Under the pieces are notes generated by a model. It was not told where the DNA came from and made no database searches. It saw nothing but the letters and a program-made list of their open reading frames with translations. Positions 1 through 64,000 of a stretch of DNA of 64,000 nt are shown here, in pieces; within the stretch, counting starts at the first letter, position 1, and each line of letters begins with the position of its first letter. A program made the translations under genes and the position numbers. This DNA comes from Eledone cirrhosa (Eukaryota), in the NCBI GenBank assembly GCA_964016885.1, contig OZ024748.1, positions 49,972,001-50,036,000 on the forward strand, given 5' to 3'.

Positions 1-326
1 GGTTACATGTGTGGTGGGGTGTGGTATTGGATGGCCAGTAGTGATGTATATCGCAGTCGTTATTATGCCTGTCTTCATAGTCATTGACGTAGGAGAGTGA
101 TGGGTGCTGTGGTGGAGTAAGGGGGGGGGGCTGTGGTGGAGTAGAGGGGGGGGGGGTGATGGCTGCTGTGGTGGTGGCGTAGTCCCGATCATAGTGGTGG
201 AATGTCTGAAGGGTGATGATGCTTGTTGGTGTTAAAGGTGTCAGGGCTAATTTCAAGTAATTTTGGTCTGCATTTATATCTGGACATCTCAAATGCTTTG
301 CAGTATTATCAGTATATATGTATATG

Positions 327-405
<79 letters not shown>

Positions 406-504
406 TTAATGTGTGCGTCTGTGCGGTGTGTGTGTATGTGCGTATGTGTCTGTATATGTGCACATATATGTATGTATATGTAACCCTATATATTATGTAT
501 ATGA

Positions 505-643
<139 letters not shown>

Positions 644-1097
644 GATGTATATGTATATGCATATATATATAAATGTTTGTAGCTTTCTATATATTTGTAA
701 ATGTGTGTATGTATATATATATACGTGTGTGCGTTTGTTGTATGTATATCATAAACGAACACGCAGTAAGTTTCGGCGAACAAACGGTAATACTGACTCA
801 TATCATAGAACATTAGTGCGCTCAAATCTGAGTTATTTTTCCGGAAAACTAACTCCTAAATTTATGACTTTCTATGGAAACGTCGAATTATCCCCGGCTA
901 CACAGTGTAGCGTAATTACGAGAAGTTACTGGAATATTCCTTCTACCTCTATCATTGTAACCCCCCCCCACACTCTTCTTCCTACACTCTACCTACCTCC
1001 CTCTACACCCCATTCTCCCTTTTAACATGCTTTCTTACGCCACTCCATACACACACACACACATATATATGTATATATACATATATACACATACATA

Positions 1098-1134
<37 letters not shown>

Positions 1135-1408
1135 GCATATGCATACATATATACTCAAATATGTATTGTATACGCAAATATATATATTTATACGTATATG
1201 TATATATATTCGTGTACATCCATATATATTTACGTGTATATAAATAAATACATACATACTCATATATGCACAAATTGTTGTATATTTTTATATATTTATG
1301 CATAAATGTTTATATATATATATATATATATATATACATACATGTATGTATGTGTGTATATATATACATATATGTATATATTACATAAGTATATACATAC
1401 ATATATAC

Positions 1409-1445
<37 letters not shown>

Positions 1446-2042
1446 GTTGAATGCGTGGTGTAAACCCATTCGACCTTTCTTTCTCTCTAGCCTCCTTTCT
1501 CGTACATCTGTCAATTCCACAGTATTTAGTAGTTCTTCTCAGCGAGCTGAACAATTACGATAAGGCCTCTTACCTCCACTAACTGGTCTCTCTTTCTCAT
1601 GCCCTTTTACACAATTTCTGCTACATCAATTCCAAGAATTCAACGAAGAAAATTTTCTTTTCCCAATGTCCAATGATCCCAGCATGCATTCAGGCGTCTT
1701 AGAATTTATGGCGGATTGATATTTTCCAATTTTTAACTTACGTTATGTTTATGTCACTTGACTTGGACAAAACGAAAGAATTTGGCGCCAGTCGATAATT
1801 GGTCAGGAACTTATAATATTGACTTTTGGACTTAGGAAAGTGACTTTGGTCAGCAATAAAATAACGTTGCTTCTCTTCTGTAATATCTTTCCCTACCGAA
1901 AGGAAAGCTAAACTTCAAAGACAAGCAGAAATTTCTCCATAAAATTTCATTAGCAAATGAATTTATGCGCCCCCCCCCCCCCCTCCACTGATCGCCAATA
2001 AACGGAAATGGGGAAAGGAAAAAAAAGTATTGTAGTTATGAT

Positions 2043-2870
2043 AATTGTTTCTACTTTAGGCACAAGGCCAGCAATTATCCAGTACATTACTGGTACTTTA
2101 TTTTATCGATCCCGTAAGGATGAAAGGCAAAGTCAACATCGCCGGGATTTGAACTCAGATCGTAAAGGGACGTAACTATGCTGGAAAGCATGGCGTCCGA
2201 CCCTCTACTGATACTGCCAATCCACCTGTGATAATGGTTTCTTATATAGGCACAAGGCCAGCAATTTTGGGGGAGGGGTAATTCGATTAAATCGACCCCA
2301 GTGCGTGACTGGTGCTTTATATTACCGGCCCTGTAAGGATGAAAGGCGAAGCTAACTTCGGTGATATTTGAGATCAAAGCTTAAGGGGCCGTAACTATAT
2401 GCCCTAAATCATGTTGTTCGATGCTCTACCGATACTGCCAATCCACCGCCCAAATAAATATAATAATGGTTTCTAATTTAGGCACAAGGCCAACAATTTT
2501 GGGGTGGAGGGGAAAGTCGATTAAATCAACCCCAGTGCGTTACTGGTACTTCATATTATCGATGCTGTGAGGGTGACAGGTTAAGCTGACCTCGGCGGGA
2601 TTTGAACTGACAACGTGAAGGAACGTAACTATATGCCGTAAAGCAGGTTTTCCGACGCGCTACTGATACTGATTCACCGCCCTAAAACTACTACTACTGA
2701 TAATAATAACAATCATTTCTACTATAGGCACAAGTCCAGCAATTTGGGGAGAGGGCAAAGTTTATTAAAATGAGTCCAGTACATTGTTGATGCTATATTT
2801 CATCAACCCCATAAGGATGGGATTTGAACTCTGAACGTAAAGGACCGAAACGGATACTGAAATGCCAGTT
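2043..2870 (-). mobile_element. Cluster of four head-to-tail SINE family 1 copies
   Basis: Copies at about 2043-2228, 2232-2450, 2463-2682 and 2712-2870, each with reverse-complement tail tttctac..ggcacaaggcc and B box gatttgaactc (degenerate in the second copy). Confidence 0.85.
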
Positions 2871-2965
2871 TCTTCCGATTCTCTCAATAAAATCAACAAT
2901 TTCTTATTTCCAGGAAGGGAATGTCGAATATCTCCAACCCATTATTTGACTTATACATACATATA

Positions 2966-3083
2966 TGAGTTCAAATCCCGCCGAGGTTGACTTTGCCTTT
3001 CATCCTTACGGGGTCGATAAAATAAAGTACCAGTAATGCACTGAGTAATTGCTGGCCTTGTGCCTAAAGTAGAAACAATTATT
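2966..3083 (+). mobile_element. 5'-truncated SINE family 1 copy with ~23 bp target-site duplication
   Basis: ATTATTTGACTTATACATACATA occurs at 2941-2963 and again at 3078-3100, flanking the insert. Confidence 0.85.
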
Positions 3084-3319
3084 TGACTTATACATACATA
3101 CATATATATATATATATATTAACCTGATTAGTTCTTTCGTTACTGTGGTATTGTATGGTTGGGTTTTGCCTACCGCAATTTTCAATTTGTCAAGCTATTT
3201 AAACGTATGTTATTACTCTAAGTACCTACCCTTATTGAGTGCTTTGCTACTCATTCCTTATTGTAGGTCGACTTTGTTTGGCCACAGCCAAAGCTTCGAT
3301 TTTACTAAGCTTCTACTTG

Positions 3320-3353
<34 letters not shown>

Positions 3354-4355
3354 GTAATAATAATAAATGTAAAGAATAAAATCTGACAAGGGACTTTTGT
3401 TATGCATAACCTCAGATTGACCAAAACCTTAGGAATCCAATTTGGTAGACGTAACCTGCAAAACATTATCACATATATATGATAATTAATATAATATTCA
3501 GCTTTCTGAAAATTTATATACACTCTGCGCTTCAAACCTCTTCAATTAATGTTCATATATATTCATATTTAATAGAATATTTATATGTTATAGAATTCCA
3601 GTAATAATCAGGAGCTGATTATATAGAGCTATTGCCGGTCCAGCAAAAATTAGGTATTAGGATTGCTGCTCTGAAATAGCAATGTATACATGAATGTATG
3701 TATAGTATATTTAGCATTATACCATATGTTTAATTTAAAACATTTAGAAGACCATACGCTATCAATTTTAAAGTAGTGACTAGGTCACTTACTTTCGGCA
3801 AAATTTCACATACGATACAACTATAAATATATACATCGCAAACATTAAGCCTTTACTTTACAAACAACATAAACATTTCAACATTTTTGAATACTAACTT
3901 ATTTTACTTATATTATTCGCATTACATAACATTTATATATCATATCATTACATATTTATTTTTACCATAATGCATGCCATTTTTAACATTCTGTATGTAA
4001 TAATCTTGATATATTCATTTTCTCCATTACCTCACGCATGCTTTTATTAATATTCTGTATATTTTGATTCGTATACCCATATAACACCTTTCAATGCTAT
4101 GATATCTTTTTACTGTAATATGTATTTTCTTGATATCTTTTTGCACCTGTATTACCTTTATGAATAACTTTCTCTATAATATGGTTATTAATAACCTCTT
4201 TACAACAGCTCCTAATATTTTGCTATATGTTTACTATAATATTATTTTGTCACTCTTGATTTTCAATATGATGTCACTGACACTGTTCACAATATTGTAT
4301 CTTAATAAATGTTCTAAAGACTAGGAATGTAATTATTTGTTTTAACATTGTGTAA

Positions 4356-4400
4356 GCTCCGATGAATCCAGACAGTTATCTGGAAGAAACGATCGTCAGC
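4356..4400 (+). ncRNA. Hammerhead-like motif (U4C core)
   Basis: gct CCGATGA a tccaga cagtta tctgga a GAAA cgatcg TC agc. Confidence 0.65.
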
Positions 4401-4428
4401 AATTAAATGTATTAAACAAAATTTTGAT

Positions 4429-4489
<61 letters not shown>

Positions 4490-4754
4490 AAAATGAGTTT
4501 TTTTTAATAAAAAAAACGCGATGCCCTAAACGACTTAAAGTAGAATTGAGATGGAGGGTTTGTGGTTTAACCTCAAACACCCCATCTCAATTCTACCTTT
4601 GAAAAGCATAAGAACTGTGAAACCGGTAAAGGAAACAAATAAATATTCTTAAAAAGACTCCAGTTGCATTTTCGATTTCTTTTCCTTATACTTTCACTCG
4701 TGTAGGACATCTCGTTTTTTTTTATTTAAAAAAAAATCGTTTTCTTATTTATAT

Positions 4755-4787
<33 letters not shown>

Positions 4788-5084
4788 AATATAAATTAGC
4801 GAGAATCGTTTTCAGCTCAGGAATTAACGAAAATCAACGTCCGATATGTGTGGCAAGCGCTCAATGAATCATATGAATCAGAGCTACAACATACGTTAAG
4901 GGCCAAACACACTGAGATGATGGTTAAACATATCATCATATATATATATATATATAATACAATTCTACTAATATAGTCTATATATATATATATACAATTC
5001 TACTAATTACGCTTCAGCTTTCTTATTCAACCACACCTAACGTAACAGACAATATAGCATTTAATAACTAGAGGAAAAAAAATG

Positions 5085-5194
<110 letters not shown>

Positions 5195-5322
5195 TCTAAT
5201 ACCGATAAAAGCAATATAACATTTTTAACTCCTATAGCTAAGAGAGACGATATAGTTAACCAAAATAAGCACAGTTTCTAATAACATCAAGCAAGTATTT
5301 AGTGATATTCACATTGATCCTT

Positions 5323-5590
5323 TATGGAGGCGGGGAGACAAGCGTGTTGGATTTACCATCTTAATGTCGTGCGTTCGATTCCTGGACTGTGTGTTGTGAT
5401 CTTGAGAAAAGCACATAATTTCACGTTGCTCGAGTAAACACATCTGAAAATGAGTACCAGCAATAGCTGGGGTCTTAAAGCTACGATGGACTAGCGTCAA
5501 GTCCAGGGTAATTCTTGTTCCTTAACAACACAGAAACAAGGATAAGCCCCGGCCTCATGAGCCTCCGGGCTGGAGACAGACTTTAGACTT
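5323..5590 (+). mobile_element. Degenerate CORE-like SINE
   Basis: GTTCGATTCCTGGAC..TGTGATCTTGAGAAAAGCAC..TTTCACGTTGCTC resembles the family 2 head and core. Confidence 0.55.
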
Positions 5591-5927
5591 TCTGAGATAT
5601 TGTTCCTCTCACTCGAATTGTTGCAAATTGTGCATCAAAATTCATGACATACATAACATTAATGCCATGTTTTCTAACCGGCAATTTCATACCTCACAAC
5701 CTATTATTTCAAAGCAAAAATAATGGTTAGTTTGTAAATATACGATCGGGGTTTTATTCTCAACTTATAGCCAATGGATGATGTTCAAAATAATTTTACT
5801 CTACATACTTTTGATATAGCAATGTATATCTTCTGGGTATCGTTCAGCAATGTTACAGCTTGCAATAGACTATATTAACTATTGAGTACTTTGTTTTCTC
5901 CCAATTTTCACTCTCTCACACAAACAC

Positions 5928-6000
<73 letters not shown>

Positions 6001-6002
6001 CG

Positions 6003-6052
<50 letters not shown>

Positions 6053-6639
6053 AGAGTGAAATATATATATACATATATACATGTGTGTGTGTGTGTGTGT
6101 GTAAACATACATATATATATAGATGTGTATATAATTATATATGTATACATATATATATATATAGAGAGAGAGAGGGAGAGAGAGAGAGAGGGGGAGAGAG
6201 AATGAGAGAGGGAGGAGAGAGAGTGAGAGATACATATATGTATGTGATGTGTATAATTTTTGTATGCGCTGTGGAATCGAGCAATCAAAATGGTGGACAT
6301 CTTAGACAGATAGATATCTGGTTTGGATAGATAAATAGGTGGCCTTCATTTGTGGAGCGCACATTATTCTGCTCATGTGATTAGATACTATTCAAGTACT
6401 TAATTAGAAGTTTAAATGGACGTAATCACACCATTATCTAAGGCGACGTAACGGTAGATCTATACTACCACCTTATTCACTGGCACCGTTCATTCCAAGA
6501 ACTATTCCAAAAACTACAAATGCTAAAAGCAAACAATAGAGAGAGGAAGCAATGAAAAAAGAATCATTTAATATAGCCGATAGTATATAGCTGTTACATT
6601 TGTCTACTTCTATGTACCTTACCCTACTCCTCGTTCTCC

Positions 6640-6690
<51 letters not shown>

Positions 6691-7607
6691 CACACACAAA
6701 CATATATATATATATCTGTGTGTGTGTGAGTGTGTATGGTTTATATTAGGTTGTTTACCAATGGTAGAATTGATGGTTCGGGCTGGTAAACGATGATGCA
6801 ACAAATTAATTAAAGCACTCAACGTTATGCAAATGGATATATTACGTTTATATCTGTAAGTCTGATTGCTTGTAAGCACTTAAAATTGTCTAAATATATG
6901 TGTCTATAGTATGCTCGTGTGATTTGTAGTCATGTGTGTTTTCAAAATCTATTCGGGAATTCAGTGAAAAGACAACAAAAAGTCCCCTACAAAAGCCCAC
7001 TACAAAAATTAAACAAGTAAAAAAGAAAAAAAATAGTCCCTTTCTCTCTTTATAAACCCATACTTTTATTTTTTTCTTTCTTTTCTTTCTTTATTTATTA
7101 CCTGCATCAAGAAATTTAGATTTCAAGTTAGGGATGAATAGCTGCTTTGGTTCCAATACCTGCAACATAAACAATTATCGAATTCATCAATATCACTATT
7201 ATCATCATTACCATTAATAGCAGAAAAAACACCCTTCGGTTGGTTTTCTGCTAGCATGTGTAATGTGCATATTGATATTATACGCAAGTATATATGCATG
7301 TAGATATGAATCATCAAATAAAATTGTAATTGACAATATACACAGAAATTGAACGAAGACTGCGTTACACTCTCTTATGTAATCAGTAACGTAATCCATG
7401 ATACATTAACAAAAGACGATATTATATATAAACTGCATTAGGAGAAAATTAGTGACGGAAATATATGAATGTTATTTAAGCGATCGCTAACCGGAAGTGT
7501 TGACATTTGAAAATTTTAAAGAAGTGAATCTTAAAATAAGCAACAATATTATTTATATTTAATGAAGAATAACGAAATTTAGTAGATAAATTATGTAATA
7601 TTCATTC

Positions 7608-8375
7608 GCTGGGGTTAACTTTGCCTTTCATCCTTACGGGGTCGATAAAATAAAGTACCAGTAATGTACTGGGTATTTGCTGGCCTTGTGCCTAAAGTAG
7701 AAACAATTATTTATTCGAAGTAATACAACTTATTTTACAAACGTCATAAAAAAATATATTCTGGACGCAGTCCCGCACTCCTTACTTTATTATAGTTTAG
7801 ATTATCACCCGTGTTGATAAATTATGTTGATCGTTAGGATTGGCAGAATCGGTAGAGTGTCGGACCCCACACTTTGTGGCATAGAGTTACGGTCCTTTAC
7901 ATTCTGAGTTCAAATCCCGTCGAGTTTAGCCTTGCCTTTCATCATTCCGTTGTCGATAAAATAAAGTACCAGTAATGAACTGTGGTCAATTTAATCGACT
8001 TTCCCCAACCATAAAATTGTTGACCTTTTGCCGATAGTAGAAATTATTATTAGAGGCAATCCCGCCAAGGTTAGCTTTGCCTTTCATCCTTAAGGGTTCG
8101 GTAAAATAAAGCACCAGTAATGCACTGGGGTCGATTTAATCGAAATATATTGCTGGCCATAGTAGAAATAATTATTATTAGAGGTCTGTGGATTGGCAGT
8201 ATCGGAAGAGGGTCGGACGCCATGCTTTGCAGCAAAGAGTTACGACCCTTTATGGTCTGAATTCAAATCCCACCGAGGTTAACTTTGCCTTTCATCATTA
8301 CGGGGTCGATAAAATAAAGTACCAGTAATGTACTGGGTAATTGCTGGCCTTGTACCAAAAGTAGAACAAATTATT
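7608..8375 (+). mobile_element. Cluster of four SINE family 1 copies
   Basis: Copies at about 7608-7712, 7838-8052, 8058-8180 and 8183-8375. The last three are head-to-tail, joined through ATTATTAGAGG. Confidence 0.85.
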
Positions 8376-9649
8376 ATCTTCATATACAGATGCATACACA
8401 CACCCACCCACACACACCCACATACAAACACGTGTCTTTTGGACACACACGTGTCTTTTGCACACACACATGACCTCATATAGGTAAGTACATGAAATCA
8501 CGCTTCATTTTGTACCAATACACATTAACCTAAACATATTGTACTCCACCGCGCATACATACATATATACATACATACATACATATATACATACATGCAT
8601 TCATACATACATACATACTTACATACTTACATACATACACACACACATACATATATACATGCATACACATAAATACATACATACATACAAACACACATAA
8701 TACATATATACATAAACACGCACACACAAAAAATACATACATACAAACACACATACATACATACATATATACATACATACATACAGATACACATACATAC
8801 TTGCATACATACATACATGCATACATACATATACACATATATACATATCTGCATACATACATATATATGCATACATACCTATGTGCAGAAGCTTTTACGT
8901 GAAAGCTCAGCGCATATACAATTATACATACATGCGCTAATGCATGGCACAATATACTGGTCAGGAATGTCCTATACAAATGACTGGACCTGTAATCTAG
9001 CAAATCGATGACCTAAACCATGGACGAAAATGTCAAAGGTTGACCTCCGAATGTCATCAGAATTGATAAATTTAGTTATCCTTCCTGCTCTCTCCCCCAA
9101 TACACAATCTATTGAACGTGGAAGCTAATGAAATGATGGATATGACAAATATATACCATTTCTTCTTCAGATATATGGACAAAACCTTATGTGTGCACAC
9201 ATGACATGTTTCTTATACGTGCAGATATTGTATTGGTGCTTTTAGTGATGTTGATGCTGCTGTTTTTTGGTGGGGAGCTATCTAGTGATGATTGTGTTGG
9301 TATTGTTTCTGTTGTTATTGCTCTTTTGTTTTTGTTGTTGTTGTTGGTATTGTTTTTGCTGTTTAGACCTAAGTCCGATATTATTGAGCAAATCTATCAT
9401 GAAACACATTCTAAACCTTACCATTATGATTTTTGTTTGCAAGCATGTCCATTTAAAAAAAAATATTCTGAGGAGCGAAATGAAGGACATTTAGCTGCTG
9501 TTATTTGTCGATAGTCTGGTATAAGGGTTATTGTTTAGCAGAATATTTAGACATTATTTCCTGTAGTTTTACCTAAATTATTATCTCTATCGAAACAATA
9601 CAATGAGGGGAGAACTATCTGGTCACTTGACATTTTAGACATAGAATCT

Positions 9650-11510
9650 GGATGGTGGTGATCTGGGTGTTAGTGTTGATGCTGATGGTATTGATGATGT
9701 TGGTGGTGCTGATGGTGGTGTTGGTGTTGGTGTTGATTGTGTTGTTAGTGTTGGTGTTGATGGTGTTGATAGTGTTGATGTTGGTGCTGGTGGTGATGGT
9801 GTTGTTAGTGTTAGTGTTAGTGTTAGTGTTAGTGTTGGTGTTGATGGTGTTGATAGTGTTGATGTTGGTGCTGGTGATGATGGTGTTGTTGGTGTTAGTG
9901 TTAGTGTTAGTGTTAGTGTTGATGGTGTTGTTAGTGTTAGTGTTGGTGTTGATGGTGTTGATAGTGTTGATGTTGGTGCTGGTGGTGATGGTGTTGTTAG
10001 TGTTAGTGTTAGTGTTAGTATTAGTGTTGGTGTTGATGGTGTTGATAGTGTTGATGTTGGTGCTGGTGATGATGGTGTTGTTGGTGTTAGTGTTAGTGTT
10101 AGTGTTGATGGTGTTGTTAGTGTTAGTGTTGGTGTTGATGGTGTTGATAGTGTTGATGTTGGTGCTGGTGGTGATGGTGTTGTTAGTGTTAGTGTTAGTG
10201 TTGATGGTGTTGTTAGTGTTAGTGTTGATGTCGGCGCTGGTGATGATGGTGTTGTTAGTGTTGGTGATGATGTTGTTGATGGTGTTGTTAGTGTTGGTGA
10301 TGGTGTTAGTGTTGATGGTGTTGTTAGTGTTGGTGATGATGTTGTTGATGGTGTTGTTAGTGTTAGTGTTAGTGCTGGTGTTGGTATTGATGTAGCTGTT
10401 AGTGTTAGTGTTGGTGTTGTTGATATTGTTAGTGTTATTGCTGGTGTTGATGTTGCTGTTAGTGTTGGTGTTGTTGTTAGTGTTAGTGTTAGTGCTGGTG
10501 TTGGTGTTGATGTTGCTGTTAGTATTGGTGTTGTTGATATTGTTAGTGTTAGTGCTGGTGTTGGTGTTGATGTTGCTGTTAGTGTTGGTGTTGTTGTTGT
10601 TGTTAGTGTTAGTGTTAGTGCTGGTGTTGGTGTTGATGTTGCTGTTAGTGTTGGTGTTGTTGATATTGTTAGTGTTAGTGCTGGTGTTGGTGTTGATGTT
10701 GCTGTTAGTGTTGGTGTTGGTGTTGTTGTTAGTGTTAGTGTTAGTGCTGGTGTTGGTGTTGATGTTGCTGTTAGTGTTGGTGTTGTTGATATTGTTAGTG
10801 TTAGTGCTGGTGTTGGTGTTGATGTTGCTGTTAGTGTTGGTGTTGGTGTTGTTGTTAGTGTTAGTGCTGGTGTTGGTGTTGATGTTGCTGTTAGTGTTGG
10901 TGTTGTTGATATTGTTAGTGTTAGTGCTGGTGTTGGTGTTGATGTTGCTGTTAGTGTTGGTGTTGGTGTTGTTGTTAGTGTTGGTGTTGGTGTTGTTGAT
11001 ATTGTTAGTGTTAGTGTTGGTGTTGATGTTGCTGTTAGTGTTGGTGTTGGTGCTGGTGATATTGTTAGTGTTGGTATTGCTGGTGATTCTGTTGATGTAG
11101 GTGGTGTTGGTGTTGATGTAGTTAGATTTGGTGGGGATGGTGTTGTTGGTGTTGGTATTGGTGGTGAGAGTGTTCGGGTTGGTGTTGTTAGCTTCGTTAT
11201 TGATGTTGATGGTGTTAGTGTTGTTGGTGTTGATGATGTTAGCGTTCGTGTTAGTATTGATATTGTTAGTGTTAATGGTATTGGTGTTGATGGTGTTGGT
11301 GTTGATATTGTTAGTGTTGGTGGTATTTGTGTTGATGGTGTTGGTGTTGATATTGTTAGTGTTAATGGTGTTGGTGTTGATGGTGTTGGTGTTGATATTG
11401 TTAGTGTTAATGGTGTTGGTGTTGATGGTGTTGGTGTTGATATTGTTAGTGTTGGTGGTGTTGGTATTGATGGTGTTGATGTTGACGTTATTGGTGTTGA
11501 TATCAGTGGT
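9650..11510. repeat. Compound triplet-phased satellite (GTT/GGT/AGT/GAT) with higher-order repeats
   Basis: Continuous triplet register. Higher-order blocks of about 84+108 bp (9761-10200) and about 60-66 bp (10400-11050). Produces the 641-aa N/T/I ORF on the minus strand. Confidence 0.9.
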
Positions 11511-11737
11511 GTAGACCAAGTAAAATTTCATTTCATCCAAACTATTCCATCTGTAATAATTGTGTCTCCGTTTATCAGAAATGCCACATCTAGGAGCAAT
11601 TCAAATGAAGCTTTTCTCTTTTTTTTAAAAATACAATAATCTTTATTTTGAGGCTAACTCAGCCATTATATCATGCAGGTTGATCGGTAATATGGACAGC
11701 TCTTGTTAATAATGGATCAACTGCAATTATGTTAGAA

Positions 11738-11915
11738 TAATTGTTTCTACTTTAGGCACAAGGCCAGCAATTACTCAGTGCATTACTGGTACTTTATTTT
11801 ATCGACCCCGTAAGGATGAAACGCAAAGTTAACATCGGCGGGATTTGAACTCAGATCGTAAAGGGACGTAACTATGCTGGAAAGCATGGGGTCCGACCCT
11901 ATACCGATACTGCCG
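11738..11915 (-). mobile_element. SINE family 1 copy
   Basis: Near identical to 2043-2220. Confidence 0.85.
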
Positions 11916-12345
11916 TGAGACACAATATCCTGATTAGATTTAATTTGATAAGCAGATTTTATAATCCATCCATTGTGAATCTAATGGCTGATATTTAGTG
12001 GATTGTTTCCCTTGTTAACTTCTGTAGCCATCTAATATCCGTCTTAATTAGACTAACACACCGATAAGATTAGAATACCGGCCTGCTCTTTACAGTTAGG
12101 TTGAGGAGTAACTTTCCAATCGTGCAGTGGGATTATGCTTTCTTTGTTTAATGTAGGCGCAACTATATTTATGTATTCATATATGAAATCACATTCATAT
12201 GCAAACACGTGAACACATACACACGTATATATACATGTACATACACACACACACACACACACACAATCACACATACATAATCAAACGTACACACACAGTT
12301 ATATGGATATGGATATATAAATATATATATACACATATATACGTA

Positions 12346-12395
<50 letters not shown>

Positions 12396-12479
12396 TGTAT
12401 GCGTGCGTGTCTCCACTTGTAGAAAGAGGAATGCAAATGTATAAATCTATTATGTCTATCCATATACACACACACACAC

Positions 12480-12554
<75 letters not shown>

Positions 12555-12677
12555 TTATGTGTATGTATTTATATACAATCGTATGCTTATATGTGTAGGC
12601 TAACACATATGCATGCAAAGCATTTAACATGGACGTAAACAATATATATATATATATCTACATATACATGGATATTC

Positions 12678-12749
<72 letters not shown>

Positions 12750-12779
12750 GTGTGTGTGTGTGTGTACACATACACACAA

Positions 12780-12832
<53 letters not shown>

Positions 12833-13408
12833 GATACCCATATATATCTGTTAGTATATGTATACAAAATATATGATTATAAAGAAAAATATACATAAAG
12901 AATAAGGAAAGCACCATCGAAATTGACATCTAAGCAACAAAATATTTAAAAAAAGCAACAACAAACAAATGGCATAAAACCATAATCAGCAGCAGTAGAA
13001 GCAAAAACAAGAACAGCAACAACAACATAAGAAAATCAACTCTGAAGGAACCATACACTCATATACATAACACCATTACCAAACTGAAGAGAAAACAAAA
13101 CTTATAGAAAAACAACACAAAACAAACCAAAATCAATACCAAAATCACGCACACACACACACACAGACACACACACACCATGCATCTAAAACAACAACAA
13201 TAGAAACAACAACATCAACAACAACAACAGAAAAAATGAAATGCCAGCCTAATACCCCCGAAAAATAAATGCCATAGAATAGAATTGAGGTTATAAGAAA
13301 AGGAATTTGGAATTAATGTGCCGTATTTCTTTCCCATGGAAGATGGTTGGAATAATAATAAGAGCATTTTATATTTCGTTCTTTTGAAAGAAAGAAGTAC
13401 ATCAGTAA

Positions 13409-13448
<40 letters not shown>

Positions 13449-13645
13449 ATTATTGTTGTTTTTATTATTATTATTTTTTTTTTAACACATCTCTTTCTTT
13501 TCCTCAGACATCTAAGTTTTCATTTATGAATATTAAACAAAAAAACAGCAACAACAACAAAAAAATACAAATCTGATGCAAAAAAACCCCCCCCAAAAAA
13601 ACAAAACAAAACACGCTAACAATTCTAGAACAAAAAGAATATAGA

Positions 13646-13720
<75 letters not shown>

Positions 13721-13784
13721 TGTATAAAGATAAATATATATATTCATATATATTCATATATTTATATATATATGTGTATATATA

Positions 13785-13872
<88 letters not shown>

Positions 13873-13892
13873 GAAAGGTATATATATATATA

Positions 13893-14010
<118 letters not shown>

Positions 14011-14016
14011 ACACAC

Positions 14017-14049
<33 letters not shown>

Positions 14050-14059
14050 GTATACACAC

Positions 14060-14095
<36 letters not shown>

Positions 14096-14422
14096 CAACT
14101 CTATGCCTGTAAAGAAATTCGTTTTTGCCAACGTGAATATGGAAACCCATATCCACGTTGGGAACCATGTCTAATTGATTTCTCTGTGTTAAATGCTAAT
14201 AAATGCCTCCTTTTTTTCCTCTTCGCTCTTTCCTCTTCCTCACCTAGAATATTTTAAACCTCACCCCCCAGCCACAAACCACCAAACACGTGACCATAGC
14301 AACCACTACCCCCACCACTATTAAGCACAACCATTAACATCAACCACAATATCACCAATACCACAATAATCATTAGCAGTACTATATTCACCAAAAATAA
14401 CATCACTATATCTATAACTGTA

Positions 14423-14474
<52 letters not shown>

Positions 14475-14520
14475 GCTACTACTGCTGCTGCTACTGCTAC
14501 TACTACTGCTGCTGCTACTG

Positions 14521-14573
<53 letters not shown>

Positions 14574-14637
14574 GCTACTACTGCTACTGCTACTACTGCT
14601 ACTACTGCTACTGCTACTACTGCTGCTGCTGCTACTG

Positions 14638-14672
<35 letters not shown>

Positions 14673-14727
14673 GCTACTACTGCTACTGCTACTACTGCTG
14701 CTGCTACTGCTACTACTACTGCTGCTG

Positions 14728-14786
<59 letters not shown>

Positions 14787-14832
14787 GCTACTACTGCTGC
14801 TACTACTGCTGCTGCTGCTACTGCTGCTGCTG

Positions 14833-14885
<53 letters not shown>

Positions 14886-14931
14886 GCTACTACTGCTGCT
14901 ACTACTGCTGCTGCTGCTACTGCTGCTGCTG

Positions 14932-15011
<80 letters not shown>

Positions 15012-15057
15012 GCTACTGCTACTACTGCTGCTGCTACTGCTACTACTACTGCTGCTG

Positions 15058-15119
<62 letters not shown>

Positions 15120-15162
15120 GCTACTGCTGCTGCTGCTACTGCTGCTGCTGCTACTACTACTT

Positions 15163-15260
<98 letters not shown>

Positions 15261-15335
15261 GCTGCTGCTGCTCCTGATACTACTACTGCTGCTGCTGCTA
15301 CTGCTACAACAACAACAACAACAACAACAACAGCA

Positions 15336-15420
<85 letters not shown>
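14423..15420. repeat. (ACT)n/(GCT)n trinucleotide array
   Basis: Direct reading. Confidence 0.95.
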
Positions 15421-15425
<5 letters not shown>

Positions 15426-16415
15426 CCATCACCACAAAGACAACCACACCACTACCACAACCAATACTAAAACTACGACTGTAACCACCATCACTACCCC
15501 CACCACCACTACAACCTTTACCTAACCATCACCAATACTGCAACCATCACCAAACCACCACCACCACTCCAACAGCAGCAGCAACACCACCACCACTATC
15601 ATCACCACCACCACCACCATCACCACCACCATCATCACCACCACCACCACCACCACCACCACCACCACCACCACCACCACCACCACCACCACTATCATCA
15701 CCAATCCACCACCACCACCAACACCACCACCACCACCACCATCACCACAACCATCACCACCACCACCACCACCACCACCACCATCACCACAACCATCACC
15801 ACCACCACCATCACCACCACCACTATCATCACCAATCCACCACCACCACCACCACCACCACCACCACCACCACCACCACCACCACCACCACCACCACCAC
15901 CACCACCACCACCACCACCACCACCACCACCACCACCACCACCACTATCATCACCAATCCACCACCACCATCACCACCACCACCACCATCACCACAACCA
16001 CCACCACCACCACCACTATCATGACCAATCCACCACCACCACCACCACTACCACTATCATCACCAATCCACCATCACCAATCCACCACCACCATCACCAC
16101 CACCACCACCATCACCACCATTACCACCACCACCACCACCACCACCACCACCACCACCACCACCACCATCACCACCACCACCACCACCACCACCACCACC
16201 ACCACCACCACCACCACCATCACCACCACCATCACTATCACCACCATCACCACCATCACCACCACCACCACCACCACCACCACCACCACCACCACCACCA
16301 CCACCACCACCACCACCACCACCACCACCACCACCACCACCACTATCATCACCAATCCACCACCACCACCACCACTATCACCACAACCATCACCACCACC
16401 ACCTCCACTACTACT
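15421..16415. repeat. (ACC)n/(ATC) trinucleotide array
   Basis: Direct reading. Recurrent ACTATCATCACCAATCC interruptions. Confidence 0.95.
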
Positions 16416-16975
16416 TCGTATTAAGCATAAATACCGAGACAATCGTAGGCACCACTCTCACACAAAGCAGATACTGTATATCTAGGACGAAGGACGAAGG
16501 ACAATATAACTAGGCTCTCCACAGCCGTTCCCTACCTCACCAGATCACTATCAACTCCATCATTGCTAATAACACACATCAACATAAGTACATTAGTAAA
16601 GAATTGATCGTAATCACCGCTAGATGTCGTGATTTATGCGTTTTAGGTATCGATGAATATACACATCAACATACACACAGACACACTTGGTAGATTTTAC
16701 TAGTCACTATTCAGTTTTCATAGAATTTATTGGTAAAGTTTGTGTAATAAATTAGTTATACTTCTACAATGCACAAAATATGTAACACATTTTTATACTA
16801 TTCCGAATAGTAAATAATTATACAAATACAAAAGTAATTTTTTTAAACATGGACTGTCTAAAAGTGGGCATCAGGGTAAAATTAAAATCAAAGGGATACA
16901 TAGGTAAATTGTAGGTTGAGGGGCACAGGCATAGAAGCTTCAACTTTGGTCTGGTAATCATATTTTAAAATAAAA

Positions 16976-17032
16976 ACCCGACCGCCATCGCCGACTGGAT
17001 TCGGTTTGTATATGACAAGCCTTTTCAAGGGT
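16976..17032 (-). ncRNA. Hammerhead-like motif, U3-A8 variant with full stem III
   Basis: accc TTGAAAA ggcttgt catat acaaacc GAA(t) ccagtcg gcga tggcg GTC gggt. One core base is mutated. Confidence 0.6.
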
Positions 17033-17251
17033 GTACCTTTCTTATACACACTCGGCTTCTTACCACGAATAGAGTACTCCCCTGATTTGTGGCGTCTCCC
17101 CGGTCTCAGCACTTCAGATTATATATATTTATGTGTGTAGCAATATCTGTAGGCGTGGAAAGAAAAAAGGAAAACACTTTCTGAATCAGGAGGAGAGCAG
17201 AAATATGTATTTGTCCATGCCGGTTGATACATATACGCTTATTTATATATA

Positions 17252-17342
<91 letters not shown>

Positions 17343-17544
17343 ATATATACATATATATCCCCTTCTTTTCTTCTTCGCTCGTTGTTTCCTCAGCCTCACT
17401 TTCATATTTCTTATATTTTTTTGTTTTCAAATCCACATTTAATAAAAACACCATGTTTAATTCATTCTGACGACTGAAAGCAGATTTATTTGGTTTCAAT
17501 AAACCACTGGTAAATGAAATAATTATCTTATGTTGTTTATTACA

Positions 17545-17669
<125 letters not shown>

Positions 17670-17838
17670 AATAGGGATATAGAAAGCAAGCTTTGTTTAG
17701 AACGGCTAGTGAATGTTACCACCTAATTTTCAACTTCGCTAGCCGTTTCTAAACAAACCCTGATTTGTGTCACCCTATTTATATACATATGTATACCTGC
17801 TATGGTTACAGAGCTTCTAATTGAATGGACGGAAGAAT

Positions 17839-18025
17839 GGGTGCCGTGCTGGTGTAGTGGTAACATATTGGTCTGTCAAATCAAATATGTGCGTTCGTGT
17901 CCCATGTACTTCAATACTCATTTTTTTTTTTTTTTTCCATTCAGAGGGTTTTTTTTTTAAATCCCTACTAACAGACTAACTCTATTTAGTCAAATACGGT
18001 GAAAGCACATGTTACTACCTAATAT
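17839..18025 (+). mobile_element. tRNA-headed family 3 copy (diverged)
   Basis: TGGTGTAGTGGTAACA..GTTCGTGTCCC..CAATACTCAT..TTTAGTCAAATACGG then (TA)n. Confidence 0.65.
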
Positions 18026-18494
18026 ATATATATGCATATATATATATATATATTTATATTTATATTTATTTACGATTTATATATTTTTTCTGTGTTGTAG
18101 TAACTTCAAGGTGACTGCTTGGTTGTCAGGCAATATTGTTATTCTTTCAATATGGTTTTCTGAACCTTTCTTTATTATTTAACTAATATCACAATGAAAT
18201 TAAAACAATGACATTAAAACCAAGCAAGAACTGTAAAACAAAATCACTTTCAGCTACCAAGAAAATATCTCTTCACAAATCGCTTTCTCTCTGTCTCTCT
18301 GTCTCTCTGTCTCTCTGTCCCTCTTTCTCACACACTCTCTCTCTCAGTATCTCACTCTCATTGTGTCCATATTTCTCTGAAGCAAAATCTGAAATCGCCC
18401 TCTTTCTCAATCTAGCAAAGTATGAAATCTTTCTCTACCTCTCTCTGTCTAAGTTTCTATTTAGCAGATTCACACACACACATACACACACACA

Positions 18495-18526
<32 letters not shown>

Positions 18527-18609
18527 TATATATATATATACATCCGTTTTTATAGGCTAGGAACATATATAGTGAAAAAAAAAGTGCTTAAGCGAAATAC
18601 ACCGAGAAA

Positions 18610-19262
18610 AAGAGAGGTAAAGAGAGGTAAGAAAAGTGTGAGAGAGAAAGAGAAGGAGAGAGAGGTAAGCAAAGGAGGAGATAGAAAGAGAGGGAGAGAG
18701 AGGTAAGCAAAGGAGGAGAGAGAGGTAAGAAAAGGGGAAGAGAGAAAGAGAGGGAGAGAGAGGTAAGCAAAGAGGGAGATAGAAGGAGAGGGAAACGAGG
18801 TAAGTAAAGGGGAGAGAGAAAGAGAGAGAGAGGGTGAGAGAGAGAGAGAGGGAGTGAGAGGGAAAGGGAGGTAAGTAAAGTGGGAGATAGAAAGTGAGAA
18901 GTAAAGGGAGGTAAGCAAAGCTGGAGAGAAGAAGGGAGGGGGGAAGAGAGGTAAGTACAGTAGGAGAGAGAAAGATAGGGAAAAAGAGGTAAGTAAAGTA
19001 AGAGTGAGAAAGATAGGGAAAGAGAGGTAAAGAGAGGTAAGTAAAGTAGGAGTGAGAAAGATAGGGAAAGAGAGGTAAAGAGAGGTAAGTAAAGTAGGAG
19101 TGAGAAAGATAGGGAAAGAGAGGTAAAGAGAGGTAAGTAAAGTAGGAGTGAGAAAGATAGGGAAAGAGAGGTAAAGAGAGGTAAGTAAAGTAGGAGTGAG
19201 AAAGATAGGGAAAGAGAGGTAAAGAGAGGTAACCAAAGGGAGAGAGAAAGATAGGTAAAGAG
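18610..19262 (+). repeat. Purine-rich minisatellite with a 48-bp unit (about 5 copies at 18985-19232)
   Basis: Unit GAGAGGTAAGTAAAGTAGGAGTGAGAAAGATAGGGAAAGAGAGGTAAA, with more degenerate units upstream. Confidence 0.9.
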
Positions 19263-20017
19263 ATGGACAGAAAATATAGAGACAACTAACTGCAAACAAC
19301 AAATATGAATGCTGTAAACACTTAAAATGTTTTTAAAATTGAAAAAAAAAATGGAGCCGTTGAGAAAAAATATAAAATGTCGTATTAGCGAGGCTAACAT
19401 AAGAGGTCAAGATGACTATTTAAGGTTTTTCATTCAAATAACATCACTAACATCATTATAACGCTTCATACACCTACAAATCGATAGTACGTTTATCAAT
19501 GTTATTTTTTTTATTTTCAGCATGTCATTTCATATATCTAATACATCTAAAAGAAAATAACAGATGTATATGAATGGATATAGGTTTACATACCTAAGTA
19601 AATATGAGAAGAAAGCTATATATATATATATTACTTTGTGAATAAATGTATATAAATACATACTTACATACATACGTACATATATACATACATACGTACA
19701 TACATATATACATACGTACATACATACGTACGTACGTACATAGGTACATACATACATACATACATACGTACATAGGTACATACATACACTCCTATATACA
19801 TACTTACATACATACATACTTACATACATACATACATATATACATACGTACATACATACGTACATAGGTACATACATACATATATACGTACATAGGTACA
19901 TACATACATACATACGTACATATGTACATACATACACTCCTATATACATACTTACATACATACATACTTACATACATACATATATACATACATTAACACA
20001 CACATACATACATACGT

Positions 20018-20058
<41 letters not shown>

Positions 20059-20639
20059 TGTATATATGCATACGTAGATACATTACATACACACAAACAT
20101 ACATACATATATACATACATAGATACATGCATACATACATGCATACATTCATACATACTTACATATAAACATTCATACATAAATTCGAACATACATATAT
20201 ACATACATACAGGCAGACATATACACACATATATGAATGTATGTATATATATATATGTGTATGAGTGAGTGTATTTGCAGGAATCTGGTAGAAAATATAT
20301 ATTATTTATATTCAAGGTGTATTAAGATGTTCGGGAAGATTAATAGGTTTTATTAATTCCAATATGGAGGGCGAAGAAAATGAAGAGATAAGTAGACATG
20401 CAGATAAATTAAATAGATATGTAAATATATTTTCACCCTTGCATATGCAATTGCATTCAAGAAAATAAAGGTAAAGGACATCTTACAGCAATATACAGCA
20501 GACCGCTCAAAAGGTATTCTTTTACACGTATATACATGCATATATATATATGTACATGTATATATATATATATACACTTACACATATATGTACACACACA
20601 CACACATATATATCTATATATTTAAAAAAATATATATTC

Positions 20640-20710
<71 letters not shown>

Positions 20711-21671
20711 CATGTATGTATTTATTCATGCATGCGTGTTGTACATGTGTGTGTATATATATATGTTTCAATGCAGTGAGAGAGAGAAATAAACATATAC
20801 GTTTTGAAAGATAGACAGCTCTCTCTCTCTCTCTCTCTCTGTATAGACACACACACACTCACATATACACTCACACTCACACACACACACATACACACAT
20901 ATATACATATACATGTATCAATAGAGATATAGTGATATATATAGAGAGAGAGATAAAGATATGTATATTATGAAATATATTTTGTTTATCTATCTTTACA
21001 TCACATTTCTCAAGCTTCCTCATTTGTATTTTACTAATCCCTTTCAGATTGCTCTGATAGATTGGGCAGCCATTGCCTGTCTATCTTTCTTTCTTCCTTC
21101 CTTTCTTTCTATCTATCTTTCTTTCTTTCTTTCTTACTTTTTTCTTTCTTTCTTTTTTCTTCCTTTCTTTCTTTCTATATTTCTTGCTTACTTTTTTCTT
21201 TCTATCTTTCTTTCTTTCTTCATTTATATACTTTCTTCTTCTTGTTCTTCCCCCTCCCCCATCATCCCCCTTCTTCTTCTTCTTCTTCTTCTTCTTCTTC
21301 TTCTTCCCCATCCTTCCCCCCAATCCTCCTCCTCCTCCTCCTTCTTCTTCTTCTTCTTCTTCTTTCCCTTCTTCCCCATCCTTCCCCCCATCCTCCTCCT
21401 CCTCCTTCTTCTTCTTCTTCTTCTTCTACAGATTGGTTCACACCCTTCAAAATATCTTATAAAATAACAACACCCTATCTACTACACCTATATATATATG
21501 TATGTATGTATATCAGTAGCTTTACACTTCCTGTGTGTCAGTATCCCCTAAAGATCTATGACTTCTGGTATACATATAAAGACGGTCTGTGGCGAAAGTT
21601 GAAATTAGAGATGGTCTAAAGGAATGTTGAAGTTAAAGATAGCTATAAGCGGATGTAAGGTAAGAGATGTT

Positions 21672-21802
21672 CTTAAGTGAATGTTGAGGTTATTGATGGT
21701 CTTAAGTGAATGTTGAGGTTATTGATGGTCTTAAGTGAATGTTGAGGTTATTGATGGTCTTAAGTGAATGTTGAGGTTATGGATGGTCTTAAGTGAATGT
21801 TG
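21672..21802. repeat. 29-bp tandem repeat, about 4.5 copies
   Basis: CTTAAGTGAATGTTGAGGTTATTGATGGT at 21672, 21701, 21730, 21759 and 21788. Confidence 0.92.
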
Positions 21803-21911
21803 TGATAGCAGTGATCGTATCACAGCTTAAAATATTCACATATGCATATTTATTATACATAAACATGGTGTATATACAATTTTATTGTCAGTTACTGTGT
21901 TCGAACCACAC

Positions 21912-21946
<35 letters not shown>

Positions 21947-21948
21947 AA

Positions 21949-22163
21949 CGATCGACTTTCGTCAAATCGGACCGAGGGAACAATGTTTCCGTTGGTTTTC
22001 CAATTGCTAATACTATCTATCGGTCGCAACTCCAGGTAGAAGGAGCAACGTGAAATAAAATGTCTTGCTCAAGGACATAACGCATCGCCTGGTCCAGGAA
22101 TCGAACTCACAACCTTACGATTGCGAATACAATTCTCTAACCACTCAGCCACACGCCTTCACT
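21949..22163 (-). mobile_element. CORE-like SINE family 2 copy
   Basis: Reverse complement of 35347-35561 with few differences. Flanked by (TA)n. Confidence 0.85.
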
Positions 22164-22178
22164 ATATATATATATATA

Positions 22179-22710
22179 TACGATATTAAATAAATGGAAA
22201 CTATATTTATAAAACCATATTTATTTCATTATACATATTTCAGGGATACCAAATTAAAATATGGTATGCCTTCATCAGACAAAATACAATATATAAACAG
22301 TTTTATAAATAATTTTGACGTACCCTATTAGAAGCGACCATTACTTTTGGAAGCTGTCTGGATAGTGAGATGTTTATAATTATTTTATTAGTTGTAGTGT
22401 TAAGCACAGTTAGAAAAAAGACGGAGAGAAAAGAAAAACGGAGAGAGAGAGGGAGAGAGAAAAAAACAAGGAGAGAGAGAAAAGGAAGATATATATAAAT
22501 AGATAGGAGGAAATGAAAAAGAAAGAAAAAAGAAAGAAATAATATATTAATTTGGTATCCCTGAAATATGTATAAGGAAATAAATATGGTTTTATAAATA
22601 TAGTTTCCATTTATTTAATATCGTATATCTACTCCAAAAACTTGTCGAGTGCTTTATATCAGTTATAAAATATTTACTTGTTGTATCCCAACAATTCTAA
22701 ATTGAACTTT

Positions 22711-22715
<5 letters not shown>
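22179..22715. mobile_element. Penelope-like pLTR / HHR element family A with ~79 bp inverted arms
   Basis: 22179-22257 is the reverse complement of 22547-22625. Homologous segments at 25236-25545, 32190-32255, 32418-32700 and 56020-56303. All adjoin (TA)n. Confidence 0.7.
22222..22286 (-). ncRNA. Type I hammerhead ribozyme, family A
   Basis: tattttgt CTGATGA aggcatacca..tggtatccct GAAA tatgta TA atgaaata. Confidence 0.8.
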
Positions 22716-22746
<31 letters not shown>

Positions 22747-23304
22747 AACGAGTAGGAACCAGCACCATAGTACTCAATACTTAGGGTAGTAGAGTGGGTA
22801 ATAGCAAAAGGTATGACCCCGACGGCTGAGCTCAAGCCGTTTCGACGGCTAATTCTGGACTAAGTCATTCCTATTACCCACTCTACTACCCTAAGTATAG
22901 AGTACTTTGGTGCGTTATGGTCCACCTGGTTCCTTACCACATTTCCTCCGTTATATATATATATATATATTTATTTATATAAAATAAAATAAAAAATTGA
23001 CATATGCTTAAATAAATCACGCATTTACAGGAGAACATTTGTAAAAGGTTGTAAGAACATTTAAAATATAAATACCCAAATTTCAGTAATTATTTATACC
23101 CTTCCATACATATTCTATTATTGTTTAAGAATACGTTACACCAATTAAATGGCTGAGATCACTAATTTATCAAAGGATCATCAATGAAAGGTAGATTGAT
23201 CTATGAACTCACACCTCTAAATACCAATCTGGAACTGAAAAATAAACGCGCATGGTTAAAAATACTACCTTTCATCGTTTTCTCGGTGACGTGAAAGATA
23301 TATT

Positions 23305-23390
23305 GATTTCTTTATTAGCCACAAGGGCGCAACAAGAAAGGGGACAATACAAAGACATGCCGGGGATTTTACATACAGTCGTGTAAAAAA
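23305..23390 (-). mobile_element. Isolated 3' UTR fragment related to the Tx1 element
   Basis: Reverse complement reads ttttacacg..tgtatgtaaatcccc..ctttgtattgtcccctttcttgttgcgcccttgtggctaataaagaaa, matching 63575-63655. Confidence 0.75.
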
Positions 23391-23591
23391 AAATATAAAA
23401 ACAAACAAACGATAACGAGATATAGCAAGCAAAGTCTTCCAACTATATCACCTTTATTAAACATATATTTAGTAGCTTATTTATATTACTAACAATAAAA
23501 ATAATGCCAAGACTCAAAAAAATATTTCATGGGACCAAGTCTCACACACTGATCAATTAGGCCACAATCTTTACACACACACATACACGCA

Positions 23592-23623
<32 letters not shown>

Positions 23624-23695
23624 CACACAGACACACACACACACGCACACGCACACACACACACACACACGCACACGCACACGCACACGCGCACA

Positions 23696-23775
<80 letters not shown>

Positions 23776-23956
23776 AAGTAACATAAAATATATAATATGT
23801 ATGATGAAAATGTTTCTCAGTATAAAAGTTCAATGGATGTCAAGAGCATCAATAATGCAAATCTAGAAAAACAATATATATCATTAGAGAAACACATAGA
23901 ATTTTGTATAAATATATAAAAGCATACAATATATACTTAAGGTGGAAAAATTAAAA

Positions 23957-24081
23957 TACCTTACAGAACTGTTTCATGGCTCCTAGACCGGATTGAAAAT
24001 CAATCTATATAATCGATTATCGATTACCAACTATCGATTTTGGTATAGCTCCGGGAGGCGTAGAACTAATCGTCAGAGGAA
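23957..24081 (-). ncRNA. Hammerhead-like motif with ~95-nt stem II domain
   Basis: ttcct CTGACGA ttagttcta..ccgg..ccgg tc taggagccat GAAA cagttctg TA aggta. Confidence 0.5.
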
Positions 24082-24237
24082 AAACCTCTTGTTACTAGTA
24101 CAAATAAAATACAAAATACATTTATATCTGTCATGCTTCGAGAAACAGTCAATCCAGAACATATGGAGTGAATTAACATGTAACATGTAACACTGACATG
24201 TAACACTGACAGATACAAATAGGACTGGACGTCGCAT

Positions 24238-24300
<63 letters not shown>

Positions 24301-24302
<2 letters not shown>

Positions 24303-24492
24303 GGAACGAGTAGGACCCCGACGGCTGAGCTCAAGCCGTTTCGACGGCTAATTCTGGTCCAGAATTAGCCGTCGAAACGGCTTGAGCTCAGCCGTCGGGA
24401 TCCTACTCGTTCCTATTACCCACTCTACTACCCTAAGTATTGAGTACTTTGGTGCGTTATGGTCCACCTGGTTCCTTACCACATTTCCTTCG

Positions 24493-24495
<3 letters not shown>
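24301..24495. mobile_element. Fold-back insert family C (copies also at 22743-22953, 44518-44748, 53440-53632)
   Basis: 57-bp inverted arms (24301-24357 / 24359-24415, 1 mismatch, 1-nt loop) plus a unique tail ending ttccttcgtTA. All four copies are in (TA)n. Confidence 0.8.
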
Positions 24496-24554
<59 letters not shown>

Positions 24555-24839
24555 AGTGGTATCGTCATCAACCTGTCTTCCAGATATCGGCTATTTGTGT
24601 ATGTTTTGTGTATTTGTGTGTATATTTATATATATATACGACTAAATTTGGTGGTTTATCATTGTATAGTATTGGTTATTCTGCAATGTTGAGCGTGGCG
24701 TAGCATGAGAACAGCACTCGACGTTATGCAACTCATCCTTTTTTTAAAAAATCATGTTGGTAGTGAGGGAACGGAGTAAATGTATTATAAAGTGAAATGA
24801 CAGGAGGTCAAGTATGCTGAATTTCGTTAATTATTTATT

Positions 24840-24889
24840 TATGCACATTTCAGTGACCTGGTTGCGTAAGACCTCGGTGACATCTTCAG
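24840..24889 (-). ncRNA. Hammerhead core, family E (stem I decayed)
   Basis: CTGAAGA tgtcacc..ggtcact GAAA tgtgca TA. Downstream sequence is homologous to 46215-46270 and 52636-52740. Confidence 0.6.
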
Positions 24890-25033
24890 GGTAAATTGCG
24901 TAATAGATGTATACCAATGGAATGGTGGTAAAATTCAAAGAAACAAGTAAAGAAAAAAACAGAGAAGAAAAAAAGTGTGTTATGTTTTTGACCTACAGAC
25001 CAACGAAACAGCATGTTATACACACACACACAA

Positions 25034-25074
<41 letters not shown>

Positions 25075-25079
25075 CATAT

Positions 25080-25112
<33 letters not shown>

Positions 25113-25196
25113 CAAACACACACACACTCACAAACACACACACATTCACACACACATATATATATACAAACATATTTATATATATATATATACATT

Positions 25197-25235
<39 letters not shown>

Positions 25236-25275
25236 GATATTAAATAAATGGAAACTATATTTATAAAACCATATT

Positions 25276-25341
25276 TATTTCATTATATATATTTCAGGGA
25301 TATCATATTAACAATATGTTATGCCTTCATCAGACAAAATA
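25276..25341 (-). ncRNA. Type I hammerhead ribozyme, family A
   Basis: tattttgt CTGATGA aggcataacatatt gtt aatatgatatccct GAAA tatata TA atgaaata. Confidence 0.8.
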
Positions 25342-26482
25342 CAATATAAACAGTCCTATAAATAAATAGATATGACATACCTTTCAATCGACTTGCATTT
25401 GGGAAGTTGATTTGGCAGTAAAAAATATTGTGGACAGTTGCAAAAAGAAAGAGAGAAAGAAAGAAAGAAAGAAAAACGAAGAAAAAGAAGAAATGCATGT
25501 GACTAAATACCCGTTGTTAACCCAACAATTTAAATATAACTTTCCATATATATATATATATATACATTTTTCACTGCTCTAAGTCAGAGTCGATCCCACT
25601 GCATTTAGATAAAAGTCTAGACGTCATAGATATATCCAGACAACGAGCCTCAAATAATGACCAACCTGATACAAAGAGTATCTTTATCATTGAAAGTTAC
25701 GCGTGGAAGGACTTTATTCTATTCAACACTGACAACGAATACATTTGCATTTTCTATGAACGCTATATGAACGGTCTATGAACGCGCATTTTAAATATCA
25801 GAATTGACCATAATTAATTTAGTCCTTAATTAATTTTTTTTTCTTTCCTCAAATAGTATCATGGTTGTATGTTGAATGGCCCTATATTGAATTAGAAGCA
25901 GACTGTCCTGTAAAATTAATTGTCTTCAGTCAGATAGAAATGAAGATAATATAAGAATTATAGAATGTTGCCTAATCTCGCTATTGGTTTGTCGATTACA
26001 ATTGACATTGGCGTTGTTTAGAATTTATACATGAAATATCTTTGTCGGAATCTTTATTGCATCAATGCAGCTGCAAACGTCCTTTCTGAAACTGAAACAA
26101 AACTTGCCAAGCAATCAGTGGCTCACACACAATTTTGTCTACCTACATTATAAATCCGGTTAACTAGGAAGTTTTCTTATAATAACATTCAAATTCTTGT
26201 AATTTACATAGTGAAAAAAAAAAAAGTGAAGAAACAACAAAACAAAGAAAACAATTATGTAATCCAGATTTTGTACACGGCGAAGAACTACATCACCATC
26301 ATCAACATCGTCAACACAAATGTAATATCAACGACAGAACCCCCACCCCACCGCCTTCAACACCACTACTACCATCACCACTACTACCATCACCACTACC
26401 ACCATCACTAGCACCACCACCAGTACCACCATCACCATCATCTTTATCCTCACGGTTTAGATTATCTTTTCATCGAAATCAA

Positions 26483-26517
<35 letters not shown>

Positions 26518-26524
26518 ATAGTAA

Positions 26525-26715
26525 TAATTGTTTATACTTTAGGCACAAGGCCAGCAATTAACCAGTGCATTACTGGTACTTTATTTTATCGACCCCGTAA
26601 GGATGAAAGGCAAAGTTAACATCGGCGGGATTTGAACTCAGACCATAAAGGGCCGTAACTCTTTGCTGCAAAGCATGGCGTCAGACCCTCTACCGATACT
26701 GCCAATCCACTGCCT
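26525..26715 (-). mobile_element. SINE family 1 copy
   Basis: Full reverse-complement match including A and B boxes. Tail abuts an (ACT)n/(AAT) tract. Confidence 0.85.
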
Positions 26716-27058
26716 TTCTATTGATAGTAATAATAATAGCATTTCGTTTAGTGAAAAGGAGCAGTAGACGTCACAATTCTATACAATCCATTATGCATGT
26801 ATGTATGTTTGTATGGTCTTCTGGTCTTATTATTTTAACAAATGTTCACCAAGAGATAGAGTTAGGGATAGATAGAAAGCGCGGGGAGCCGGTTTCTAAC
26901 TTGGAAACAAAACTCTCTCTTTGGAAGATCCGTATGTATGTCTATATGTGTTTGTGTGTGTAGGTATGGATGTTATTGAATGCATGGATCTGTATGTTTC
27001 AAGTCACATGTGTGTACCTACTTATGTTTCTGTATTTATACATGTGTAAACGCAGTTA

Positions 27059-27290
27059 TTATATGCAGAATTTCAGAAATGTCTTACGTATATTTACAGT
27101 GCCAGCAAAGGACAATATTTGCAAATCCCTGGCTCTTTCTGGTTCTGTGAAGCCCAGATTCTCACGATTCGTACTGACATAGTTAGTAATATTTCCAAGA
27201 GCCCCAATGACTACAGGTACAATTCTAAAGGTATAGTCAAGGTGGAATGTCTGCAGTTTCCTCCTCATTACTTCAGTATAAATGTTCTTC
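27059..27290 (-). mobile_element. Second, divergent R4/Dong-like C-terminal fragment
   Basis: Translation FRIVPVVIGALGNI...LQILSFAGTVNIRKTFLKF parallels the VVPIVIGALG..GTA..LRYVL tail of the 39449 element. Confidence 0.7.
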
Positions 27291-27319
27291 TCTAAAGTAA
27301 TCTCTACAGTAATCTTCTA

Positions 27320-27648
27320 TTAACATCGATAAAGTAAGTTCCAGTCATGCACTGGGGTCGATTCGACTTTCCCCTTGGCCAAAAATTGCTAGCCTTGTGC
27401 CTAAATAAGAAACCATTATTGAGAGCAGTGGGTTTGCAGTATCGGTAGAGCATCGGACAACATATTTTGTGGCATATAGTTACATCCCTTTACCTTCTGA
27501 GTTCAAATCTCGCCGGGGTTAGGTTTACCTTTCATCTTTACGGAGTCGATAAAATAAGGTACCAGTAACTCATTGGGGTCGATTTAATCCACGTTCCCTT
27601 TCCCGCCAAAATTGCTGGCCTTGTGGCTAAATCAGAAACCATTATTAT
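27320..27648 (+). mobile_element. Two tandem SINE family 1 copies (long subtype)
   Basis: A partial copy at 27320-27420 and a full copy at 27422-27648, both with the extra GGGGTCGATT..CCCC segment. Confidence 0.8.
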
Positions 27649-28190
27649 CCCTCCTTTAAAGTTTCATAGTTCTTATAGAAACTTCCTATGTTATATTGAC
27701 TGTGTATTTAGAGCAACATTGTTTACAAGAAAACAAATACATGATATATTTTTGTTTTCTTAATAAAGGCTTTGCCCTATTTTTTATAGTCACACTCCCG
27801 CACAACCTTACATAGTAGAAAAAATGACAGTCACAAAAATTCATAAACACATGAATAGAGACACGCACAAGCATAATCACGCAAATTAGCATAAATGAAC
27901 ACACACACGCACACATACGCACACACACACACACGCACACGCACACACACAAACAACAAACACATGTAAACACACACACATACATACACAAACACATACA
28001 CACACGCACACACACATACACACACACACACATGCCCCCCCCCCCACACACACGCACACACACACAAACACAAACACACATATATATATAAGTTCACGTT
28101 TTTTTAGTTCATAACATTGTCATGATAAACGAAAGAAACTTCAAACACAAAAAAAAACTTACATTATCCGTTCAATGCAGCCACACACAG

Positions 28191-28234
<44 letters not shown>

Positions 28235-28759
28235 ACACACACACACACACATACACACACACGCATTCATACACATATACAAACACACATACATTAGAAA
28301 AAGCATGTTTGTCCTTTTTTTTTTTTACAAGCATGCAAAAAATAAGCAAAATAATGAATAACAAAAAAATAAAATAAATATATAAGAATATCGTTAGAAA
28401 AAACCCCTCCATCAGATTCTGACATCAAAATATGTAGTAATAACAATATTGTTAATAACAACAACAACAACAAAAATTAAAATAATGATAATAATAATAA
28501 TAACAACAACAACATCATAATAATAATAAATATTATTATGATGTTGGTGTTGATGATAATGGTGATGATGATGGTGGAATAAAATAATTAATAAAACAAA
28601 AGCTAATAAAAGTAAAAAAGCAGGAAGAAAGTTGTTCACGTTCTCTGTCTACCCTTTAGCAAAGTATGTGCTGTTCTTGAAGATTTTAAACTAGAAAACT
28701 AATAAACTTAACAATACTTTTTCTTCTGATATTCCTCGTTTTTCAGGTTTTGATACAAG

Positions 28760-28923
28760 CACACACAAACACACACATATAGAGACACACACACACATTC
28801 AAATAGACGAACACATACATGCATTCAACCCCTCACACACACAGACACACACACAGACACACACAAACACACATATATAGAGACATACACATTCAAATAG
28901 ACAAACACATACATGCATTCAAC

Positions 28924-28967
<44 letters not shown>

Positions 28968-29283
28968 TAGAGACATATACATTCAAATAGACAAACACAT
29001 ACATGCATTCAACCCCTCACACACACACACAAACACACATATATAGAGACATACACATTCAAATAAACAAACACATACATGCATTCAACCCCTCACACAC
29101 ATACACACACACACACATACACACACATATAGAGACACACACATTCAAATAGACAAACATATACATGCATTCAACCCCTCACAGACACGCACACACACAC
29201 ACACACACAAACACACACATATAGAGACACACACATTCAAATAGAGAAACACATACATGCATTCAACCACTCACTGATACACA

Positions 29284-29322
<39 letters not shown>

Positions 29323-29463
29323 ACATATACAGACACACATTCAAATAGACAAACACATATATACATTCAACACCTCACTGACTCACACACACACACAAAA
29401 ACACACATATACAGACACACATTCACATAGACAAACACATACATGCATTCAACACCTCACTGA

Positions 29464-29503
<40 letters not shown>

Positions 29504-29640
29504 GAGACACACATTCAAATAACCAAGCACATACATGCATTCAACCACTCACTGACACACACACACAAACACACTCACACGCATAAAGAGACATACATAC
29601 AAACACCCAAACACACACATACATTCAACCATTCACTGAT
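28760..29640. repeat. Minisatellite: conserved core separated by variable (CA)n
   Basis: About 12 units of ATAGAGACA..CATTCAAATAGACAAACACATACATGCATTCAACC.CTCAC. Confidence 0.88.
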
Positions 29641-29672
29641 AAACACGCATACACACTCATTCTAACAAACAT

Positions 29673-29728
<56 letters not shown>

Positions 29729-29775
29729 CTGTATCAGAGTGTTTGCGAATAATTATACATTTTTGAGTCAATATT

Positions 29776-29878
<103 letters not shown>

Positions 29879-30584
29879 CATGTATATATCTGTGTGTCTA
29901 TATATGTATATACATATACATATATATATGTATATAAGTTTGTATATTTGTTTGTAAGTAAACATATACAAGCATACATATTTATATATATAAATATATA
30001 TGTCGCAGGTGAGTTTTATTGTAGTACAATAAAGCAATGCAGATATCGGATAAGAAGCACTCAACAGTTTGTAGGACTAGAGTATACATAATATATAAGA
30101 ACAAAAGATGGAACTCTTTTAACCATCTTTTGTTCTTATATATAAATATATAAATATATAAATATATATATATATATAAAAAAAGAAAATGTCGCTCTAC
30201 ATGGCTGAATACAACAAAGGTAATCTGAGGTTTTCGAATATTAATAATAACATTCGATTCGTTTGTAATTATGCAAACAAGCCTCAATTTTATAGCCATG
30301 TCAGTAGAATGAACACTTCATTCTTGCTCTTGTGTTGGCATGCGAAGATATTTATATATATATAAATATGTATGCTTGTATATGTTTACTTACAAACAAA
30401 TATACATATATCTAAATTTGTACCTCGTTTTTTTCTTTTTCTGTGTCATAAACAATATTGCATTCTAAATAATCTATCACGAATATGAGCGAAGCAAATA
30501 TTTGAGTATTTTTCATAGAAAAATTATTCATGCTTATATAAGCGTTGATATATACGCCTACACTGATGCATGTATTAGCCATAG

Positions 30585-30738
<154 letters not shown>

Positions 30739-30742
30739 ACAT

Positions 30743-30773
<31 letters not shown>

Positions 30774-30849
30774 TACACACATATACACACACACACACAT
30801 ATATAAATATATATATATATTTATATATATACATATATATATAATTATA

Positions 30850-30898
<49 letters not shown>

Positions 30899-30964
30899 AT
30901 ATATATATATATATATACATATATATATAATTATATATATATATATATATATATATCTATATAT

Positions 30965-31026
<62 letters not shown>

Positions 31027-31562
31027 ATTAATAAAGGAGCAAAACAAACACAGGGATGCAAAAATACACGGTTATATTAGGTTCAGCGTAAATGTGTGTG
31101 TGTGTATATATATGTGTGTGTGTGGTGTGTGTGTATGTGTATGTATGTATGTGTTCATCAAAGTTGATGTAAAAAAAAAAAACGTTAACGAAATCTGGAA
31201 ACAAAAGATTATCGCCGTCGTACACCAAAGATATATACAAAAAATATACAGAAAAATAGGTACAAATGTAATGGCGAAAAACGAAACAAAGAAGATTCAC
31301 GTAATATGCCAAAATAACAATATCAACATCAAGTGCCCAACAAACCAACTCATGTCATGCTGCAAAGAAAACTTTTTCGGATAATAATAATTAAAAAGAA
31401 TACTTTCTTCATATATTTTTCACACGTTTCTCAAAGATTTATAATCTGTAAAGAAATAAGACAAGAACAAGTATAAAAAAAAAAGAAAAAAAAGAAAAAA
31501 AATGGAAAGTAAAATAAGGAACTAGAGAAAACAAAATATACACACTCACAGAAACACACCTT

Positions 31563-31632
<70 letters not shown>

Positions 31633-31884
31633 CATTTATCTATCTACCTATGTATTTCTATATATGTATGTAACGAGAAATAACAAAGCAAACTACACAC
31701 ACACAGATATATATATATATATATATGCGTGTATGTGTTTGCATCTCTCTCCCACCTCACTCTATATAAATGTATATATACATATGCTTGTGTGTGTATC
31801 TCTATCTATCCCCCCCCCCACTATATATATATATATATGTTTTAATATAGAAGAGGTGTTTCATTCGTGAGAAATCATCAAGAA

Positions 31885-31932
31885 GCTCCTGATAATTTCT
31901 TACGAATGAAACAGTTCTAGTCCTGTAGAAGC
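31885..31932 (+). ncRNA. Hammerhead-like motif inside a fold-back insert
   Basis: gctc CTGATAA tttc ttac gaat GAAA cag ttctagtc ctg TA gaagc. The inverted arm (31857-31886) preserves gcttc TTGATGA tttc tcac gaat GAAA ca, so the two arms together restore a canonical gcttc CTGATGA..gaagc. Confidence 0.62.
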
Positions 31933-32014
31933 TCTTCTATATTAAAACATTTATACTCTGCTATATATTGAGGACCTTACTGACTGTTGTTACCTCCGAT
32001 TCAACCTAGAATAA

Positions 32015-32060
<46 letters not shown>

Positions 32061-32067
32061 AATATAC

Positions 32068-32198
<131 letters not shown>

Positions 32199-32592
32199 TA
32201 ACAAATGGAGTCTATATTTATAAAACCATATTTATTTCATTATACATATTTCAACCTATACATATTATAACCTATGCATATATATATATATATATATATA
32301 CGTCAATACTCATCTTTTTCCATTTCTCACACTATCAGGCTAAATAATTTCTTTAATTTCTTTAGTCAAAATACGGCGATAGCTTACATTTCTAATAATA
32401 TATATATATATATATACATGTAAAGTTATATTTAAAATTGTTGGGTTACAACTAGTAAATATTTATAACTGATATAAAAGCACTCGACAAATATTTGGAG
32501 TATATTTACAATATTAGAGTAAACCTCTTCAAATGAAGTTGATGTTTATTACGGTATGTCGAATATATTTATCTATAAAACTGTTTATATTG

Positions 32593-32658
32593 TATTTTGT
32601 CTGATGAAGGCATAGCATATTGTTAATATGATATCCCCGAAATATATATAATGAAATA
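32593..32658 (+). ncRNA. Type I hammerhead ribozyme, family A
   Basis: tattttgt CTGATGA aggcatagcatatt gtt aatatgatatcccc GAAA tatata TA atgaaata. Confidence 0.78.
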
Positions 32659-32696
32659 AATATGGTTTTATAAATATAGTTTTCCATTTATTTAAT

Positions 32697-32765
<69 letters not shown>

Positions 32766-32919
32766 ATTGCTACTATCAATAATAAATATGTAAACAAAAA
32801 GCACCAGTTGCACGTTTATCTGATTATAGTTAAGACTAGAATTGGGAGAAAAAATAAAACATATTTTCAGAACTGAAATAGCACATACCAAACACACAGC
32901 CACACACAAAGAGAGAGAG

Positions 32920-33345
<426 letters not shown>

Positions 33346-34260
33346 TACATGTCCATGCACCCTCTACACAGAAACGTGAAATGACTCTATTCAAAGCAAA
33401 CGAAACAATGGCACTAATACATATATATATTCATATATGTAATATATATATATTTATATATATATATATATATATACGTGTATACATATATACATGCATA
33501 GATTCATGCATGTATATACCTACACACACAAACAAACACACACACACACATATATATATATAGACACACACACACACACATATATATATATACCCATATA
33601 TATATATATATGTATATACATATATGTGTATACATACACACACATACATATATACCCATATATATATGTATATACAGAGACTTTCAGTATGGTGGGGGAT
33701 TGGACAAGTTACAGATGACTGTGTATGTACAGAGTTACCGACTTATGAAATCTTGTTTTACTGATATTTTATATTATTTAACAGATAAGACTAACTTAGC
33801 TAAATATTTCTATGTTCTCTTTATAGAGTACCATGTTCAATCATTGTCGTTTTTCTCTCCCAGATATTACAATTTCTTATGTGTCTTATCGTTTGGCTGT
33901 AGATATATATTTATTTTTTTAGCTATTTTTGTCGTCAGGATCCACCATTTTGTTCTGACTACAGCCATATTATGTATTAAAGTATTTCGTTCACACGTCA
34001 TACTTATTCAGAACTAGGTTTCAATACATATTTACATCATATTAGATTATATTCGTTCTTGTCATTGTGCTAAATGCGACCATTTTGGGCCACGAGTTGA
34101 AGTCTTTCTTTATACAGTCGATCAAATCAAGTACAGTATCTGAATAGTTCTATTTAAGTATTGGATTGGATATATTTTATTGATCCCAAGCTATCAAACA
34201 GGTGTTTTAATATTTCGGTGGAAATGAAGATATCTTCACTGACGCTCCATTTTACTACGG

Positions 34261-34338
<78 letters not shown>

Positions 34339-34348
34339 TATATATATT

Positions 34349-34407
<59 letters not shown>

Positions 34408-34476
34408 CGTATATATATATATATATATATATACAAACACACATACATATACACACACGTATATCACGTATATCAC

Positions 34477-34516
<40 letters not shown>

Positions 34517-34533
34517 TTCATATCATGTATCCC

Positions 34534-34604
34534 TATTTTATATGATGAGAACGCAGATATCATCCCATGATAATATTTGTTTTTGAAATGCGCATAATAA
34601 AATA
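34534..34604 (+). ncRNA. Hammerhead-like motif (C3A mutated core)
   Basis: tattttat ATGATGA gaacgcagatat..atatttgttttt GAAA tgcgca TA ataaaata. Perfect 8-bp stem I, palindromic stem III. Confidence 0.65.
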
Positions 34605-34634
34605 CTCTGAACTCTTTTAACCATCTTTTGATCT

Positions 34635-34670
<36 letters not shown>

Positions 34671-34675
<5 letters not shown>

Positions 34676-35076
34676 TAATATATCTACCAACATATGTATA
34701 CAGATGCATACCTATGCTAGCAGATATATATGTTTTGTCTTTGTAACTTTGTGGTTCTATGCAGGGGAATGCAGAACAATTATATGAAAGACGTAAATAA
34801 GAAAGTTATGAAAATTGACTTACTTACTAAAATTTCACTCCAACTAATTAGTTTCTGTAAGGGGATAAATATAGTTACGTAATAACTATAGAGAAGCCTT
34901 ACGTCATCAGGGAGTCTATTCTCAGCTAAGTTTCTAGGCAATGCGGGGACACTGGGAACTTATATAAAAATAATTCAGTGGATGGAAAAAAGTGAGTGGG
35001 GCTAGATTCCAAGCCATTTTAGTTGGAGTGAAATTTTAGTAAGTAAGTCAATTCTCATAACTTTCTTATTTACGTC

Positions 35077-35082
<6 letters not shown>
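34671..35082 (-). mobile_element. HHR element family B with inverted terminal arm
   Basis: About 34783-34846 is inverted at about 35020-35083. 34671-34785 is homologous to the reverse complement of 54790-54901. Confidence 0.72.
34837..34915 (-). ncRNA. Hammerhead ribozyme with extended stem II, family B
   Basis: actcc CTGATGA c gtaagg cttctc tatagtta ttacg taactata tttatcc ccttac a GAAA ctaattag TT ggagt. Confidence 0.75.
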
Positions 35083-35136
<54 letters not shown>

Positions 35137-35346
35137 AGAGTAAAATTACAAACCCTCCATCTCATTCTACTTTTGGAAAGCATAAGAACTGTGAAACCGG
35201 TAAAGGAAATAAATAAATATTATTAAAAAGACTCCAGTTGCATTTTCGATTTCTTTTCCTTATATTTTCACTCGTGCGGGATATCTCAGTTTCTTATATT
35301 CGTTGTTTTTTCATTTTCATATATATATATTTATATATACATACAT

Positions 35347-35561
35347 AGTGAAGGCGTGTGGCTGAGTGGTTAGAGAATTGGATTCGCAATCGTGAAGTTG
35401 TGAGTTCGATTCCTGGACCAGGCGATGCGTTATGTCCTTGAGCAAGACACTTTATTTCACGTTGCTCCTTCTACCTGGAGTTGCGACCGATAGATAGTAT
35501 TAGCAATTGGAAAGACCAACGGAAACATTGTTTCCTCGGTCCGATTTGACGAAAGTCGATC
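35347..35561 (+). mobile_element. tRNA-derived CORE-like SINE family 2
   Basis: A box TGGCTGAGTGG, B box GAGTTCGATTCC, CORE-like TGTCCTTGAGCAAGACACTT. Near-identical inverted copy at 21949-22163. Confidence 0.85.
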
Positions 35562-35576
35562 GCTGAAAAAAAAAAA

Positions 35577-35616
<40 letters not shown>

Positions 35617-35630
35617 ATCCATATTAAATT

Positions 35631-35696
35631 TTCCTTCTGATGAACGACTTCGGACGCCTCTGTTGAGTCGCCTTTGTGAAACCTTGGGTTATGGAA
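35631..35696 (+). ncRNA. Hammerhead-like motif
   Basis: ttcctt CTGATGA acgactt..gagtcg cctttgt GAAA cc ttg gg TT atggaa, in a ~100 bp insert between (TA)n tracts. Confidence 0.5.
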
Positions 35697-36842
35697 TAAT
35701 TGTATTGTGTTGTTATATATATATATATATATATTGAGTTAAGAACTCAGAGTAGTCTCTTACAATTAAATAGCTCTAAGGAAAAAGCTTTTACGAGCCG
35801 TACAATATAATTGAATAAACAAGAGAGATGATCACTAATATAAACATATATGTGTTCGAATCGTAAGGACCAAATTTGCTAGGGTGAAAAAATACTAACT
35901 ACAGCAATATGGTTTGTTATACTTAACTTTAAATATTAAATTAAGAAAAATAAAAAAAATAACACACCTATATTGGGCAAAAAAAAAAAAAAAATATATA
36001 TATATGATGTGTATGTGGAAGAATAAAGCAGAGACAATATGTTTCACTTTGAGTATTTAAAGGTGTGATAAAGGGTCAGAGATACCTCAGTAACTGTATG
36101 AGAACACGAAATACTAGTATTTCAGGGTCTCCATTCGTATTCTTAAACGTTCATTCACTAGGTACTGATGCAAAATACGCTGATAGCTTTAAATATATTT
36201 TATTTGAAAATAATACATTTAGGAAGAAGTTCATTTGCATAAGTTGTCATTTTGAAATATTTCAATTTGATTTAGATCAACAGAATTTTATATATTTCTC
36301 GCAGGCTTTGTACGAAGTGTAATATTTTCTTCTGATACTGATGTACTGTTCTTAGATGACAAGGAGAATGTATGTACTATAGTCACTTAAAACTTGCCAT
36401 CAATCATTTATGACCTTTATATTCAGGAGAATTAATGCTAACGTGTTACCAATTTTATTTCACTAAGGACCATGTCAATTTCTGTTGTGGAGAGATAACT
36501 ACGATTGACTCGACACCAATGGAGGAATATTAAGTTACAGAGAAACAATAAAAAAGAAACCAAAAACAAGAACAACATCAATACAACATCAACAACGAAA
36601 CAACATTACATCAACAATAACATTGGTAAGTAGAAAATAAGATAACCATGGATAGAACCTCTACATAATCCTTCCGTCGACTAGAAATAGCAACCACAAA
36701 CTACCCCAAATCACATCCACAATGAATACCTGAAAAGAAAAATAGGAATTTTGCAGGTAAAAAATATTTGATCATATTTGGACTCGGTTTACGGGTGAAA
36801 ATATATCTCCCTCAGTTCAGTGACGCACAAATACACACAGAA

Positions 36843-36963
<121 letters not shown>

Positions 36964-36966
36964 CTC

Positions 36967-37027
<61 letters not shown>

Positions 37028-37029
37028 CT

Positions 37030-37086
<57 letters not shown>

Positions 37087-37262
37087 GCACGCACACACAC
37101 ACAGACACACGCACACACACGCAGGCGCGCCACACACACATCTCTCTCTTACACACATTATAAAGACACATTAAGTAACAATAGAATGAATGCACTTACA
37201 AAATATCTTATCTGTAAATATATTAATATTAATATTAATACACACATATATATATATATGTA

Positions 37263-37347
<85 letters not shown>

Positions 37348-37863
37348 TTTACATACATAACAGAGGTTTTTAAAGTGTTTCAATGGAGCTTATCACCTTA
37401 TTTATATTTCTCGGGTAGATTGTTTGTTGTATTTGTGGTGGGTAGGCAAGAAAAGAGTAAAACATCTCTAGCTTTCATGTGAAACAAAGATAAAATAGTA
37501 TCAATGGTTAAATAACAGAAATGCATCAATAAACACATAAATAAATTCTTTTTTCCCGTTCGACCAATGAATTGAAAAAAATCCGTTATATATGTGGATA
37601 GAAAAATATATGATTAAATAAATAAATGGACGTCTAAATATGATTGCCAGAAATGTAGACGGTTTTGCTTATGGATAAATGTAAAATGTGGCAGAAAAAT
37701 TCCTTCTCGTTGTCTATCATTCTCTCTTTCTCTTCCAGTCAGTCTTTTTTTTATTTATATCTGTCAGTATATCTCTCGTTTTTCTTTCACGGGAAGACGC
37801 ACAGATACACAAGTACCCAGAGGGCCACAGGAACACAAACACACACTTACACACATTCACACG

Positions 37864-37916
<53 letters not shown>

Positions 37917-38982
37917 GCACACACACATACACACACATATATATATATGTCATTTGGTGAATGAAAAAGATGGAGGCGTTTGGTGACCATACAAGTATAG
38001 GATAAGAAAAATACTGTATTAAAAAGATAGAAATGTTATTACATATCAAATGATTCCTATGTAAGGAAGAGAGACGCTGGTCTAATTAAACACACAAAGT
38101 TGAGCCAAGTTCTACTGAAGAAGAGAAAGCAGATATTTAATATAACTGTATATAAGAGAGATATTTTATAACTATATATATATAGCTGCAGTTTAACATT
38201 GCAGAAATGGTAAATGATGTTAAAAGTAGAGATTATTGTAATACTACGCTCTAGGAAGGAGGAAGAGCTTGCACATGTCAAAGAGCCTCTCTCATTGGGT
38301 CATCATGTGTAAGAGGGTCAATCAGATGTAGGCTTTGCAAAGGGGTTCAGCAAAGCTAAAATAAAACGAAGAAATAGAACTTAATGAAACCACACTCTAT
38401 ATGTACGTTTGCTAAACGACCTTTCACTAATTCTCGAGTTCATTCTTCCTTGTAGATAGGTATTCTTTATTGTCTTCCACACAACAAAATAAGGCCTTTG
38501 ACTGGGTGGTTGCGTGTGAGTACCGATATAGTCCCCGACATCTTGATCATGAAATCTCGTAGTACTGTTTCACATATTTATCACTACAAAATCATTTGAT
38601 CCGATCTGACAAATACATTTTAATATAAATGAAATTCAATTAAAAGATTCTTCAAACATAGCAGAAATGTAGGCAAATAACAAGCAATAAAGATTAAGCA
38701 TATTTTTGTTATTTAAAAGATATTTTCGTAGATACTAGAAATATAAAGCAATTAACGGATAATGCGAGTTTAAAAAAATATATATGACCCTATTATCTAA
38801 CGTAACACGAATTACAACATCAGAAAAAAATTATTTTAGGATTTTATGTGAATTAGAAAATATCTTAAGAGAACACTGAACAGTGAAAAATAATAGACGA
38901 TAATACGATAGGAATAAGAGATTATTTTAATATACTGAAACTTATATATCTATATGTATTTGTATATATTTACATAATTACA

Positions 38983-39052
<70 letters not shown>

Positions 39053-39101
39053 GCTATCTATCTATCTAACTATCTATCTATTATATCTATATACATATCT
39101 A

Positions 39102-39202
<101 letters not shown>

Positions 39203-39257
39203 ATATCCATATATAAACATATGTATATATGCATATATATATATATATAATTATATA

Positions 39258-39410
39258 TAATTGTTTCTACTTTTTGGCACAAGGCCAGCAATTACCCAGT
39301 GCATTACTGGTACTTTATCCCCGTAAGGATGAAAGGCAAAGTTAACCTCGGCGAGATTTGAACTTTTTTGCTGCAAAGCATGGCGTCCGACCCTCTACCG
39401 ATACTGCCAA
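39258..39410 (-). mobile_element. SINE family 1 copy with internal deletions
   Basis: Tail, body and head motifs present in reverse complement. Confidence 0.8.
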
Positions 39411-39416
39411 ATGATT

Positions 39417-39448
<32 letters not shown>

Positions 39449-39450
<2 letters not shown>

Positions 39451-40445
39451 TATTATTGTTCTTTGAGTCTCAGTCATTGATGTTATTTAACTGGAAAGTT
39501 TGTTGAAATGAATATCAAGCCACTACCTGCAGCCTCAGATATTCAGGACGTATCGGAGGGGTTTTGCTGTTCCCAGCAAGCATGCCTTTTGAAGTGTTCC
39601 AAAAAGCACCAATTTTCTTTAACCATCCTTGGAAACTCTTTGAGATAGTACCTAGTGCGCCTATGACAATCGGGACCACTTTGACTTCATGGCAGTTCCA
39701 AATCCTTTTTACACCCCCCCCCCCACTTTAAGTCCTGGTATCGGTTAATTTTCTCCCTCTCCTTCTCTTGCCATCTCGTGTCGAATGGGCAGGTCACATC
39801 CACAATCAGGCACGATCTTTTTCCCTTGTCCAAAACCACCAGGTCAGGTGTATTGTGTTTCAGTTTCTTGTCCGTCTGTATCCTAAAATCCCACAGGACC
39901 TTCACCTGATCGTTTTCCATCACCGACTCTGGCTTATGCTCATACCACTTCTCAGAATGTGGTAAATTGTTTACTTTGCATAGGTGCCAGTGGATCATCC
40001 TGCCCACCAAATCATGTCTCCAGCCTTTATAGTGTTTACACTCGGATACAATGTGAGCCACAGTCTCCTCTCTCTCTCCACAGATCCTACACAGTGAGCT
40101 AGCCTCCTCCTTGTAAATATGGTGTTTCAGCCACTTCGTTTTGAGGGCCTGCTCTTGCGCAGCCATCAGCATTCCTTCTGTAGCCTTTTTAAGGTCTCCT
40201 CTTTTCAACCAGTTCCATGTCTGTGGATCTCTAAATTCAGTTTTCTCAAAGAAGGTAGTATGAAGGGATTTTTCATGAAGGTTGCTCTTTCTCCTTGTTA
40301 TTATTATTTCCTCCTTGCACATCCCCTGGTCTATTGTCCTCTCCTTCAGTACAATTCTGAGCATTGGCTCCTTACTATCAGTTACATATTTGTGTAGGTT
40401 GTTTTTCTCCATCTGAACACAGTCCTCTATGGTCGATATTGTATC
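39449..40445 (-). mobile_element. R4/Dong-like RLE-type non-LTR retrotransposon, 5'-truncated 3' end
   Basis: ORF 39687-40412 has AAQEQAL, CCHC finger CRICGEREETVAHIVSEC, RHD, LWDFRIQTD and PDLVVLD..DVTCPFD (restriction-like endonuclease). It continues after a frameshift as VVPIVIGALG..QKACLLGTA. The 3' end is AACAATAATAAT next to (TA)n. Confidence 0.88.
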
Positions 40446-41028
40446 TAGTAATCGTGTTCTCAGAGGCTAATCTAACCAGTGTTCTACCAAATTGCCTGCC
40501 TCGGGGGATGACATTTTCATGCATCCATCAAGCCTCTTTACATGTCAATTTGTACACGTGTCGACTTTTCACCCATATATACCTGAACATGACAGTACAT
40601 TTTACTGTATTTCTAGGACCCTTGTTCATAGCGACAATAAAGTAGTCCTGTCTCATCTTAGCTGCTTGAATTATATTTGTAGACCTATTAAACGGTTTCT
40701 AGTTCCACGGTTCTACATTATTGCTCACTGTCGTGATGATGATGTGGCCTTGTCGTAGTTTTCTGCTAATGTATATAGTAATGTTAATGATGATGATGAT
40801 GATGATGGTGTTGTTTTATAGTTGCCATGTTGTTGCTGCCTGTCACATTAGAAAGCGATGGGGCTGTCACTAACTTCGTTATTTATATTGTTCTTGATGG
40901 TGTTATTGTTGTTTGTTGCGAATGGCAAAAGCAGAAAACCTTTATCATAATTAACAACAACAACAACAACAACAACAACAACGACCACAACCACCACCAC
41001 CAACACCACCACCACATCCACCACCACC

Positions 41029-41091
<63 letters not shown>

Positions 41092-41135
41092 TTATTAATA
41101 ATAATAATAATAATAATAAAAACAACAATAACAAT

Positions 41136-41179
<44 letters not shown>

Positions 41180-41479
41180 CAACAACAATAATAATATAAC
41201 AAGGACGACAAGAAGAAGAAGAAGAAAAATAACACTAGAAACAATTATATCCATGTTAGCATCAAAGCATTTTCATTGTATTCTGATGATTACATCGGTA
41301 AATTGCAAGCGATTGGGTTAGAAAAATCTGTGTTTTTGTTGATATTGTTGTTCTTGGTTTTGCCCTTGTCATCGCTGTCGTCGTGTCGTCGTCGTTATGG
41401 TAGTCGTTAGTCAAACATAATACCTAGAAATTATTACGTAGATAATACGTATGTATGTATGTGGGATTACACGCACACA

Positions 41480-43350
<1,871 letters not shown>

Positions 43351-43540
43351 ATTAGTGTATATAATATAATAAAAATTGTGAAAATTGTAAGTATATTGAG
43401 AGGTCCATCTACTTTTTTTTCCACACAGATTTTATAGCAAATATATATTTCGGATATAAAAACAATTCTTTTCAAGTCCGGAAGTATAAAGTTAAATATT
43501 ATACGGTTGAGGAGATGATAATATATCTAACGCCAGACAA

Positions 43541-43578
<38 letters not shown>

Positions 43579-43585
43579 GTACATA

Positions 43586-43682
<97 letters not shown>

Positions 43683-43688
43683 CACACT

Positions 43689-43726
<38 letters not shown>

Positions 43727-44216
43727 CATATATATATATAGATATACAAATATATATAACAAAATATATATTACACTAAATATATAGATACAAAAATTTC
43801 TATACAAATATATATACAAATATACAAATATATACAAATATATGAACTAAATATATATACAAATATATATAAACTAAAGATATATTAGAGAGTCAACCAT
43901 ATCTACACTGTTTAAGTGGATTTAGTGTAGGCGGTGGGAAATATACAGTGTATCATCATTATACTGACGAAGTATATTTGAATCTCTTTAGAAGATAAAC
44001 CAACAAACGCCAGAGATTTTAATAATTACGACACGTCGTATAGCGTAGTGACTCTTACTTAATGTTATTACTTAACCCAGATGAACTATGGTCTTTGAAA
44101 GGAAAATTTTCAAATATCCTACATTTCTTTCCTCAAAACAAAAATGTACATATATACATACATACACACATACTTACACACACACACACAGACTCACACA
44201 CACTCACACACACATA

Positions 44217-44290
<74 letters not shown>

Positions 44291-44432
44291 AGTTTATGTT
44301 GGTTGTATACCAACACCTCAGTATGCAGGCTGGAGCACTCGACGAAGTGCGCAGGTTGGTTTGGTTACTCCGGAGTAGTGTAAAATAAAGTTAAATAAAA
44401 GTCAAATGATTCAAATTTAGCTTCGTTTATTA

Positions 44433-44485
44433 CTGCTATATATATTTCAGTGACAGCCATCTTTGGCTGTGACCTCTTCAGGCAG
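44433..44485 (-). ncRNA. Type I hammerhead ribozyme
   Basis: ctgc CTGAAGA ggtcacagcca aaga tggctgtcact GAAA tatata TA gcag, then AATAAA. Stem I ctgc/gcag. Confidence 0.85.
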
Positions 44486-44745
44486 ATATATGTATATATG
44501 TATATATATATATATATAGGAACGAGTAGGACCCCGACGGGTGAGCTCAAGCCGTTTCGACGGCTAATTCTGGACTAAATTATTATTTTTTTTATTTTTT
44601 AGTTTTATAGTCCAGAATTAGCCGTCGAAACGGCTTGAGCTCAGCCGTCGGGGTCCTACTCGTTCCTATTACCCACTCTACTACCCTAAGTATTGCGTAC
44701 TTTGGTGCGTTATGGTCTACCTGGTTCCTTACCACATTTCCTTCG

Positions 44746-45415
<670 letters not shown>

Positions 45416-45751
45416 ACATATATATATATATATATGTATGTATATATATATATATGTGTGTGTGTATATATATATATATGTATATATGAAATAAATTATG
45501 TGATTATACTATTATCTTTGGTATCTTCGGTTCATTAAGAGTCTAAAGAGGACGATTAAGTTATTAAATGCTCTTAAGGACGCTTAAGGTAGCAGAGCAT
45601 TAACATCCAATATTAGAAAAAAATAAAGATTATGAACTTATATTTATCCCTATATGAAGTCATAACCTTGATTTTCTCTAATATTGTATATATATATATG
45701 TCAAGTAAGAATATGTGTTGGTGTTAAGTAAGTATGTGTTGCTCAAGTAAG

Positions 45752-45935
45752 GTGATGTGTTGGTGTAAATGGTAGCACAGTGGTCCGGATAACCAAAGAT
45801 GTGGGTTCGACTCCGATGTACGTCAATACTCATCTTTTTCCATTTCTCCGAGGGTTCTTAACCCCACTATTAGGCTAAATAATTTCTTTAATTTCTTTAG
45901 TCAAAATACGGCGATAGCTTACATTTTTAATAATA
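45752..45935 (+). mobile_element. tRNA-headed short element family 3 ending in (TA)n
   Basis: TGGTGTAAATGGTAGCAC A box, GGTTCGACTCC B box, body CAATACTCAT..TTTAGTCAAAATACGG. Related copies at 17839-18025 and 32301-32400 (headless). Confidence 0.7.
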
Positions 45936-46120
45936 TATATATGTGTTTGTGTCTATATTGTATCTGTATTTTTGACCGTTGGTCAGTCAATGGCAACATT
46001 GAGGACCGAATAAATTAAATTAATCGATATAAAAGACACAGAAGCGAAAAGCGAAAACCAACCAAGAGTGAGTGTTTTCGGTTATTAATTCTGGCAATAT
46101 TACACAAATAAGACCCTCCC

Positions 46121-46172
<52 letters not shown>

Positions 46173-46272
46173 TGTGTGAGTGTATATATATATATATGTA
46201 TGTATATATATATATATAATTATAATAAAATAACAAGAGGCTGGACTTGTGTAAATCCTTGAAAGGTTTATT

Positions 46273-46330
46273 ATACTATGATCATTTCAATGACCGGGTT
46301 CCGTATGAATCCGGTGATATCATCAGGTAT
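46273..46330 (-). ncRNA. Type I hammerhead ribozyme
   Basis: atac CTGATGA tatcaccggattc atacg gaacccggtcatt GAAA tgatca TA gtat AATAAA. Stem I atac/gtat, palindromic stem III. Confidence 0.82.
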
Positions 46331-46834
46331 TCGAAATATAATAAATGAATGTAACGGTCGTCCTCGGGTCTATGATTTTCAGCCCCATCGATTTTATCTG
46401 TTACATTCATTTATTATATTTCGAATACCTGATGATATCACCGGATTCTGCTAAGGTGAAACAAATTTTCTCGGTATGGTGAATTAACTGTTGTGTAACC
46501 ACTTCTATATATATATTATTCTTAAATTCCGAAGTTGGAAATCATTCGGTTATTCTAAATAAAATATTAGTCTAAATTCCAAGAAACAAAATGAGAAACG
46601 TTCACTCAAAGTTATCTGGCAGAGGATTTAGATATTCCATTCACTATTCACACCATCAGCCGCTGTTGAACGTCCTCTCTTTTTTTAGTCACAAATATTG
46701 TATTACTTTACACAGACACGCACACACACACATACGCACGCACATAGACAAACAGACACACATACAAACATGCACTCACATACACAAACACACACACACA
46801 CCTAGACACACACTCATTCACTCACACTCGCACA

Positions 46835-46950
<116 letters not shown>

Positions 46951-47226
46951 TAACAGATTAAAGTTTAAGCAAAGAATCGCTGCTTTCACCCTTAACGGGA
47001 TCTTCTGAAACTAACAAAGTCAATCTGTAAACGCAGAAGTGGATATTTCAAAAAACGTTGCAATCGGAGGAAGACAGAAAGACGATACTTTGGTTCGTGG
47101 AAACGTTCCCTGGCAAAAAACGGGGAAAAAACGAATATAATACGTCATTATAAATATTTGCTCTACGGTTCTTATATATTTGATATATATTTATCCTTGG
47201 ATTTTAGTCTTCAAATTTATTATTAT

Positions 47227-47269
<43 letters not shown>

Positions 47270-48464
47270 TATATAGGTATTTTCCTTTTGTATAATATAT
47301 TCCAACATTAACCAAATTATCAAAGATAATTTCTGCCACCATATTACTATTTTCTGGTCCGTATTTGAATTCCTAGCTTTTATAAGCTAGTTATATTTCT
47401 CAGAATATATATGAAATATTTCATAATATATATGAACAATGCACCAACAGTATCTCCTTTCCTGGAGAATCAACTGAATAAGATTTTTGAATGTCCACAG
47501 GAATTCTGCCTCTGGAATTCTTTTAATCATTCAAAGTTATTTGCATTGTGGCATGTGTGAGGATTTCACTATGCTTTAGAAAATTTGTTCTTTAACAACT
47601 TTTGCTACTATAATAGATTGTATCAGAATTGATGGTTTACATCTGCACTCAAAGAAAACCTATTCACAAACATGCACACGTTGACACAAAGACCGACACT
47701 TATATATATATGCACACATGGCTAAAATGATATAATTACATCCACAGGAAGAAACGGACTCGTAGGCTACGTTGTTCTGACAGTTGATTATTTCCAGTGC
47801 AATTGCCACTTAACACAAATTGCATCGCTACACATTGTATTATTCTAAACAGTAAAATATTACATATAAACGAATACATACAAATATATATACAGTTATT
47901 TATATGTATCCGCACACTCACCGATACACAAACGCTTTAACCTGGCAGAGTAAATAAAAAAAGAATATAAAATGATAATAATAAATCATCCCTGACAAGT
48001 AAAATATATTTGCAGAAGCAAAGGGTCATTAAATTTGCAGCTCTGTTCATCAAAAGTCAAGTGAAAAAACTGAAGTTGGATGCATCGTTACGAAGGTGGT
48101 ATATGACGAAGTAGTGAAAGGACCTCAGATTTTGGCGTTTCTGAGAGGTAGTAGGTAGTGGAATATCATTAATGTATAGCATCCTGTATATAATACTAGA
48201 TATGTGCAAAAGGTTATGCCGGCGTTAGGAGATATTTTACCATTGTGTTTCTGTGACGTTCTAATATTCGCAAAAGCTATGCGAATCCTATCTTATATAT
48301 ATTTAGTGTGTACAATATTCCCTTGTGGTATTTCCCTCATTAATACTGTACAATTTAGATTCCCACTTCCGAAGCCCTTTTAAGGCTTCTGTAAAACAGG
48401 ATTTATAAGTTTCTGCCTTGATCTCTCGAATACGCAGAAAATCATCTATTATTAAGCATCCAAA

Positions 48465-48690
48465 CTGCGGCGAATTGGCAGAATCGGCAGCGCGTCGGAC
48501 AACGTGCTTTGTGGCATACATTTACGTTCCATTCCGTTCTGAGTTCAAATCCCGCCGACCTTTATCTTTGCCTTTCATCCTTACGTAATAGATAAAATAA
48601 AGTACCGCTAACGCACTGGAGTTTATTTCATCTTACTTTTCTTTCCCCCAAAATTGCTGACCCTGTGCCTATAGTTGAAAATATTATTAA
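48465..48690 (+). mobile_element. SINE family 1 copy (diverged)
   Basis: GAATTGGCAGAATCGG A box, GAGTTCAAATCCCGCC B box, CTTTGCCTTTCATCCTTACG body. Confidence 0.8.
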
Positions 48691-49184
48691 GCACCAAGAA
48701 AAGTTTAACATTCCAACTTAGAAAAAAAAAAACTTTAAAAAAGACCGTATGAAATCATTCTCTACTGAGTCTAACGCGATTATTGATTTTTGTGGTCTTC
48801 TATAAGCTTTAGGAGGTCTAATTCTATATTGAACAGTGGTAATCGGTTGTAAGTCTTAACGCAATATCAATTCTGCTTCTAGATTTTATCAATGAAGCTG
48901 TTTGCCTGGATCCACGTTCAAACAAATATACTATGGAAAAGGAAATAAGACCTATTTGAGTCTTTTCAACAGTGTTGAAAATTATAACTTGAACGAGAAC
49001 AAGTCTGTAAGTGTGTGTGTGTGTGTGTGTGTTTTTGTATGCATGTATGCATGTATGTATGTATGTATGTATGGATGTATATATGTATGTATATATATAT
49101 ATATATGTATGTATGCATGTTGTCTATGTATATATATAAATAGAAACTCACATACACACACATACACACGCACTTATACATATA

Positions 49185-49930
49185 TACGATGTACACTCAA
49201 GAAGTTTTGAGACTTTTATCAAAGACATTTATTTAACTCAGATCAACACAAAACTCTAGTGTTCCTCAAAGAACAATGATCCAATTTTAATGGACTTGTT
49301 GTAGCGCTACAGCCCCTTATGGAAGGCCCCCTGTAGTCCTCCAATGCGAAGGTGACCAGGACACTTGTCATAGCCTCCCTCCTCTCCTCCTCATCAAAGC
49401 GAATAACCCGGAACTTCTCCTTCAGCTTCAGGAACATCCAGAAATCGCATGGGACTGTGTTTGGACTGTAGGGAGATGAGGGACAGTCTTGATACCATTA
49501 TCGGCCAAGTTCACGGGGCTGGATTTGTGATAGGAAGCATTGTCCTGGTGCACGTGTCAGTGACAAGACTTGAAAAGTTCTGGTCCCTTGAACGGGATCT
49601 TTTTCTAAACTTCCTCAAAACCTCTACCTAGTACTATTTGTTGACTGACTGACCGTGGGGGACCCAGTAGATGTAGATAATACCCTTGCTGTCGAAGAAT
49701 GGGATCATCATGAGCTTCCCACTGGAACTGTTTTGTATGATCTTGGGTCTTGCAGAATCTGAATATTTTCACTGGGAACTCTGTCTTTTGGTCCCTGGAT
49801 CATAGCAGTAGACCCAGCTTTCGACATAGGATACGAGAGACTTAAGGACACTTAGATCCGAAACTAGCCGCTCAACCATCTCCTTGCTGTCATCAATGAT
49901 CGCTGCATTTGATCTTCATTAGAGGTTGTC
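49185..49930 (-). pseudogene. Decayed mariner (DD34D) transposase, catalytic domain with probable one TIR remnant
   Basis: Minus-strand translation ESWVYCYDPGTKRQSSQ*, KLMMIPFFDSKGII, HQDNAS.H and HLPYSPNTVPCDFWMFLKLKE matches the mariner TGDE/HDNA/YSPDLAPxD motifs. Multiple stops. TA-CGA.. start at 49185 is a plausible TIR. Confidence 0.88.
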
Positions 49931-50440
49931 TCTCAACTAGATATATACATTTATGCTCTGGGCTTAATGTTCATTGTTGACTAACTTAATTAAGATACGT
50001 TATATATATATGGATTTATCCTAACCAACCTGCCTTCAGTGAGACATTGGTTTTTTCGATCATCCTCTTTATGCAATAGATTAGCTATTGTACAGTGAGA
50101 TATATAGTACGACCTTAAAAACTTACTGATGAATGATGTTGCCTGGTCTTGATGATTGGTGATTGAACCTAATCATTATATCGATTATAGACGCCATATT
50201 CTGAAATTGATCATGAAACTGCCGTTTAAGTAAACTTTAGACAATCTTGACTTGATTCTTTCTGTCAGTGAGTATATTTATTATTATCATTATATGTATG
50301 TACATGATACTAGTTGTTTCTCAATTTGATATATGAAAGAGACCTTTTTTTATATCGTTTATACTTGTAAATATATATATATATATATATATTAAGAGAG
50401 TAAAACAAAGAAGCCTTCAATACATCAAAAGTCTTTATTA

Positions 50441-50478
50441 GCCGACAATGTTTCGTCCTATTAAGGACTCATCAGGGC
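50441..50478 (-). ncRNA. Minimal Type I hammerhead ribozyme (canonical core)
   Basis: Minus strand gcc CTGATGA gtcct taat aggac GAAA catt GTC ggc then AATAAA: perfect core, stem II GTCCT/AGGAC, GUC cleavage triplet, stem I gcc/ggc. Confidence 0.85.
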
Positions 50479-50619
50479 AATTCAAACAACAAGAAGTAAT
50501 AACGGCAGATACAAGCCAGAAGCTTTTGGCTCTGTTTAACTACATTGAGCTATACCTTTTACTGCCATTTCTATAATACGAAGAGAGTGTTTAACCCCAA
50601 CACGCTCCAGTATTTTAAC

Positions 50620-50691
<72 letters not shown>

Positions 50692-50736
50692 TACAACCGG
50701 TCCTGGCATTGATAAATATTCTGGGTCCGTTAGCTT

Positions 50737-50892
<156 letters not shown>

Positions 50893-51636
50893 AGGGGAAA
50901 GGGAGTGTGAGGAGAGAGGGGGAGAGAAGAAGACAGAGGATATTTAGATAGTGAATAGACAGATATGTGTGTACATGGAAGTTAACGTTATATATATATA
51001 TATATATATAAGTGATTTTCTGTGATTACTAATGCATGTATAGTTCAACGCTAAGATAAAAAACAATCCATTAAATAAGCATTTTTTTTTATCTTACTCT
51101 AATCTACACTAAACAAATCAGGTTTAATGACAATTTTGATAAGTTTTTCAGATCTCTTTTCAACAAATCTATTATATTTTTTGACAAAACGAAAGCAAAA
51201 AATCCCTCGAAAATATTTCCATGTGAGACATAAGAACTGAATAGTTTTCATTGTTTCTGCTGTGATTGTCATCTCATGAATCATACGATGCTCTGGGATT
51301 AATGTGTAAACATCGCAAACTGCATATAAAGAAGTTTTATTTATACAAACTATTATCATTAATATAATCATCATCATCATTATTTTTATTATTTTTATTA
51401 TTATTATTATTATTAATATTATTATTACGTTTGAGTTTTTATTTTAAAAGATTCAAAGTTTGATTAAATCTTTACAAATCAAGAAGTATAATTATATACC
51501 TTTTACTAAACCTTTTTTTCTTGCAAGACAAAATCTGTATTCTAGTATCTATTTACATACCATGCTAATTACCCCCACTTACATACGAGTTAATGTAATC
51601 ACACTCATTTATATATATATATATATATATATATAT

Positions 51637-51970
<334 letters not shown>

Positions 51971-52321
51971 TATGTATATATATATGTATATATATATATA
52001 TATGTGTGTTTGTGTGTATGTGTGTGCGTGCGTGTGCGTGAGTATCTGTGTGTATGTGTGTATGTGCGTATGTGTGTGTGTCTGTGTGTGTGTGTGTGTA
52101 TATCTGTGTGTGTGTGTGTGTGTCTGTGTGTGTGTGTGGGTGTGAGTGTCCAAGCAATTGTAAATCATTAGGTAAGAACTGCACTCTATCCCTTTCTTTG
52201 TTTTGATATATATATATATATATACATATACACACAAATAGAGGGTCGCTATTTGAATATGGCGAAAGCGAGAAAACATCAATCAATTGGTCAAGTGAAT
52301 CGATATTTTCGATTCCAAGAT

Positions 52322-52393
52322 TAAAACTGCCTATAGTGGTAAAACTGCCTATAGTGATAAAACTGCCTATAGTGACACAACTGCCTATAGTGG
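52322..52393. repeat. 18-bp tandem repeat, 4 copies
   Basis: AAAACTGCCTATAGTG(G/A)T repeated. Confidence 0.88.
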
Positions 52394-52558
52394 TAAGAAG
52401 ATAATTGATAAGAAGAAAGTAAGACGAATAACCTGAGCAGGTCAAATTACCAACGGGATGATTGAATTCTGAGAGACTAAGGAATACTGATCGCAAGCAG
52501 AGGCTGGAGAAACTAAAACCACACTCACTGGAGAAAATCTGTGATATATATACAGCGT

Positions 52559-52583
<25 letters not shown>

Positions 52584-52590
<7 letters not shown>

Positions 52591-52809
52591 TAATGAAATG
52601 ACAGGAGGCTGGATTTGTGTAAATCCTTGAAAGGTTTTACACAAATCCAGCCTCCTGTCATTTCATTATAATATTTAACTCCGTAATAGCACCACCAACT
52701 ACAAAAACAAAGACGGTTGAACTGCTTTACGTTGAGTACTCTCTATATTATTGCATTACGATTGACCATACGGAATAGACCAGCTCTATACAGTGGTGAA
52801 CCTCAAACC

Positions 52810-52815
<6 letters not shown>
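52584..52815. mobile_element. Family E fold-back insert (40-bp arms) in (TA)n
   Basis: 52584-52623 / 52636-52675 are inverted. The sequence matches the region downstream of the HHRs at 46273 and 24840. Confidence 0.72.
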
Positions 52816-52860
<45 letters not shown>

Positions 52861-52862
<2 letters not shown>

Positions 52863-53052
52863 GGCGGTGAATTGGCAGTATCGGTAGAGGGTCGGACGCC
52901 ATGATTTGACGCATAGAGTTACGGCCCTTGCCATTCTGAGTTCAAATCCCGCCGAGGTTAACTTTGCCTTTCATCCTTACGGGGTCGATAAAATAAAGTA
53001 CCAGTAATTTTACTGGCTAATTGCTGGCCTTGTGCCAAAAGTAGAAACAGTT
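52861..53052 (+). mobile_element. tRNA-derived SINE family 1 (most complete copy)
   Basis: A box TGGCAGTATCGG, B box GAGTTCAAATCCC, conserved body CTTTGCCTTTCATCCTTACGGGGTCGATAAAATAAAGTACCAG, tail GGCCTTGTGCC..AAGTAGAAAC. More than 15 copies in the window. Confidence 0.9.
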
Positions 53053-53398
53053 ATATATATGTGTGTGTGTGTATGTATGTGTGTGTGTGAGTGTGTATAT
53101 AATTGTATAGAGATAGAGAGGCAGAATTCAACCCAGTACTAGATAGGTATTCTTTCTATCGAAAGGGGGAAAGGAAAAGTTGAACCCGGCGGGACTTGAA
53201 CTCAGAAAACAGTGATCCGAATCGAATACCATAAAGCATTCTGACCGACGTTCTAATGCCAACTCCAACAAACACACACACATATATATATGTATGTATC
53301 ATTGTATGTATATATATATGTATATATATTCTCCTGAGCGTGAATTTAATAAACATTTATTGTACTGCCTCTCTGTTCTGTCCCTGTTCAAATTTTTC

Positions 53399-53441
<43 letters not shown>

Positions 53442-53628
53442 CGAAAGAGTTGTGGTAAGGAACCAGATGGACCATAACGCACCAGAGTACTCAATAATTA
53501 GGGAAGTAGAGTGAGTAACAGGAAAATGTATGAACCCGACGGCAGAGCTGAAGCCGTTTCGGCGGCTATTTTAGTCCAGAAATAGCCGTCGAAACGGCTT
53601 GAGCTCTGCCGTCGGGGTCATACATTTT

Positions 53629-53681
<53 letters not shown>

Positions 53682-53797
53682 GTGAGGTTTTTTTTTTTTT
53701 TTACAAAATGAAAAATAACCGAGGTGTCCTACACGAGTGGAAGTATAAAGAAAAAGGGATGAAATCGAAAATGCAACAGACCCTCCTTCTCAACTCA

Positions 53798-53835
53798 CCT
53801 TTTGAAAAGCAGAAGAACTGCGAAACCGGTAAAGG
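53798..53835 (+). ncRNA. Hammerhead ribozyme, U3-A8 core variant, family D
   Basis: cctt TTGAAAA gcag aagaa ctgc GAAA ccgg TA aagg, followed by AATAAA. Decayed copies at 4596-4632 and about 35170-35206. Confidence 0.72.
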
Positions 53836-53907
53836 AACCAAATAAATATATATATTTAAAAAAAAAATAAGACTTCAGTTGCATTTTCGATTTCATCCCT
53901 TTTTCTT

Positions 53908-53941
<34 letters not shown>

Positions 53942-54652
53942 CGTATATGTACATACACTTATATATTATATATATTTGAGCGTGTGCGTAGAGAGAGAGG
54001 GGGGTGGAGAGAGAGAGAGAGAGAGAGGGAGAAAGAGAGAAAGAGAGAAAGAGAGAAAGAGAGAAAGAGTGAAATAGAGAAATATATCCCTGTTAATGAA
54101 AGTTATTTTAAATTAATTGCCAGCTATTCTTTATTATTTGACTCTATTGAATCATATTCTTTCATTCTTTCATTCATATTTTTTATATTTTTTACTCATT
54201 AAACATTTATTTCACTCGATGTTTCATTTTGTTTTTTACTTATACAAAACATTTCCTTTTCTTCCTTTTCTTTCAGTTTTTCTCATTCTTCCGTCTCTTT
54301 GTCTCCTTCCTCCTTTGTATATTACCTCCCCTTCTTCACCTTTTGTTTGTCTTAGTTCATACATTTTGTTTCCAGCTCATGTAACGTTTCCCAGCACAGT
54401 TATAAATGATGTTTCTTGCTCTGTATAATATATACTTACTTTCTTTAAACAATCGCGATTCCTTCTTTATTTATCAGTCTATTTATCTGTTTGTCCGTCT
54501 GTTTTTCATATCCAACAATATCTCTCTATTTCCCTTCCCATCACTCACCTTATCACCCCTCTCTCCCCTTATACACATACACCTTTGCATATATATATGT
54601 GTGTATGTCGTATCGTTGCTTTTCTTCTGTGCCTTTTCCTACATTAAAATAT

Positions 54653-54686
<34 letters not shown>

Positions 54687-54687
<1 letters not shown>

Positions 54688-55301
54688 TTCGGAAAGTATA
54701 TTTATTCCATTTCAGAAACTAATTAGTTGGGATTGAAATTTTAGTAAGTAAGTTAATTTTATAATTTTCTTATTTTACGTCTCTCATATTATTGTTCTGC
54801 AACCCCATGCATTGAACCACAAAGTTACTAAGACAAAACCTATATATTTGCTAGCATTGATATGCATCTGTATGTATATATATGTTACTAGATATTAATT
54901 CTTTATAATTATCTCCAAATTATTTGTCGAGCAATATTGGCCAAGACTGCTGCTATGGTAGCAGGCAGGCCGCTGTCTTATTAACAAACCACTTTCCACT
55001 GATTGACCTCGATGTCACGTGATTGATTCTTTTTGAATTTGCTACCGACGCAGAGGCAGTGATTTTCTCAATGGCTAGGAATTCAGTCCACGCTTTGCTA
55101 TTTTCTATCCACTGAATTATTTTTGTATAAGTTTCCAGAGTCCACGCTTTGCCTGGATACTTAGTTGAGAATAGTCTTCCCTGACGACGAAATGCTTCTC
55201 AATATTTTCTTCGGAAAGTATATTTATTCCATTTCAGAAACTAATTAGTTGGGAGTGAAATTTTAGTAAGTAAGTTAATTTTATAATTTTCTTATTTTAC
55301 G

Positions 55302-55311
<10 letters not shown>
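54687..55311 (+). mobile_element. HHR element family B, 522-bp monomer with 103-bp terminal direct repeats
   Basis: 54687-54789 is repeated at 55209-55311 (one visible mismatch). (TA)n on both sides. Homologous to the inverted-arm copy at 34671-35082. Confidence 0.75.
55176..55255 (+). ncRNA. Hammerhead ribozyme with extended stem II, family B
   Basis: cttcc CTGACGA c gaaatg ..atattttc ttcg gaaagtat.. catttc a GAAA ctaattag TT gggag. Stems covary with the 34837 copy. Confidence 0.75.
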
Positions 55312-55345
<34 letters not shown>

Positions 55346-55584
55346 CTCCCTTTTTTCACACATATATATATATATATATATATATGTGAAAAGAGGGAGA
55401 AAAAGACGATTATTAGGAAGAAAAATATTTTTTTCCCTTTTTATTTCTTTCTCTCTTTTTTTCTGAGTTAGAAAATGATTAAAACGAAATATTTTACTTT
55501 GTGTGAAGTGTTAAGGTATTAGTTGATTTATTTATTAATTAACAATGGCATTTATTTATTTATTTATATATTTAATAATTGTCT

Positions 55585-55619
55585 ATTACCGGTTTCAGCA
55601 TTTTTATGCATTATCAAAT
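55585..55619 (-). ncRNA. Hammerhead-like motif, U3-A8 variant
   Basis: at TTGATAA t gcat aaaa atgc t GAAA ccgg TA at. Stem I is weak. Confidence 0.6.
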
Positions 55620-56103
55620 GATAATATATATATAATCAGAATAAATGAAGGAGAAGGCAATAGATTTAAAAACAAACTTTACATCTTACACAGTGTGTCA
55701 TCTATACATCTATACCAACATTTTTAATTTACAAATTATACCTATTCGAATTTATCGTCCTAATTTATGCAATCGGACGGCTATTTGCCTCTCCTTTTAA
55801 GGAATTTTTAGCCTGGAAAAAATAAGTTGGACTAACTTCCAGTAACATCAATATAAACGATCCTTTCTTCTCTCAAGATTCCATACAAATATCACTAATA
55901 ACAATGTATATACGTCACACATATATGTGTGAACTGTTATTCGAGATTGTACAAATGAAAATGTTTTTCAATTATTTACTTATTTATTTGCATATTCACC
56001 CATAAGTTTAAAAAATCCCTAATACATTTCCACTATCCAGAGAATATCCAACTGATAAGGTATGATTTTCCTGGGTATGTCTCTATTTATAAAACAAACT
56101 TTG

Positions 56104-56166
56104 TATTTTATCTGAAGAAAGCATACCAAAGTCTTTTGGTACCCTTGAAATATATATAATAAAATA
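56104..56166 (+). ncRNA. Type I hammerhead ribozyme, family A
   Basis: tattttat CTGAAGA aagcataccaaa gtct tttggtaccctt GAAA tatata TA ataaaata. 8-bp perfect stem I. Confidence 0.82.
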
Positions 56167-56300
56167 AATATGGTTTTATAAATATAGTTTCCATTTATTT
56201 AATATCATTGAATATTTACTCCAGGAAACTGTTGAGTGCTCTAAATCAGTTATAAACATTTATATTTGTCGGATTTCCAACAAATTAAATGCCCCTTCTA

Positions 56301-56353
<53 letters not shown>

Positions 56354-56623
56354 TGAATTTTAACGATGAAAATTCAATGTTCTGTGAAATAAGTTCTTAG
56401 GGTTCTGAAATAATCTTATAATTTGTTATAGTGTTACTTACAATATTTTGTCTTTCTTTGTTTTCTTTCTTGAAATTAGACACTAAATCATCAAGAATTG
56501 TTTGTGTACACCATTCCCTCTATCATCACATACATGGATTATCCATTTGTTCTACTTGGATTATTTCCCGTAGCTTACTGATTCTATTTATATACAACAA
56601 ACATTGAATTGAAGTTCATTATT

Positions 56624-56792
56624 AGAGGGTCGGACGCCATGCTTTGACGCATAGAGTTACGGCCCTTGCCATTCTGAGTTCAAATCACGCCGAGGTTAAC
56701 TTTGCCTTTCATCCTTACGGGGTCGATAAAATAAAGTACCAGTAATACACTGGGTAATTGCTCGCCTTGTGCCAAAAGTAGAAACAATTATT
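56624..56792 (+). mobile_element. 5'-truncated SINE family 1 copy with ATTATTAGA direct repeats
   Basis: Near identical to 52886-53050. ATTATTAGA lies on both sides. Confidence 0.85.
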
Positions 56793-57601
56793 AGAAATAA
56801 ACGCCAATATTAAAAGTACAATAATCTTTAAAAGAAAGAAAGAGAAAGTACGATAATAGTAGTATAAGATGGGGCCATCAGTTCAAGCAATATCAGGAGT
56901 CACAGACACAGAGATAATGCCTAATAACATTGCCGAGTCTGTGGGAAATGCTCAAAAACCATTACACACATTGTGAATGAGTTCAAAGGTGGTGACATGA
57001 TCATGTGGCTGAGATAGTTCACTGGAAGTTATGTGAGAAGTAGAGTTTTGAGCGTGGTAAAATAGGTACACAGATAAACCCGAGACAGTATTAGAATCTT
57101 CAGGGTATAGACTTTTGTCGAACCTTTCAATAGAGACTGATATATATATCTAGAACGCAACAAAGCATATACTGTAATCTTTGATCAACAGAAGATCATG
57201 CCAGGAATAACTTTGACCAAAGTCCTTCTCGACCAGGGCTAACCTGGGGCTAAATAACAACAGCAATGACAAACCACACAATCGTGTACATATGTTGAAA
57301 TATTTATGTTAGTTTAAAATATGAAAAAAAAAATGTCTGAATAAAAACGTATTGAAATAACATTTATTTGTCTTTGTTGCAAGTTGTATTTAGAAACATA
57401 TTTCATAAACAAAAAGAAATAATATGTATTTATTATTTCAACACGTATTTAAATGAATATGAGTGTGTGGTCTCTCTGTGTTTGAGTAGTTGAGTGTGGA
57501 TATGTGTGCAAGCGACATATAAAAACGAAAACATACACACACAAACACATATGCACACTCACAGATTCACGCACACACACACACATACACACACACTCTC
57601 C

Positions 57602-57642
<41 letters not shown>

Positions 57643-57948
57643 CTCGCTCTCACTATTTGGTAACGTGGTGGGATTAAGGGCTGTGTTACCAGAGGAAAAT
57701 AAATAATACACCTGAGCCCTTAGGTATTTTGCATGACAATATTTTGAATTACGAATTACAGATTATAATCATATGTATATATATATATATATATTATAAT
57801 CATATGTATATATAATCATATGTATATATATATATATATACAACATATATATATATATATATATACAGTATATATATATATATATATATAATAATTATAT
57901 AGATTATATATATATATTTATGTGGATATGTATCTATCTATCTCTCTC

Positions 57949-58017
<69 letters not shown>

Positions 58018-58098
58018 CAGACGTGTGTAACTTTGCGGAGAAGTTTCCGTTATTTTATGTAAGAAAAAAACGTGAGTTTTCAGTAAAATTTTATATTA

Positions 58099-59586
58099 TT
58101 GTGTAACTTGACCCCCCGTTTGGGCCTTCAGGTGGTGGGTCAACTCATTTTTGCCCCTACAGGGGCGAAATATTTGTTTGAAAAACTTTTCTGTCCAAAC
58201 AACACAAATGACACCAAACAGTTCAATGACAACAAAAATAACAACAACAACACCAATAATGATGATAAAAACAACAATGACAACAACAACAAAGAAAAAA
58301 ATAAAGACAACACCAATAACACCAGCATCAAAGACAACAACAACACCAACACCAACACCAAGGAAAATACAAATAATATCAACATCAGTGACAACAAGAA
58401 TAACAACAATAATGACAACACCACCAACACGGGTAATTCCACAAAGAAACCAAAAATCTCCTTTGCACAGACAGTTCAGAAAAAGGAGGACTGACATATC
58501 TCGACATAACAAATGCCGAATAACTTTTAAAGGAGATATGTCACTTTCTAAAAAAATGGTGCTTTCAGCATCAATTCTCCGGTAGAAATTCGCAAGGAAA
58601 CTGCTCTCAAAACGATAGTTTTTAGGACAGTTTCCAATTCTACCTGAAAACCAGTCCAATTGTCACAGAAAGAAATTGATTTGGTTTTCAAAAATTCAAT
58701 GAATCATATTTCATTCATTCAAAGAAGCATACTCTTTGGGAGTATTTCGGTACTCATGAAGGATCAATTGACGGCCCAAAATTACTCTGTGTCGCCAATT
58801 GTATCCAACCTGCATAACTTTTTCCCTACATACATGGGAAACAGGACACAAAAGATTAAAATCACGAGTGTCACAACATAGGTGAACATATGGTGGATAC
58901 TGTGCGGCTTCATCAATTTTGATGAAGACGGAATACTGTCAGAAGGAAAGTCCCCCAGAGATGTATTCAATGGGACTAGCGTTGAAGTTCTGGTGCAAAT
59001 GAACCCAGAGCGAATAGCTATGAACCCACAACGTGTACTCCTGGACGGACTCACCTACATAAACTTTTCGGTTGAGGGTAGGCGGCCTTCATGTTACCAT
59101 TGCTTTAGCAGGGGTCACCTGAGGGCTTCCTGTCCTAAATTAATGAGTAAAAAAAAGGCTCTTCTGCCGACACCCATCAAAACAATACAACCACCAACAC
59201 CACCACCACCACAACAACAACACCAACACACAAAAATAACCACAACAAACACAGTCCCACCCAACCCCACTCCACCTAAAACCACTGCAAAATCACATAC
59301 AGACACAACATCTCCCCAAGACATACCCCTCCCCAATCACATGGACGATACAACAGTGAAGACGAGGGAGAACCCCATCGTTCGAAAAGAAAGAAAAGAC
59401 ATCACAAAAGCAAAAAACCAGCAAACACTACCACAGACATACAACCACCAACACAAACAACAAAAACATCACAAAGAAAACCCCTACCTCCTGAAAACAA
59501 AATACCTACAACAAAACGAAAGCACACACAAGAACTACAGACAAAAACAAACACAACACAAGAAAATTACACTTACACTTACATAA
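58099..59586 (+). pseudogene. Tx1 ORF1 (gag-like) remnant, interrupted by stops and frameshifts
   Basis: Zinc knuckle CYHCFSRGHLRASC (CX2CX4HX4C) at 59092-59133, Asn/Thr-rich N-terminal region and Pro/Thr-rich C-terminal tail. Split over several ORF-track pieces (stops at 58494, 58881 etc.). Confidence 0.75.
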
Positions 59587-59986
59587 ACACTGAAAACAAA
59601 ACACTAATGGAGACCATCACGAACGACCCTTCGGTGAAAACCGAAGGGAAAACTTTCGCCCACTCTATTAAAAATAACAAAAAACTGAACCTAAAACTGA
59701 TTAGCGTCCTTATACAAACTTATAGGTCCCTAAAAGAAACATTTGAAAAGGATGAGGGGAATTCCTGCGTGAAACCACTTAACTGCGTCCTTCTCAAATG
59801 TCTCCCCACCCCAGACACCCCCATCCCACCAGATCCCACCTCACGAAACATCTCCGTCCCCACCCCGCCGGAAACCACCACCCACCCAGACAACCCCTCC
59901 AACACCCCATGGAAATCGTGCAGCCTTGTCCCCAGGAGACGAAGGGTGAGTGATCTCTTTTCCTCTTTTAACTTTTCAGCACCAAC

Positions 59987-62900
59987 ATGGCCAATATAAG
60001 AGTTGGATGTGTAAACGTACGCGGCCTGGGGATGCCCTGGAAACAGGGCAAACTCTTAAACGACCTCAGGTCGCACAGTATGGATGTCGTAGCCATTTGC
60101 GAGTCCAGGGTCCACAGCGAGCGACAGCTGGCCCCCATCTTCGATGACTTTGAGATCTACGCATCTCTCTGTCAACCGGGTTGTGGGGGCGGAGTTGACG
60201 TTTTGCTGCGGAAACACCTGGGCATCGTAACACAGACGGTACATCTGGACCCGGAGGGTCGACTGGTGGTCCTAGACATTGGCGGTAGTGAAATTGGAGC
60301 CTTCAGGCTGGTGGCTGCATATGCCCCATCCGGGACACCGCGGCCAGACTTCTTCAAACGTCTAGAGTCTTTTCTGGGAACGTCCCGCTTCTTGATTTTA
60401 GTGGGGGACTGGAATGGAATCCTAGATGCACGTTGGGACTATGTGGGAGCATGTCCCGATAAAGGGGGGTGTAAGAGCCTCAAACAGTTAATCGACCGAT
60501 TTGACCTAGCCGATAGATATCGACTAGATTTTTCGACTGTGCCACTGTGGACGTGGACTAATCTCAGCGGAACATCTAGATCGTACCTAGATAGGGTTCT
60601 AGTTAGAAATAAGGATAGGGGCATGTTAAGCTGTCCACAAATGTTCATGGTTGCCTATTCAGATCACAAACTAGTGACCTGCATGGCCAACCTTGATAGA
60701 ACCCATAGACAAGGACCCGGCTACTGGAAGCTGAACTTGTCGTTACCGACAAGCAAAGCCTACAGTAGACGGATTAGCACTTTAGTTAAACAGCACTTGA
60801 CAGGGGCCATTGTCAACAACATATGGTGGTACTCTCTCAAGAGGGCAGTTAGATTAGACTCGTTAGTTTTTAGTAAAGAATTAGCGTTAGATAGAAATAG
60901 AACCGAGAAGGAACTGGTAGATAAAGTAGAAGAGGCAATTAGAAGTGGCAACGTAGCCAGCGTGCTAGCAACGAGAACGGCCTTGGACCAGTTGTTCGAC
61001 GCAAAGCACGAGGGCTGCGTTGTCAGAAGCAAAATACGTGCTCTGGGAAACGAGGGAGCTAAAGCTGTTAGCTGGGCCCGAGTGACGGAGGCAAAAAGTG
61101 GCAACAAGTCCACGATTCGGTCTTTGAAGGACCAAAACGGACGCGTGATACGTGAGCCGAAGCAGATGTGTGCGGCCTTTCAGCGGCACTTTGCTCAACT
61201 GTTCTGGCGGGGCGGCGCGCCGGGAGAAAATATGGATTTCGGTCCATACCTCGACGGCCTACCGCGACTCTCGCACAGCGAGGCAAAGTTCTGCGAAAAG
61301 CCGATTTCAGCCGCTGAGATAGGGGACGCGCTGAGCCAATGCGGCAAACGCAAATCTCCAGGTCTCGACGGTCTACCCTACGAATTTTACGTAGCAATGC
61401 CGGACTTATTCTCCGGTTTCCTGGAAGCGGTCTACTGAACTGGCAACAGAACGGGAGAATTCCCAGTTCTGTAACCGGGGGCGTGGTCACACTAGTCAGG
61501 AAGGACGAGAATAAGGGGGATGACATCGGCAACTTCCAGCCCATAACTCTGCTAAACACAGAGTTACAGATTATGGCCAAGGTGTTGGCAAAGAGGCTGG
61601 CGCTTGTCGTCGAGAACCTGGTGGGAGAAGCGCAGACATGCGCAATCCCGACAGGTCCATACACGACAACCTCCACCTAATGCGATACATCATAGAGAAG
61701 GTAGGGTGTAAACCCGGCTTCGGTGGGGACCTGATCTACTTGGATCAGTCTAAGGCTTTCGATAGAGTTGACCATCGTTACCTGGATGCGGTGCTCGAGG
61801 CGGCAGGCTTCGGACCCGTGTTCAGGGGCTGGATTGCTGCAATGCATAACAGCAACATCTGCTCAAGGGTCAAGGTGAACGGCTACCTCTCGGAGCCATT
61901 CAATATTACGTGATCCATTCGACAGGGATGCCCTCTCTCCTCCCTTCTGTACGTACTGACTCTCGAGCCACTACTGCGGAAGTTGGAGCTATTGCAGGGA
62001 ATCCCTCTGGAACCGGAACTGCGGAAGGCGGCGTCGGCCTACGCCGACGACGTGACAGTAATTGTGTCGAGCGCCTCGCAAATCGAGGAAGTCGGTACCT
62101 TACTGAAGGAATACGAAAGTTTCACAGGAGTGAAGCTGAACCGGGACAAGTCCATCGGTTTGCAACTCGGATCGTGGAGAGGCAAACCGATGGCTTCCGA
62201 TGGCGTCGTCGGACGCTGGACGGAAGGACCGGTAAAACTGCTCGGGGTCTGGTTTGGTCCGGACCTCGAGGTGGAGAAGAACTGGAACGAAGTGACGGCC
62301 AAGGTGTTTGCACTCACCCAGAAGTGGGCCGAGTGTAAACTATCCTTGAAAGGTCGAGCGGAGGTGGCGAACACTTTTATAGCGTCCGCCATCTACTACC
62401 GCTTGACCGTTGTGCCTTGTCCAGCCAAAACGCTCGCCAAAATGGAGCGCGCGCTTTTCCAATTCCTTTGGAAGAGGCGGGCTCCTTTGGTGAGAAGATC
62501 CATCTGCTGCCAACACCCTTCTAACGGAGGGCTGGGGGTGCCATGGTTGACGATGCGCAAACACGCGCTCAGGCTGCGGCATTTCTACGTATTCTTCACC
62601 GGATAACCGGTGTGGGCCCCGTTCGTGAGGCGAGCCTTCCCACGACTCGTCTCGCTGACCGAGCTGCAGTCCTGGGTCAAGCAAACACCGAGGAAAATGG
62701 GCGACTGGCACATGGAATGTGCTCAGGCGCTCACAACCCTCTGGCAGGTTGACCCGGCGATCAGTGGAGACTCCACTTCGTCATTCTATAGAGGGTTGAT
62801 CCGCAGCAAGTGCGACGACGCGCTCGGTGAAACTCTAGGCGTAGAGGAAGATGAACTGGCCAGTCTGTTCGGTAGGACCTTCCGCCCGGGACCGATGGAC

Positions 62901-63422
62901 AACTTCCAAAAGTCCCTGGCCTGGCAGTGCTACCGAGGAGCTCTACCAGTTCGAGACAAGCTCTACAGACATGGGCGCCCGGGTAGGGACCCTGCAAAAA
63001 AGATCTGTCCGAGGTGCGTGCGTAACGAAGAAACCGTCGCGCACGCATTCATACACAGCCCGGGCGTCACTGACCTGTGGGGCTATGTAGAACGACTATT
63101 GTCGCGGGTGAGACCAATCCGGTTGACCACCGAGTCCATTGTCATGATCAAACCGCAACCCTCCTTCAAAAACGAAGGAGAGGCGGTTTTCCTTTGTGTG
63201 ATAGCTATGGCGAAAGAGGTTGTATGGTGGACAAGGTTGAAAGGGCTGAGGTCAGACACCTTTCTCTCCGGCCAACAACTGATTCTTTTTTTCAAATACC
63301 ACTTTGGAAGAAGAATCAGGATGGAGAGTGAGGTGCTGTACCCCAGCAAGTTTTATGAAAGGTGGGTGAAAGTGGCGAGAATGGCTCGAGTGAATGGGCC
63401 TTCTCTCTATATCAGCCTGTAG
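59987..63422 (+). pseudogene. Tx1 ORF2: APE endonuclease + reverse transcriptase + C-terminal zinc finger, disrupted
   Basis: APE motifs (NVRGL, AICES, YAP, GDWN, SYLDRVLV, SDH). RT motifs KSPGLDGLPYEFY, QPITLLN, LDQSKAFDRVDH, IRQGCPLS and YADD (62040-62051). CPRC..EETVAH at the C-terminus. Two frameshifts (~61430, ~61655) and two in-frame stops (TGA 61911, TAA 62604). Confidence 0.93.
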
Positions 63423-63655
63423 GTTGAGGAAAAGGAGGAGGAGAGGAAGGAGTACAAACTCTTCGTACTCCTGGAGATGAGGGTTACACATTTTTTCGGG
63501 GGTATGTGTTAACCATATGAACTGTCTCCCCCTATTGGGGAAAATCGATTAATTTTTTAAATTGCATTTGTGATATTTTACACGTTTTCATTGTATGTAA
63601 ACTTCCCCCTTTGTATTTGTCCCCTTCTTTTGTGCCCCTGTGGCTAATAAAGAAA

Positions 63656-63783
<128 letters not shown>

Positions 63784-64000
63784 CAAATTATGATTTTGGT
63801 TTGACATCTCTGATTTATTTTGCTCTTTCTATTCAGTGAATATATTTTCTCTTTTAAGTCTTTCTTTATTTTTAACCCTGAAGATACACCACAACAAGCC
63901 ACACTGGTCCATTTAACATATTTATATTTATAGATTAAATACATAAATAATATACAGAAATTATAAGCCTCCACAGATGAATTTGAATTTAGTTAGGAAA

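What the first reader, a model, noticed from the sequence alone, without database searches (positions are those of the whole stretch)
54687..55311. 522-bp monomer with 103-bp terminal direct repeats spanning the ribozyme cleavage site: candidate circular-RNA retrozyme
Seen: 54687-54789 recurs at 55209-55311, and each repeat contains GAAA-CTAATTAG-TT-GGGA, so predicted cleavage sites are exactly 522 nt apart. There is no ORF, and (TA)n lies on both sides. Established: retrozymes and PLE partial tandems have this more-than-unit-length structure, and retrozyme RNAs self-cleave to monomers that circularise. Inference: this insert is a 1.2-mer cDNA copied from a ~522-nt circular or tandem template.
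Basis: partly seen in the sequence, partly recalled or inferred. Interest (0 to 1): 0.72.

Follow-up and report, generated by a model that had tools for sequence, protein, structure and literature searches.

The report
Penelope-inserted retrozyme with two start hairpins
This is one cut-short copy of a 522-base non-coding repeat that carries a predicted self-cutting RNA and has spread to many sites in TA runs of this animal genome; its copies end at two fixed points, each just before a small hairpin, which suggests a Penelope-type jumping-gene enzyme copies it, likely around an RNA circle.

Summary
The repeat is real (102 of 103 bases, 522 apart), but it is only the overlap of a 5'-truncated tandem: this copy is 1.2 units by chance and holds one complete hammerhead. 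It belongs to a young, non-coding family (618 exact 28-mer hits; 9,219 hammerheads of this build). Copies are not free permutations: 98 of 104 position-sampled arms end at unit position ~103 or ~221, each 6 nt before a bulged hairpin, and 54 of 55 back-to-back insertions with two regular ends pair one of each. A Hydra-clade Penelope element 650 bp away shows the same two-ended (TA)n footprint and hairpin. Hammerhead stems covary; 5' ends are enriched just after the predicted cut (18 vs 7.0). Both arms and successive passes usually share lineage alleles (18 of 24; 30 of 42), favouring one unit copied repeatedly, likely a circle; some loci show linear multimer or switched templates. No RNA data; no coding parent found. 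Verdict: a non-LTR retrozyme (non-autonomous Penelope-like element), a variant of a known kind. The scan noted this system before on other DNA of this genome.

The parts
54656..54684 (.). Left (TA)n target microsatellite (followed by CA at 54685-54686)
   Evidence: sequence
54687..55311 (+). Whole insert: 625 nt = 1.2 units of the 522-nt repeat, 5'-truncated at unit position 1, fixed 3' end at unit position 103; differs from the young-family majority at 4 positions
54687..54789 (+). 5' repeat: 3' half of the hammerhead only (GAAA 54715, predicted cut after 54728) plus 61 nt to the first fixed end
54729..55250 (+). Predicted 522-nt monomer between the two cut sites; folds at -120.1 kcal/mol, z -3.03 against 100 shuffles
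54790..54907 (+). 118-nt 'tail' between the two fixed 3' ends of the family (unit 103 and 221)
54794..54817 (+). Bulged hairpin A (GTTC-TGCA-loop-TGCA-TT-GAAC); its TTC starts 6 nt after the 103 end; likely start signal
54844..54895 (+). Long predicted hairpin inside the tail; candidate protein-binding site (inference)
54913..54931 (+). Bulged hairpin B (CTC-CAAA-loop-TTTG-TC-GAG), 6 nt after the 221 end; weak on its own (-0.2 kcal/mol) but kept across subfamilies; likely start signal
55013..55025 (+). Conserved TGTCACGTGATTG (8 of 9 aligned units); candidate internal promoter element (inference, untested)
55167..55255 (+). Complete type I hammerhead: pseudoknot strand 55167-55171, stem I 55176-55180/55251-55255, CTGACGA 55181-55187, stem II 55189-55194/55230-55235 after a C-A mismatch, pseudoknot partner 55196-55200, UUCG hairpin 55202-55221, GAAA 55237, palindromic stem III, GUU triplet, predicted cut after 55250
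55209..55311 (+). 3' repeat, ending at the fixed end CGTCTCTCATAT
55312..55343 (.). Right (TA)n target microsatellite
   Evidence: sequence
34670..35080 (-). Older subfamily member in the same window: two-armed insert with one 103-type and one 221-type end and a covarying hammerhead (34910, minus strand)
55962..56300 (+). 3' end of a Hydra-clade Penelope element (hammerhead 56112, bulged hairpin 56219): candidate class of helper, not a sequence relative of the unit

Best explanation
This is a 5'-truncated, 1.2-unit copy of a non-coding 522-nt hammerhead repeat family whose copies sit in (TA)n and end at two fixed points, likely because a Penelope-like (probably Hydra-clade) reverse transcriptase-endonuclease copies the RNA from two hairpin-marked start sites, mostly around a predicted single-unit RNA circle. 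Steps: (1, inferred) a copy with an upstream promoter and two hammerheads is transcribed; (2, predicted, with indirect support) the hammerheads cut out a 522-nt monomer, (3, inferred) which is ligated to a circle; (4, inferred from the shared footprint) the helper protein binds the tail, nicks both strands of (TA)n and primes at the TATA-like words 6 nt before hairpin A (unit 103) and hairpin B (unit 221), one site per DNA end; (5, shown as a pattern) each arm runs a variable distance, often across the cut site, and the two truncated arms are joined head to head, or only one arm is kept, as here. A minority of insertions come from linear, partly cut multimers or from template switches. This copy has one complete hammerhead and no full unit downstream of the candidate promoter, so it is likely a dead end.
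For: Dispersed young family: 38 loci scored, 96-100% identical over the query, of 2,135 candidates; 618 exact 28-mers; 9,219 hammerheads of this build. Fixed ends: 98 of 104 arms from 69 position-ordered C1 loci end at ~103 (58) or ~221 (40); 1,257 and 379 exact end-plus-(TA)n junctions. Pairing: of 59 head-to-head inserts in 116 loci, 54 pair 103 with 221, 1 is 221/221, none 103/103, 4 have an irregular end; 12 of 12 in a second, partly overlapping list. Both ends lie 6 nt before a YTC-stem-loop-stem-TN-GAR hairpin, kept across subfamilies. The neighbouring Hydra family (CxCX5C, CxxC and CxH motifs) has two ends, about 54 and 146-153 nt after its cut site (21 short, 33 long, 10 other), the same hairpin after the short end and, in the one copy that runs on, after the long end. 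Hammerhead: stem II pair 2 is paired in 149 of 149 distinct motifs with four Watson-Crick types, stem I also covaries. 5' ends in the 20 nt after the cut: 18 of 174 vs 7.0 expected, scan-wide p 0.0095. One template: lineage alleles shared by both arms in 18 of 24 cases (3.0 expected) and by successive passes in 30 of 42 (5.6 expected); rare alleles present in all 3 passes 14 times against 6 times in 2 of 3, the reverse of what gene conversion should give. Read-through of the cut site is clean (1 of 69 junctions with a 3-nt duplication). The one long array found (116 full units, C9) is not the source: its common alleles are nearly absent from 62 young dispersed loci. Literature: two internal start sites bound the PLE tail (PMC11167929); retrozyme circles shown in coral, mussel, axolotl (PMC7229834).
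Against: No RNA evidence of transcription, cleavage or circles. 8 of the 18 stops at the cut site fall on the second pass, which needs a linear multimer with an uncut internal site rather than a circle. L016 and L018 carry alleles shared by the two arms in one unit only, L129 switches haplotype between units, L154 and L023 differ in their 5'-most unit. Some 3-of-3 alleles are in thinly sampled older subfamilies (L049, L055) and may not be private. In vitro, the anole element used uncut RNA and did not need its hammerhead (PMC11167929). No coding element shares the unit's sequence: none among 50 GIY-YIG loci apart from separate insertions or 50 Hydra loci, so the helper is assigned by footprint only. 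The triplet is GUU and stem III is minimal, so cleavage may be slow (recalled knowledge). The pseudoknot rests on near-invariance and one compensatory change in 4 of 149 motifs; own versus cross-family pairing barely differs (78% vs 72%). The hairpin pattern was defined after a lead from earlier notes and matches 16 places in the window.
Confidence: 0.62

Rival explanations
1. Same family and same Penelope-type insertion, but the template is a linear read-through multimer from tandem source copies; the hammerhead cuts only sometimes and no circle is needed.
For: Second-pass stops at the cut site (8 of 43 passes); unit-specific alleles shared by both arms in L016 and L018 and a haplotype switch in L129; uncut RNA was the main substrate in vitro for the anole element (PMC11167929); clean junctions fit uncut RNA as well.
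Against: Rare alleles are more often in all passes than in some (14 vs 6); truncation shortens every generation (median arm 431 nt, 27 of 98 pass two cut sites) and the only long array examined is not the donor. Other arrays were not enumerated.
Confidence: 0.25
2. The template is a cut but unligated monomer whose ends are held together by hammerhead stem I; the enzyme jumps the nick on most passes and falls off on some.
For: Would explain both homogeneous units and stops at the cut site on first and second passes (10 of 88, 8 of 43).
Against: Jumps usually leave added or lost bases (recalled from R2); only 1 of 69 young junctions is altered.
Confidence: 0.09
3. The 103-bp repeat is a local tandem duplication, a satellite fragment, or the end of a longer coding Penelope element.
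For: A 61-kb satellite of the unit exists on C9; most hammerhead stubs in this genome may be ends of coding elements.
Against: Many unlinked loci repeat the same 522-nt period with no ORF; no coding sequence fused upstream; the C9 array itself ends at the regular 103 end in (TA)n and is not the donor.
Confidence: 0.04

Closest known systems
Metazoan non-LTR retrozymes (Cervera and de la Pena 2020, PMC7229834, passages read; Li, Clavereau and Pollet, bioRxiv 10.64898/2026.07.22.740005, parts 1-3 of 5 read)
   Same: Non-coding, AT-rich tandem units with one type I hammerhead each, from partial copies to large arrays; proposed to be mobilised by Penelope-like elements through circles.
   Different: 522 nt is above the 170-400 nt of the first paper though inside the 51-972 of the second; hammerhead has a long stem II with an inner hairpin, a likely pseudoknot and GUU; fixed paired ends and start hairpins are not described in the parts read; RNA untested here.
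Endonuclease-positive Penelope-like elements, Hydra clade (Craig et al. 2021, PMC8557442, passages and section 11 read; Arkhipova et al. 2013, PMC3846280, passages read)
   Same: Partial tandems, 5' truncation, inverted truncated partner copy, tail at one end only, (TA)n target, hammerhead in the repeat.
   Different: No ORF; tail is 118 nt rather than 30-40 (the local Hydra family has about 95); no sequence homology to any coding family sampled.
Poseidon element of the green anole in vitro (Frangieh et al. 2024, PMC11167929, parts 1-2 of 4 read)
   Same: Two internal start sites downstream of the hammerhead cut that bound the tail; both DNA strands nicked and extended; predicted protein dimer.
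   Different: There the start is in an AC-rich stem loop without homology to the target and the hammerhead is dispensable; here starts fall on TATA-like words matching the (TA)n target, 6 nt before bulged hairpins, with one site per DNA end.
Minimal PLE hammerheads (PMC4209133, part 1 of 4 read) and pseudoknotted hammerheads (PMC3088659, passages read)
   Same: [quoted passage not shown]
   Different: Stem II here is extended by an internal loop and an inner hairpin of about 8 bp; the contact would join the 5' flank to that internal loop.

Membership tests
Non-LTR retrozyme | Type I hammerhead in each unit | tested here: met
   Core and covarying stems I and II in 149 distinct motifs; no Rfam match
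Non-LTR retrozyme | Tandem organisation of a non-coding unit | tested here: met
   Arms to 3.5 units, array of 116 full units, periods 520-571 in subfamilies, no ORF
Non-LTR retrozyme | Monomer of a few hundred nt | tested here: inconclusive
   522 nt: above 170-400 (PMC7229834), inside 51-972 (Li et al. preprint)
Non-LTR retrozyme | At least two complete hammerheads in an active copy (Li et al.) | tested here: not met
   This copy has one complete and one half motif; other loci of the family have two or more
Non-LTR retrozyme | Self-cleavage of the RNA | not testable with these tools
   Indirect only: 5' ends enriched after the predicted cut, 18 vs 7.0
Non-LTR retrozyme | Expressed linear and circular monomers | not testable with these tools
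   No RNA holder listed; allele patterns favour single-unit templates
Penelope-like element (Hydra clade) | ORF with RT and C-terminal GIY-YIG endonuclease | tested here: not met
   No ORF in the unit; none fused upstream in 192 records
Penelope-like element (Hydra clade) | 5'-truncated partial tandems with inverted truncated partner | tested here: met
   59 head-to-head inserts in 116 loci
Penelope-like element (Hydra clade) | [quoted passage not shown] | tested here: met
   54 of 55 inserts with two regular ends are 103/221, 12 of 12; length 118 nt, not 30-40
Penelope-like element (Hydra clade) | Insertion into (TA)n | tested here: met
Penelope-like element (Hydra clade) | Terminal repeat homologous to that of an autonomous family | tested here: inconclusive
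   No homology in 50 GIY-YIG and 50 Hydra records, a small sample of 10,596 and 57,837 candidates; shared hairpin shape only

The most novel reading that the evidence does not exclude
A Hydra-clade Penelope protein dimer grips the 118-nt tail of one 522-nt RNA circle, uses two bulged hairpins to set one start site for each nicked strand of a (TA)n target, and runs two rolling-circle reverse transcriptions at once, so that tandems, inverted arms and the one-sided tail of Penelope elements all come from one reaction that this retrozyme parasitises with nothing more than the hairpins and a pseudoknotted hammerhead.
Probability: 0.4. Interest if true: 0.78.

Novelty: new variant of a known kind. 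Interest (0 to 1): 0.52.

Why it matters
How Penelope-like elements make tandem and inverted insertions with a one-sided tail is stated as unresolved in the papers read, and the link between animal retrozymes, RNA circles and Penelope enzymes is proposed there from co-occurrence and terminal-repeat similarity rather than shown. This family gives countable rules (one start site per DNA end, 6 nt before a bulged hairpin, both arms from one haplotype, some stops at the ribozyme cut) and a compact 522-nt substrate with which they can be tested in vitro. The window copy itself is an ordinary truncated member.

Tried and rejected
RNA evidence: no RNA holder listed; laying four contig sets on 54300-55700 showed the family in two organisms and loose ends in (TA)n at 54789, but no contig spanned the locus, so no empty site or circle could be judged. 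Rfam: no match to this hammerhead. C9 satellite as master source: rejected. Neptune elements with long ORFs as parent: no homology to the unit. Direct coding parent: not found. Gene conversion as the cause of shared alleles: disfavoured, since in-register arms are no more alike than out-of-register ones (2.5% vs 2.1%) and 3-of-3 exceed 2-of-3. A second pile of 5' ends at unit 494-516 (20 vs 9.4, nominal p 0.002) may be structural stalling; unexplained. Rows left out: L127 and L091 (composites of two insertions), L058 and or 41 L162; duplicates L037, L053, L153, L160; unit 505-520 in the rare-allele counts. Literature searches listed no paper on cephalopod retrozymes or on start hairpins; supplements of PMC8557442 and the preprint were not read and may bear on this. 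The genome-wide state of the second Hydra hairpin stays open (seen in one copy).

Full report
Observation. The two repeats are there: 54687-54789 and 55209-55311 match at 102 of 103 bases, 522 apart, inside (TA)n runs, with no ORF. Only the downstream copy completes a hammerhead: CTGACGA at 55181, stem II 55189-55194/55230-55235, an inner UUCG hairpin, GAAA at 55237, a palindromic stem III and a predicted cut after GUU at 55250. The upstream repeat begins in the inner hairpin and has only the 3' half. Rfam does not recognise the motif. I number the unit from window 54687; the cut is then at unit 42/43.

Family. The 625-nt query found 2,135 candidates in the 3.0-Gb genome, of which 38 were scored, 96-100% identical over the query. 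An exact 28-mer occurs 618 times and a pattern for the whole long hammerhead 9,219 times; subfamily periods run from 520 to 571 nt. The host looks like a cephalopod; that comes from earlier notes and the repeat landscape and was not tested. One satellite of 116 full units spans about 61 kb of C9 and ends at a regular family end in (TA)n.

Ends. I mapped 189 arms in 116 loci (28, 19, 69 position-ordered loci on C1; duplicates dropped) onto the circular unit. In the position-ordered set 98 of 104 arms have their 3' end at about 103 (58; 50 exactly) or about 221 (40; 35 exactly), running into (TA)n; 5' ends vary (median arm 431 nt, longest 1,841). So copies are collinear with one circle but are not free permutations, and the 103-bp repeat is the overlap left by truncation at position 1. 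Of 59 head-to-head inserts, 54 pair a 103 end with a 221 end, one is 221/221, none is 103/103 and four have an irregular end. A second list (first 100 of 1,257 and the 64 C1 rows of 379 end junctions) gave 12 of 12 mixed pairs. This is the Penelope tail, described as an extension at one end of inverted insertions (PMC8557442, PMC3846280, passages) and shown in vitro to lie between two internal start sites (PMC11167929, parts 1-2 of 4), but here it is 118 nt.

Start hairpins. Following a lead from earlier notes, I scanned the window for YTC-stem-loop-stem-TN-GAR and found 16 hits, two of them exactly 6 nt after the two fixed ends (54795, 54913). Both are kept across subfamilies with changing loops; hairpin B is weak alone. 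Another hit, 56219, lies in a neighbouring element (55962-56300) whose sister copies carry an ORF with CxCX5C, CxxC and CxH motifs, the Hydra hallmarks. That family also has two ends, about 54 and 146-153 nt after its cut site (21 short, 33 long, 10 other), the short one just before the hairpin; in the one copy that runs past the long end a smaller version follows. Hydra coding remnants are abundant (57,837 candidates). No Hydra or Neptune locus sampled shares the unit's sequence as its own terminus, and no coding sequence is fused upstream of the unit in 192 records. The helper is therefore inferred from footprint.

Ribozyme. Among 149 distinct motifs, stem II pair 2 is paired in all with four Watson-Crick types, pair 5 in 144 with two, and stem I in 135-145 per pair with compensations (the core itself was fixed by the search pattern). 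A five-base pseudoknot GAGAA/TTCTC is present in 108, with a compensatory GAAAA/TTTTC in 4; this is weak, since cross-family pairing does nearly as well. With delayed entry to correct for how loci were selected, 18 of 174 5' ends fall in the 20 nt after the cut against 7.0 expected (10 vs 3.7 in the position-ordered set; scan-wide p 0.0095), which suggests that some templates had a cut 5' end in vivo. Most passes (117 of 135) read through, and cleanly: 1 of 69 young junctions has a 3-nt duplication.

Circle or line. In 59 young loci, lineage alleles are shared by both arms in 18 of 24 cases (3.0 expected if independent) and by successive passes in 30 of 42 (5.6 expected), leaving out the hypervariable stretch near 515. 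Rare alleles occur in all three passes 14 times (7 loci), in two of three 6 times, in one of three 128 times; conversion would give more 2-of-3 than 3-of-3, and in-register arms are not more alike than others. The C9 array is 4.3% divergent between neighbours and its common alleles are almost absent from 62 young dispersed loci (for example 96 of 111 units vs 1 locus), so it is not the donor. These points favour repeated copying of one unit, most simply a circle, as shown for other animal retrozymes (PMC7229834, passages). Against a circle-only model: 8 stops at the cut come on the second pass, L016 and L018 share unit-specific alleles across arms, L129 changes haplotype between units, and L154 and L023 differ in the 5'-most unit. 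I read this as mixed templates. No RNA data could be had.

This copy. It differs from the young majority at four positions. It has one full hammerhead and no complete unit downstream of the candidate promoter motif (55013-55025, conserved in 8 of 9 aligned units), so it likely cannot make a monomer without read-through. In a read-through RNA the complete motif could in principle cut the upstream half site through the palindromic stem III, as in dimeric hammerheads (PMC4209133, part 1); that is untested.

Comparison and verdict. It works like, and at family level meets the testable features of, animal non-LTR retrozymes; a 2026 preprint (parts 1-3 of 5 read) already argues these are non-autonomous Penelope derivatives. 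It is not a coding Penelope element. What the parts read do not describe are the strict one-site-per-end rule, the start hairpins shared with Hydra elements, the long tail and the oversized hammerhead; six literature searches listed nothing on these, and supplements were not read. Earlier notes of this scan report the same system on other DNA of this genome; I used them as leads and tested the ends, hairpins, helper class and editing claim myself. New variant of a known kind; interest 0.52.

Noticed in passing
window 50437-50481 (-): Canonical type I hammerhead (Rfam RF00163, 31.7 bits, below gathering 34) in a separate (TA)n-bounded element, with a bulged hairpin at 50530 on the opposite strand.
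   Followed up: no
window 46326 (-) and 46429 (+); 24889 (-); 32601 (+); 25333 (-); 22278 (-); 44481 (-): Further hammerhead-like cores of other families, one as an inverted pair, several with a TATATA stem III like the Hydra family.
   Followed up: no
window 3216, 4883, 22632, 22794, 22881, 24423, 32500: More CTC-stem-loop-stem-TN-GAG hairpins, most followed by TGCTT or TACTT, probably tails of other Penelope-type stubs.
   Followed up: no
G000:C9:18403198-18464770 (L061-L074): Satellite of about 118 units of this repeat with an internal inversion near its 3' end; 74 of 116 full units keep the catalytic core.
   Followed up: partly
window 55201 (unit 515): Hypervariable base next to the pseudoknot strand; all four letters occur and successive passes in one arm agree in only 5 of 18 cases, unlike other lineage markers.
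   Followed up: partly
window 53520-53631 and 52591-52669: Long near-perfect hairpins between (TA)n runs; the first recurs beside other loci and may be fold-back stubs.
   Followed up: no
window 58882-63422: Frameshifted non-LTR retrotransposon with endonuclease- and RT-like ORFs (identity by recalled motifs, not searched).
   Followed up: no
L234 (G000:C3:308728400-308738399) 8168-9653: Four tandem hammerheads of another family, about 490-510 nt apart: a second retrozyme-like family.
   Followed up: no
L127, L212: Tail-to-tail insertions of two different subfamilies meeting in one short TA run, suggesting that earlier insertion ends are reused as targets.
   Followed up: partly
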